A stretch of 64,000 nt of DNA, from positions 6,796 through 70,795 of the forward strand of contig QPMI01000050.1 in the NCBI GenBank assembly GCA_004431415.1, read 5' to 3'. The first letter of the stretch is position 1. Each line of letters starts with the position of its first letter. This DNA comes from Cyanophora paradoxa CCMP329 (lineage: Eukaryota; Plantae; Glaucophyta). Under the pieces are notes generated by a model. The model was not told the DNA's origin and did not search any database. It saw only the letters and a list, made by a program, of their open reading frames with translations. A program made the translations under genes and the position numbers. This document shows, piece by piece, positions 1-64,000 of this stretch.

Positions 1-2047
1 CGGCTGCAAGTTCATTTTAGTTACATAATTTGCGAGCATAGCAAGGGTGACTATATTCACAAGAACAACAGCAGTTAAGGTAATCCTCTGTGACTACTCT
101 CGAAATGCTCTCATTGTGTATGTTTTTGCAGCCATTCTTTGATTGCTTCAAGAACCCCACCATATTCGTTTTGATCCATGCAAGCTCTGCCCTCCCATAG
201 TTATCATTTGCAGTTCCCACTATGGAATGTAGGAATATTATCTCGACTGAAACTATCATTGGTCTTGAGCCATCTAAACTGTTTACATCTGCAACATGAA
301 CTGTATAGCAGAGTTAAATTTTGGTAGGTTGCTGGTCTGTTGGGACTCTGAATGTATCTGTGGGAATGTCAGCCTCCATGTAGCTTGACACAAAGTATTT
401 GGTATGGTCGCTCCTGGTTCAGGTGGTGGATTATAAGAGCCTGGTAGTGTCTAATATGAAGTGGTCCTCTCATAGCTGAATTTGCAAGTGTCCATTCACA
501 TGTACATAGTGTTCATTCAAAAGATTCTTTCTGGACATTACAAGTCTGATAAAGAGAAACCCCAAGTTATCAAGAGCTTACCTTTGCGAATTCTGGTTGG
601 TCATTAATCTCATCCCAAGTGTGTTCATGTTTGATTGGTGGAAATTCTTCTGGTATTCCATCAATTTCTCCCAATCATGCCTGTGGTCCTCTGGTGGATA
701 CTTTTGAGGTTTACCTAATATCTCATCCCAGTCATGGTTGTGATCCTCTGGTGGATATCTGGCTGGTTTATTGTTGATCTGCTCCCAATCAGGGAAGAAT
801 TCCCAAATCTCTGGGCGAAATCCATCTGGTAATAGTTCCTCATGGGGTTCATAAGGTTGCTCATAATCAACAGCTGGTGGATCATGCCATCTGGCAAATA
901 CTCCTCATCAGGTTCATAGTTCTGCTCATACTCAAACTCTTGTGGATCTAAGCCATCTGGTAGTATCTCTCCTCATTGGGGTCAAACTGATCATATCATA
1001 TTCTTGTGGTCAAAACCATCTGGTAAATACTCTTCCTCATCTGGAACGAATTGATATTCATCAAGCTCTAATATGTCGACTTCAGGAGGTAAATACTGCT
1101 CATCTATTTGCTTTCTGGGTTCAATTATAGGTTTATTGCGAACTTGCTCCCAACTCACAATATGCTGCCCAAAGGCTACATCTTCAGTTGCTGTGTACTC
1201 TCTGCCTGGTTGCTTTTTCGGTGTTAAATCCGGTGGATCCCATGGAAGAGGGAAGGGAACTGGGACAGGTCCATAATACTCAAAGATCTCTCTTATGGTC
1301 TTCTCACTTACAAGCTTCTCACCATTTGCATACACATTGCTGCCATGGATATTTCGCCATTGCCTGGTTCGAATTCCAAGGTCTTTCACATTGCTATACA
1401 AAGGCAAAAGGTGCCTATCCATTTCAACAAGATCAGGATGTAAATGGATTGCTACTGGTTGACTGGGGCTACTGTTGATTGTAATTGATGGCTTTTTTGA
1501 TGGACATCTTTTGGAGTAAAGAACCCAAAAGGCTCATTCCTTGCAAAGTCATATGTAATATCCTTGGGGTAGACATCATTTGTGTAGGAGACCTGATTTG
1601 TGTTGGCAATGGACCTACTTGCAATACTTGGGGGACCTCAGCTTTTGCAGTGCTGCCCTCATTGTAAATTCGCAAACCTGTGTTCTGTTTGCCCTGCTCA
1701 TCTTGAACATTGAAAATCAATCGACCACTATCAAACCTAGAAGGTATATCTGGGTGAGTGCCACTGGTTTTGAGTTTCCTAGGTCTCCTTCTTGTTGCTT
1801 TGATCTCTGCCACTTGGTTTGCTTTCACATTACCCAAGCTAAAAGCAACACTAACTTCCTCCTTATCTGGATCGGTTTGATTCACAGATAAAGCATGCTC
1901 CCTTGATTGAGTCTTGGATGAATTATCGGAACTGTGGTCAATCGAAACTGAACCCTTTACTTTAATATTATCAAAGTTCACATGCTTGGTGCTGCTTGCA
2001 TTATCATCTTGAATGGTTTCTAGATTTGGTGGGTAATTGAAGCTCAT
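1..2047 (-). CDS. Putative virion fibre/spike protein (one gene split by frameshifts; 3' end near or beyond the window edge)
   Basis: ORF pieces 1469..2047, 991..1422, 715..897 and 17..259 join by single-base shifts; contains LLPLYSNVKDLGIRTRQWRNIH (tail-fibre P-x-DLG-x-W motif), ~4 acidic EE(Y/I/L)LPDG repeats and HxHxWxEIxxKPxxYPP repeats. Confidence 0.65.
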
Positions 2048-2090
2048 GGCTTTTACTATATGGATTTATAAAATTCCTGATAAGTAAAAG

Positions 2091-3646
2091 ATGCCCTTGA
2101 AAATCTGCCTGTCTTTATCAGGGGGAGGTGCAAGGGCATTATCATAACCAGGCTGCTAAAAGAAATCGAAAATCGAACTGGCAGGAGAATAATCGATCTT
2201 GTGGATCTTGTGAGTGGAACTTCCACTGGTGGGATCATTGCAATAGGTTTGAATATAAGGCATCCTGATAAACCAGGTGAACCTAAACTGACAGCAAACG
2301 ATTTACACAATATTTACCTAACTCAACTGCCCTTGATTTTCGCAAATCCTCGAAATATAATCGAAAATGCCCTTTTTAATACAAAGTATGATGTGGGACC
2401 CTTGGAGACTGCAATCAATTCAGTTACTGGTGAATCACTAATACAGGATTCCCTAAAGGACATTGTGATCACATCCTTTGATACTCAGAATATGAAACCA
2501 ATATTTATCACAAATGACAACAATTACAACTTTATGCCTTGTAAGATTGCTGCTAGGGCTACTTCTGCTGCTCCTACATATTTCTCTCCTGTAAGCATTG
2601 TTGATTTCAATCGGGGAGTATATGTCTGTCTAATTGATGGTGCCATTTCGGGAAACAATAATCCCAGTGTGTGTGGTTACAGCCATGCAAAGAAAATTTA
2701 CAGTGATGATGATGATATTATAGTAATAAGTATATCTTGTGGAGAGGTGGACCCACATTTAGAGTCTGATTATGTGGGTTATGCTTATGAGACTGTCAAC
2801 AGCTGGGGCATTCTCTCATGGATTGCCTCAACAGATGGAAGCCCATTGATTAACATGCTCATGGCTGCAAGTGAGCTTTCTGCCCTTGATAAGATGGAGG
2901 AGTTGTTACCCTACAACTATGATCAGGATTATGGGAGATACTATAGGCTATCAGTCCCACTTCCAAATCATATAGTAAGCTCCCTGGATGACACTTCTAA
3001 AATCCCAGACATGCTTGCATTCACTGAAACATACATTGCAGCAAACAATGATATGATTAATAAGCTTTGCAGCATTCTAGTAGCAAACTATGAATTAAAG
3101 AACCCTTCAAAGGCTTACATATCATCCACTCTCACTACATCACCTCCTTTGGATGCAAATTGGTATCAGCTTGCAGATGATGCCTTCACTGCCTCATCCT
3201 CTGTGACAGGTAAAGAGCCTTTCATGGCTAGACCTTCAGCATTTGGCTGGGAAGCTGGAGCCTATGCTCCTGAGCAGATATGGGAAACCCCCACTGAATA
3301 CCTTCAAGTTGCTTTCCCATATACTTTCGAACTCTCCTCTGTTATTGCCTATGGTTCAGGGGACACCAATGCTTTTATTAAGACTTTCAATGTGGCAACA
3401 TCCACTGATGGGATCAACTGGTCTTTTATTCGATCAGATGGGCAGAACAAAATATATGTCTGTGAGAACATTAACAATGCTCACAACTCAGGTGATGTGG
3501 CTCTATTGAGTGGATTTCCTCTCAGCATCAAGGATGCTTTTTACATAGGTTTTTCTCTCAGAATCAAGTATATTCGCATTTATCCCCTTGTGTATGTGAA
3601 TGCTCCCACAATGAGAGTGGACTTTACAGGTGCCTTTATTCGATAA
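2091..3646 (+). CDS. Patatin-like phospholipase fused to C-terminal F5/8 type C (discoidin) domain
   Basis: ATG 2091 gives LSLSGGGA(R)G glycine loop (one base missing in AAGGGC), then GTSTG nucleophile elbow, ARATSAAPTYF, IDGA; C-terminus EYLQVAF...STDGINW...KYIRIYP...TMRVDFTG is discoidin-like. Confidence 0.88.
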
Positions 3647-4566
3647 ACTCCAACTGAAAAGAATTGTCGATTCCATTCATATCAATCAGTTCACCAAAGT
3701 AATCTTTAAACTCCACAGTGAGTTCCCTTATCACCAGGTTTCTGTCATTTATCTGAATGAATTCGGCATGCTCACCACTATGGTAAACATAGCCGCCTAT
3801 ATCTTTACTCAATTGCAGTCTAAGGATTGCCCCTGGTTATGTGGTTGCGATTTCGGGATTATATTGTGTCTGCTGGCAAAGGGGGACAGCTCTTTAATAT
3901 GCATGTACAGATACTGCTCAGCATTCATATCAGACATCTTCCTGCTGTCAAAATAATATTGCAAGGGCTTTGAGGAGAGTCTGGGTCCTGAGAAGGTGAT
4001 TCCCATGCTGGGTGATCAGGTGTAATAGGTTTGCCATCATACTTTAAAAGGTTCTCAGGTCGATAGGGAGATCCACCAGCAGGAGGAGTGCTATAATAAC
4101 CATTGGTGTATTCAGTAGAACTCACACCCAAAAGCTTCCCTATTCTCTGGTTGCTTGCAATAAAACGAAACTCATGGTTACTGTAAAACTCCACTTTATA
4201 GGTAGTTGGGTTATAGAATATCTTGAACTCAAAAGCTACTGTTTTGCCTGCAATGGTTTGGAAGCTTGAATAGTTCAGCCCATAATTATAAGGGTGTGTT
4301 ACCCCAAAATGACCCTGGTTAATGTAGCCACTGGGAAGGGGATACACTTTCTGTGTGATGATTTCATTGTATGAACCATCTTGGTAATTAAACTGAACTG
4401 TTAGATGATCAGTTCCCACACTGTTATAGATACTGTTTGGAATCTCTGCATAGAGAACCCTGCATTCCCTTGGTCTCTCTACTGGAGTTGTGAGAGTGAC
4501 CCTGTAAGAGTTTTCATTTTGTCCTTGGCTTCTATCCCTGCTATCAATATTAACAAGTCGATTCAT
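3636..4566 (-). CDS. Minor capsid (penton) protein 1 (two apparent frameshifts)
   Basis: N-term LVNIDSRDRS...YRVTL...VLYAEIPNSIYN; reconstructed C-term YLYMHIKEL...IRELTVEFKDYFGELIDMNGIDNSFQLEFIE* is typical of Polinton/PLV single-jelly-roll pentons. Confidence 0.8.
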
Positions 4567-4595
4567 TTTAATATATAAATATAGATAAAAGAAGA

Positions 4596-5605
4596 ATGCC
4601 TGTGGATTACATCGAGGTTAGCTCATTTAATACAATCTCTGGTGATGGTCCCACATCAAGCTTTGTGGCAAGACTCCCCAGTAGTTATGAGAATGTGAGG
4701 GCTGTGAGACTGGTATCAGCCGAATTTTATAACAGCATCCCTATGGTGAGTGGTGAAACCAAAGTTGGAGATGTGACAGTTGACAATGCATTTAGCATTT
4801 ATTATTCTGAACAAACTCCTGGAGCTGGAAGCTCAGGAATTCCAACAGTTCGCCCAGCTGCTGACTATGAACAATGGAAACAATTCATTATAAGTCGAAA
4901 CACCCCATCCAAAGCCACCAACAACTGGTGAATGTAATTAACTCTAAATTCGAAGGCAGAAATCCCCAACCATCCATTCGCTGCAAATGGGATGAATCAC
5001 TGAAACGAATTATATTCCACTCAGCAGTACCATTTTACTTGGCTTTCTCAGTAGCTGTGAACCCAAGCCAACAAACAATCCAAAAGCTGTTGAGTTCAGC
5101 TAGACTGCTGGGTCTTGATCCTGGAAGATATGGTAACTCCCCAATCCAATCACAGGTCTATGATGCTCTCACTGATGGAATCTTTACTGGTGGTCGAGTG
5201 AATGGCATTATATCTTCTTTTGAGCCTGAGAAGACCAGGGACAGTGTTTTGTTTGTGAGAGTAAAGGAGCTGGGTGATCTGGTGCAATGTGGGGATGGTC
5301 TTCTGACTGGTTACTTTCACAAAATAGTGGTCCCTGATAAAGACTATGGTGAGCATGTTGTTTACAATTCAACAGAGGCTCATCCACTTTATAAATACTA
5401 TAACAAAAAGGTTGGATTATCCACTTTCTCGGTTGATATTGTTAATGCTGTAAATGAACCAATTGATTTTGAGGGTCAACCTGTTCATCTGACCTTTGAA
5501 ATTCGCTATGGTGATGAGCCAGCAGGAGACCCAGTTTATGAATACTTTAAGATGAGAATGTCGCAGCTTCACCCTTCCTATCCAGTTATTACAAGCTTCG
5601 CATAA
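4596..5605 (+). CDS. Minor capsid (penton) protein 2 (one apparent frameshift ~4880)
   Basis: SSFVARLPSSYENVRAVRLVSAEFYNS N-term; VLFVRVKEL...YFHKIVV...LSTFSVDIVNAVNEPIDFEGQPVHLTFEI C-term penton signature. Confidence 0.8.
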
Positions 5606-5658
5606 ATTAAGGATCATTGGTAGATTTTTTATGTTGCAGTATAATAAAAGAGAATATA

Positions 5659-7025
5659 ATGGATATCACTTCCACTCTTCAAAGACTTTCGCTGAAAGAA
5701 GCCCTAACAACCCCAGAAGAGGCGAAAGCCTTTTTCCTGGATAACTCCCTTATGCTTGGTCTCGAATCCAAATCTAAGCCAGTTCTAGTTGTTGTGAATC
5801 CCAGCAATACTTTTGAGAATAATGTTGGAAATCGCATTTCCTTCAAGCTACCTCGCTACAATTTCTGTGGAAAACTCGAACTTGCTTTCGACCTACCAGA
5901 AATCACTTTTGCTGGTGAAGATCTAGTTCGCAATGGATACACTCGCCCAGTTGGTGCTTTAGTTCAGCGACTTGAAATTACCTATGGATCTTACACCTAC
6001 CACATTCCTTCTGATTTCCTTGCTCATTTCCCCTGGTCTATTATTCGGAGGATCAACTAGCTAAAAAGAAACGCTCAATGGGCATGGTTCATGGAATCCC
6101 TGCTCATGGAACCAACCGACTTGGTGGCTCATTTTTCGTTGAAATCCCAGTGCCTTGGCTAAATCACTATCTTCCCCTTGGTGCTTTATCTGGTGAAATG
6201 GTTGTTACTGTTTGGTTTAAGGATGCTGGAAAGGGTTATGTTGAAACTTCCTATGGTGGTCGCTCTCTCCCTGTTGTTGGTGGGACAGCTGCTGATAAGA
6301 CAGAAGATGATGGTCTTGGTGATACTGCTAATGCTACACTTGCCCATGTTGGTCAAAACATCACCACTTTCAGTCTTGGTGCAACAACCCCTGCTATTTC
6401 AATTACTTCTCCTCGCCTTTACATGCATGCTATTAATGTTTCTGATGAGCTTTTCGCTACTGTAATTGAAAAAGTAAAGACTACTGGCATGGCTATTCCC
6501 TCCCTTGATATTGGATTTGTAGATGCCATTGCTTTCCCTGCCAAGGGCAATGCCCAGCCCAATCGAATTAACCTCTCTCAAATCTCAGGTCTTGTCTATG
6601 CTCTGCTTGTTTCAGTTCGTGATTATGAGACTGTTGACAAATCCAATGGCTCCCACAGTGTTCTTAAGACCTATGCCAACTCCAAAGAGATAACATTCAC
6701 AACTGAAATAAATGGACAGCGACTTTTTGCCACTGAGCCAATTTCTCTACTCAAAGGAGCTGAGCTAATTGCTGATGCCTTCAAATGCTCTAACATGGAT
6801 AAGGTTGCAGATAAATATGTCCTTTCAGGACTCCCATTCTGCCTTGATGGAGAAAAGGCAATTCGAAATATTGCTCAAAGTGGATTTGTAGACCTGACTA
6901 ATTCCTCATCTTCATTCCTCACACTCTACATGCCCACAGATAAGACAATCAATGTTCAAGTTCGCGCTTTAATGCATAGTTTCCTCATTATAGACGGTTC
7001 AGGTGTTCGTAGAATCAATTTATAG
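5659..7025 (+). CDS. Major capsid protein, double jelly-roll (one apparent frameshift ~6033)
   Basis: ~455 aa when joined (…HFPLVYYSEDQLAKKKRSMGM…); ISFKLPR…LAFDLP…GALVQRLEITYG…FVEIPVPW…YLPLGAL…VTVWF pattern; sits between the pentons and the packaging ATPase. Confidence 0.8.
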
Positions 7026-7084
7026 ACCATATTCAGTCTCCCTGCATTATTTTTATCTGTCTTTATTTAGGAAGATCTACAACA

Positions 7085-7867
7085 ATGCAAGATTTAGAAG
7101 AGTTTAATGTTTCTGAAATGATAAAAGGTGTTTTCAGAGCCATTTTTATAGGCAAAAGTTGTACGGGAAAAAGCGAATGTGTAAAGTATTGGTTAAAGCA
7201 ATTACATGATGCCAAAGTTATTGATGTTGTCCTAGTTGTGAGTGGGACCAGCTTTAATCATTTCTGGAGAGAGGTTGCAACAGTAGAACTTGGTAAATGG
7301 GATGCTGGTTACATTTCAAAGCTTTTGGATGAAAGGCAGGAGAAAATCGAAAAAGGTGAACCTGTGAACCACATGTGTGTTGTTTTAGATGATTTAATTG
7401 ATAATGAGATAGTCGATCTCACAAGGGATAAAATAATCGGATCCTTGTATTCCAGAGGTCGCCATTCGAAAATATCCATTATCTGCATTACACAGAAACT
7501 CAGAAAAGTCTCTTCCACTATTCGAGTTAATTCTGATTATGCTGTTTTCCTAAGTGCTGCTAATCGCAAAGAACTTGAAGCCATAGAGGAAGAATACAAT
7601 ATAATGCGAAATAAAGAGGATTTCTACAAGATGTTTGAAGAGTATGTTCACTCCTATCAGTATATCGTTTGGTCCTCTGCTGGCTACTCAGTTAAATACT
7701 TTGTTGATAAAGCGGACCTTGTGAAAGATTTCCCATTCCCTCGCTTCCACAGGAAGCCCAAAAAGAAAGAAGATGAGCTGAAACCCCCAGAGAAAGAGGA
7801 AGCCCCCAAAGAAGTGAAGAGCCAAGTCCATAGCAATAAATTGATGCGATATAAACGCGGTTTATAA
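7085..7867 (+). CDS. A32/FtsK-like genome packaging ATPase
   Basis: Walker A GKSCTGKS, Walker B VVLDD, RGRHSKISIICITQ motif, IRVNSDY. Confidence 0.93.
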   Translation: MQDLEEFNVSEMIKGVFRAIFIGKSCTGKSECVKYWLKQLHDAKVIDVVLVVSGTSFNHFWREVATVELGKWDAGYISKLLDERQEKIEKGEPVNHMCVVLDDLIDNEIVDLTRDKIIGSLYSRGRHSKISIICITQKLRKVSSTIRVNSDYAVFLSAANRKELEAIEEEYNIMRNKEDFYKMFEEYVHSYQYIVWSSAGYSVKYFVDKADLVKDFPFPRFHRKPKKKEDELKPPEKEEAPKEVKSQVHSNKLMRYKRGL

Positions 7868-7895
7868 AATTATCTCTCATTCTAATAAAGATACA

Positions 7896-8630
7896 ATGCC
7901 TCCCAAACGAAAGATAGGGATCCCAGCTGGGGCTGTTGGCTATTCAGGTGGTGGAAACAGTGGATCTATTAACACTGAACCAATGAAATTCAATGGTATG
8001 AACGAAATCAAACCCTCACAACCCCAAGAAGACCCCCTTAATGCTGCCTATGAGGAATCAGTCGATGACAAAGCCCCACAAAGTTCAACTGCTGACCAAC
8101 TGAACATTTCCCCTGAGACAGCAAAGATGAAGTCTGTTGCTGAGGGTGCCAGGCGAATTATTGGTGCTGCTGATGATAAAGGTTTAGGCTTGCAAGATCT
8201 GTCATTGGCTCGCAAAGGTGAAGGTCTTAGTAAGGAATCAGACAAGGTTATTCAGTCTATGGCTGGTGAAGTCACATACAAGACTGCTCCCACTCAAAAT
8301 ATTCATCGAATTCCCAAGGCTCAATGGGATGAGATGACTGCTAAACTCAAAGATCTGGAAGCCAAATCCAGTGCTTTGGAGCAGTATGTTACTGAGAAGA
8401 AAGAGAGAGCCAAGCTAAAGGAGATGCTTCGAAAGGAAGTTTATAAAATGGGTATTACTGGTGTCCCAGATAAACAGTTTATTGCTAAGAAAGAGAACCA
8501 AATCGATGAGCAGGCAGTAGATGAAATGAAAACAAAAACCCAAAAGGGAACCATTGAACCTGGTGCCACCAAAGCTGAAGTAGAAAAGGGAGTTGCCCCA
8601 ACAGTATATAAAAGACGAGTTTGGCTTTAA
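7896..8630 (+). CDS. Hypothetical viral protein (244 aa, charged/coiled-coil)
   Basis: Intact ORF co-oriented in the late-gene cluster with short AT-rich spacers. Confidence 0.7.
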   Translation: MPPKRKIGIPAGAVGYSGGGNSGSINTEPMKFNGMNEIKPSQPQEDPLNAAYEESVDDKAPQSSTADQLNISPETAKMKSVAEGARRIIGAADDKGLGLQDLSLARKGEGLSKESDKVIQSMAGEVTYKTAPTQNIHRIPKAQWDEMTAKLKDLEAKSSALEQYVTEKKERAKLKEMLRKEVYKMGITGVPDKQFIAKKENQIDEQAVDEMKTKTQKGTIEPGATKAEVEKGVAPTVYKRRVWL

Positions 8631-8652
8631 TTATCTCTGTTTTATTAGAGAT

Positions 8653-8925
8653 ATGGACATAATACGAAAGTTCTTCGAGATGTTCAGTCTGCATGTGGTG
8701 AGCAATTGCCACAGTGGATGTTGTGAGACAACAGTGGAGTTTGAGATGTCAGATAATGAGGATAATGCCTCAGAAGCAAGAGAAAGAAGGAGGTCTACAG
8801 TTTCTGTGGAGTCAATGCCAGCAGAACCCACAGAGTATACATATGAGCAACAGGAGTATCCAAGGAGAAGTTCTCTGCCAGCAGAAAACGTTTTCTCTGG
8901 GAATATAAATGGAGGATACTATTAG
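8653..8925 (+). CDS. Small hypothetical viral protein with SNCHSGCC motif
   Basis: ATG at 8653 within ORF 8593..8925; Cys cluster followed by an acidic tail. Confidence 0.55.
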   Translation: MDIIRKFFEMFSLHVVSNCHSGCCETTVEFEMSDNEDNASEARERRRSTVSVESMPAEPTEYTYEQQEYPRRSSLPAENVFSGNINGGYY

Positions 8926-9154
8926 TTTAATCGAGTTTACCAGTGATGAACCTGTTACTGAGGGTACTATAAGACACATTCTAGCAATGCAGAAACGATA
9001 TAGAGAGGACCCAGCATATAGAGAGTATAAGAAGCAGCAAGCCCTAGCATCCTATTATCGCAGAAAAGCCCAAAAAGAGGAGCAGAGACCCAGAGGAAGA
9101 CCGATTAAATATTATTTGCCAACTGAAAGTAGCAATGGACCCCCAGGTCTATAA
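8909..9154 (+). CDS. Small basic protein with AT-hook
   Basis: RYREDPAYREYKK and RPRGRP AT-hook. Confidence 0.6.
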   Translation: MEDTISLIEFTSDEPVTEGTIRHILAMQKRYREDPAYREYKKQQALASYYRRKAQKEEQRPRGRPIKYYLPTESSNGPPGL

Positions 9155-9174
9155 GAAAATTGAGAAAAAGCGGT

Positions 9175-9191
9175 CTCAGTATGCTACTGAG
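9175..9191. terminator. Short hairpin between convergent viral genes
   Basis: CTCAGTA-TGC-TACTGAG inverted repeat just after the 9154 stop. Confidence 0.35.
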
Positions 9192-9241
9192 GCAGCTATA
9201 AAAATATATACAAAGGAATTGGCTTTATACTTGCAATCAAG

Positions 9242-9463
9242 TCACAGATAACTTTTGTAAATATGCTTTTGTTGTTTTTTGTTTGCATTCTCAGACACTG
9301 AAACAGTTATGTGAATGTTTACTGATCTATTTCTCTTTGGTTTTGCTGCATACATATTGTAACCTATCAATCTCTGTGACATTTCGATATATGCTCCAAT
9401 ATCTCCATGCTTAATGCATTTATCTAACTCACTCATGGTCATCTCATCAAGAGTCTTTGCCAT
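9242..9463 (-). CDS. Small hypothetical viral protein
   Basis: ATG 9463 (MAKTLDEMT…) within ORF 9242..9511. Confidence 0.45.
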   Translation of the reverse strand: MAKTLDEMTMSELDKCIKHGDIGAYIEMSQRLIGYNMYAAKPKRNRSVNIHITVSVSENANKKQQKHIYKSYL

Positions 9464-9530
9464 TTTGTCTTCACTATACACAATCAAGTAAGCCTTAAGT
9501 ATTCTTGTCAAATTTTGGTCTTTTCCGATA

Positions 9531-9633
9531 GGTGTGACAGGTGTGACAGGTGTGACAGGTCTATCCCATCGATTTTGAAGATCAACTTTTCACCAGGGCT
9601 TTCCTTGGGATGGACCTGTCACACCTGTCACAC
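9531..9633. repeat. Iteron palindrome copy 1 (candidate replication origin/recombination site)
   Basis: (GGTGTGACA)x3-GGTCTATCCCA, 37-bp spacer, TGGGATGGACC-(TGTCACACC)(TGTCACAC); 28-bp arms with one mismatch; 60 bp downstream of the primase-helicase stop. Confidence 0.9.
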
Positions 9634-9692
9634 AAACCATTTTCAGTAAGGCTATAAAAATATATGTAAATCTCAATCATTAATCGTTTTCT

Positions 9693-12019
9693 TTAATATT
9701 CGGCATCATCTTCATTGTCTTCCTGAACCCTTGTTATCTTTCGAATCCCAATATATCCTCTGGCTAGAATTCCATTAACTCGTTTTCTTTCTGATTTTAC
9801 ATTGAAGATCTCCCTTACTCTTTTCATAACAGATACACATTCAACTTTATCATCAACACTTTTGTATGATTTGTAAATGATATCACTGGAAACAAAGTCG
9901 TTAGCATTATGTGTAACCTCGAAATTATCTCGAAGCCATTCACCAATCTTGTCATTTTCAGCTATAAAGTTAATTCCCTGTTCAATAATCGATTGAGGGG
10001 ACTTCTTAAGATCTCTTCAACCTCTTTGTTCTTCCACATATCCAGTAATATCTTCATGTGAGCCATCTTATACTCATCATCATTGTGAAGAAGTGTGAAC
10101 AGAGTTGGATCAGCTTTCTTCTGACCAGCTTCTGGCTTCTCTCTGAATATATTATTGAATCTCTGATAGGAAAGTCTTCTTTGAATTGCAAAGTCTGGTT
10201 TATTTATAGTCAAATTGTCATTAGTTGTAATGTAGACCTGAAACATTGGGGTAAGGATAACTGGGTCTTTGAACAAGGCTCTCACAGTCATTTCATTTCC
10301 ACCTGTGACCTCCTTAATCTTGGAGATCTGCAGTTTATCACCATCTTCAGCCTCATTACTGAATACAAGTCGCTTTCCAAGGAGTTTGGCAAGTTCAGGA
10401 GTAGCCTCTGATGAGTTCTTTTTAGGCTTAGTCCAATAGGATATTTCGAGAGGGCTGTAATAACGACCAGATATCTGTTTGCAGTATTCCTGAACAAGTG
10501 ATTTACCATTAGCACCAGCACCAGTCCACATATAGAACTTCTGGGATTTAGTTGATCCACTAAGGGCAATTGCAATGGATGCCAGAAGATACTTTCGCTC
10601 TGCTGGATCATCCACAATCTCTTTATAAATCTGATTGAGATGCTCTATTTTCTTGGGGTCTACATTTTCAGTATAGTCATAACCCACAGTCTTGCTCACC
10701 ATATCTTCCAGTTTACCCTTTCTGAAAGTCATAGTGGTCAGATCAAATACACCATTTTCGAATCCAATCACATATGGAACTGTGTCAATCTTCTCAAAGA
10801 ATTCATCATCATTCAGCAGTGGGACCAAGTCAGTCAGAAGGGATTTGCGAAATCCTGATTGTTTAAGATTTTTGGCAATGGTCATCAATGTTTTGGATCT
10901 TTCTTCGAAAGCTGCTTTGTTTTCCTCATCCTTTAAAGCTCTTTGACTATAATGCACAGCCCTTCCAAGGTATTGGGGGACAACAAGACGGCTTATATCT
11001 AGGTAAATCTTTAGGTTTGTGTCATCATGCTCCCAAATCCCAGTATCAGTATTGAGTTTGAACCATGACTTTTTGGAGTATCTCCATGTATGTTTAAGAA
11101 CCTCTTTGCATACTAAACTCACATCATAATGAGCGCCACCAGAACCAGCGGATTTATCTATAAGATTGAAGATATCAGATTGCATTCCAATGCAGATGAA
11201 TCGTTTTTTGCAATTTCCACTGTAGCTTGACACAATGTATTTGTTATCATCTCCTTTAGCTTTCATAACATACCAGTTATTCGATTCATGTGAACCATTG
11301 CAGCATGGGCAATTGAGTCCCTTGTTAGCAGCATCAAAGTTAAAGCCAAGTTCAGTTTTAGAGATTATATTGGGATGCATAAATCCCATATCCACCAGCT
11401 CTTTGATAATATTGTTTTCCAGTTCATCATGTGAGGTAGCATTAGCAGTATACTCACTCTTATAGATGTAGTTATCTATTATCCACTTTTTGAAGTCATC
11501 AGTAGGCTCATTGAAATCACAGGTATCATCCCATGGGGAGATTACCCAAGCCTTGTTCACACTGGGACACACATTGATCAGTCCAGAAGTTCCAGTTCCA
11601 GTGATTGTTTTCAGGTCAACCTTCTCAAAGCCTTTAAAGCCAGGAGCCTTATCGGTAATTTTGAGTTTATTGAACTCCTCAGGTCGTTTAAAGTAGACAT
11701 GATAGCCTTTTTTAGTTTTTGCCATGGGCTGATTGGCATCAAAGTCATCAGGAAACATATCCCGGAATTTCTCAAAGTCCTCCTCATCATCAAAGTCAAT
11801 AACCATCATGTTGTCTGAGAGCAGAATGCCCCAAGATACATACTGATTAGTTGCCAGCGCTTCCTCATACTTTTCCCAGGACCATGCACCTCCCTTATGC
11901 TTGAAAACAGGGTCTTTGCTGTCAGGTTTCACTGGGATAATCATGTTTTTGGACAGTTCCTCATCAGATCTGAGCCAGTTAGCGAGCGATTTGAGCGATT
12001 TAGTCTGTTTGGCGTTCAT
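9693..12019 (-). CDS. Bifunctional PrimPol primase - D5-like SF3 helicase with C-terminal winged-helix-like region (frameshift ~9997)
   Basis: MVIDFD / KTKKGYHVYF primase motifs, CPCC…H Zn site, IGFENGVFDL (D5_N), GAGANGKS Walker A, FSNE Walker B, ITTN; frame continues …ENDKIGEWL…GYIGIRK…EDDAEY* to 9693. Confidence 0.92.
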
Positions 12020-12036
12020 TTTCAGCGATCGGGGTC

Positions 12037-12075
12037 CCTTTTATATATATAGAAGATTTTTCTTTAAGTAGTTTT
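12037..12075 (-). promoter_or_regulatory. Conserved viral promoter motif, copy upstream of the primase-helicase
   Basis: 39-mer 38/39 identical to 13362-13400 (minus strand AAAACTACTTAAAGAAAWATCTTCTATATATATAAAAGG); degenerate copy at ~12503-12538. Confidence 0.7.
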
Positions 12076-12231
12076 GGGTCCCCCAATCATTTTTTGTTGG
12101 AAATCGAGAAAGTATCCCTACGAAATTTATCCACATGATATATCGAGTGGTTTAGATACAAAAAGGATGAATGGGTATTTCAGCGAATAAACAGCATATC
12201 CCCAGCCTAGTAATATGCTGGGAAAAATAAT

Positions 12232-12486
12232 TTAGACATGTTTCAATTTTCTCCCTCTATTTGAGTAAGGGACATCATACAAATACTTGACAAAGCAGAC
12301 TGCATTGGCTGCATACTTTCGCTGACATGAACTTGCTATTTTCATTGCTCTATAGGTATCATCGGTTTGATATAGATCTCTAAGCTGTGTGGCTATTTTT
12401 TCGTTAAACTTTTTGATTTGAGCCTTACCTTTTTCAGTTTGCTGGTATCTCTTCATAGCTCTCTTCTGGGCTTCACTGAGTGGCAT
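12232..12486 (-). CDS. Small basic hypothetical viral protein
   Basis: SEAQKRAMKRYQQTEKGK…YQTDDTYRAMK; preceded by a degenerate copy of the promoter motif. Confidence 0.65.
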   Translation of the reverse strand: MPLSEAQKRAMKRYQQTEKGKAQIKKFNEKIATQLRDLYQTDDTYRAMKIASSCQRKYAANAVCFVKYLYDVPYSNRGRKLKHV

Positions 12487-12542
12487 TTTTCCTCTGTCTC
12501 TCTTAATATATATAGAGAATTCTTTAAATCATTTTTTGTTCT

Positions 12543-13358
12543 CTAACCTCTTTGTCCAAATCGCTCAATATACATAAGTTTGAAATGCTTACCTAGCAAT
12601 GCTACAAATGGTTCGATTTCCAAGGTCTCCCATGTTTTCTTGTCCTTATTCCATCTGCAATCTAATCCTTTTGCGATATCTTTTTTAAGATAAGGCACCT
12701 GAAACCCAGCAACCAATGTATTTGTTGTACTGAGTTCTGCATACATTTCAATCAATGCAGATCTGCCCTCTCTGAACCTCTCTATATCATCTCTGCGAAG
12801 ATTATCCATTTTCGGAATAAATTGGTTGCACCAAATCAGGAAAAGATTAACTGCATGTTTATTCCTTGCTCTTTCTTGTTCTAATTCTCTCTCTCTTCGC
12901 TCTCTTTCTTCTAATTCAAGCTGCCTCTTTCGAGCTTCCTCTTGTTTTTCAAGTTCTCTTTTTCTTTCCAGTTCTTCTTGCTTTAAAGCGATTCTGCACT
13001 TATTACAGAAATTATCCTTTCGGTTTTTATGCCGATCTCCACATCTTTCACATATATCTTGACCTCTGGCACCCTTCGGAATAAATCGTAAAATGCAGCA
13101 ATTCCCAACAATGACCACAATCTTTTTATTAACATGCAGAATATAGCATTGCTCTTTAATTGGATGATCACAGGCGCAATGCTCAGACTCTGGAGGCAGG
13201 TCATAGTCACTTAATCCATATTTTGCAAGCTTTGCCCAAAGAGGGAGCGGTTTCCTGTTACTTCCAAGAGCAACATAATCATTGAAGTTATCAGATCCAC
13301 AAAGCAACATTAAAGCCGCTTTGAGCTTTTCCAGGCAATACGATTTCTTCTCTGCCAT
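12543..13358 (-). CDS. Cys/His-rich (zinc-binding) protein with coiled coil and C-terminal DUF5710-like motif
   Basis: HCACDHPIKEQC…VGNCCILRF, CERC…CNKC, VPYLKKDIAKGLDCRWNKDKKTW. Confidence 0.7.
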   Translation of the reverse strand: MAEKKSYCLEKLKAALMLLCGSDNFNDYVALGSNRKPLPLWAKLAKYGLSDYDLPPESEHCACDHPIKEQCYILHVNKKIVVIVGNCCILRFIPKGARGQDICERCGDRHKNRKDNFCNKCRIALKQEELERKRELEKQEEARKRQLELEERERRERELEQERARNKHAVNLFLIWCNQFIPKMDNLRRDDIERFREGRSALIEMYAELSTTNTLVAGFQVPYLKKDIAKGLDCRWNKDKKTWETLEIEPFVALLGKHFKLMYIERFGQRG

Positions 13359-13361
13359 TGT

Positions 13362-13400
13362 CCTTTTATATATATAGAAGATATTTCTTTAAGTAGTTTT
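13362..13400 (-). promoter_or_regulatory. Conserved viral promoter motif, copy upstream of the 12543..13358 gene
   Basis: Near-identical to 12037-12075; 3 bp from the ATG. Confidence 0.7.
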
Positions 13401-13467
13401 CATCAAATTTTGTGTTCAGAATTCCCCATTTAAAACCTCCCCTTTTAGTAGGAACAAGTTAGGAACT

Positions 13468-16400
13468 ATGCCCCGAATTAGCAACAGACTCATTAGAGAG
13501 AAGAAATGGGAACTTATGGGATTACTGGGAACACTGTATGCAGCCCATGAAATCACAGAGGCTGAATATGACCGGGAAATCGGATTTATTTCAAGGGGCA
13601 GACCCACTTTAGCAAAATTAACCAGAAAAGCCAATAACCTCTATGACAAAGTTGAGACTCTTGATGAACTCGATCGCCTGAGGCAAATAGAACCAGAGGC
13701 AGAAGATGGAACAGCCATGAATGAATTATATCGCTGGCTCACATACAGAGCCAGAAGGGAAGTTGTGGTAGATGTGATTGAATATTTAGATAGAATTGCA
13801 ACCTCTCTACCAAAACGTTTAAGAGATAGTCTGGATCAATTCAGGGCAATCAAAGTTCGCTTGTCGTTTATCTGCAAGTTCGTAAAAGTCAGCAATCCAC
13901 AGGTTTGGATATCGAAATACATTTACAGCGATTATTTTGTATTAACCAAATCGAGAAATATTCGAACTGAGCTGAATAAAGCAGCCCAAATGTGTCAGGA
14001 ACAGATGAATGTTGTTGATAGCTATCGATTGGAGAGAATCGAAATGCTAAGAGTTGCTATTATGAGTTATGCCCAACTGGTGGCTGCTATGTTAAAACAC
14101 CAGAATCAATTGCAGCCAAGAGAGCCACAGTGAATATTCGAAATATTGATGATTCTTGCTTTGAAAATGCCATTTTGGCATGGATCCATAGGAAAGATGT
14201 AAATTCCCACAAGAGAAGTGAGCTTACACAATATCGCAAATGGAAATACTCACCAACCACATACAATCCTTTGGCTCTCAATTTCGACAATATCCCATTC
14301 CCTGTTCCTTGTGATGCTGAAATCATTGATAAATTCGAATCTCAAAATGCAGGCATCAGCATAAACATATTTGGAATGGATGGAGATGTTATATATCCCC
14401 TACATCAATCCAGCAACCCAGGCAGAAAGCAAAAGATTAATCTAATGCTCATTCATGATGATGAAGGGAATGGTCACTATATTACTATCATGTCCCTTTC
14501 AAGACTTCTCAGAGTTGCCCTTGATAAAACCAAGGATCAAAAGTTACACTACTGTGATACATGCTTATCTCGATTCAGGTCTGAGGCTAAACTCACTGCT
14601 CATGTGGACTCAAACAGATGCATTGATTGGAGACTCTCAAAGGGAATCACCCCTAAGCCTGACACCACAATAGAGTTTGGACTGAAAAACCTCAGGAAAA
14701 CTGTCTGGCTTCCTGTTGTGGTTTACTGCAAGATTGAACATAGAAGCATCCCCATTGATGCATCGAAATCCAAGAGGGAAGTCTCAGCAGTCAACATTAG
14801 AATAGTCACTGGGGCAGATGTTCAGGAGTTTCGATTTGAGGGTCAGGATCCAATGGGAGGTCTGTTTGAATGCTTGGAGTCCAAAGCAAGAGAGCTAATC
14901 GATTTCCTGTTCACCAATATTCCCATGAATGAACTCACAGATGAGCAAAAGGCTATTTACAGAGCTACCAAACACTGTTACCTTTGCAGTGAGAGGTTCA
15001 CCAAGGAAAACTTCAAATGCAGGGATCATGATCACCACACAGGTAATTACATTGCACCTGCATGCAGAAACTGCAATCTCCATAGGAGAATCTCAAAGCA
15101 AACCAAAGTTGCAGTTGTTGTTGACCAAATGGATGACTGTGGGACATTCATTTTCAGAAAAATAGCAGGCATGGGTGATAAAAAGCGAATCGAAATCCTT
15201 TCGAAAAACTTTGATCAATACCTTTCATTGCAATGGGGTCTTTACAAGTTCATTGATGCAAGTAATTTTATGGACTTTGGGGCTGCTGATGTAGATGAGT
15301 TAATGAGCAAATTCCAGGCTTTCAGAAGGCTTTCACACTCAGTATATGGATTGGACCCAGTTCATTATGTATCTGCACCTGGGTTATCTTGGGATGCTAT
15401 GCTTAGGACCACCAAGGCAAAAATAGAGCTTATAAGTGATGTAGAGCAATACGAATTTGTTGAGAGGGGAATCAGGGGTGGCTTTGCAACAATGCCTTGT
15501 AGGTATGCTGAGGCTGATGGTGAAAACTCCCATATAATGCTGTTTGATGCTAACAACTTGTATGGCTACTGTTTGAGTCAGCCAATTCCAGTTGGTGATT
15601 TTAGATGGGAGACCGAATTCAACCCACAAGATAACAGATCCAGTTTCCTAGAAGTTGATCTGGATTACCCAATTAGGCTGTTTCTAGATCACAGTGATTT
15701 CCCCCTAATTATTAACAAGAAAATAGTAGAATATGCAGAATTATCACAATATCAAAAGAGCCTATTAGATCTCTCAGGAGAAGAGCTTGATAAGACCCCT
15801 AAGCTAACTGCAACCTTTGGTTCTGTGACCAACTATGTGATTTCTGAGCCTCTTCTGCAATATCTGTTGGACAAAGGGGTGAAATTAAAGAAAGTTCACA
15901 GGGTCCTATCATTTACTGTGGCTCCTGTAATGAAACCCTATATTGAGCTGAATACTGACATGAGAAGGAAAGCAGTGAATAAATTCGAGGCTGATTTCTA
16001 TAAACTCATGAATAACTCAATCTATGGGAAATGCATTGAATCTTGCAGAGGTAGATCTGTGGTTAAGATTGCAAACAGTGAGAAACTGTTTATGAAATAT
16101 GCAGCCTCCCCATTGGTGAAATCAACAAGTCCCATAAACGAAAAAGCAGTTGCCTTTGAGTTTTACACAAAGCATGTGAAGCTAGATAAGCCAGTTGCTA
16201 TTGGGGCTTATGTTCTGGATGCAGCCAAACTGCATAACTACAAGTTCTTCTATGATACTGTAAGGTCCCAATGGACAAAAGCAAAGTTACTATTCCATGA
16301 TACTGACTCCTTTTGTCTATATATCGAATCTAAGACCCTACAAAAAGATATAGAGAATATATCCTATGCATTAGACCTTGGAGGTGATTCCAGAATGACC

Positions 16401-16711
16401 CAGGTAAATACAAAAATGAAATGCCTGGCTCTGCTATATTGGAGTATGTGGGTCTGAGAGCAAAAGTTTACAGTTTCAGAACTGCTGAGATTGAGAGGAG
16501 TAAGCTCTCTGGGACTTCCACTGAGGAACTCCAATTTAATGATTTTAAGCAGTGTTTATTTGCAGGTATCAGCAAGACTGTGACTGCAAAGCAGAAAAGA
16601 AGGGCAGATCACACAATAATAGACACTGTGAGTAGAAGGGTTGCCCTAAACTGCTTTGATGCAAAGAGATACATCTTACCAGATGGTATTAATTCTGTTC
16701 CTTTTAATTAA
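13468..16711 (+). CDS. polB: Protein-primed family B DNA polymerase 1 (two apparent frameshifts; exonuclease motifs degenerate)
   Basis: Joined frames give …GGCYVKTP…VNIRNIDDSCF…, EndoVII-like RDHDHHTGNYIAPACRNCN, GIRGG, FDANNLYG, KLMNNSIYGK, HDTDS, GLRAKVYS, DAKRY. Confidence 0.93.
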
Positions 16712-16714
16712 GAG

Positions 16715-18100
16715 ATGCCAGCAACTGGAAGAATAGTTAGGAGAACCACTGAGCAACTGCAAGGAAACCTACTGCCCATCACAGTTCCAAAGGAGGAAAA
16801 GGGGGAATCTCGAATTGTAAAAAAGTCTGAAATGAAAGAGCTTGTCCCAGTAGAGATTCCAGTTGCTATTGCAGTGAAAGAAACAAGCAAGATTGCCAAG
16901 AGATTCTATGATGTGAGAACTGGTTACAAAGGGCTTCAAGCTATGAGGGCTGAGTTACCAGATGAATCCTATAAGCAGTTGCAAGAGTTCTATAAAAAAC
17001 AAGAGGTAGTTCAGATCAATGCACCTGCTATATCTAGGAAGAGAGATCCCATGGTCCCAATTAGGCAACCCCTTGATACCTATGTGATTGATTTGCTCTT
17101 TTTCCCAGCTTATAAGAAACAAAACAATGGCTATGATACCTTTATGACTGCAATGGAATCTACACTGAGAACTGGGTATATCATACCTATAAGGGATAAA
17201 TCAGCTCTCACTACATTAGCTGCATTTAAACAGCTTGAAATGAGAGTAGCAAGACCCATAGTAAAAGTTCAATCAGATGCTGGGAGTGAATTCCAAAATC
17301 GAATATTCCAGGAGTATTTATCTAGTAAATTCATAGAACACCAAGTGAGTGGAACTGCTGACCATAGAAGCCAAGGTCGAATTGAAGCCTTTAACAAGCA
17401 GATTAAGAGACTGATCACAAACTATTGCATAGCTAATAACACAGCTAGATTCTTTGATGTGTTAGGTGATATTGAGTATAATTACAATAATACAGTTCAC
17501 TCAGCTACTAAGATGAAGCCAGGCGAAACTACAGAGGAGCATTATAGGTATATAGTGGGATTAGAAGATGAAAGATTCAAGAAATCAATAGCTTACCTTG
17601 ATACCATGCAGCCTGGCATGTTTGTTAGAGTGAAAGTTGAGAAGAACCCCTTTGCTAAACAGGGTAACAATTGGTCTAGGATGGTTTACACTGTTGATAG
17701 TAGGGAAGGCTTTAAGTTTAAGCTAAGGAGTCCCACTGGTGAGATCATAGAAAACAGGTTTGCTTTCCATGAGCTGTTGCCTGTGAATGCAGTTGAATAT
17801 CTAGAAACCCCTACAGTGGATGCCTTGGAGCAAGCTAAAGAGGAAGCCAGGGCTGATGCTGCTATAAGGAGAGAAGGCATAGAAGCTGCTAATGAAGTCC
17901 CAGATAAGCCTTTGATAGAGGCTAGAAAGGAGAAGGCTGGGAAAGTTAACAGGGAACTCAAAAAGCTCACTATAGCAGGGACACAGAAACTTTCTGAGGT
18001 TAATAGCCAGAGATGGTATAATGACTTTCAGACTACTAAGGAGTCATATACAGCCCCTAAACCTCAGAGAACACTAAGAGAAAGGACCAAAACTAGCTAG
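16715..18100 (+). CDS. int: Retroviral-like (rve) DDE integrase 1
   Basis: YVIDL, QSDAGSEF, QGRIEAFN catalytic triad; YNNTVHSATKMKP; C-terminal SH3-like GMFVRV…NWSRMVYTV. Confidence 0.93.
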   Translation: MPATGRIVRRTTEQLQGNLLPITVPKEEKGESRIVKKSEMKELVPVEIPVAIAVKETSKIAKRFYDVRTGYKGLQAMRAELPDESYKQLQEFYKKQEVVQINAPAISRKRDPMVPIRQPLDTYVIDLLFFPAYKKQNNGYDTFMTAMESTLRTGYIIPIRDKSALTTLAAFKQLEMRVARPIVKVQSDAGSEFQNRIFQEYLSSKFIEHQVSGTADHRSQGRIEAFNKQIKRLITNYCIANNTARFFDVLGDIEYNYNNTVHSATKMKPGETTEEHYRYIVGLEDERFKKSIAYLDTMQPGMFVRVKVEKNPFAKQGNNWSRMVYTVDSREGFKFKLRSPTGEIIENRFAFHELLPVNAVEYLETPTVDALEQAKEEARADAAIRREGIEAANEVPDKPLIEARKEKAGKVNRELKKLTIAGTQKLSEVNSQRWYNDFQTTKESYTAPKPQRTLRERTKTS

Positions 18101-18326
18101 TTTGCTAGGCAAAAACTCGTTTTTTCCAAATATATGTATGACTGATATACATATATGCACATGATATACACATAGTCTTGTAGATCTTCTCAAGCGCTTC
18201 ACAGCGATATGCAGAACGTTGCGTTTTGATGATCTGGTGATGAGATATAACAGTTTGAAGATGAAAAAGTCACTTGCCATAGTAGACTTGGTGAGACACT
18301 AGCTCAGGAATCGACTTGACTGAAAA

Positions 18327-18444
18327 GCGTTTTTGGCTCAGCGGTTAAGACGCTTGGATTTCCGAGTCGCAGTTCAAATCCGCTCGGGAACCTTTACTTC
18401 GTTCGCCGTGAAACTTGAAAAGTAAAAAAAAAACGCGGTTTTTT
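18327..18444 (+). ncRNA. Candidate Pol III (type 2 promoter) tRNA-like element
   Basis: A-box TGGCTCAGCGG (18334-18344), B-box GTTCAAATCC (18372-18381), each in a hairpin loop; T6 at 18439-18444; no anticodon arm. Confidence 0.45.
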
Positions 18445-19029
18445 CTAGATTAATGCTGTACCCGTCTGGAAAATCAATATTCACGTTTGCTGCGATATCT
18501 CAACACCAACTTATCAAATCGATGCGCTTTAAACGTCATAAAATCGAGCATTTCAAGGCGGTCTGAGCGCTTATCAGCCATATCGACATTTCGATAACCC
18601 TGACTCGAAATCGCGATGAAACCGATTTTGAATTTTGATTTTAAATTCGATTAAAATGCATTAAACGTGAGTTTTTAATATAGATCACCAGGAAGTTATC
18701 AAATCGATGCACTGGCGGTAAAATATAATCACATATATAATACATAACAATAACTTGCAATCACATATACGAATCTCGATGTGTATACATCGCTATTATG
18801 ATTAAAGCGAGTTTTGAAATTCAAAATAATTAGATTAAATTCGATTATAACTCAAAAATCGCGATTTTTAACCATATACTTATCGTTTCGATCAAATTAT
18901 GATATCGAATAATCAACTATATTATAATGCTTCGATAAACGTGATCACATATATGAAAACATCAATCTAACATTGCATGTAGTAAGCATCTCCCCTTGAT
19001 TCCCCCTATTATATTATATTTATATTTAA

Positions 19030-19185
19030 GTGGACTCAAGGTTGACTCATATTAATCGTAAAAGTAGTAATAGTATATGGATTTTGTTACGAATTCAATG
19101 CAAGGGTTGACTAAGTGGGTTGAGTTGACTCAAATTTCACAGGAAATAACAATGAATCAGAGTATAAATGCATTTTTGAATCAAC
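19030..19185. repeat. GTTGACTCA-like short repeat cluster
   Basis: GTGGACTCA 19030, GTTGACTCA 19041, GTTGACTAA 19106, GTTGACTCA 19124, inverted TGAATCAAC 19177. Confidence 0.55.
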
Positions 19186-19242
19186 TACACCAACTAACAC
19201 TGAGATTTTAACAATGAATGAGGTCCTTACTGAATATGGTAT

Positions 19243-19345
19243 GTGTGACAGGTGTGACAGGTCTATCCCGTGGATTTTCAAAATCAATTTCTCACTAGGA
19301 CTTTCCTTGGGATGGACCTGTCACACCTGTCACACCTGTCACACC
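19243..19345. repeat. Iteron palindrome copy 2
   Basis: GTGTGACA-GGTGTGACA-GGTCTATCCC…GGGATGGACC-(TGTCACACC)x3; core 48/56 identical to copy 1. Confidence 0.9.
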
Positions 19346-19596
19346 CAATTATTTCAAAAATCCTAAGGGTCCCCCCTTAGAATCATTAAAACATGATAAA
19401 AACATATAAGTTTCATGTATAATTACGATTGGATTCAATAAGAGATCGATTTGTTTTATTTAACAAATGAATCATTTTTTACAAAATATGAAAATATCGA
19501 AAAGAATACAAAATAATCGAAATAAATGAATATTCGATAAGATATACACAGATTATCGATTGATTGAAATAGAATATACGAGATATATCAACAAAA

Positions 19597-20076
19597 TCAA
19601 TTAAGATTAAGCCGAGGGTTAAAACTCCGCATTTTACTATGTGTCTCTTCACCAAATGCATTGTGTGCTGTTTCAATGTACGCCTTCAAAATCGCAGGCA
19701 AGCGTGAGAGGAAATGTGGTGATCCGCGTGCTTCTGTGTCAGCTCGGATAAGTGCTCGCAATGTCCTAGCGAACCTGTCAATAATTCCAAGTTTGTTACC
19801 TTTAGAAATGTGGTCATCTTTGGTAACATCAGTGTGCATTTTCAACGAGTTCTCTTCGGCCATTGCCCGAATTGCTGCTGTGTTAAAACCGTTGTCGGCG
19901 GAGAAACCCCAGATCCCTGGTAGCTCCGCGATCATTTTTGGAAGTTGTTTGAATGTTTCTATTTTTCGCACGATAGCGAAACGGGTTGCAATCTCGACCG
20001 CTGCAAACAGACGATACCTACCAATAAATAATACATCAATTTGCCAGACACCCGGTGGAGCTGTTATCGTGTACAT
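19597..20076 (-). CDS. int: Minimal rve integrase catalytic core (integrase 2)
   Basis: WQIDVLF, SADNGF, KLGIIDRFARTL, LPAILKAY…H; ~159 aa from ATG 20076; no N- or C-terminal domains. Confidence 0.75.
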   Translation of the reverse strand: MYTITAPPGVWQIDVLFIGRYRLFAAVEIATRFAIVRKIETFKQLPKMIAELPGIWGFSADNGFNTAAIRAMAEENSLKMHTDVTKDDHISKGNKLGIIDRFARTLRALIRADTEARGSPHFLSRLPAILKAYIETAHNAFGEETHSKMRSFNPRLNLN

Positions 20077-20174
20077 TCTTCTAATTGTCACACACATAAA
20101 AAGTTTTTGGTGGATATCGCGTGAATATGCCTTAAAAAGATTGTGATTATGATTAATAATAAAGTGATATTGTA

Positions 20175-20465
20175 ATGGAGGCGGAAAACTGTTTGGCACG
20201 CAAGCGTGGTCGTCCTCCAAAGTCTATGTCTCCGGAAGTAATAGAAGAGATGAAGAAGAATCGATCAGCAGCGGTAAAAGCTCGTTATCATTCAGATGAG
20301 GAATTTCGTAAGCGCAAACTACAAGCGACGTATGAATATCAGGAAAGAAATATTGAACGTAAAAGGGAACAATGTCGTAATTATAGACGTCGGCAAAGAC
20401 AATTGCTTCTAACTTTATTGGAAAAGTTTGGTGCTCAATCGGTTGAGGTAGTTTCAGCAGCCTAA
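20175..20465 (+). CDS. Small basic AT-hook protein
   Basis: KRGRPPK AT-hook, RYHSDEEFRKRK. Confidence 0.7.
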   Translation: MEAENCLARKRGRPPKSMSPEVIEEMKKNRSAAVKARYHSDEEFRKRKLQATYEYQERNIERKREQCRNYRRRQRQLLLTLLEKFGAQSVEVVSAA

Positions 20466-20495
20466 TGTTTGGAGGTTCGCTGCAAACTTCTTTTT

Positions 20496-23400
20496 TCAAA
20501 TACGAGTGCGACAATGTCCAAGCGCCATTGTTTCTACGCCATTATCGCAAAGCCAGCGTTTTGTATCTAGCGAATGTAGTGCCTGTTTTGAGGTTTCTTG
20601 CACATAAACACGATGTTTCTTTGAGCGCATACCTCGAATTCCATTCACTTCACATGATAAGTATAGTTTCTGTCCATCTACAACTTTACCAAGAACACAA
20701 TCAATATATCTTTCCCGTGTAAGCTGGTCGGCAAAGCTTTTAGAAATCCCTTGCATCGACGCTCTTGCTTACCACTGTCGATCTGATACCAATAACTCTT
20801 AGGTCTGTTCGCGATGAATTCTACCATTTGCTTACCATTGCACTCATCTTTGAAATTGCCAAGGGCTGTCGATTCTTTCTTCATGGTGGCAATTTCTTCG
20901 TCCGACATTCCTGCAAAGAATCGATGTGACTCCGGATATTTGCTAACATCTAAAAGGTGACTTATATTTTTCAGATCAGCGTACAAATCATCTGTCTCAA
21001 TTCTAAGGATTAGCGAGTCAGTATCCGTTGCAAGCAATTTAACACGCGGACCCCAGAGCGGTTTTAGTTGCTCGTAATACATTTTAAACATGTGTAGTTT
21101 TGACATTTCCAAAACACTGAATCCACTGTATATCGGTTTGTTTAATTTGACTTGTGAACGCCGTTTAGAGATAAATACAAGATCCTCATCATATTTGACA
21201 ATTTGCTTCAATAAATTTGGTTGTGCGGCAATTTTTGACAGTCTGACACTATCAGTCACAAGCTCCGCATCGCAATGCTTTCTCACGTTTTCCATATTTT
21301 TGCCGTATAATGCATTAGTCTTGAGTTTGAATAGATCTCGCACATGATCAAAGGTTGCGGCCTGACGCATTTCGGCATTTTTTCCACATACGGTTTCATC
21401 CAAGCAGTCTGCTTGTACGTAATAACACGATGAATTTTACTCACCACAAAACCTTGACTTCTGTAAAATTTGAGTAGTCTCCCATCAACAACATATTTCT
21501 TCAATGGAAGCAGACTTGGAATAAGCTTTCGCGTCTTCATCTGAATGCAATCCTTTTTAATCATATCCTGTTGTGATCTAGATAGCATCGTTGGATCTAC
21601 AATCATTGATACTGGCGCAATCGGGTAATCATTAAATTTCTCGTGAAGCTCATCTGGAATGTAAGCATCAATTTCAAGCGTTGCTCCTATATCACCGTCA
21701 TAATCGAAACCATCATGGTCAAAGGTTTCTGGATCAACCCATTTAAAATCTCCAATCGGATGTTTCTCTAACATCGCATATCCATACAACGAATTTGCAT
21801 CTATATAGTACAGATATACTGATGGTTTGGATGGATCATAATCAACCATGTCCTTATTGTTCGCTTTTGCATATCGATTTGACACCATTGAAATACCACC
21901 ACGAATACCTGTCTCGAAGAATCTGAACATATCCTCTTGACCCTCATGCAACAGCTGTAATTGCCCACCTGTATATTTTAGAGCAGCATCCCAACTAAAG
22001 CCTGGTAGTGACATGTAATATGCAGGATCTATGCCATCTGTAGCGCGAGATGTTTCCCGATACGCTTGAAACACATCTGATAGTAACGTTATATCAAGTT
22101 TCATATAAGCAATCGTGTAATCTAACATTGTCTTACATTTCAGCTTTTTCCAAACCTTCTGTGCGTGCTCATAATCTTCAAGCTTGCACTTTTCGTTTTT
22201 CAAGTCATTGTGAAACGCCTCTATCGGAGGTAGCTTACGGTCTGCAAGCCGCTGCCAGGAATTTACGTAGCTGTAGGGATAGATGCCCTTTCTTGTCATC
22301 AAATTAAACGTTTCCGCATCGGGACATAACTCGCGAGTTTGCTTTTTCAGTTCATCTGGAAGCGATGCCGCTAGCTTTTCGAGCGTTGCTGATAGATGTT
22401 GCATGCTGTCGCGGAATACGTAAATGCCGTACTCAATTTGACTCATTTTCTCGGAGTTTTGGAACATCACTTCGAAACGATTTGAAAGCGGTGTCTCAGA
22501 TCTCTCGAATTTGATTTTTTCTTTAACAAGCTGGTTCTTGATAAATCCTGGAACTCGTTTCTCATACTCCTCAGCATTTATGCTCAGTTTGTTCATCGTC
22601 CATTCCCTCACGCTTTGATTTTGATATGTCTTCTCAAGTCGTGTTCGGACTGATCCAAGTTTTCAATCAACTTTTTCTTAAATTCAATATGTGCGGCATG
22701 TCTACGAACACTTCCCTTTGCAATTGCGCGGATCAGCAAATGCGAATCAAATCCTCGAGCATTGTGAGCAATCAAGAAAACACGTTTTGATTTGAATCTT
22801 CTACGGTTGCAGCCAGGACAAGCAGCACCTTTGAAATCACCATTATCGTGATCGTGGTCCCAAACCTTTTTGATCTTCTCGCTGAATTCAACGTTACAGA
22901 TATAGCAACTAGTAGCTGAATCAAACGTTTGCTTTGCAACATCTGTTTTTATCGCTGGTACCGATGCATTTAGCCCTTTCTTTAAAGTTGGTTCCATTGA
23001 ATCTAGCCATTCAACAAACCTCTCCTCACATCTACGTCCGCTATTTACGTGCCAATATTTTGTATCATCATTGCCTGTGATCAAACATCCAACAGCAGCT
23101 GGTATTTGACATGCAATTTCCTCTGTCTTTCCATTTTTCACAGAGTTCGTAGACATTGCAAGTGTTTCAAAATCATAGGCTCCAACATATCGTGCCGTTA
23201 TCGTATTCGCATGGTTCAGGAATTTCAATGTTGAACGGTCGGGTTTTGGAAGCACATCACGGCCATGTTCGTCTCGTTCGAGGCATCTGTCTTCTTCGAT
23301 GTGTTTCTGAAGAGCATCATCACCGCGAAATCCTTTTTGACAAGCGAGACAATAGCTGCGTGCGTTCTTGTCAATTCCAGGACGAGAAAACATTCGACTC

Positions 23401-24536
23401 ACGTTCTTGATCCAAACGAAGTGGCCATAACTACCTTCGCCAGTCACGAATAGCAGAGGAATAGCATCTCGAGCCGCTGAAATATAATATGGAGTGATAT
23501 CTAGCTTTTCATTATCAGCCACATACACGCATAGCTTCAGATTGTTTGCCTCTTCAAACCGACGGAATATCTTTGAATCAAGCGGGACAGGATAACTGAG
23601 CATTGATGTGTTGATCGTACTTAGGTGCTCTCTGTACTTGGCAGCACGTTGAGCATGCCGATCGACTGGGAACTTTGCGGATAAAACTGAATACGTAAAA
23701 CACATATTATCTGGTGCCTCCACGTTTATGACTGCGTTCTTCTTGCTAATCCATGATGGAAGTTCAAATGATGCGCCACCAACGGCGCGGACATGTTCTA
23801 GACTTTGTATGTAAAAATACGTCCACGTTTCTAACTCCCAGCTGTCATTCTCCTGTTCAGCTCTTCCATCGATCTCAACACATCTGTCACGCAGCTCAAC
23901 TTCAATGTTTGCACCGGGGAGGATACGGTAGAATTGATCTTCACTGATTTCATCTGTTTTGAAGCGGTTAGTAAAACCTTCTGTGCCATTCTGCCTATGC
24001 TTAAAAATACCTTTTGCATATACCTTTATAGATAGCCCCATTCGTGTTTCATTCGCCGCAGTCAATCGCTCAGTTATGAAACGCTCAAATTTTGCTTTGA
24101 AATCTGGGGTGTTCGCCATGTACGACGCGAGCGATGTAACTCTTAGACCGTTCGGCCTGATGATCGCAGCGCTTTCGAGTGCGTATATTCCATCTAGTGC
24201 CGTCTCGCGTGAACCATCTCCAGCAAGTTCCTCATTTGGCTGTCCAGGGAGTTCATTGAAAAGTGCTACCAGTTCAGCTTGGTTCTCAGCGATGATTATC
24301 TGCACAGTTCGCTCTGAGGCACGTCTCGTTTGTCCGACTACAGCAGCGAGCATTGAAAGCACATCAACAGTTCGTTGCAGCGTCACAAGTCGAGTTCGAG
24401 ATCCTGGTGATGAGATTCGGAGTAATTTGTTTCGATATAGTCCATGAATACGTCTACGCTCATACAAAGTTTGTGCTAGACCTACGATCTGTTGTTTTAA
24501 TAACGCTATCTGACGACGACGAGCAAATTGATTCAT
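20496..24536 (-). CDS. polB: Protein-primed family B DNA polymerase 2 (three apparent frameshifts)
   Basis: YDFET (ExoI), AHNARGFDSH (ExoII), RKGIYPY, YMKLD (ExoIII), WDHDH…AACPGCN insert, GIRGG, IDANSLYG, KLKTNALYGK, TDTDS, RPKSY, DTKRW. Confidence 0.93.
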
Positions 24537-24763
24537 TTTGAAAGTGTCGCTAGAAATAAATTTCGGTTGATCAGCGCGATCTCTTATATCATTTTATATT
24601 GTTGCTGAAACCTCTAAGACATAGTTATAACCTGAACCTAAACTTGGACTACGTCATCGGTGGGAATAATTAGCGTCTAGCTAGAACCTGAACTCGAGTA
24701 TGTAATTAGATTCCGATGATATAGTAATTACGTGTAGCATAACCCTTGAAACCTCTTTGTTTT

Positions 24764-25475
24764 TTAGATTCGAAATACACACAATTAACGTCTAAATGAT
24801 GTTGAAGATGATTCTGAGACCGGCGCTTTGGGGGTCCGCCTCAAATCATTGCTATATCTTTTGCAAGATCGATCGGTCTAGACGTTGGATATTACCTAGC
24901 GGTTGCTGTTTGGAAGGAGAGGTAGACCAGAGGGAGAGGAAGGTGGTAGACGTAAGGAGAGAGTGGACGGAAGTGGTGGTTGGGAAGGCGTTGGAGTGGG
25001 TGGGTTGGGGTGGGTTTGGAGGAGTGAGGGTGAGAAAGAGGGGGGTGGGCTGGCACCCCCACTATCTCATTTCGAAATACACACAATTAACGTCTAGAAT
25101 TGAGCTAAACGTGTTTCCTCTGTTAGCTTCATTGTACTCATTAATATCGTCTAGAATTGAGCTAAACATGTTTTCTCTGTTAGATTCAAAGTACACAAAA
25201 TTAACGTCTAGCTGTATCTGAAGATTATTCTGAGACCGGCGCTTTGGGGGTCCGCCTAAAATCACTGCTATATCTTTTGCAAATCGATCGGACTAGACGT
25301 TAGATACTACCTAGCGGTTGCTGGATGGTTGGTTTGGAGAGGTTGTGGTGGTAGACGTAACGAAGGGATGGAAGAGAATGTGTGTTGGAAGGCGTTGGAG
25401 TGTGTGGGTTGGGGTGGTTTGGAGGAGTGAGGGTGAGAAAGAGGTGGGTGGGCTGGAACCCCCACTATCTCATTT
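24764..25475. repeat. Putative terminal repeat region: ~300-bp imperfect tandem duplication with internal ~57-bp repeats
   Basis: Unit A ~24764-25072 and unit B ~25180-25475 share TTCTGAGACCGGCGCTTTGGGGGTCCGCCT…CCCCCACTATCTCATTT; two ~57-bp …CGTCTAGAATTGAGCTAAAC… copies between them; G-rich tracts. Confidence 0.8.
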
Positions 25476-26867
25476 TTTTCTTATGCTTTATTGGACTTCC
25501 TTGTATATTCAAATAACGAGTTTCCCTTTCGTTCTCTTTCGGTTGCGCATTAGAAATTTACCTTCGGTTTGGGCGTATGCGCACGCGTTTCTCTCTTGAT
25601 CATGAGCTTAATGTTGATCATGAATCTGCTTCTCTGCGGAATCGTTGTATTTGTGTACGTGCGATCTTGTATAATTTCACTACCTACGACGGGAGGGCCC
25701 CCCGACTCCGGGATCCCCCTGCCGTGGTTTGACTGGTCACGACTGTTTTGAATGACGTGACTCATGGCGTCGACTAGCCTGGCAGAGCTAGCTGGGCGCC
25801 CCGGCGGGCCTCCTGGGCGCCCCGAAGCCTTGAAGGACGAGGCGGCGGCGGCCCGCGGGCCGGCCGCCGCCGCGCCGGGGCGCGGCCCCAGTACTTGTCC
25901 GACGGTCCTTGGGGCCCGTAGACGCGCGCCCCCTCCGCGCAGTCCGACGGTCGCGCGGCGCTCGAGTGAGCGGGGGCTTCTTTTCATTCCGAATTATCTT
26001 GCAATTGAATTTAAAACTTGAAAGAAGACCTGAGCTTGCAATTGGGCTTCATGATCAACTTGCACTTGGCAGTTGCAAGGTCTCAGAGTCTACTAGGCTA
26101 AGCTTAAACTTGCCGCAGCGCCGCGAGCTGAACGGTTGCGAGCCGTCGTAATCATGATCGATATCCGATGATCATGAGTCACTGAGTCACTGAGTCATGC
26201 ATCTGAATCAAATCCCGGAGTCCCGCCGTGCACGTGGCCCAGCCTGGCCCCGGGCAGTGGCATTCGATGATCCGTCATGAGCGTCTACACCGTGGCGCCG
26301 CCATGCTGCCCGGGCCGGGCAAGATGCGCAGGGCTTTTCAAGTTTGAGGCTTGGGCGAGGATATCCTCAATATTTAACTCATTGAGCGAAAAGACAGGTC
26401 ATCATCAGATACACAGAGAGCGCGCGCTACAGACTGCCGAGATGAAACTCGCTGCGGTGGGCATTTCTACGGATGTTACAGCGCCGGGCCTCTCCCCGAG
26501 GCCGGCGTCTAAAGACGCAGTTCACGGACTGCTACTACTGCTCAGGCCTGGCCTAAAATGCTGCGTGTTCGAATTCCTGGTCCTCTGCGCGAAGCATTTT
26601 TGTACAAGCTAGCAACGCAAGTGCTACACAAGCTGAAAGATCAAACGACGATCATTAAACTAAAATCCGATCTGGGCCCCAGGAAAGTTCTTTCTCAATT
26701 TCCTAAGCGGGAAAAAGCGAGAGAGCGGGAGATAGAGGAGGAAGAAGAGAGAGAGAGAAAAAAAGCTCAAGGGGGCGCTCGGCCGGCGGCCGGGCCCGGG
26801 GCGGAGCCGGCAGCCGAGCAAGCAAGCTGGCGGGCGCGCGGGCAAGCAGGCGGCGGCGCCGCCGCGT

Positions 26868-29136
26868 CTACGACGTCATTCGGCTGTTGACGGCGTGGAG
26901 GGCGTGCAGCAGCGCCGCCTCGCGTCGGGCCTGCGCCGCCAGGAGGATGACGTGGACCTTCTCCTTAGCCGGCATCTCGTAGCCGAAGTTGACGAAGTCG
27001 TGCCGCGAGAGGTTCTCGGGCAGCGTCACCGCCTTCTTCACGTAACGCTTCAGCGCCCGGTTCAGAATCACGTTCACCTGAGCGGAGCGAACGGATCAAA
27101 TTGCGATTCAAAAATCTGAAAAAAAGGAATGAGAAAGTGGACCTGGTGGTAGTCGAAGTCGTCGTTGGAGTGGCCCATGATGAGGTGGACGTAGTACCAG
27201 ACGGCGCTGCGGAAGGGCCGCGTGTCCACGTCCGGCGCGCACGCGAAGCTGTTGTCCGTGCTCTCCAGCGTCACCTTGAACTCGCGGTCCAGCAGCGGCG
27301 CCACGCCCGGGTAGAAGCGGTTCACCATCGCGTACCCGTGCGCCGCCCAGCAGAGCTCGGTGCTCCGGAGGCCCTTGTACTCGTTCGAGCGCACGTTGAA
27401 GTCCGAGTGCTGCATGCGGTACGGCCCGATGTAGCGCGAGCAGTCGAAGTGCGGGCGGTCGGACGAGGGCGGCTCCGACGGTGGCGTGCTCGTCCCGGCT
27501 GCGACCGGGTCAGCGGAGAGCCAAGCGGACGCGCCGAGCTTAGATGAACGCACCGCCGCCGACGCGCGAGGCCTTCTCGAGGAGCGTGATCTTGTCGTCC
27601 GAGGAGCGCGTCCACGCGTCCTTGCCCAGCTTCAGCAGCCGGATGGCCTCGGCCGTGTCCACCTCCTCGCCGCCCCCGTCCGCGGGCGCCGCCGCCCCCG
27701 CCAACGGAGTCGCCGGCGTCGCCGGGGTCGCGGGGGCGGACCGGTGGCGCGGGCTCGAGCCGGCCGGGCGCGGGCTCCCCTCGCCTCCGCTGCCGCCGCC
27801 GCCGTGTGTCGGCGAAGACGGCTCGTTCGGGTCCTCCTCGTCCGCCGCGCAGAGGTCGGCCTCGGGAAGGAGCCCGCTGCCGTGCACGAAGCCGCAGAGC
27901 GAGTGGAAGGTCGACATGAGCACGATGGCGTGCATCAGCTCCGCGATGGACCAGGCGTCGGCCCCGCGGACGAGCGCCTCCACGTGCTGCTTATTCATGC
28001 GCCACGGCTGGTGCGCCATCAGCATGTTGAGCTCCAGGATATTCTGGATTTTGCGCGGCGCCTGGTCCGCCCCCTGCAGCCAGAGCGCATCGCCGCCGGC
28101 CGCGAGGAATTCCGCCTCCTGTCGCCTCACGAAGTACTCGCACCGGTGGCGCGCAGATGCCTGCCGGACGGCGGGCGGGTCAGCGCGCCGGCCGGACGGG
28201 GCGGGATGCGGGCGCGCGCGGCACAGAAAAGAGTGCCGACCAAAACAGCGATGTAGTGCCTCCAGGTGACCGGGAGCGGGCCGGGGCCGCGCATCACGTA
28301 ACTGAACGTGGCGTTGAAAGCTTCGTAGATGGGCGGCAAGTAGGCCATGACGCGCTCGAAGTGAGAAACGAGCCCGGTCTGAGGGCCGCTTGCGTCAGGA
28401 CCCCCGCGCGCAGGCCCGGAAAACCGGAGACCGACCTCATTGAATGTCTTCTCGAAGATGGACTGAGCGACGTCGCCACGCGCGTCGATGGGGATGACCT
28501 CGGAATGAGGAATGTAACGCGAGACGCTTTCGCGAGGCGCCGGCAGAGGCAAGTCCAGCTCCTGCGCAGGCATCCGCATCAGAGACAAAAGAAACATTCA
28601 GATAGCAGTGGCACGCACATCGCGCGCGAAGTCCAGGATCGCCGTGCAAGACTCGCGTATGTCCTGGTAGGGGGCTTCGACAGCGAGCCGCATGATGACG
28701 GGCAGATGGACGAGCAGAAGTGGCCGCTTGCGCGTCGCCGGCGTCAGCTTGTGCACAGGCACGACTGCGCGTGGTCAGAAGAGGCAGGGTAAGCCGGACC
28801 GCGATCACGCACTCTTATCTTCGCAGGAGCGGATGGAATCAAGCTGCTCCAACGACTTGGTCTTGATGAACGAGACCAGCTGCTGGAGAACGCGTGCCCG
28901 CATCCCGTCGTCCGGGGTCAGAGCCTGCTTCAGAAGTTGCTGGAGCGCATCCACGGCGGGCGCAGCGGAGGCTGCAGATGGCGCGCCGCCAACTCCTACT
29001 CCAAGGACGGCGCGCGGGCCGGCAGCTGCGCACGGACACGCGCAACCGCGCGGGCAGAGATCAGATTCTCCTCATCAATCTTGCAAGAGGGGACCAGAAT
29101 CTCGGGCGCACCGGAGCTGATCCCAACGCCGTACAT
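26868..29136 (-). CDS. SESN: Sestrin (PA26 family), multi-exon; start uncertain
   Basis: GPLPVTWRHYIA, AHQPW…WSIAELMHAIVLMSTFHSL, VDTRPFRSAVWYY, EKVHVILLAAQARREAALLHAL. Confidence 0.88.
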
Positions 29137-29917
29137 TGCCCTGCTTCCTTGCCCAGCGACTCCCACGACTCCAGCGCCCACAACTCCACCGCCCGCGCCG
29201 ACAATCCCCAGCATGTCCCCTACTTGCGCTCGGGAATTCCTTCACTCTAAGCCTACGATGCTATTAACCCGGCGGCATGGCTGCAGCTCCGGTCACGCCG
29301 CCATGGCTCACGGCGCGTGACTAAGGAGCGGATGATTACACAGGGGGAGGAGCGGTTCGGCGCAGCGGGCAGGGGCAAAGCGCTCTACGACACTGCTGAT
29401 GAGAACTAAAGCTGCGCGCCTTGGGCCGATGGGCCGCTTGATGCAGAGCCTTTGTCTTGCGGGGTACAACGCAAAGTCAGCAAAGTCGGAATACCCCATC
29501 CAGGAAGGCAAAGCAGACTTCTCAGGAGGACCACGGTCGAGAAGTGCGAGACACAATCAGCACGATGGTGCGTGAGAGCGGGGTTGTGAGCGCCTGCCCT
29601 CCTCCGACTCGCACTTTCTAGTTGCCCCTGTGGCTTTCCTTTAGCAAGCACATACTATCGACGAGCCTCGTGCTCTTATGACCCGCAGACGAGCCCCGCG
29701 ACCTCTTCAGCAGCGAGCCGGAATAGCTTCGGCCCGCGCGCTTAGAGGGACAGACAGGCTATGCGACATCTCGTTGTTATACTTGTCGGCGGCTGTTAGG
29801 CGGCCGCGGGCAACCTAGACCAGAGCCGTGGGTGGTCCCTTCAGCAGACAGCTCGCGTTGCCGTGGCAGGCTTTGGCCTGTGCCTGGTTCTGACGCCTTT
29901 CGCAGTTTCACAACTAC

Positions 29918-31067
29918 ATGAGTCCCCAGCGAATCAGAGAAATCGTGTCAAGGTATCAGCCGCCGAAGCCGCGGAACCCGGAGGACACAGAGAGGACGAG
30001 CAGCAGGAGCCACGGGGAGATGAAGAAGGACGTCGGGACCGTGCGCGACGGCCGCGCGGGGCAGTGGACGGGCACGGAGGCGATGCCGCCGCCCAGCCGG
30101 GGCGGGACGTGGCACGGGAGGAAGGAATTCATCAAGTGCGCCCCGCGTTTCCCTCCGGCCTCCGTGCGCGGCCGACACTTTCCTCCGCAGGCGCGAGGAC
30201 CGCAGCCGGCTGGACGGTCAGCGCGGGGCCGCCGCGATCGCTTCCGCCCACCCCGCCCTTGCCCCCGCCTGACACACGGCGGGGCGCAGAGCTCGTGGGG
30301 ATGCGCGGCGCGCCGACGCCAGTACCCGAGGAGATCATCGCGGGGATCCAGCGCCGGAACGCGCGGAGGCTTCAGGAGTCGGAGGACGGCGCGTCCCGCG
30401 GGGCCGGCCTCGACAGCCGCAGCCCGTCGCCCCCGCCCGACGCCTACTCGCCATCCCTGTCCCCGTCTCCGCCTCCGGGGTACGAGGTTCCGTGGGAGGT
30501 GCCCTCGCGCCTGGGGGGTAGCCGGAGCATGGGCTCGCTCCCCCGCCCCTCCTCCTCCGGCGGGCTCCCGGGTATGGCATCCTCCCGCCGCCTGGGAGAG
30601 CTCGCGCGGCCGCGTACCCCCCCGATGTTCCACGTGGGGCCTACGCCCTTCCCCAGCGACGTGGAGATCAAGCTCGGGCGCACCGGCAACCGCCTGCCCA
30701 CCGCCCCCTCGCCCTACCTCTCCGCTCCCTCCCCGTACCCCTCGGCCCCGTCTCCGTACCCCTCGGCCCCATCGCCGTACCCCTCGTCCCCCTCGCCGGT
30801 GCCGTCGCTCTCGGCCTCGCTCTCGGCCTCGTCGCTGCACAGCAAGACCTCGCCGCTGCGCCCCAGTCGCTACCATACCGCCCCGTACAGCTACATGGTC
30901 ACGCACAACCAGTGCCTCGGCGTGGCGCGCCCGCAGCCCTTTCTAGTACCCCCATCTTCTTGTTCCCCGTGCTGATCTGCTCGCGCTGTACCCAGGACCG
31001 CTACCTGGGGGCCTACCGCGTCACGGGCCCGCGCCAACAGCTGCGCAAGACGCCCATGATCTTCTAG
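29918..31067 (+). CDS. Hypothetical Pro/Ser-rich host protein, multi-exon
   Basis: GC3-biased exons, PSAPSPY repeats, plausible GT-AG introns. Confidence 0.5.
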
Positions 31068-31208
31068 GCGACCGCGCACCTCTCGGGCTGGCGCCCCCCG
31101 GCGCGGCGCTCGCCCCATTCGGCTATCAATCAGTTTCACAAGGAACCCGCGCAGACTGCCCTAGCTAGCTAGCCCTGTACTTGCTAAAAAATGCATCTAC
31201 CCCCCTAC

Positions 31209-32156
31209 TTACTCCTCGCGGTCCCCGCCGGTGGTGTCCCCCTTGGAGGAGGCCGGCGGGTCGCTCTCGCGCTCGCCATCAGGGACGAGCTCGGGGTCGG
31301 CGGCGGCGAGGCGCGCCGCCTCCTCCGCCTCGAAGTTCTTCTTCGCCTGCTCGATGTCCTTCTCGATGCGGATCTGCCGCTTCGCCTGGTCCTCCGCTTC
31401 GCGCTTCTTCCATTGTTTCTGCGCGCCGCGCGCCGCCGCGCGTAATTATAAGCTTCGATGCGGGGCGTCGGCCCGGCGACACCAAAGCGTTCGCCGCGGC
31501 GCACCGTGTAGACGAGCTTGGGGCCGCGCATGCAGCAGGAGGGCTTGCAGAGGACAGTGAAGAGCGCCGTGCCGGCGTCATGGATGCCCCCGAGGGACTG
31601 CACCTCCTTGAAGGGCGGGGCGCGGCAGCCCAAGTTGCGGTGGCTGTGCATCGTCGACTGGTAGTCCGTCCAGCCCCCGATGACGCACTGGCACGTCTCG
31701 TCGAAGCCTACCCCCGACACGTTTAGATTCGTGTACCTGCCGCGGCGTCAGCGTGCTTCACGCGCGACGCCGCCGCCGCCGCCCGTGCATTGTGCCGGCG
31801 ACCCCTATGCGACCCGCGCGTACGCAGTCTCCCGCGCGCGTTGCGCGGGCGCGCGAACGAGGCGCACCCGTCGGGGTCGATGAAGCGCGGCACGATGTCG
31901 TTGATTTGGTGCTGCATCCACTTGCGGCGATCGCCGGACTCGTCCCAGAAGTGCTCCTCCTCGCAGACGCACCGCTCCGAGTGCCCGTACTTCGCGTTGA
32001 ACATCACCTCGCGGTGGTGCCTGCGCGGGCGTCGGCGCCCAGCGCAGCCGAAGCCGCGTAGAGATCGCACCAGCGGGCGACCAGCATCACGTAGAGAGCG
32101 TAGTAGGCGAGAGGCGCGATGGCGCAACAGAAGCTGATCTGCCGCAGCGTCGCCAT
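31209..32156 (-). CDS. Hypothetical Cys-containing host protein, multi-exon
   Basis: Codon-biased exons (FNAKYGHSERCVCEEEHFW…; GFDETCQCVIGGW…; KREAEDQAKRQ…). Confidence 0.5.
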
Positions 32157-32503
32157 CTTGCTGCTTCTCGAAGTTCGCACTGGCCACCTGCTTTTGAAAC
32201 AGCTGTCAGAGACGAGGGATGCGATGAGATGGTGCGAGATTTAGGCGAGCGGCGGCGGGCCGGCGGTGGGTTCGGGCCGGCAGTTTGGGCGCTCGGCGGC
32301 CCAGGACTTAGGGAGCGCTGTTGCAGCGTGCGTTCTTGCGAACGGTACGCTTTCGAGTGGCGGGCGGCCGGAGCTGCGCGCACCTAGCCTGGCCCGACTG
32401 CTTGAATGGCGCAAGCGGTACCCCGGAAAGCGGCGCTCCCCTCTTATGCAGGGCCGCTAGCGCTGCACGAGCTCGCTTAGCAGCTTCAAGTGATCGAGCG
32501 GCG

Positions 32504-33781
32504 ATGCCGCTCGTCATGCTCACCGGCCCGCCGTGCTCGGGGAAGTCGCGGCGGGCGGCTGAGCTCGTCAAGGCGTTCACGGAGGCCGGCGCCTCGGTGC
32601 AGCTCGTGAACGAGGAGTCGCTGCTGATCGACCGCACGGTTACCTACCGCGGTACGCGCCGCGGGGCACTCGCGCTCGCTGGCTCGTACGGGTGAAGCTC
32701 ATCGGGCGCTCAGACTCCGAGGGCGAGAAGCACGCGCGGGGCCAGATCCGCGCGGCTGTCGAGAAGTATCTGAACAGGACGAATGTCGTCGTGGTGGACT
32801 CGCTCAACTACATCAAGGGCTTCCGCTACCAGCTCTTCTGCCTCGCTCGCGAGCATGAGACGCCCTCCTGCACGGTGCGCTGGCCGCACGGCTTCCGGCG
32901 CGCAGCGACCGCTTCCGAGGCTCACGTGCGGGGCTCGAAGCTGTTCTGCGACGTGGCAGAGGATGTGGCGCGCCAGTGGAACGAGATGCGCGAGGACGGC
33001 GCCAAATACACCGATGAAGCGTGCGCGGCGCGCGGCGCGCGGCGCGGGGGCCCGTTTCCATCGGGCGCTCACGTTCCGCGCAGGATCGACGGGCTGTACA
33101 TGCGCTACGAGCAGCCGGATGCGCGGAACAAGTGGGACGCACCGCTCTTCGTCGTGGCGCCCGGCGACCCGACGCCCTGCGCCGAGATCGTGGAGGCCGC
33201 GCTGCGCGGGAAGGCGGTTCGCTCCCTCCTCGCCACCAAGCCGGTGCCCTCCCTCCCGCTCGGGCTTCCCGCGCCGCTCAATCCGCGCCGCGACGCCGCG
33301 CAGGTGGTCATTCCCGACTCGAACTTCCTCCACGAGCTGGACAAGGCCACGCAGGCCCGCCCGCCCGCCCGACCGCCCGCCCGCATGGCGCCCGCCGCTC
33401 ACTGTGCCGCGCAGGAGATCGTCGACGCGCTGAACGAGGCGCAGCAGAGCGGCGCGGCCGGCCCCGGGGACCTCGTCCCCGTACCCCGCACCTCGGCGAG
33501 GATATCCTTTGGCCCGCACGCGCCCCTTCCGCACCTCTCTGCCGCCCCGCGCCGCCCTTGACGCCGGAGGGGGAACGTTCGCCTGGCGCGGCGGCTCCCG
33601 GTGCTGGAGCTCCGGCGCCTCCGCTCCGCCTTCCTCAAGATCGCGCAGGCGCGCCCCTTGTGCCCGCGCCGCGGCCCCGGCCTCTACTCGCCAGCTGACC
33701 GGGCCGCAGCTGAAGCCGCCCTCGGACATGGCCCTGCTGGGCTCCCTCTTCGTCGAGTACCTCAACACGCACGCCGACTAG
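32504..33781 (+). CDS. KTI12: KTI12 homolog (Elongator-associated), multi-exon
   Basis: MPLVMLTGPPCSGKS, DSLNYIKGFRYQLFC, RYEQPDARNKWDAPLF, NFLHELDKATQ, ELRRLR…F. Confidence 0.95.
33502..33576 (+). other. U12-type AT-AC intron in KTI12
   Basis: 5' ATATCCTTT, branch CCCTTGAC (33555-33562), 3' AAC; removal restores …TSAR|VRLARRLPVLELRRLR. Confidence 0.9.
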
Positions 33782-34391
33782 CCGGCGCGCCCGGCCCGGC
33801 CCGGCCCGGAGGCGGCGGCGGCGGCCGCGGCGCCAGGATTGCAACAGGAGGCGGAGAGCGGCAGGCAGGAGGCAGCCAGCGTCCCGGCCCGGGCGCCTGG
33901 TCCGAGCTAGTGCAGACCCTGGCCATGGCGCTCGCGTACCTCGGCCTTGCGCGAGCCCTCCGGTGCCCGGCCGGCGAGCCTGGAGCCGTCGATGTTGCAC
34001 CGTGGCGTCCCAGCCGTATACGTGCACCGGCCGCTTCCCGGAGTCCAAGAGGACATTGATTCGGCCCGGCTGCACAGGCTCATCGACTCGATCACGTGCA
34101 CGGCGCCGGCGATCCAGTACGCCCCGAGTGCACCAGCAACCGTCGTTGGCACCGGCGCAGATTCGATCGATCTGTGTTGTTTGTATGTCATGATCACTTC
34201 AGTGTACCATACTTAGCATACGGCACCATAATCTGCATAGACTACTACCGGTACTGTTGGCAGTTCTAGAAAAAGCGGATCCAAAAAAAAGCTCGAAAAA
34301 GCAACTGGTAACAACAAGCTCGGGCGAGGCAGGCCTAGGGGGGGCAGGAGGGGAGGGGGGAGGAGCCGGATGGGGGGGGGGTACGGTACTA

Positions 34392-35592
34392 CTACGCGTC
34401 CTCGCGGATGACGCCGAGGGCGGAGGGGTTGGAGAAGGGGCGGCGGGGCCCGCCCGCAGCGGCAGCGGCGGCGGCGTCCGCGGGGGCGACGCGGGATCGC
34501 CCGTGGAGAAGAGAGGCCAGCGAGTCCTTGAAGCGCCCCAGGAGGGAGCGCTCCTCCCCCCCCTTGAGGCTCGAGGCGGACGAGGAGGCCCGGGAGGAGG
34601 CTCGCCGCGGGGAGGCGCCCCCCACCGCTACGCCGCGGCCGTGCGCGTGCAGGCGCGGGTCGGCGACGGCGGCGGGGGCGGACTGGCGGCGGCCGGAGAG
34701 GAGGCGGAAAGAGAGCATGCGGGTGACGATGGCGCCGACGCTGGCGCGCTTCCTCAGCGGGCGGTGCGGGAAGCGGTACGGGTCGTCCTCGGGGTCCCTT
34801 TCCAGCGCAGCAGAGGGCGGCGCCCGCGCCGAGGCGGGGCCGCTCCGGGCCGAGTCCAGGGCATTCTTGCCTGCCTCGTCGAGGCCGACGGCCGAGCTCC
34901 GCCGCACGCCCAGCCGCTGGAACGCAGAGACGAGGATGCCGCGCTTCAGCGCCGGCCCGGCGCCCGTATGCTTCACCTCTCTGCGCGCGCCGCTCAGGAG
35001 GGCGCGGGGTTCCAAACGGCGCCCGGACCGGCGCACCTCCTCTCCACGCGAGCGCCGCAGCGCTTGAGCTTGGAGCGCACGCCCGTTCTCGTGAGCGTCT
35101 TCGACTCCAGCTTCGACGGGCAGACGGCGGCGTAGACGCTGCAGAGGACGCGGTTGGCGCCCTCCCCTTCGAACTCCTCGTTCGCCGTGTACTGCCCCGT
35201 GACAAACTCGTATCCGCACTTCCCGCAGGTGAACTGCCTTTGAGCCTTGACCACTCGCTCCTCGAGCGCCTGCCGGTCCAAGATTAGGCGGGTTGACGTC
35301 CAGGCAGAGCGCAGGGCGCAAGTGCAGGTAAGAGCGCATAGCGCACCTGCAGATCGAAGGGAATTCCGGCTCGTGGTGCCTCTTGTGCGACTGATGCGGA
35401 CGCCTGGCTGGCGTCTCTCGAACTCGCATCGCCGGACTCTCTCTCGCTGTTGCTGATGGTGTACACCTCGTCTTTGAGTTGCCTGTGTGTTGCAGCGGGT
35501 TCTAACGCCAAGGGGCTCACGCGCGCCGGAGAGGGAGCGACATTTTCGGGTCTAGGGCTGGGCGCCGGCTGTCCGCCCCCGTGCCGGCTCAT
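34392..35592 (-). CDS. Hypothetical host protein with CxxC…CxxxxxC zinc-binding-like segment
   Basis: Exons include FTCGKCGYEF…LCSVYAAVCP; exon structure uncertain. Confidence 0.45.
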
Positions 35593-35880
35593 CGAGAAGA
35601 CTATCTACTGTACTCCGCAGGCGCTATAGGCGCTCTGCTGTTCCGCTGTTCCGCCCTCGCGTCAAGCAATGCTTCTTTAGTCTGACGGGACAAGCTGGAA
35701 GGGCGAGATTCTCTGGGATTGGCGGCGGTGGGAAAGCGCCAATGCCGTTGTGTTGATTCAGCTAGCTCCTGGAGCCGTGCTGCGCGCGCTCGCGACCTCT
35801 TATCAGCTTCCGAGCGAGCGACACCTCACTATGCGCGTACCCCGCCAGGCTGGCAGTCGAAAAGGGGAAGCGCGGCTCGA

Positions 35881-38244
35881 ATGAAGCGCTCGCTCGATCC
35901 TTTCGCGTTCGATGATGACGATGAAGATGATAGCCCGCGCTTGCCCCGGCGCCTTTCCCCGTCGCCTCCAGCTGCAGCTCCCGCGCCGGCTGCCATCCCG
36001 CCTCCAGCTGCAGCTTCCGCGCCAGCTCCAGCACCCGCGGGTCTTCAGCCGGCTGCATCCGCGCAGGAGGATGCGTCCGCTCGCGCAGATGAGCCCGCGG
36101 AATTCGAAGCCAAGGACCACCGCGGCCTCATTGGCGATGGGAGCACGCGGCTGAGCTGGGTCGATCCATGCAGCGATCAATATATCCAACTTGCGCGTCG
36201 CGCGCCCGGTCCTGGCATGGCCGAGCGGGTCTCGCTTGTCCCTGCCCTCATTCGCGCGTATCGACTGGACCGCCATTTTCGGTGCGTACGTGTGCTCATG
36301 TGCGATATAAGCGCTCGTAGCTTACATCCGCGCCCGTGCAGCGTCCTGAACGACCCCCGGATGGCCTCGAGCTCGGATTTGAAGAGGTGCGCGAACTTGC
36401 GACCGGGGGAGCGGTCTGGGAGCTCAGAGAGCAGTCAGGTTCCACAGCGTGCAGTACGTGGACGCGCTTCGGCGGGGCGCGAACGGAAGCGCCCGCGCGG
36501 ATGACGAGGCGAGCCTCAACACACTGACAGACGACACGCCGCTGTTTCCAAAGCGCGCCGCCGCCGCCGCGTTCTTTCAGCGGCGCCGAGCTGAGGCGCC
36601 GCAGCCTGTGGCTGTACGTGCTGGCGCAGTGCGGGGCCACGCTGGCGGCGGCGGAGCAGCTCATCGCCGAGTCGCTGGCGACGGACGGCGCGCGCCGCGC
36701 AGTGGCGGTCTGCTGGGAGGGCGGGCGGCACCACGCGCGGCGGGACGGCGCGGCGGGGTTCTGCTACGCGAACGACGTCGTCCTCGGAATCATGTCCCTC
36801 CTAGATCGCTTTGAGCGCGTCCTGGTGCGCCTTTCCGCCCGCTGGTCGCGGGCTCAGCGTACCCCGCTCAGCCTTCCTTCCGCCGCAGTATATCGACATC
36901 GACATCCACCACGGGGACGGTACGGGTTCTTCCTTCCCTCCTTCGCCTCCGCTGGCCCACGACCGTACCCGCAGGGGTCGAGCGGGCCTTCCAGTGCTCG
37001 GACAAGGTCTACCCCCCTATCGCCACCCCCCCGCGGCCCGCCTCGTTGGCGTCGCGCTGAGGGTCGCCCGCCGCCGCGCCTCAGGTGATGACGCTCTCAA
37101 TCCACAAGCGCGCCTCGGGATTCTACCCAGGTACCGTACCCCCCGCCGAGGACGGGGCCGCTCAGGTGAAACCGCTCCCCTCAGGAACGGGCGACGTCAC
37201 CGACGTGGGCACCGGTGCGCCCGCGCCGCGGCCGCCCCTCCACTCGCGCCCCGCTCACAGTTCGAGGCAGGGCCCGGCAAGTACTTCGGTGCGGGCGCCG
37301 CCTCGGCCCCGGCCCCGGCCCCAGCCCCGGCCCGCCGCCCTCGCCGCTGAGCCAAGGGCGCCGGGCAGCGGTGAACGTTCCCCTGCGGGACGGCTGCGGC
37401 GACGCGCGCTACTGCGACGTGTTCGAGCGGGTCGCGGAGGCGGCGCGGGCCGCCTTCCGCCCCTCCGCCGTCGTCCTTCAGTGGTTCGTACCCCCCGCGC
37501 TTCCTCCATTCAATCCCTCAGGCCCGAATCTCAACCTTTCGCCGCAGCGGAGCGGATGGGCTTGCGGGGGACCCCATAGGCGCCGGCTTCAGCCTGACGC
37601 CGGCGGTGCGGGCCCGGAGCCTGCCCGACGCCGCCCGCCGCCGCCCGGCGCGCGTTGCGGCCTGAGCTCGGCCCTCACCTGTACCCCCTCGCAGGCCTAC
37701 GTCGCCTGCGTGCGGCGGGTCGTCTCGTGGAACCTCCCGACCCTCGTGCTCGGCGGCGGGGGGTACAACGCGCCGAACGCGGCCCGCTGCTGGGCGCAGG
37801 TGATGGCCGACCTCGCCGGAGTCGAACTCGCGGATCGAATCCCGGAGCACGACTTCTTCGATTCCTACGGGCCTGACTTCCTCCTTCGCGCGCCGCCGAG
37901 TCAGCGAAACTCATGTACCTCCGCATCGCCCCCCCCTCGCCTAAGCGTGCGGCGTGGCAGGGGTACGGCCCGACCTGAACGACGAGGGGTACGTCTCGTC
38001 CGTCGTGGGCGCGGCGCTGGAGGGCGTCGCGCGGGCGGGGCAGCAGCTGTGGGGGCCGGACGCCCCCTGCCCCCCGGGCCTGGCGGGTCCGCCGCCGCCC
38101 GAGCCGCGGGCCCTCGCCTCGCCCGTCCCGGCGGCCGACCTCGAGGCCCTTGGCGACCGCTCCGACACCCCCTCCCTGCCCCTTGATCCCCTCCCGCCCC
38201 CGCCCCCGCCCCCGCCCCCCGTCTCCTTCGGCCCCCCTCCGTGA
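35881..38244 (+). CDS. Class I histone deacetylase (HDAC8-like), many short introns
   Basis: GGRHHA…GFCYAND, YIDIDIHHGDG, SIHK…FYPGTG, VNVPL, GADGLAGDP, LGGGGYN, IPEHDFF…YGPDF. Confidence 0.92.
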
Positions 38245-38299
38245 CTTCGTGAAACCTTATCTCAGATGAGCGTTAGCTAGCTAGAGAAAGCTCTCCGAA

Positions 38300-40241
38300 T
38301 CAGATGTTGAGCATGAGGAACTCGTGGGCGATGGTGCGCATCTCGGGGTCGCTCTTGTGGGGCAGCATGCGCCCCAGGCCCGCCAGCTTCTCGCCCGGGC
38401 CCTGCCCTGCGGGAGCCTTCATCATGACCCGCACGACCTCGCCCTCCTCCTCCTTGGCGGCCGCCGCCTGCCCCTCCCCCTTCCCGGCCTCGCCCGCCGC
38501 CCCCGCCGGCGCATCCTCGGGCTCGGGCTTTGGCTCCCCGAGCTCAGCCGCTGCAATCGCCTCCTCCTCGTCGCTGTTCGCCGCCTCGCGCTCCGCTTCT
38601 TCCCCCGCTCCGTCCGCCGGGGCGTCCTCGGGCTCCAGGGCCGGCAGCGGCTCCGGGCTGGGCAGCGTCGCCGGGTCCGGGAACGCGAGGTCGGTCCCGA
38701 ACCAGGCCGGCTCCTCCTTTCCCGTGACGTTGCTGAACTTGATGTCCAGCTTCATTCCCTTCCTCCAGAGCCGAACTTGCGCCTCGTTCAGGTGGACGGC
38801 GCGGAAGAAGCGGAAGGGGGCCTCGGGGAGGTGAAGGGCGAAGTCCGTGCTGTTGAGGGCCTCGCCCTGGACCGCCTCGCTGAGGTGGAAGCCGTGCGAG
38901 AGCACGCGCTGCAGGGAGGCCAGCGTCCCGCCCGTCCCCAGCAGCCGTCCCATGTCCCGGGCCTGTTCGAGGTTCGAGGTTCGAGTTCTTCCAGGGGGAG
39001 GGGGGCGGGGCGGGGGGCGAAAATCGGCGCGCACGATGGAGCGGATGTATGTGCCCGGGCCGCACGTGACCGTGACGTCGACCTCGGGGTACTCCCCCTC
39101 GCGGAAGGCGTCGATGCGGAGGTGGTAGACGAGGACGTCACGCGGGGGAAGCTCCGGCAGCTCCTTCCCCGCCCTCGCGAGCTTGTAGAGCCGCTGCCCG
39201 TTCACGCTGATGGCGCTGTACGCCGGCGGGATCTGCTTCAGGTGGCCCACGAAGCGGGGTACGACCTCCTCGACCGCCGCGCGCGTCACGTGCGGGCACG
39301 GCTTCTCCTTCACCACCTTTCCGTCCAGGTCGTCCGTGTCCGTCACCACGCCTGCGCAGGGCGTACCCCTGGCTCGGACGGGAAACGGGGGTACGGCAGG
39401 ATAGGGGACGGCGAGTGGGTACCGAAGCGGATGGTGGCGCGGTACGCCTTCTCGGAGGGGAGGAAGCTGCGGGGGGGTCAGGGGGCGTCTCCGGCGGGGC
39501 CGGGCCGGGCGGGGTAGCGCACCGCAGCATTTTCGTCGCGCGGCCCACGGCGAGCGGAAGCACTCCCGTCGCCGCGGGGTCGAGCGTGCCGCCGTGGCCG
39601 ACCTAAGAGAGCAGCGTCACCGATTAGATTAGATCCCGATTAGATCGAGGCGCGCTGCCGCACCGCCTTCGTGCCGAGCATGCGGCGAACGAGCGAAACG
39701 CAATCGTGCGATGTCATGCCCTTCGGCTTGTCGAGATTCACGAAGCTGCGGCGCGAGGGCGTGAGGGGCACTCGCGATCAGGCGGGGCGGGCTGCCGCAC
39801 CCCATCTCTGTCTCGCCGAGCTTCGGCCTGCGCACGCAGACACGGGATCAGGGCCTTCGCGTCGCCCTGCAGCGCTGGGAGGCGTAGCTAAGCCGCGCAC
39901 CGGACCGGCTGCATCCCGAACAAGGCCTCCGCGGCCTCCGACTTCGGGGCGCGCTCCTTGCCCTTGCCGCCGCCGCCGCCACCGCGTCCGCGACCGCCGC
40001 GACCCCGCCCCCGCTTGCCACCGCTGCCCTCGCCGTCATGAAAGCGGCGCTTCTTGACGCCCTCCTCGCCCTCGCCGCCCATCTCCGATCGCGTCGTGAA
40101 CAGCGATCGCCTGAAAGCGCTCTCGCGCGTTTGCGCGACGCCGAAGGACTGCCAGAGGGGCCGACAGCTAGATTCCGAGAGGAACCGAAGTGCGGAGGAG
40201 GAGCGCCCGAGGATGCAGGGTGCGCTCAGCCAGGCGAGCAT
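38300..40241 (-). CDS. truB: tRNA pseudouridine(55) synthase TruB, cyanobacterial-type, with N-terminal transit-like peptide
   Basis: [71 protein letters not shown]. Confidence 0.92.
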
Positions 40242-40444
40242 ACGAGTGAGCTCGCTCACGCTAGTTGAGCTAGCCGTCAGCTGGGGTCCCGTCCTCGGCT
40301 TCCAGGCCGCTTGCTGTAAGGGGGGTATAGCCAAACCTTCGCTGTGGTCCGAAATACAAACGGTTGAGTCAGCCACCTCAGTAGGCGTCGGCCACCTCAG
40401 CAGGAGCTCGGGCCAGCTAGCTACAGCAGCCAGCGGCGTTCATC

Positions 40445-42376
40445 ATGGACCTCGCCGGCTACGATGCACTGAACCGGGCGCCCCCAGCAGTGCGGAAGGG
40501 ACTCGACCCGCTCGGGGGCCCCAGGGACCCTCTACGTGATCCTCTGGGTCCAAGAGACCCTCTGGCGCCCCGGGACCCGTTGGCGCCCCGTGCTGCAGGC
40601 GATTTGGCGGGGCTGCCTCCGGTTCGAGGCCAAACGGGGGGCAGCGGTGGCAATCGCCTCCCAGCGCTGGGCGGCGATTTCGACGATGTCAGGCCACCGC
40701 GCCCACAAGCATACGACGATAGCTACATGAGGGCGCCAGCCGCGAGTGATCCGCGATCCGTTTCTCCCTCTCGGCCGTCTCGCCCGGTAATCGCCCATCT
40801 TTCACGAGACACGTTCATCCCCAGTCGCTGACAGTGTGATCCGTGCAGCAGCAGGACTTGATTGCGGGCGACCGCAGAGCGCCGCCGGCCCCCGTCCCGC
40901 CCGCGCCGGCCCCGCACGCGGGGCACAGCAGCCAGGACGCGTACTCGCGGCCTCTGGACAACAGCATCGGCGGGCGCGATTCGAGAGACGCGTACTCGCG
41001 CCCCGATCCGATTCCCGTCCGCGACGCGAAGGACGCCAGCGCCCTGCGGATCAAATGCACGGCACGCGCCCGCCCGCCCCCGGCCCCGCGCGCCCGCCCT
41101 CGCGCCCGCTCGCCGCGGCTCAAGCCCGCTCGCTTCAGGTGTCGGGCGAGTTCGACCGGACGTCGGTGGGCGGCCCCGAGGCGAAGCACATCATGGGGGT
41201 CAACCCGCAGTTCCTGCTGCGCGCGCGCATGCCCACCAAGATCGCAATCCACCTGTGCTACCCTTCCTTCCCTTCCCATATTCGTGGACCCAGGCTTATC
41301 CGAGACCGCGCTCGCAGGAAGCTGAACCGGCGGGCGACCAAGGTCGGGCTCATCCTCCTCCGCGCCACGAACCGCGTCATGATCCTCGACGACGACATGT
41401 GCGCACATGTCGTACCCCCCAAAACTTCAACCCCCCTCTGATAAATTAACAACGGAACAGCACGCTGGATGCCTTCATGGGCTCCGGGGACTCGGCGACG
41501 CTGGAGTACAGCGTGCGAGACCAGGACAGGGACCACCTCGTCCTCCTCCCGCTCGCCACGGAGGAGGCCTCGTTCTCCCTGACGATCCTCTCCGAGGTAG
41601 GGCCGGGTCCCACCTGCTCCGCTTTCTCTCGCGGTTTCAGCGGTTCTTAAGCAGCCGTGCGGCAGGTGCGCGTCGAGGTGGAGCCGATCCCAGAGGTCCA
41701 GCCGCCCCCGGCCCCCGCCTCGCGGGCCCCCGCCGGGTTCGACGCGAACGCGGAGGTGCTCCAGCCGGTGGGCCAGAACCTCTCCAGCGTGTACAATTCG
41801 GGGTACCGCGTCGAGCTGCCCCCGGCCGACCCGCGCGCGGACGACTACCGGCAGCAGGCGCTCCAGGGCGTCCAGCAGCAACAGAGGGGCCACTCGTACG
41901 CCCCGCCGGCGGTGCACAGCCTCCCGGAGCCCGGCGGCGGGCACGGCGGGCCGAGGCCGCATGAGGCGCACCCGCAGCCGCAGCCGCACGGGGACGCCTC
42001 GGCGATCGCCCGCATGGAGGCGGAGATCCGGCAGCTCCGCGAGGTCGTCTTCAAGCAGAGCGAGCTCATCGGGGACCTGGCGAAGAGCCTGAAGCACAGC
42101 GACGCCTCCGGCGGGGGCGGGGGCGAGCAGTCCCGTCGCTGGTTCAAGGGCTCCGGGGGCAACCGGACGGCGCCCTCCTCGGAGGGCCACGAGCGGCACG
42201 AGCACGAGCGCGAGCACAGCCGGGAGCACAGCCGCGACCGCGGGCACGATCGCGACGGCCACGGGGGCGGCCACGGGCACCACGGGCACCACAGCAAGAA
42301 CGAGGACAGCCGGCACGGCAACGAGACGCCGGCGCCCTCCTCCAAGGGCGGCTCGAAGGCCTGCGTCATCTCCTAG
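40445..42376 (+). CDS. Hypothetical host protein, multi-exon (coiled coil, His-rich, C-terminal CVIS CaaX-like)
   Basis: Codon-biased exons from MDLAGYDALN… to …SKACVIS*. Confidence 0.55.
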
Positions 42377-42724
42377 GGATCGAGCCAACTAGATCTAGAT
42401 CTAGCTAGCGCTCTGCAGCCGCGGCTGCAGCTGGTGGTAGCTTATATCCGGGCGCCGCCCGGGCCCCGGCCCGACCCCGCGCTCGCGCGTGCGCGCGCGC
42501 GTCTTTTACTTTATTGTAACGTGTGTGCATCCCCGTACCGGTATGTCTCCATGCAGTGTACGACATTCGAATACGCGAATTCGAAATTCGCATTGCACAC
42601 ACTCAGAAAAATGACCCAAGCACGCAAAATTAAACTAGAACGTGTACGTATACGACATCGATGATGATTGTGCGGGGATACAGAACGAGGGCTCCGCTCT
42701 AGCCGCAGACAGCTACGGCCACGC

Positions 42725-45210
42725 CTACTTGAGGAGGTGCTCGCGCATGGGGATGACGAGCTGGTCGTCGTCGGTGATGGAGACGCGGTGGAGGCGCCCC
42801 TTGAACTTGTACTCCACGACGAGGAACTTCGGCTTCTCGGGCGCCGGGTCGTAGAAGCCCAGCAGCGAGGCCTTCGAGCCGGGGTACAGGTGCAGCTGGC
42901 TGTTCTCCACGAGGTTCATGCAGGGGACCGTGACGTCGATGCGCTCCTCGGAGGCGCCGGCGGCGGGGTCGTTGAGGTCGCCGTGGAGGTGCCCGTAGAT
43001 GGCGCGCTCGATGACGAGCCCGCGGACGCTCTCCTCGCGCCGCCGCTTCTGCTCCACCGAGTCTTCCATGAGCTTTACCGCGACCTGCGCCTCCCGCTTC
43101 GCCTCGCCCGACGAGGAGGGCGCCGGCTCCGCCGCCTTCGCCTTCTTCGCCATGTGCGCCCGCTTCATCGGCTGCGGGGCGCGCGGATCGGACGGAAGAA
43201 GGCGCAGCGGCGGCGGAGGCGCGGGCGCGCGCACCGCCAGCACTGTCTTCTTGACGAGGGCGGCGAGGGCGGCGGGGACGAGCAGGCCTCCCGCGATCGC
43301 CAGGGGCGCCAGCTGGCTCGAGATGTAGACCTGCGGGGGGTACGTGAGGCTCGGGCGGGGAGGCGTTGGCCGGGGGGTACGGGGCGCACGGGGAAGATGA
43401 ACCGAGAGCCGCCCCGGACGAACCTGCGCGGGGCGGGCTCGGCTCGGGGCGAGCAGGGGGCGGGGAGGGGTACGGCGGCGGCGCACTTGAGCTTCGCGGA
43501 GACGCCGCCCATGCCGCAGACGAGGGAGTAGGAGACGGAGGTGCGGGGGCTGAGCTGCCGAGAGCCGCCCGTCTCGATCTCGACGCCCCGCAGGTTCAGC
43601 TTCAGGCCTGCCGGGGCGCGAGCGCGTCGGTCGGTCGGTCGGGATCGCACGCCGGTCCCGCGGGAGGCGCCGGAGGGCGGGGGCGGGCGGGCGGGCGGGG
43701 GAGCCGGACCGATCATGACGGCGGATAGCCGCGAGATCAGCCTGTTGTATTTGAACGCCGTACCCATCGCCAGCGCGCCGAGCTGCCCCGCGCTCGAGTG
43801 AGCCGTGCGGGGGGCGGCGGCGGCGAGCGTGCGGCTCGGTCGGGTGGGGCGCGCGCCTTCATCACAGCGTTGAGCTGGCTCTGGATGGATCGGCGCGAGT
43901 ACGAGAGGGAGAGGCCTGCGCACGGAGCGCGGGGAGTCCTTCAGAGGACGCCCAATCCAATCCCAAGCGCCAGCCAGCCGGCCGGCCGGCCAGTCGAGCG
44001 GGGCGCACCGGCGCCGTTGCCGACGGTGAAGGACCAGGTCCCCGAGGTGCTCTCGCCCAGCTGCCGGATGGCCACGACCGTCATGCCGATGCCGTTGCCG
44101 AACGTCACGAGGAACTGGCCGACGCTGCGGGGCGGGCGGGGGCGGCTCAAATCAAATCACAGGTACGCGAGGAGCGGATGCGGGCGGGCGGGCGGGCGGG
44201 CCTGTGGAGGGACAGGTTGCGCTGGCCCTTAAAGCTGAAGCCACTGGCGAGGCGGGACCACGTGACGGTGACCTCGCCGTGCGAGCTGCGCCCGAACTGC
44301 CGCCGGTACGTCGACTGCAGGCTGTGCATCCCGTCCGAGTTCTTGTCGTTCATCACGCCCGCCCCGAGGATCAGCAGGTCCCTCCTAGAGATCGGCATCT
44401 GGACGTCGAGCTCCGCGCTCGAGCGGGTCACGATCGGCGCCCCCTTCCTCGCGTCCAGACTCAGCGTGAAAGTCCCGTGCTGGTTGAGCCGAGCCTCCAG
44501 CTGTTGCTCCGCCGCCTTCTGCTCCTTCTCGAGCCGCATCTTAAGGAAGTCGTCCACGCTCAGGTGCGGTCCGACTGCGCGGGCGGCGCGACTGCGTCAG
44601 CTTCGGCGGGCGGACGCGGCTGGCGGCGGGGGCGGGGGCGGCGGCGGCACCTTCCATGCCCGCCTTCAGGCCGTCTTCACCGAAATGATGTTAGCTACGT
44701 CAGCATCTGTGGGGCGCGGCGGTCCGCACCGTGGCCGAAGCGGTCGTAAAGCTCGCGGCGGTTGGCTAGCGCAGGCTTTAGCTGAGGGAGCAAGCTCGAG
44801 GGGGCGCACGCACGATCGGAGAGCACGCCATACGCATACTGGATCTTGTGGAACTCCGCAGTGGCGAGCTCCTTCTTCTGCTCGTCTAGGTGCCTGCGCG
44901 AGGATCGACCAAGAGGCATGTATACAGAGCGAACCGCGCTTCACCTGTCGGGGTGGTGCGACAGGACGATCCTCCTGTACGCAGCTTTGAGCTCGTCCGC
45001 CGTGGCTGCGCGGAGGCGCGCCTCGTTAGCTAGGAGCGCTCGAGCAGTGGAGCGGCGCACCATCCTTTCGGACGCCGAGGACGTCGTACAGATCCTTTGG
45101 GTGCGCGCCGGGCTCAGGCAAAGCGATTCGCAGTGATCCGCGGCGCGGACTGACGCACCTTCTCTTGCGCAGCGCCCGTCATATCGCGGGTCCGCGCCGC
45201 GTCTCCTCAA
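42725..45210 (-). CDS. DNAJC11: DnaJ homolog subfamily C member 11, multi-exon; start uncertain
   Basis: J-domain (LYDVLGV, ELKAAYRR…HPDR, AYGVLSD) and C-terminal GLVIERAIYG…IDVTVP…LLGFYDP…L.VEYKF domain. Confidence 0.88.
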
Positions 45211-45718
45211 CGAGCAGCCACGGCAGCGAACTCCGATTCTGCAGCTACACAGCCAGAAAAAGAAAACCGAGGAGGCCCGCTTGATGACTCGAGGTCTGCT
45301 CTTCTCGCTCTGTACCCGGCCAAGCTAGACCCCACAACTTGCCGCAGTGCCAATTGCAAGCTTTGAAGGCGCTTAAGCTTTAATTTGCAACGTTAACGTT
45401 AACGCCTGAGCTTATTGTCAACTCCGTGACATTGTAGCGAGCTTCTCACGTCAGCTCTGAACCTTAACACCCTCAGTTCGAACTGAAAGTCAGTTCGAAC
45501 AATTGCAAGGTCAGCAAGATGTTACCACAACATCGAATCAAAGAATTGAACACGTTAGAATCGAAGTGAGAGCGGGAGAGTTAAAGCAACATTTTTTAGC
45601 ATTGAATACATGCATGTACAATCAATCTTCTTAACTGCAATCTAAATACTGCCAACTAGTACTCTCTGCGATTGGGTGGATGCGGGAAAAATGAGAAAAA
45701 GCTCATGATAGCGGATGC

Positions 45719-47064
45719 TCAAAGCATCGAATCCTCAGAGAATGAAACACGAGAGAAGTCTTCTAGCAAGATCTGGGTCAACAGAAAGGTCAGAGATGCA
45801 CTGAAAGTCAGGGGGTGGAACAAAGGCACCTCCTCATCAGCTTCAGCAGAGCAGTCGCAATGTATGCTGGGCATCTCGTCGGAATACGTGGCTGTGTGCA
45901 CATCCTCTGCCCACTCCTCTTGCAAGGATATTGCTGCTGCAAGCTGCTTGCTGATAGCACTCGACAGCTTGACAATGCCTGCTCTTTGTGCTACCTTCAC
46001 AGCATCCTGAGGAGCCGGAGGCTGCGGGCCTTCTTCCACCGCCTTGCTGACTTCCTGCGAGCAGCAAACATCAAACCACGTTATTGATCATGCATTGCTA
46101 TAGTCCTGTGTAAAGAGTTCGCACCGCTACTGGTGCCGGAGCGGCAGCCTGCAACAGATCAAAGAATCAGTGCACCTTCAGGATACTAAGACAATGAAAA
46201 GACGAAGACCGACCGCTGCAGGCTTCGGCGGATTCGCTTTTGCTGCCTCGGCTGCTGCTAGTTCATGGTAGTGTGGGAAGTATGACTCTTCCTCGAACAG
46301 GTACAGCATCGCCTTCTTGTACTCATCACACGATATCAAGCCATCTGAAGTCGTCATGTCGGGGTCGGGCGAGTCTGTGCGGGCGTGAGCGAACTTCCAC
46401 GGGCAAGCGTGGCAAGGCACACCAAACATGTTGCCGAAACTCTTTGCCGTCTCCGCCGCATCCTCGGCGGAGAGTTTGTGCGCTGCAGGATGTCTGAGCG
46501 ATGTCGCTCACAGGCAAGCTGAGCGCAGCGCACCCTGCAGCAGCTGGAGGAGCGTCTCCGGCATGAAGGTCTGCACATGATTCTCGAAGACCTCGCCAGC
46601 GTGCTCCTCGAGAAACTCGCGAGCAGGCCGCCCTGCGCAGGCCGCGCGCGTGAGGCCGCCGCAGTCCGCCCGCCGAGCTGCAACCGACGGACGGGGCACG
46701 CGAACCTCGCGGGTCGGCCGGCATGTACGACGCCTCATGCGCCTCTAGCTTGCCAGCGTCGAACAGCCCTAAGCAGCACTGGATAAACTGCGGCGCCGCG
46801 CGTCAGCAAAGACCTGGCGTTACCTTGGAGCTCGGTCCGCACCTCGCCCTTATCCATAATGTTCACCTCGCCGCTGGAGTTCAGGGCATTATCGGCCGCT
46901 AGGTCTGACGCCTCATCCGCCGAAAAGCCAAACGCCGCGACCAGCACTTCATCAAGCTCGTCCACGACGATGGCCTTGCCGCCGGCAGTCAGGCAGTCAC
47001 GCTCCAGATCGGCCTCGAACATCTCCAGCGCCGTCGGCGTCGTCTTCGGTGCCGCCGCCGCCAT
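45719..47064 (-). CDS. Hypothetical EF-hand-like host protein, multi-exon
   Basis: DMTTSDGLISCDEY and NSSGEVNIMDKGE EF-loop-like segments. Confidence 0.4.
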
Positions 47065-47553
47065 GTCTGCTGTCAGAGACTGCTGAAGGAAGGGGGGTAC
47101 GCTGACGTCGACGTTATCACTTCGCGAGGGCGCCGGCTGACTCAGTGAGGAATTCGAAGTTGACGTCGGCGGCCCGGCTAACGCTTTAGTGATAGCTATG
47201 TATGGGCTCCGCTATGGCTTCAAATTCGGCTGTATACGTACATGCATCGTGAACTTTACGGCAATATTGCTGGCTGGCAATATTAATGGCGCTGGCAATA
47301 TTAATGGCGCCGCCGCGCGCGGCGCCGGCGCCCGCGGCCGGGCCGACTGCGAACGTCGGAACGTCGGACTCTCCGGGACGGCTCAGCGGCTAGTCGCCTC
47401 ATGATCAGGGTCTGGGCATGGCGCGGACGAGCACCCCAGGGCCCCGGCCCCGGCCCCCGGGCCCGCGCGGCGGCGCGGCGGCCTGATAGGAATTATATTA
47501 TTTATTTATATAATTATATAAATACTTATAACTATGGGCCTCGGCGGCCTGGC

Positions 47554-49690
47554 CTACAGGAGTGCCTCGTGGTGGGCCGCCGCCGCCCCCTCCACGGCGG
47601 CCGCCGCGTCCATCTCGAACGAGTACGCCGCCTCCGCTCCCTGCGCGCCGTCCGCCTCCGGCCCCTGCGGGCGCGAACGGGCCCCTCGGGTTCGGATCGG
47701 GCCGGAGAGCTTAAGCGGGGGTACAGGGGCGCACGTCGACGGCGAACGCGGCGTCGTCGGCGCCGAGGGTGTCGGCCTCCGCGGCGGTGTAGGCGCTGAC
47801 GGCGACTGCGTTGGAGTCCTCGTCGACCTGCCGGCGGCGGCGGCGGCGGGGGGGCGCAGGGGGACGGGTATCGCGTCACGTCAGCGAAGGGGGGTGGGCC
47901 GGCCGAGGGGTACGTAGCCCTGGGCACGCGGCTCGCCTGGAACACGACCCTGAGGCCGCCGGAGTTGCCGCCAGCATTCCCGCCCTTAATAAGCTGCACC
48001 GGAACTTCTCAGTGAGCGCCGTACGATGGTCCCGGAGTCCTCACTCAGGGGGGGGGGGGCACCTTGCCCTGCTCCTCGTAGTCCCTGATCCTGTCCAGGA
48101 CGCGCTGGGCCGCTTCCTGGGCCTTCTGCAGCTGCTCCGGGTACGACCCCGCCGGCTGCTCCACGGGGGGATGAGCGCCCGCTTCTCGGTGGTGGTGGGG
48201 GGGGGAACCGCACCTTCGAGAAGCGATCCCACTCGCGCCCCACGTCGCTGTCGCCGCCGACCCCGCGAGTGACTGCGCCGCGCTCTCTCTTCAAAAGATG
48301 CACGCTTGTGCCGCGCCGGGCGCTGGCGCTGGCGCACGGTTGCCCCAATTGGCCTTCAGAGCCAGAGGCTGCACGTCCTTCTTGAGAGTCGCGCTCATCA
48401 TGTTCATTTTCTGCGATCAAGTCACGGTCACACATACGGCGGGTCTACACATTGCAGGCCGCGCGCACGTCGGAAATCCACTTCGATGCCGCCATATTTT
48501 CCATTACAACCTGGGGCGGCGTGAGCATGGGGCGAATCCGCGGGGGTACGCTAGTCCTCACCTTCTTCAGTTCACCCGACAACACGTTCTCCGCGTCCGC
48601 TTGCTTCACCGTGAGGCCCGTCGACGGGTCCTTGGGGTTCACGAGCGTGCCGTAGCTGCGGGCCGGGGTACATCGGCGCAGGAGGGCGAAGAGGGGGTAC
48701 GTGAACGCACTTGGGGTACTTGCCCTGGATTGCAGGCTTGTGCGGGGCCCTGCAAGGGAGCGGGCGTTCGACGGTTCGCGATCTGGACGGAAGAAAGGCC
48801 CGGGGCGGGGGCCAGGGGCCAAGTCCACGCACTTGCCCCACAGATACATCTTGTTGTTCGAGACGGCATTGTCGTAGCTGGTCGCCTCGGGGACCGGATC
48901 TGCCCCATAGGTTCGGCATCCCCGAGAGGAGCGTGAGCGAAGGGGAGGCCCGCACCGAGGATTGAAGTGCTGCCGCCGCCTGGCCGCGCCCTCGTCAGGC
49001 TGGAAGGATCCAGGGGGAGACAGGGCAGCCTCGCACCGGTGTGGATCTCGTAGCTCGAGTGCTTCCCGCCGTTTTGGGCAAACCAGTCCTGAGAGGGCCG
49101 GTCAGGTTGGGGCCGCAGGGCGCGGGCAGCAGCACACTGCGCACGGCAGTGGCCTTGCGGGCGGGCTCCGCCTGGCCCATTAGCCGGTCGTCCACCGAGA
49201 TGCAGTGGAACTTGCCGCCCAGCTTCACGGCCTGCGAGGCGCCGGCGCTTCAACGCCACAGCATCCGCGCCTGTGGCAGGGAAACTTTTGCCTTCCACGG
49301 ATAGCCGTCGTCGAGAGGGCAGCACATCTGCGAGGCGCATTCGCGGCGAGCCCGGGTCGTTCACGGTGCAATCCGCTCACCTTGCCCTGTTCAACGTCGA
49401 CGCCGGATTGCGACTCGTAAGCAGAAACCAGCTTGTAGATCTGCGCAATCATTAGGCGGAATCAACGCGTACGATTCCAGGTTAGACGGGATGCGAGTGG
49501 GACGCGCATGCTGGACAGGCGGTGCGAGAATGTCCGTCTTGGGCAAGCACCCGGAGACCTCCAGATTCCCGTGCGTGCCCGCCGAGCGTGGCATCTCGAC
49601 GCGTGCGAGCGCGCCATGCCGAGGGCGCTGCATGTCGAAGTCGCCATTGCCACCCATGCTGGGAGCCGGCGCCTCTGGCAAACGGTGCAT
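47554..49690 (-). CDS. Hypothetical host protein, multi-exon; boundaries uncertain
   Basis: Series of codon-biased exons (KLGGKFHCISVDDRL…, MYLWGKCVDL…, YGTLVNPKDPSTG…). Confidence 0.4.
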
Positions 49691-50545
49691 GCTTAACATC
49701 TTGGCGTAGCCTCGGGATGGCTATACGGGAACCCGGCTGCAACCGGCAAAGTCAGCTCATCGAACGGCAACCCAGACAACACGGCAACACTCTGGTCACG
49801 GTAAAATAGAGTCCAAGGAGTCTCCGAACCTGGCGAACTTGGCGCGCGGCCTGCGAACTTGGGGTAAAGTTTTGATTACCACATGAGGGGTACACGCCGT
49901 GACGTCATGCCACGGTGCATGCACATGCAATATGTACAGCTCTAGATCTAGAAGTACTAGTTGCCGAAGTTAACGTGCTATATATAAGCCTTGAAGTTTT
50001 TTAAAACGTTACGGAGTCAAATTTTAAAGCCTTGCCGGGCCCGGGGTCTTTTGAAGTCTCAGCTAGCGCTGCATGCGCATACGCAGCGCTAGCTGCAGCC
50101 TGGCAGCTGCAGGCCTATAGCTAGCTATAGGGGTCTCACGGTCTTAAGCTTTATAAGCTTGAAGCCTTGCCGCAGTATATCGATATCATATCATAGTATC
50201 GATCAGTGTGTGCATATGCATATATGATCATGCATACGCATGCTCATGCATATGATCAAGCTTGAGCTTGAGCTCATTCGCATGCGCATGTAACTTTGGA
50301 AGAAAATTGCCTAGCTATAGTAGACGTCGACGTTAACTGTCGAATTCGAACTAATTTGCAAACAGATTCCATATTGCAGCTTTAATCCCCCGGGGCCCTC
50401 TAGAACTGCTGCAGCAGTGCCACTGTGGGAAGCGAGAGAGAGAGAAACAATCAACATTTCAATTCTCACAAGACTTGGGGAGAGAGATTCTGAGAGAGAG
50501 GGAGTGAGAGAGATGTACACTATACATGAAACGCGCGAAGAGCAG

Positions 50546-52047
50546 CTAGTGTGCAGGTGTGCTAGAACCAGCCTGCTGGAGGTTGGAGCCATAGAAGAGA
50601 CTGGACAGGGAGAGGCAGGCGTTGAAGGTGGAGTCTTGTAGATAGTTCAGGCGAGCATCAACCGCCTTCATTTCTTGTTCCAGTTGCTGCACAATAGCAT
50701 GTATCTCTGCTTTCCTTTGTCGAAGGGAAAAGACCTCCTGCTGAAGGGAGACAAGGGCTATTGCTGGATCTCCAGAGTCTGCAGCTTCTCCAGTCTGGCC
50801 AAGAGAAGCTATGTGACTATCTCCTGAGATGCCGCTGGCATCCTCAAATGAATGTGTTCCAGAAGATCCCGGCTCTCCTGCGTCCCCTCCGCTGCTCGAT
50901 GGCTCTGCTCCATCTGGCTGGCTGGATGTGCTATAAGAAAGCTTCGACGTAGATTCGCGTCCATTGCCGGCCCCAGAGCTCGAGGCTGCATCGTCCTTCT
51001 TCTTCTTATCGCCAGTGCTCTTCTTCTTTTTCTTCTCCTTGTCAGCTGAAGCTGCTGGCTTGGAGTCGTTGATGAACGCCAGCACCTCGTCGACAGGCCT
51101 GAGCTGGATGTCCTTTGGTTCGGGCGCTGTCAGCTGCGGTCGTTTGGAATCCTCCAGCTCCCGCCGCTTCTTTGCATAGAGCTGGTTGAGCAGCCGGACC
51201 CTCGCATCCTCCAAACCGAACGGGATTGGCGCGTACTGCTCCTCTAGAGAGAGATCATTCTGAATGTTAAAGGTCTCGCGGATCTCTGCTCGGGCGCGCG
51301 TAAGCGGCCTTGCTCACGAGGAGCACGGCGGGAGAGCGTGTGGGGCGGACCGTCTGGATTCTTCCCTTCGATCCTCCGCGCGATTGCTCGGCAAGTGAGG
51401 TGGATGAGGGCCTTGATGTCCAGCGCATGGGCGCTCGACGCAAGCTCGCAGAGTCGCCCAGTGTCCATCCTCGTGTACTTCTCGTTGAACTGCTTCCTGT
51501 GCATCTCAGAGAGATCCTTCTTTGCGTGGAACTCCAGGAACTCGATGATCTTCTCGAGCGTGCTAGCGTTCACCTGTAGCGGCAGCTCGCGCTCAGCTCC
51601 TGCGCGAACGCCCAGAAGCCAGACGCGAGGCGCACCTTTGGCAGATCAATGCGCTTAGTTGGAGAGCCGTTCTCGAATTCATTGCGGATGTAGGCGGATG
51701 CGAACGCGGTGCTCGCCGGCAACGTGAAGTCCTGCACGAGGAAGCGGTCGCGCTCGCGCGTACGCGCAAGAGGAGAGTGCGACACACCTTTCCATCGGAC
51801 GTGCGCACGAGCACGCTCACGCCTTCGAGGTCGGCCGACTTCGGCACCAGCTCCTTGCACTTCGGCGACGGGCTCCTGCCCGCAACCAGCTCCTTGCACT
51901 CGCTAAGCGCCATCCCGGGCCAAGCTGTGCAGGCGCTGAGCTGCCGCAATGCTCTTTGAGGGGTACACAAACACGAGCCAATTCGAGCCGGAAAGCATAC
52001 GGACCAGCTGGAGGCCTAGCGACCGGCTCGGGACGATTTGCTAGCAT
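50546..52047 (-). CDS. SKP1-like protein (ASK20/21 type), multi-exon
   Basis: VRTSDGK, VNASTLEKIIEF, LCELASSAHALDIKALIHLTCRAIARRIEGKNPD.EIRETF, RVRLLNQLYAKKR. Confidence 0.88.
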
Positions 52048-52076
52048 CGCAGAGTCGCAAAGCGTAGCCGGGCGCG

Positions 52077-55000
52077 ATGCCGCCCAAGGCCGACAAGAAG
52101 GCCAAGGCGGAGGCGGTGGAGGTGCCGGTGGAGCTGCCGCCAATATGGGACGATCCTCACTTCCAGGCGAGCCCGTGCCGCCCTGTCCGCCGCCCTGCCG
52201 CCCGCCCGTGACTAAGGCAGCCCGCTCTGCGCCTGCGCAGGTTCCGTGGCATGCGTACACGTGCGTTGTGGAGGCAGACGATGGTTTTGATAAGAGCGTG
52301 TTGTCGGCCTTCACGCACATGCCGGAGGAGAGCGTCTATGTCTTCAGCTTGATGGCCCTGCACCAGGAGGTGGGCAGCGGCATCCCGCGAGTGCGAGAAT
52401 CCCAGCGCCCGCGCTGAGCGATGCGGCAGGTCGCAGCATCGACGGAGACTGACCCAGTGACGGTCGCCATCAAGCAGCAGATCAACTCGGGGCAGGAAGT
52501 GTCCTACGAGAACGTGCTGCGCTGGCTGCGCTCCAAAATCACGGCCATCAAGGCCGTGAAGAAGGCCAAGCTCGACGAGGAGGCTGCTGTCAAGGCGGTG
52601 AGCCGGCCGCGAGCCCGCGCGGATGGCCCGTGCGCTGAGGCGGCCCGCGCAGCAAAAGGAGGCGGAGGCGGCGGCCGCAGCGGAGGCCGAGGCGCAGAAG
52701 AAGGCGGCGGAGGCGGCGGCGGCGGCGGCGGCGGGGATTCCCGACGGGGCGGCGAACCCCGACGGGATGGACCTGGCGGGCGAGGAGGCCGGCATGCCGC
52801 AGGAGGGCTTCGACGCGGCCGGCGGCGCGGGCCTCGGCGGGGACGGCGAGGACGGCGAGGAGGGCCGCCCGCCCGCCAAGAAGGAGCTCCCCCTCGGTGC
52901 GCGCGCGCGCGCGGGCTCGCGCGCGGCCCTGCACACGAGTCCGCGCCGCGGGCTGAGCGCGGGCCGGGCCCGTGGCGCAGAGGGCGAGCCCGTGGACGCG
53001 TTCGTGTTCCTCGTGGGCTTCCCGCGGGACGCCGTCCAGCTTCAGGCGATGGCCTTCAACAACCTGCTGGTGGACGCGATCCTGCACGTGCGGGGCAAGT
53101 TCGTGGACCCCCTGGAGGCCGAGCTCCTCGCCTCCCAGGAGGGGGCGAACGAGGATGAGGGCGGCGAGGGCGAGGGCGGCGAGGCGAGGCTGAAGAAGAA
53201 GGCGGCGGCCGAGCCGCCGCTGCCGGCGTTCCTGCGGGGCGTGCAGGAGGCGATGGCCGGCTCCGAGCGCTCGTTCATGCACGACATCCAGTGGCTCTCG
53301 GTCGAGGCGGCGAAGCACGCCGACGTCGCCGAGCTGATCCCCTCGCTGCTCCGCGAGGCCCGCGTCGGCGCCCACCTCCGCCGCCTCTACGGCGGCTGGC
53401 TCGCCGCGACGACGCCCCTGGTCGTCCCGTCGTACAGCGGCCCCGAGGCGGCGGACCAGCGGGAGTACGGGCGCGTCCTGGACGCGCTCCCGGCGGCGGC
53501 GGTGGACGTGCAGGCCGTCGTGCACGCCCTCGTGGCGCAGGTCGCCCGCTCGGCCGCCGGCGCCGCCCTGCCGCCTCGCCAGCTCGGCCCCGAGGAGGAG
53601 GCCGCCGCCGCCGCCCGCGAGGTCGCCGCCGCCTTCGACGCCGCCTTCTCCCGCCTCGCCCTCGCCCCGGCCGGCTCCGCCAGCCCGCCGCCGGCCCCCG
53701 GGGCGCCGGCGCCGGCGCAGCCCCCCGCGCAGGCGTCGCCGCGGGCGGCGGAGCCTCCGGAGCCTGCGGTGGTGCGGCACGGAGACCGCATCGGGGAGCG
53801 GCTCTGGCACGCGGCTCTGGGCCACCGGGCGGCCGGCCAGGAGCTGGCGGCCGAGGCGGCCCGCCTGCGGGACCTCCTGCCCTTCCCCGGCGTCGGCGGC
53901 CGCTTCGAGCCAGGGGAGCCGCCGCGCTCCCTGCAGGCCCGCGGGGCGCACCTCGCGGCCCTCAAGCACGCGCTGGAGGCGGCCGGGGGGCCCGGCGCGG
54001 CGCGGCGGGCGCCGCTCCTGCTCCTGGAGGAGCTGGTGCGGGGGGCGGACCCCGGGTACAGGCACGGCTTCGCGGACCGGGCGCTGGTGGAGGCGCTCTC
54101 GCCCGAGGTGCTGCCGCAGGCGCTGACGGAGGCGGCGCGGGCGGCCGGCGAGTGCGGGCAGCTGCTCGCCCGCTACGACGACGTGGAGGACGCGCTGCTC
54201 CTCGCGCTCCACACGCCCGTGCCCCCCGAGCGCGTCGCCGTCGCGGCGCGGGCGATCACCATCCCGCGGCGCCTCTCCTGCGGCGAGTGGCACGCCGTCG
54301 TCGGCGCGCAGCTCAAGGCCGCCTCCACCGGCGAGGAGGGCGACGAGGCGGGTGGCGCCGGCGCCGGCGCGGGGGCGGAGGACGAGGGCGACGGGGACGG
54401 CGAGGCGAGCAGCGCGGTCCCGGGCTTGGAGCCGCCGGTCTTCGTGCGGGCCAGCATGCTGCCCCGCGCGGGCACTGTCTTCGGCATCTCCCGCCGCGAG
54501 GGGCGCCTTGAGCCCAAGACGACTGCGCTGTACCCCGCCGACGCGGGCCGCATCCTCCTGAGCACGCTCTCGGACGCGCGGGGCGCGCTCGTCTCCTCCA
54601 GCGCGGCGGTGCAGCGGGACGGCCACACAATCAGCGTCCACGTGGACCCGGACGCGGTGCCGCCGCCGCCGCCCTTCGACGCGATCGTGCTCTCGGGCCC
54701 CTCGGGCGCCGGCAAGTCGACGCTCATCCGGCGCCTCGTGTCGGACTTCCCCGACACGTTCGCCTTCGCCGTGAGCCACACGACGCGGCCGCCCCGCCAC
54801 GACGAGAAGGTCGGCGTCCACTACAACTTCTGCTCCCGCCAGTTCTTCGAGCAGGGGGTGCGCCCGCCTCTGCTTCCCCTCTGCTTCCCCTCCTTCTCCT
54901 GAGCCTCCCGCCCCGCCCCGCTCCGCCTCAGATCGCGTCCGGGCTCTTCTTCGAGCACTCGGAGGTGCACGGGCACCTCTACGGCACGAGCGTCGTCACC

Positions 55001-58000
55001 CTCGACCGCATCCTCCACGACCGCAAGGTCCGCTCTGCTTATCTCAGCTTAAATTAGCTTGGATAAGACTGTTAATAGAGCTTATAGAGCTTATATTAGC
55101 AAGATTAGATTAGCGAGGTAGATTAGCTTGGATAGCTTAGCTTAGATTAGCTTGGATTAGCTTAGATTTGATTAGCTGACGAGCCTCCTCGGCCCAGGTG
55201 CCCGTGCTTGACATCAACCTCCACGGCGTCAAGTCGCTGCACCGGACGGAGCTGCGGCCCTTCTGCGTCTTCGTGCAGCCGCCCTCGCTCCAGGCGCTCG
55301 AGGAGCGCATGAAGGCCGCCGGCGTGGACGCCGAGCAGGTCGCCAGGCGCCTCGCCGAGGCCGAGGCGGAGATGAAGTGGATCGAGGAGCCGGGGCTCTT
55401 CCAGTCCTCCGTCGTCAACGGTGCGCGCGTTCGCAAAGCCCGGCCCGGCCTAGTCCGGCCTAGCCTTCTGTCTAGCCTTCTCTTCATTCCTGCTAAGATT
55501 CTTCTTCTTCGTCCCCCCAGACTCGCTGGACGTGGCCTACGAGCACCTGAAGGAGGCGGCCTTCGAGCACACGCTCGCGGCGCGCCGCCCGCTCGTCGTC
55601 TCGGGGCCCTCGGGCGCGGGAAAGTCCGCCCTCATCGAGCGCCTCATGGCCGCCATGCCGGTCCGCTTTCACCTTACTACCGACCTTCTATCTAATGTTA
55701 ATCTCTATCTATCTTTCTTACCTTTATCTTTCTTAGGGCCGCTTTGGGTTCTGCGTGAGCCACACGACGCGCGAGCCTCGCCAGGACGAGAAGGACGGCG
55801 TCCACTACCACTTCCGCAGCCGCGCCCAGTTCGAGAAGGATGCGGCGGAGGGGAAGTGCGCGGCGGCCTCTTCTTTCTCGCTTGCTCGCTGCTTTTCCTA
55901 CTGAAGTTCGGGTCCTCCAGGTTCGTGGAGACGTCGGAGGCCCACGGGGAGCTGTACGGCACGAGCCTCGCAGCGATCCGTGCCGTCCTCGGCGGCGGCC
56001 GCACCTGCATCCTCGACCTCGACTCCCACGTGCGCTATTTATAGACGCTCCGACGGGCCCGGCCGTCCTTCTTAGCCGGGCGGGCGGGCGGGCAGGGCGT
56101 GAAGAGCTTGAAGGCGCGGACGGAGCTGCGGCCCTTCTGCGTCTTCGTGCAGCCGCCCTCGCTCGAGGTGCTGGAGCAGCGGCTGCGGGCGCGCGGGACG
56201 GACTCGGAGGAGGTCGTCGCCCGGCGGCTGGCGGCGGCCCCCGCCGAGCTGGAGGCGGCCGAGGAGCCGGGGCTCTTCGACCGCGTCATCGTCAACGACG
56301 ACCTGGAGCGCGCCTCGGCCGAGTTCGCGGAGGCGGCGAAGGCCGTGGACGCGCCGGCGCGCCTCGCGTGGGCCTCCTTCGCGGACGACTCGACGCTGGC
56401 GGTCACGGACCGGGGGGGAGAGACGACCGCGACGCTGACGCTCCCCTCGGGCCTCGTCCTCCGCGCCCACTCCAACGGCGCCCTGGACCAGCACTACCCG
56501 GCGGGGCACCCGCTCGCGCCGCGGCCGCCGGCCGCGCAGGGGCAGCTCCCGGCGGCGCCCGCGGCGCCTCTCACGACCCGCCCGGGCTCCCGCATGCCGG
56601 GCTCCAGCTCCCGGTACCGCTCGGGGGCCGGCGGGCCGGCGGGGACGACGCGCGGGCGCCCCCGAGGTCGGCCGCCGCGTCGTCGGCGCCGGGACGGTCG
56701 TGCGGTACATGGAGGACGGCTCCGCCAGCTGCTCCTGCCCGACGGCAACGTCGCCATCCAGACCGCCCGGGCGCCCGCGCCGCCTCGGCGCCCCCGCCGG
56801 CACATGGACGGTCACCAACTCGGCCGGGCGCCGCTCGGCGCGGCCGCCGGGGGCCGAGGCCGGCTCGGGCTGGCGCTTCGAGGCGGACCTCGGCGTGGCG
56901 GCGGTCACGGACGCGGAAACGGGCGTGACGCTGACGACGCGGGAGGACCTCGTCCTCACCGTGACGGGCGCCACGGAGGACGGCGGCGCGGTCGTCGAGT
57001 TCGCCGACGGGACGCGGCTGACGCGGAGCGGCGACGGCGCGACGACGACGATCGAGGCGGCGCGGTACGCGCGCGTGCGGGTCGAGAACGGCGGCGGGCG
57101 GCGCGTAGCGGAGCTGCCGGACGGCACCCGCATCGGCGTCGTGAGCGCCAGCGGCGAGGTCTTCGTGCAGAAGCCCGACGGGAGCCTCCTGCGGGCCGTC
57201 CGCGGTCGCAAGGTCCTGTACGAGCCGCCCCCGGTCGCCGCCGCCGAGCAGATCGCGGCCGGGCTCCCGCCCCGGAGTCGCCCCGGCCCTCCACCGCCGG
57301 CGAGGCCGAGGCGGCGGCCGCGGCGCCCGCTCCGGCCCATGCCGCCGCCGCCGCGCGCGCCCGGACGACGACGGGAGGATGGGAGGCGTCCGGGCAGCCG
57401 GCCGAGGGGAGCGACCCGCCGGCGGCGCCGGCCTCGCCGCCGCCGCCGCCGCGGCCGCCCTCGCCGCCGCCGCTGGCGACGGGCCGGACGGTCTACACGA
57501 TCGACTACGGGGAGGGCTCCGTAAGCTGCGTGGACGCCGCCGGCTCCCGCTTCGCCGCCCGGCTCGACGGGACGCACTCGGTGAAGCTCGGGCCGCACGG
57601 GCAGCCCGGCGGGGCCCTCGCCGCCCCCGACTTCCACGGCCCCCGCCTCTTCGCCGTCCGGCGGGACGGGTCGGCGCTGGAGTTCCTCCGCGCGGCGGAC
57701 GTCGCCGCGTTCGCCGCGGCGGCCGCCGCGCAGGGCGCCCTCACCTCTGTCCTGGAGGAGGACGTACCCGGGGAGAAGGGCGCCCGCTCGACCGTGACGC
57801 TCACGCGCGTGCGGCCCTTCTTCGCGCCGCCGCCGCCCCTGCCCTCCATGCGGATCCCGGGGCTCGCGGCCGAGCAGCCGCCCGAGTTCACGCGGTACCG
57901 GAGCCTGACGCAGCTGGCGCCGCTGCCCGGCGGCGACGCGGAGGCCGGCTGGGCGGCCCTGGCCGAGGCCCTCGCCAAGTTCCGGGCCTGGCAGAAGGCC

Positions 58001-59553
58001 CAGGACGCCGGCGAGGGCGGCGAGGCGGCCGCGGCTGAGGCGGAGGCGGACGGCCGGAGCGAGGCTGAGGTCGCCGAGGCGCGGGCCGTGCAGGAGCGGC
58101 TCCTGGCGTCCGGCGCCGCGGCGGGGCGCGGCCCGCGGCCCTCCTCCGCCCGCGCGGCGGTCGAGCGCTTCGAGGCGGCGCTGCGGGCGCGCGCGGAGGA
58201 GGAGCGGGCGGCGCGGGAGAAGACCGTGGCGCAGCGGGAGATGATCCGGGGCCAGATCGCGCGGGAGAAGGAGGCCGTCCGCAACGAGAAGGCCGTCGAG
58301 CGCGCCTACACCAACTTCAACCTGGCCAAGGGCATCCTGGAGCCCGAGTACCTCCCGAAGCGGGCGGCGCCGGCGCCCGTGCCGCCCACGTACTTCCACG
58401 CGCCGGACGGGCGTGGCTTCCTCAAGACGAACCCGGAGCTCGACGTCGGCATGATCAAGGCGGCCGGGTCGACTCGGACCCGCCTCGGGCCCTCCGGCAC
58501 CGACCTGCCCGCCGTCAAGGTCCGCTTCCCCCCCACCCCGCCCTTCGCCCCTTGGCCGGTTTCAAGCCGGGCGCGCCCGCGCAGTTCCCGCCGCCCGTGT
58601 CGGAGGAGAAGGCGGCGTCGCGGCGGATCTCGCGGGCGACCCCGGAGGGGCAGGGGCAGGTCTCGGGGTACGCCGGCGGCGGCCGCTCCGGCTCGGCCCC
58701 ATCGTCGCCCCCGCGGGACTCGGCCCCGGCCGGCACGCTCGGCGCGGGGGGTACGGGCACCTGGGGCGCCTCCTCGAAGGGCGGCAGCGCGCGGCCGTCG
58801 CCCCCGCCGCCGCGGACGGTGTACGGGACGGAGCGGCGTGCGCCGCTGCGGGTGCCGAACGTGTACCGGAGCGAGGCGGTGCCGGAGCCGAACGAGCGCT
58901 ACAGCACAGTGGAGGCGCCCGTGAGGCGGCAGCTGCGCACCGCCTCGACGCTCGGCTCGCACGCGCCGCCCGTGGAGACGATGCGCGTCCGGCCGCAGCA
59001 GTTCCGGCTGCACCCGGCGGCCCTGCGCTTCGGCGTCGTGCGGGCCGGCGAGCCGCGGCGGAGGCCCCTCTCCCTCGCCAACACCTCGCTGGACACGGGC
59101 CACTTCCGCGCGGCGATCACGGGCGGCGTCAACGGCCCGTTCCGCGTCCTCTTCAAGCCGGGCCCCGTCTCGGCCGGCATGCGCGTGAAGCTGGAGGTGG
59201 AGGTGACGCCGCCGGCGCCGGGCGAGCTGAGCGCGACCCTCACCGTGACGACCGAGTTCGAGATCTTCAAGGTGGAGGTCACGGCGACGGCCCTCTCCGA
59301 CGAGGAGTACGACGCGTACATGGCCGCCCGCCGCGCCTCCAAGACCACCATCACCCAGCACATCGGTCCGTTTCCGCCCGCCTTGCCTTGCCCGCCCGCC
59401 CGCCCCGCGCCTGACGCGGCCCGCCCCGCAGAGTCCGGCGCGAGGGCCCCCGAGGTCGACGGCGCGAGCAGCGGGGACGACTTCGTTCTGCCCCCCGTGC
59501 CCGGCGCCCTCCCCGCGCCCGGCGCCACTGCGATGCCCGCGCCCCTCGCGTGA
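52077..59553 (+). CDS. SPAG17: SPAG17/PF6-like flagellar central-pair protein with two internal guanylate kinase domains
   Basis: MPPKADKK start; DGT/DGS beta-repeat region; [15 protein letters not shown]; C-terminal PapD-like LRFGVV…[17 protein letters not shown]; two SGPSGAGKS / VSHTTR.PR..E..GVHY GK modules. Confidence 0.7.
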
Positions 59554-59786
59554 GCCCGCACCCCCCAAGACCCCCCAGGCTCCTCTTCAGAATCTAGTCC
59601 AAGGCTAGCTAGCGTTTGCTCAAGAGATACGACCTCGCTCGCGCTCGCTCGACTCGGCCAAGAAGTAGGGGGGGGGGGGGGGGGGGGGGGGGGTAAGCAG
59701 AAGCAGTGGTGCACATGTTCGCGGCCGATTCACGTGCACGCCATAGCTGTATGTGCTGTGTGGACGGCTCCCGATAGTTGTAGCAG

Positions 59787-61845
59787 ATGGCGCAAGGGGG
59801 CGGCTTCGTGGCTCCGCTCACGCTGCCCCGATCGCTTTGGCGTTCGGCGTTCTGGAGCGGCACGGTGCGCTTGCACGTGCGCGCTGCGCTCGGTGCCATA
59901 GCTTCTAAACAACGCACGGCGCGTGCTGGCTTAGCTGGATCTAGCCGCACCACACAGAGCAGATCGGCATGCACGTAATGCGCAAGCTTCAAACATAGCT
60001 GCAGACCAATCTAACGATCCCTCGCGCGCAGGAGCTGAGGAGCTTGAGAGCGCGCTCTGGACGATCCAGCCGATTCGGTCAAGAGCGGCCTTCGCCGCAT
60101 GCGCCGGAGTTCGAATTACAGTGCAGGCTGAGGAACCCTTTCAGGGGCAGAGTGCGAATACCTCTGAGTTCTAAACCATCATCCAGCAACGGGGGCGCGT
60201 GCCCTGACCGGCAACGAGGAGATTTCTTCGCCTTCCCACCGCCGACTCCACCGCCTGAGCCTGCGTCGCGCCCCGAGTCTCCTGATCTAGTGAATCCCGA
60301 GCGGAGCCCGACACCACCGCCGGCGTGGGACGCTGTCAGTGAGGACGAAGATGGCTCCGCGGGCTGGGACCTTCTTTCTCTTGCTCGTGTCGACAACGTA
60401 ACTCTAAGCAATGCCGAGGACGTGCTCGATATCCAACGATGGACCTCAGACTCTTGGATACGGGCCATCATAACAATACCGAACAGCAGAGTCCTCAGAG
60501 CCGTTTCGCTGCCGGTGGCAGCGGTGACTTGTGTGAACCTCGGTCTTGTATTTATCGGTAAGACCTACTTCCTGCTGCTTGGGTCTCTCTTGCTCTGAGA
60601 ACTTCTTGCTAGATAAGTTCGTCAAGCCGATGCCTACTCTATCAGCAACACCACACTTCATGCTGTCGACAGGTCAGCTTGTTTGGTCTTGGATCTGTGC
60701 CTTTCTGAAGATTACGTAGCATTGGGCATGCTCCTCGTTCTGCGAACGGATGTGGCGTACGAGAACTTCAGCTCTGCACGCAAGTGCTGGGGAAAGATCA
60801 TCAGCGAGATTCGTGATTTCTCCAGGGTGGTATGATTTCGAGTGCCTCGTGCCTTTCTTTAATGGACTAATCCCTCTCTGACCTCTCCCCTCAGTGCTTG
60901 AACGTGGTGAGCAGGAGTGACGATCCCGAAGCACCTTTTGTTGTTGGAAATATGTGGGCATCCACTTTCATGTTGTTGGCTTGGACACATATGGCTGATC
61001 CTGCCCTCAGGCTTCTGTACTTGTATGCATATACGATAGCTCTCAAGAACCACTTACGAAGGAATCGTAAGCTTGATGAGCTGCGTGGCCTCCTCCCTGC
61101 TGAAGATATTCAGAGGTAAATATAGTTGCTTCTTGTGCTGCGCAGCACAAGAAGCAACTGTAATCATGCGGTTTGTGCAGGATCGAGGAAAGTCGGCACA
61201 TGTCGATGTACTGCTGCAAACGACTTTCGTTGCTAATCGGAGAGTGTGAGAAGCTGCACGTCTCGCATTGGCGCCTCCAGAAACTGGATGACATTGTGGC
61301 GAAACTAGTGGAGGCAATTGGTGAAAACGAGCGCATCGTAAAGGTTTGCAACATTTGTGATTGTACTCAATTGCACTCACATTGACTGCTCTTTCAGACA
61401 CCCACGCCTCTTTCATATCGAAGGCACACAAGTAGATTCGTTGTTCTCTGGATGTTGACATTGCCCTTTGTGATTGTTCATGAATACGGTTCGACCTTTT
61501 GCTTTCTCCGACTCCTCTTTGATGCATGGCGCTTGCTCATCTTGCTCAATGCAGGCTGGTTTAGCCCCCTTGTGAGCTTCGCGATTGCATACTCGCTCCT
61601 TGGCATCGATGCAATCGGAGATGAGATCGAGGTCAGTGATCGTCTGCATACTTCTCTGTCACAGTTTCCACCTCAGCTCACTGTCATTGCAGGAACCGTT
61701 TGGCCTTGACGAGAACGATCTTCCGTTGGACCAGCTCACGGAACGTGTCATAAAAGCCGACGTGCTCACCGCCCTTCAGGAAGTTGTGTCCATGGCAGGC
61801 GACTTCACGCCGACAGGGCAGCTCCGCAGCAACTTCCGCCAGTGA
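59787..61845 (+). CDS. Bestrophin-like (VCCN/YneE-type) anion channel with transit-like peptide
   Basis: ARKCWGKI…R, ENERIVK.TPTP.SY.RHT.RF…W.LTLP, LLGIDAIG.EIEEPFG.DENDLPLD. Confidence 0.88.
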
Positions 61846-62097
61846 TTTTGCCAGTAATTTGCCTTGGAGGTTGCTCCCATTTCGCAGGATCCGATAGTGC
61901 TACTTTTTTGCAGTGATGCAGGATTTGTTTTTCACAGCTACTGTACAGCAATGTGCGAGAGATGCTACAGCTGAGATTTGAAGTGTCCACGTTCAAACTT
62001 TCAATTACAGTGTGCAGGTTGCTGAGCGATGATGAGCACAAATGCTCTGCTTCGAATTCATGGTATCTAGATTTTCACATGCACTTGGTCACTATAG

Positions 62098-62765
62098 CTA
62101 CCGCTCCCCACGTTGTTCAGGAGTGAGGCCGCCTTGCTTGCACTGCAGACAGTCAAGTAAGTCATGCTCGAATGCTTTGAGTGGGAACCAAGCCTTGAAC
62201 ATCTTATATATCTCACCTCCGGGCAACCGACCTGCGCAGCCAGAAGAGTGATCATAAGCGCTAGCACATGCACAGCGTGGCAGTTTCCTTTGGCAAGAGC
62301 TGGGCACTGGCGCACGGAGCCAAAGCCTTGGCACTTCATGCACTTCCAGCGCTGCGTCAGACAGACTCTGAGATCAGACGGGGCTAGACAGCGGCCACGT
62401 GCACAGTGCTTCTGCCGCAGTGCCGCTGCCCATGCACCTCGAAGATGTTGCCTCCCTTTTTGTCCCTACCCGTGCCTTTGCAGACATCACTGTAGGACAT
62501 CATGAGCGTAGCTGGTTTGGGCTCGACACACATCGCCTGCGCTTGCAGGCTAGGCGCACCAGGCGCAGACGCCAGAGCCCTTGCAAGTGGGGCAGTCCGC
62601 GCGCGGCCCAGCCGCGGCGCCTCCCGCGCCCGCGCCCGAGTCCGCCGCGCGAAGCACCGGCGGCAGCGCGCTCCGCACCGCCTTGAAGACTCGGAAGCCG
62701 ACGTACGCGCCGGCGACGTCGAAAACCGTCGGCTGAGGGAGCGATCCGTCGCGCTGCATGGCCAT
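62098..62765 (-). CDS. DnaJ-type (CxxCxGxG) zinc-finger protein, multi-exon
   Basis: CPTCKGSG, CKGTG, CMGSG, CQGFG repeats; ends …CKQGGLTPEQRGER*. Confidence 0.7.
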
Positions 62766-62851
62766 GGCTGACAAGCTTAAGCTGCCCGGGACCAGAGCTG
62801 GACACGGCAAAAAGCTTAAGGAGCCCCGGGCAGGGCAGAGGCGGGCAAAAG

Positions 62852-62922
62852 TGCGCCTGCCGGGACTCGAACCCGGGTCTCTTCGATGGCAACGAAGTAT
62901 TCTACCCCTAGACCACAAGCGC
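62852..62922 (-). tRNA. tRNA-Gly(GCC)
   Basis: GCGCTTG…CAGGCGC-A acceptor stem, anticodon arm CTTCG-TTGCCAT-CGAAG, T arm CCGGG-TTCGAGT-CCCGG, followed by TTTT. Confidence 0.96.
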
Positions 62923-64000
62923 TGGATGATAACTCGAAACTCCTGCCCGGGCTGGACCCGACTGCGCCGGGGGTACGGCGGGCTACGAGGCTCGCCGTTC
63001 CAGCCCCATGGCCACGAGCAGGATCCGAAAGCATCCGCATCCGAGCGCTAGCCGCGAGCAGGATCCAAAATTAAGCATGCATATGCCACGAGCATGGAAC
63101 GGCGAGCCTCAAGCGGCGGGGTCAAGCCTGCCAGGCTGGCCATGGAACGTTAACGAATTCGAGCATGCCATGATGCCATGAGGCTCGCGGGGGATCCCGC
63201 AGCGCTAGCTGCCCGCTAGCGCTCGAGCTCGAGCGCGCCGCGATGCCATGATGCGCGCGGCGTACGTATATATACTGCGGCACTGCGGTATGCGCATGCA
63301 TGCGTACTGCGGCATGCGCATGCATGCGCAATGCGCATCGCAGGCCTAGCCTAGTAGGATAGGCGCACATTGGGCCCCGCTATCGGAGGATAGAAACCCA
63401 AGCTTGAGATCTAGAAGGATGCCGCAATGCGCGTGCTCCCGGCCCAGACTCTGGCAGATGTTGTGATGCGGCAAGGCATTTTCAAGTTCGAAACTGAGCC
63501 ACTTCACCTCAAGCAAGGCCTTCTCAAGTTCGAAGGTGAGCCACTGGACCTCAATTCGAATGTGGACGCCTGATCATGACTGTCGTAAACTAACCTTTTC
63601 AGCTACACTTTAGAAACTCGCACTGTACTACTAGCTATCGTCAGGGCGTGCCACTCTCAAACAATTTGCAGGGGAGGCGCAGTCGACATCGGTACAGAAT
63701 GAACTTGTTTGCTGGCCGATAGGCCTCGGAAAAAAGTATATACACGCATTTAGTTCGGACTAATAACACCAATGTAAAGAAGGGCTCGCGAAGGCCAGAA
63801 ATAAGAATCAAGTCGATGAACGCTTTGGAAGTGCCCAGAGGGCGATTTGCTATAGCTAACTGAGGGAAAACAAGCTTGAAACGCTGCCTGCCCGTACGCC
63901 CGGCAGGCTGCGCGGCTAGAAATGCCCTACGGAAAGCGAAGCGGAAAATTGGGGGCGCGGGGGCCCCCTTGCCAAGATGGCCCTTGCCAAGATGGCCTGC

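What the first reader, a model, noticed from the sequence alone, without database searches (positions are those of the whole stretch)
18190..18444. tRNA-promoter mimic (A-box/B-box in hairpin loops) at the CpG boundary: viral Pol III RNA or TFIIIC insulator
Seen: GCGTTTT-[TGGCTCAGCGGTT]-AAGACGC stem-loop starting at the tRNA +1 register, then TTTCCGAG…[GTTCAAATC]…CTCGGGAA, a TTTACTT/AAGTAAA stem and a T6 run; no cloverleaf. The CpG-depleted zone ends ~150 bp upstream. Established: adenoviruses (pPolB relatives) make Pol III VA RNAs, and TFIIIC-bound boxes can act as chromatin barriers. Inference: a VA-like ncRNA or an anti-silencing barrier. Caveat: a T5 at 18330-18334 could abort transcription.
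Basis: partly seen in the sequence, partly recalled or inferred. Interest (0 to 1): 0.7.

Follow-up and report, generated by a model that had tools for sequence, protein, structure and literature searches.

The report
Worn-down tRNA gene in endogenous virus
A Polinton-like virus present in many copies in a likely algal genome carries the remains of what was likely a glutamine tRNA gene: the RNA polymerase III promoter signals are intact but this copy has no anticodon loop, so it is likely a decaying passenger rather than a purpose-built viral RNA or silencing barrier.

Summary
The A and B boxes are real and beyond chance (only strict pair in the window; 0 in 300 shuffles). The hairpins exist but are not exceptional (z about 0). 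Contigs from four runs show the unit is internal to a multi-copy Polinton-like virus. The commoner allele is 7 nt longer, with a perfect D-stem, four paired T-stem positions and a CTG-bearing loop. This copy lacks the anticodon loop. The commoner allele is not canonical either. Some copies lose the B-box end or the whole unit. This copy's T5 probably aborts Pol III, since the host tRNA-Gly is followed by T4. The CpG-rich zone (18195-18940) is a repeated-motif array, so it gives no evidence for a barrier. PLV-borne tRNAs are published (PMC12220804). Best reading: decaying tRNA pseudogene (0.5); promoter or tRNA mimic kept by selection 0.25; barrier 0.12; VA-like 0.05. This scan noted similar Pol III units in Polinton ends of other genomes (unchecked notes). 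Expression and methylation were not testable.

The parts
18329..18392 (+). Degenerate tRNA head (acceptor-like stem 18329-18335/18385-18391, broken D arm, anticodon stem without anticodon, T arm with two mismatches)
   Evidence: Rfam alignment; folds; sister alleles
18334..18344 (+). A box, perfect match to strict consensus; holds one CpG
   Evidence: invariance in sister alleles not visible (one search hides changes near contig ends)
18372..18380 (+). B box in the T-loop
   Evidence: no difference listed in the commoner allele; cut at 18378 in one X2 contig
18353..18367 (+). Anticodon arm and variable region, 7 nt shorter than in the commoner allele; anticodon absent
   Evidence: tables 3, 4, 8
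18330..18334 (+). T5 run inside the 5' acceptor strand, likely premature Pol III stop in this copy
   Evidence: host tRNA-Gly is followed by T4 (one gene)
18393..18426 (+). 3' trailer with weak 7-bp hairpin; 18385-18437 identical in the deepest contigs
   Evidence: (z +0.73), 26 table 8
18424..18444 (.). A10 / CG core / T6 palindrome; candidate terminator, one of several such motifs in the element
18280..18328 (+). Conserved upstream flank (to 18318) and 10-nt leader that differs among four alleles
   Evidence: tables 7, 8
18195..18940 (.). CpG-rich island: degenerate ~190-bp repeats downstream of the unit and an inverted copy of their motif upstream (18222-18253)
   Evidence: copy-number joints
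16715..18100 (+). rve integrase ORF directly upstream, followed by an A5/T6 palindrome at 18111-18125
14376..16711 (+). Protein-primed PolB, reading frame split near 16421-16457
9962..12019 (-). Prim-Pol / D5 primase-helicase
7085..7867 (+). A32-type packaging ATPase
5659..7025 (+). Likely major capsid protein, in two ORFs
   Evidence: nearest clusters viral, some with Capsid_NCLDV in 13-18% of members; lead only
19243..19345 (.). Mirror-image 9-mer block, repeated at 9531-9651 after the helicase gene; suggests the end region of the element
   Evidence: reading as an end marker comes from unchecked notes

Best explanation
The unit is a degenerate tRNA gene, likely derived from tRNA-Gln(CUG), that a multi-copy Polinton-like virus carries downstream of its integrase gene and that is likely decaying without a dedicated role. 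The A and B boxes are the tRNA gene's own internal promoter (shown by position and sister alleles). Inferred history: an intact tRNA gene was captured in the non-coding end region. It offered little codon benefit, since the virus prefers CAA and the host CAG. It lost decoding parts separately in different lineages of copies, which went on multiplying. Inferred state of this copy: TFIIIC could still bind if the DNA were unmethylated, but Pol III would likely stop at the T5, and the locus is likely methylated like most repeats of the presumed host.
For: four runs: the commoner allele (summed depth 598 of 704 in X1, 1051 of 1456 in X2, 511 of 743 in X3, 548 of 548 in X12) has a net 7 more letters. 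Read by hand from the tables, it pairs the D-stem 4 of 4 (this copy: one Watson-Crick pair, one wobble, two mismatches), repairs the A.C mismatch beside the B box (18371 A>G) and has a loop with CTG followed by A. A-box to B-box spacing goes from 38 to 45 (host tRNA-Gly 43). The two alleles complement each other: this copy keeps a 5-bp anticodon stem (18354-18358/18361-18365) with only 2 loop letters, the other keeps the loop. The commoner allele is also non-canonical (no 2-nt connector after the acceptor strand; 8-nt loop or shifted stem). Promoter loss occurs in other copies: one X2 contig (depth 184) skips 18379-18718 through the B-box end; one X12 contig (depth 164) has foreign sequence from the place of 18329. 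Gln codons: CAA 100, CAG 69 in 17 viral ORFs; CAA 1, CAG 29 in three host frames. PLV-borne tRNAs are known: 558 Rfam tRNA hits in 8300 PLV/virophage genomes, 37 tRNA-Gln rows, and one tRNA-Pro among 156 glaucophyte elements (PMC12220804, passages and supplement rows). Most repeats in C. paradoxa are CpG-methylated (PMC12344493, passages).
Against: Both boxes are perfect in this copy although the arms between them are much changed, and the B box shows no change in the commoner allele (chance about 0.15 for 9 events, so not significant). Both alleles keep an anticodon-like stem, one pair by a double change in one alignment. The head folds into acceptor plus anticodon stems by itself. The unit lies in a CpG-rich island of an otherwise CpG-depleted element. 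The isotype rests on a hand reading and recalled tRNA-Gln features; the Rfam tRNA family gives no hit and no donor tRNA was available. Three of the eight substitutions in the commoner allele are hidden. About half of the flank depth is not covered by any aligned allele.
Confidence: 0.5

Rival explanations
1. Selected, non-decoding Pol III gene. The virus keeps the promoter and an acceptor plus T-arm shape while the anticodon is free to go. Host Pol III would make a ~115-nt RNA ending at the T6; RNase P and tRNase Z would cut out a tRNA-like RNA and a short trailer. It would work like the gammaherpesvirus TMER heads or mascRNA, as a tRNA mimic or decoy.
For: Perfect boxes; B box unchanged between the two main alleles and 18385-18437 identical in the deepest contigs; best Rfam match is the mascRNA shape, 18.5 bits, E 0.12; head folds with acceptor and anticodon-like stems; TMER tRNA-like heads act without their miRNAs (PMC8223928, passages).
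Against: T5 inside this copy and T4 after the host tRNA-Gly; D- and T-stems broken here; with the trailer the non-tRNA fold wins by 5.3 kcal/mol; trailer hairpin weak (z +0.73); stem-preserving changes are transitions, which keep pairing easily; copies that lack the B-box end or the unit exist; mascRNA score far below the 42.5 cut-off.
Confidence: 0.25
2. TFIIIC landing pad or barrier. The DNA boxes, not an RNA, are what is kept; bound TFIIIC would keep the element's end region open and unmethylated so that it can be reactivated or copied.
For: Unit lies inside a 745-bp CpG-rich island (o/e 2.0-2.4) of an element with coding o/e 0.27; boxes intact while the T5 would spoil the RNA; tRNA genes have insulator activity (PMC11346459, passages); similar readings in unchecked notes on Polintons of other genomes.
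Against: The island is made of repeated TCGA/CGAT words (12 each in 506 bp) and starts near an inverted copy of the repeat motif. The neighbouring cassette keeps CpG over about 5 kb (coding o/e 1.14) with no A/B pair. This copy has CpA where the commoner allele has CpG one base before the B box (single event; 18363-18364 differs the other way). TFIIIC is reported to be excluded by CpG methylation. Some copies lack the B-box end.
Confidence: 0.12
3. VA-RNA-like hairpin RNA folded, with the boxes in hairpin loops, acting against host antiviral or RNAi machinery.
Against: Fold no better than shuffles; stem 2's 5' arm is interrupted by four inserted letters and two substitutions in the commoner allele, and stem 1 loses its closing pair and competes with a perfect D-stem; no VA family hit at E up to 10.
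Confidence: 0.05
4. An old tRNA-derived SINE (head, 30-nt body, A10 tail) inserted once into the virus ancestor and inherited by its copies.
For: tRNA head followed by a short body and an A10 run.
Against: Every listed contig that holds the head has the viral upstream flank; none has a host-like 5' flank (32 of 43 pieces shown). No exact target-site duplication. The A run is half of an A/CG/T palindrome type found also at 18111, 18323, 18854 and 19621.
Confidence: 0.05

Closest known systems
tRNA genes carried by PLVs and virophages (PMC12220804; passages and supplement rows read)
   Same: tRNA-derived sequence inside a PLV; Gln isotype occurs in that survey (37 rows); one glaucophyte element carries a tRNA-Pro
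   Different: Those are intact enough for Rfam or ARAGORN; this copy is below both, and the commoner allele is non-canonical too, so the proposed codon-compensation role cannot apply
Murine gammaherpesvirus 68 TMERs (PMC8223928; passages read)
   Same: Viral type 2 Pol III promoter in a tRNA-like 5' head followed by a 3' hairpin and a T run
   Different: Trailer here is ~50 nt with a weak 7-bp stem, no pre-miRNA-like hairpin; no triplicated A box; expression unknown
mascRNA/menRNA (Rfam RF01684) and Arabidopsis GUT15 tRNA-like RNA (PMC6152437; abstract read)
   Same: 7-bp acceptor joined directly to the D arm, anticodon-like stem with a tiny U-rich loop, T-loop kept
   Different: Score 18.5 against cut-off 42.5; those are cut from Pol II transcripts; here the boxes are intact and the short loop is allele-specific
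Adenovirus VA RNA
   Same: Type 2 promoter in a pPolB-bearing virus; T-run end
   Different: No Rfam match, no exceptional fold, stems not kept among copies, tRNA ancestry visible
tDNA / TFIIIC chromatin barriers (PMC11346459; passages read)
   Same: Intact A and B boxes next to a change in CpG content
   Different: No occupancy or methylation data; CpG island explained by a repeat array; B box lost in some copies

Membership tests
Functional cytosolic tRNA gene | A and B boxes at tRNA spacing | tested here: met
   spacing 38 here, 45 in the commoner allele, 43 in host tRNA-Gly
Functional cytosolic tRNA gene | Cloverleaf with 7-nt anticodon loop, detected by ARAGORN or Rfam | tested here: not met
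   No call at ARAGORN thresholds 100-75%; no Rfam tRNA row at E up to 10; anticodon absent
Functional cytosolic tRNA gene (commoner allele) | Canonical cloverleaf | tested here: inconclusive
   Hand reading: D-stem and four T-stem pairs perfect, loop and acceptor register off; 3 of 8 substitutions hidden; no program could be run on it
tRNA pseudogene / tRNA-derived sequence | Recognisable tRNA arms and boxes with disabling changes | tested here: met
tRNA pseudogene / tRNA-derived sequence | Identified donor tRNA gene | not testable with these tools
   No host genome held; phage search gave no tRNA hit
Adenovirus VA RNA | Match to the Rfam VA model | tested here: not met
   Not among 13 and 3 matches at E up to 10
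Adenovirus VA RNA | Stable, conserved multi-stem fold; central GGGU/ACCC pair (recalled feature) | tested here: not met
   z about 0; stems differ among alleles; neither tetranucleotide in 18327-18444
TMER (tRNA-miRNA-encoding RNA) | tRNA-like head with type 2 promoter | tested here: met
TMER (tRNA-miRNA-encoding RNA) | Pre-miRNA hairpin downstream | tested here: not met
   Trailer -5.9 kcal/mol, z +0.73
mascRNA/menRNA | Rfam gathering score 42.5 | tested here: not met
   18.5 bits
TFIIIC barrier | TFIIIC occupancy and block of silencing spread | not testable with these tools
   Needs ChIP and 5mC maps
tRNA-derived SINE | Dispersed copies with unrelated flanks and target-site duplications | tested here: not met
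   tables 7, 8 (32 of 43 pieces shown, identity floor 80%)
Polinton-like virus (carrier) | Capsid module plus replicase and integrase | tested here: met
   A32 ATPase, pPolB, D5 helicase by Pfam; rve below its curated cut-off (E 0.0003); capsid by atlas lead only
Polinton-like virus (carrier) | Terminal inverted repeats and target-site duplication | not testable with these tools
   Left end not seen in the window; no genome held

The most novel reading that the evidence does not exclude
Polintons and PLVs across distant eukaryotes repeatedly capture a host tRNA gene into their end region and wear it down to a minimal, non-decoding Pol III module (boxes plus acceptor/T-arm shape). They use it to hold an unmethylated, TFIIIC-bound foothold beside the replication origin and/or to make a tRNA-mimic RNA. 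tRNA finders miss such units, so they would be a general, overlooked part of these viruses.
Probability: 0.2. Interest if true: 0.7.

Novelty: new member of a known kind. Interest (0 to 1): 0.3.

Why it matters
As a decaying tRNA it is a modest addition: PLVs carry more tRNA-derived sequence than tRNA finders report. The published survey called one tRNA in 156 glaucophyte elements, while this unit sits in many copies. If the promoter proves selected, it would give endogenous PLVs a way to resist CpG silencing or a first non-coding RNA gene. The family is well suited to that test because alleles with and without the B box coexist in one genome, and a methylome of the presumed host is published.

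Tried and rejected
No whole genome held, so copies could be seen only as contig differences. No RNA holder listed for the stretch; two guessed-RNA runs, X15 and X17, had no contig on 17600-18453; neither blank is evidence on expression. No DNA relatives: 18-nt A-box word 0 hits in viral contigs; rve and ATPase 0 relatives; one distant rve locus (35% identity) in metagenomes, with about 400 bp downstream of the match, no tRNA and no A/B pair; 10 viral hits to a 17-nt word did not extend beyond 20 nt and were dropped as chance; 0 in prokaryote genomes; phage blastn gave 4 weak non-tRNA hits. ARAGORN at 70% threshold calls a 'tRNA-Lys' in another register, but makes 333 calls in the window, so it was rejected. 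Two fixed-structure energies (-9.4, -4.5) and the stem-3 probabilities there used a mis-indexed stem 3 and were dropped; one search replaces the energies. The acceptor-pair probabilities printed for the host tRNA were also mis-indexed and not used. The X12 foreign junction was considered as a Ty3-type insertion marking an active Pol III gene; such elements insert about 15 bp upstream of the mature tRNA (PMC6101501, passages), this one begins at the head's first base, is a single junction and has no match in the window, so it is not used as support. A PDB search with a host ORF gave nothing; the host name was not verified here. Literature: searches returned no paper on a degenerate tRNA-type Pol III unit in a Polinton or PLV ('polinton' 0 times in the 15 of 17 listed); the genome paper PMC6704402 has no passage with 'polinton', 'maverick' or 'viral'; PMC13578239 (passages) had nothing on this unit. 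The library lacks most subscription papers and bioRxiv supplements are closed.

Full report
Setting. The window has an AT-rich part (1 to about 25,500, 36-46% GC) and a GC-rich host part. The AT-rich part encodes a patatin-end/F5-8 protein, an A32 ATPase, a Prim-Pol/D5 helicase, a protein-primed PolB and an rve integrase, then a second, opposite PolB plus rve cassette at 19597-24536 (rve scores are below Pfam's cut-off). The ORF at 6078-7025 resembles viral capsid clusters (a lead). This is a Polinton-like virus. A flagellar PapD-like domain and a tRNA-Gly lie in the host part. Unchecked notes on the same genome name the host as Cyanophora paradoxa; I did not verify this. It fits the F5/8 domains reported for glaucophyte PLVs (PMC12220804, passage). 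The finding lies about 230 bp after the rve stop, before a mirror-image block at 19243-19345 that also follows the helicase gene at 9531-9651.

Observation. The A+B pair is the only strict one in the window, with 0 in 300 shuffles of the AT-rich part; a loose pattern finds only this unit and the host tRNA-Gly. The hairpins are ordinary: z = -0.04 with 90 of 200 shuffles folding as well, and similar values for six sub-pieces, the best being -1.87 for stem 2 alone, 17 of 300. But the 64-nt head alone folds with a 7-bp acceptor-like stem and an anticodon-like stem, and the best Rfam match, sub-threshold mascRNA (18.5 bits, cut-off 42.5, E 0.12), aligns it as acceptor, short anticodon arm and T-loop. 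Neither Rfam's tRNA family nor ARAGORN at usable thresholds detects it.

Sister copies. The stretch is held by 20 listed runs of one organism. I laid six of them. 410 and 383 contigs of X1 and X2 fit 17600-19400, the picture of a multi-copy family. On 18280-18450 (X1, X2, X3, X12; relation between runs unknown; 32 of 43 pieces shown) there are at least four alleles. (a) The window type appears as a separate contig in X1, X2 and X3 with 2-3 differences and no gap in the table, so the short arm is not an assembly error; it is not seen in X12. (b) A commoner allele, the same in all four runs, has 8 substitutions and 9 gap letters, net +7, at summed depth 598 of 704, 1051 of 1456, 511 of 743 and 548 of 548. 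[quoted passage not shown] (d) An X12 contig has a fourth leader and foreign GC-rich sequence from the place of 18329. The listed contigs that hold the head share the upstream flank, and 18385-18437 is identical in the deepest contigs. Depth is no copy number; against a 3390-nt junction contig (33-108) allele (b) is about 10-18 times deeper and allele (a) 2-3 times. About half of the flank depth in X1, X2 and X12 is not covered by any aligned allele.

What allele (b) shows (hand reading of tables 3 and 4; not run through any program). The 3' strand of the D arm becomes fully complementary to 18336-18339. The A at 18371 is G, giving four perfect T-stem pairs. Seven more letters lie in the anticodon and variable region; the loop holds CTG followed by A. 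Box spacing becomes 45, against 43 in the host tRNA-Gly. The window copy keeps a 5-bp anticodon stem with two loop letters, allele (b) keeps the loop but has the stem out of register, and together they point to one canonical arm with a CTG anticodon. The 3' end and T-loop also look like tRNA-Gln (recalled, not tested). Allele (b) is still not canonical: no 2-nt connector after the acceptor strand, and an 8-nt loop or shifted stem. No change is listed in the B box. The tool hides substitutions within about 30 letters of contig ends, so 3 of 8 are unseen and A-box invariance is not shown.

Transcription. The host tRNA-Gly is followed directly by T4 (one gene). If T4 stops this host's Pol III, the T5 at 18330-18334 would abort a transcript from this copy. 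The T6 is half of an A-run/CG-core/T-run palindrome that also occurs after the rve stop and at 18323, 18854 and 19621 (14 matches to a loose pattern in 1-26,000), so it is not specific to the unit. No usable RNA data were found.

CpG. The left element is CpG-depleted (coding o/e 0.27; 0.20 across codon boundaries), the right cassette is not (1.14; 1.04). Change points lie at 18195, 18940 and 19426. The island consists of degenerate ~190-bp repeats rich in TCGA and CGAT, with an inverted copy of their motif at 18222-18253 and copy-number joints among contigs. Values above 2 need selected CG words, not just protection from deamination (inference). In C. paradoxa methylation is at CpG (32%) and most repeats are methylated (PMC12344493, passages); TFIIIC is reported to be excluded by CpG methylation, and tRNA genes can act as insulators (PMC11346459, passages). 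A barrier is therefore possible but unsupported.

Mechanism. Shown: tRNA-type boxes, tRNA arms in sister alleles, residence inside the viral family, loss of the anticodon here, loss of the B-box end or of the unit in some copies. Inferred: capture of a tRNA-Gln(CUG) gene, little benefit for decoding (viral CAA 100, CAG 69; three host frames CAA 1, CAG 29), separate decay in lineages that kept multiplying. I put 0.5 on decay without a dedicated role, 0.25 on a selected non-decoding Pol III gene working like a TMER head or mascRNA, 0.12 on a TFIIIC landing pad, 0.05 each on VA-like and SINE. The evidence for selection is thin: B-box invariance has a chance of about 0.15, and the stem-preserving changes are transitions in two alleles only.

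Known and new. tRNA genes in PLVs are published: 558 Rfam hits in 8300 genomes, 37 tRNA-Gln rows, and one tRNA-Pro among 156 glaucophyte elements (PMC12220804; passages and supplement rows). If these copies were inside the surveyed elements, both tools missed them, which agrees with degeneracy of allele (b). TMERs are the closest functional model (PMC8223928, passages); GUT15 shows a tRNA-like RNA cut from a Pol II transcript (PMC6152437, abstract). Five searches found no paper on such a unit in Polintons or PLVs. The scan's own notes list eight comparable findings in at least three other genomes; these are unchecked and not independent support, but they are why the bolder reading keeps 0.2. 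Verdict: a real tRNA-derived sequence, new member of a known kind, interest 0.3.

Noticed in passing
window 9531-9651 and 19243-19345: Two 91%-identical mirror-image blocks of a 9-mer, one right after the D5 helicase gene and one in the end region; summed depth at 19003-19246 is several times that of the tRNA-like region.
   Followed up: partly
window 18445-18950: CpG-enriched (o/e 2.4) degenerate ~190-bp repeat array; contigs show a 323-nt tandem joint (18779 back to 18457), also in two guessed-RNA runs, and a 340-nt skip.
   Followed up: partly
window 19597-24536, 24756-25475: Second pPolB plus truncated rve cassette, convergent with the first, with no CpG depletion (o/e 1.14 against 0.27) and no capsid gene seen; ends in ~410-bp direct repeats before host DNA. 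Two elements with different methylation histories side by side.
   Followed up: no
window 18318-18329 (run X12 contig): Foreign GC-rich sequence beginning with TG starts exactly at the place of the head's first base; could be an LTR end; single junction.
   Followed up: partly
window 18430-18484 (3390-nt contig in X1, X2, X12): One copy has about 3.3 kb of GC-rich sequence after the A run, rejoining at 18484: likely a nested insertion.
   Followed up: no
window 18111-18125, 18323-18334, 18424-18444, 18854-18869, 19621-19635: A-run / CG core / T-run palindromes, one 11 nt after the rve stop; possible gene-end hairpins like those recalled for virophages.
   Followed up: partly
window 12037-12075 and 13362-13400: 39-nt 97%-identical AT-rich motif just upstream of two minus-strand genes (9962-12019 and 12543-13358), with a partial third at 12503-12524; candidate viral promoter.
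   Followed up: no
window 5659-7025, 14376-16711, 20496-24536, 4596-5605: Capsid, both PolB genes and one further ORF are split into pieces; decay or long-read error not distinguished.
   Followed up: no
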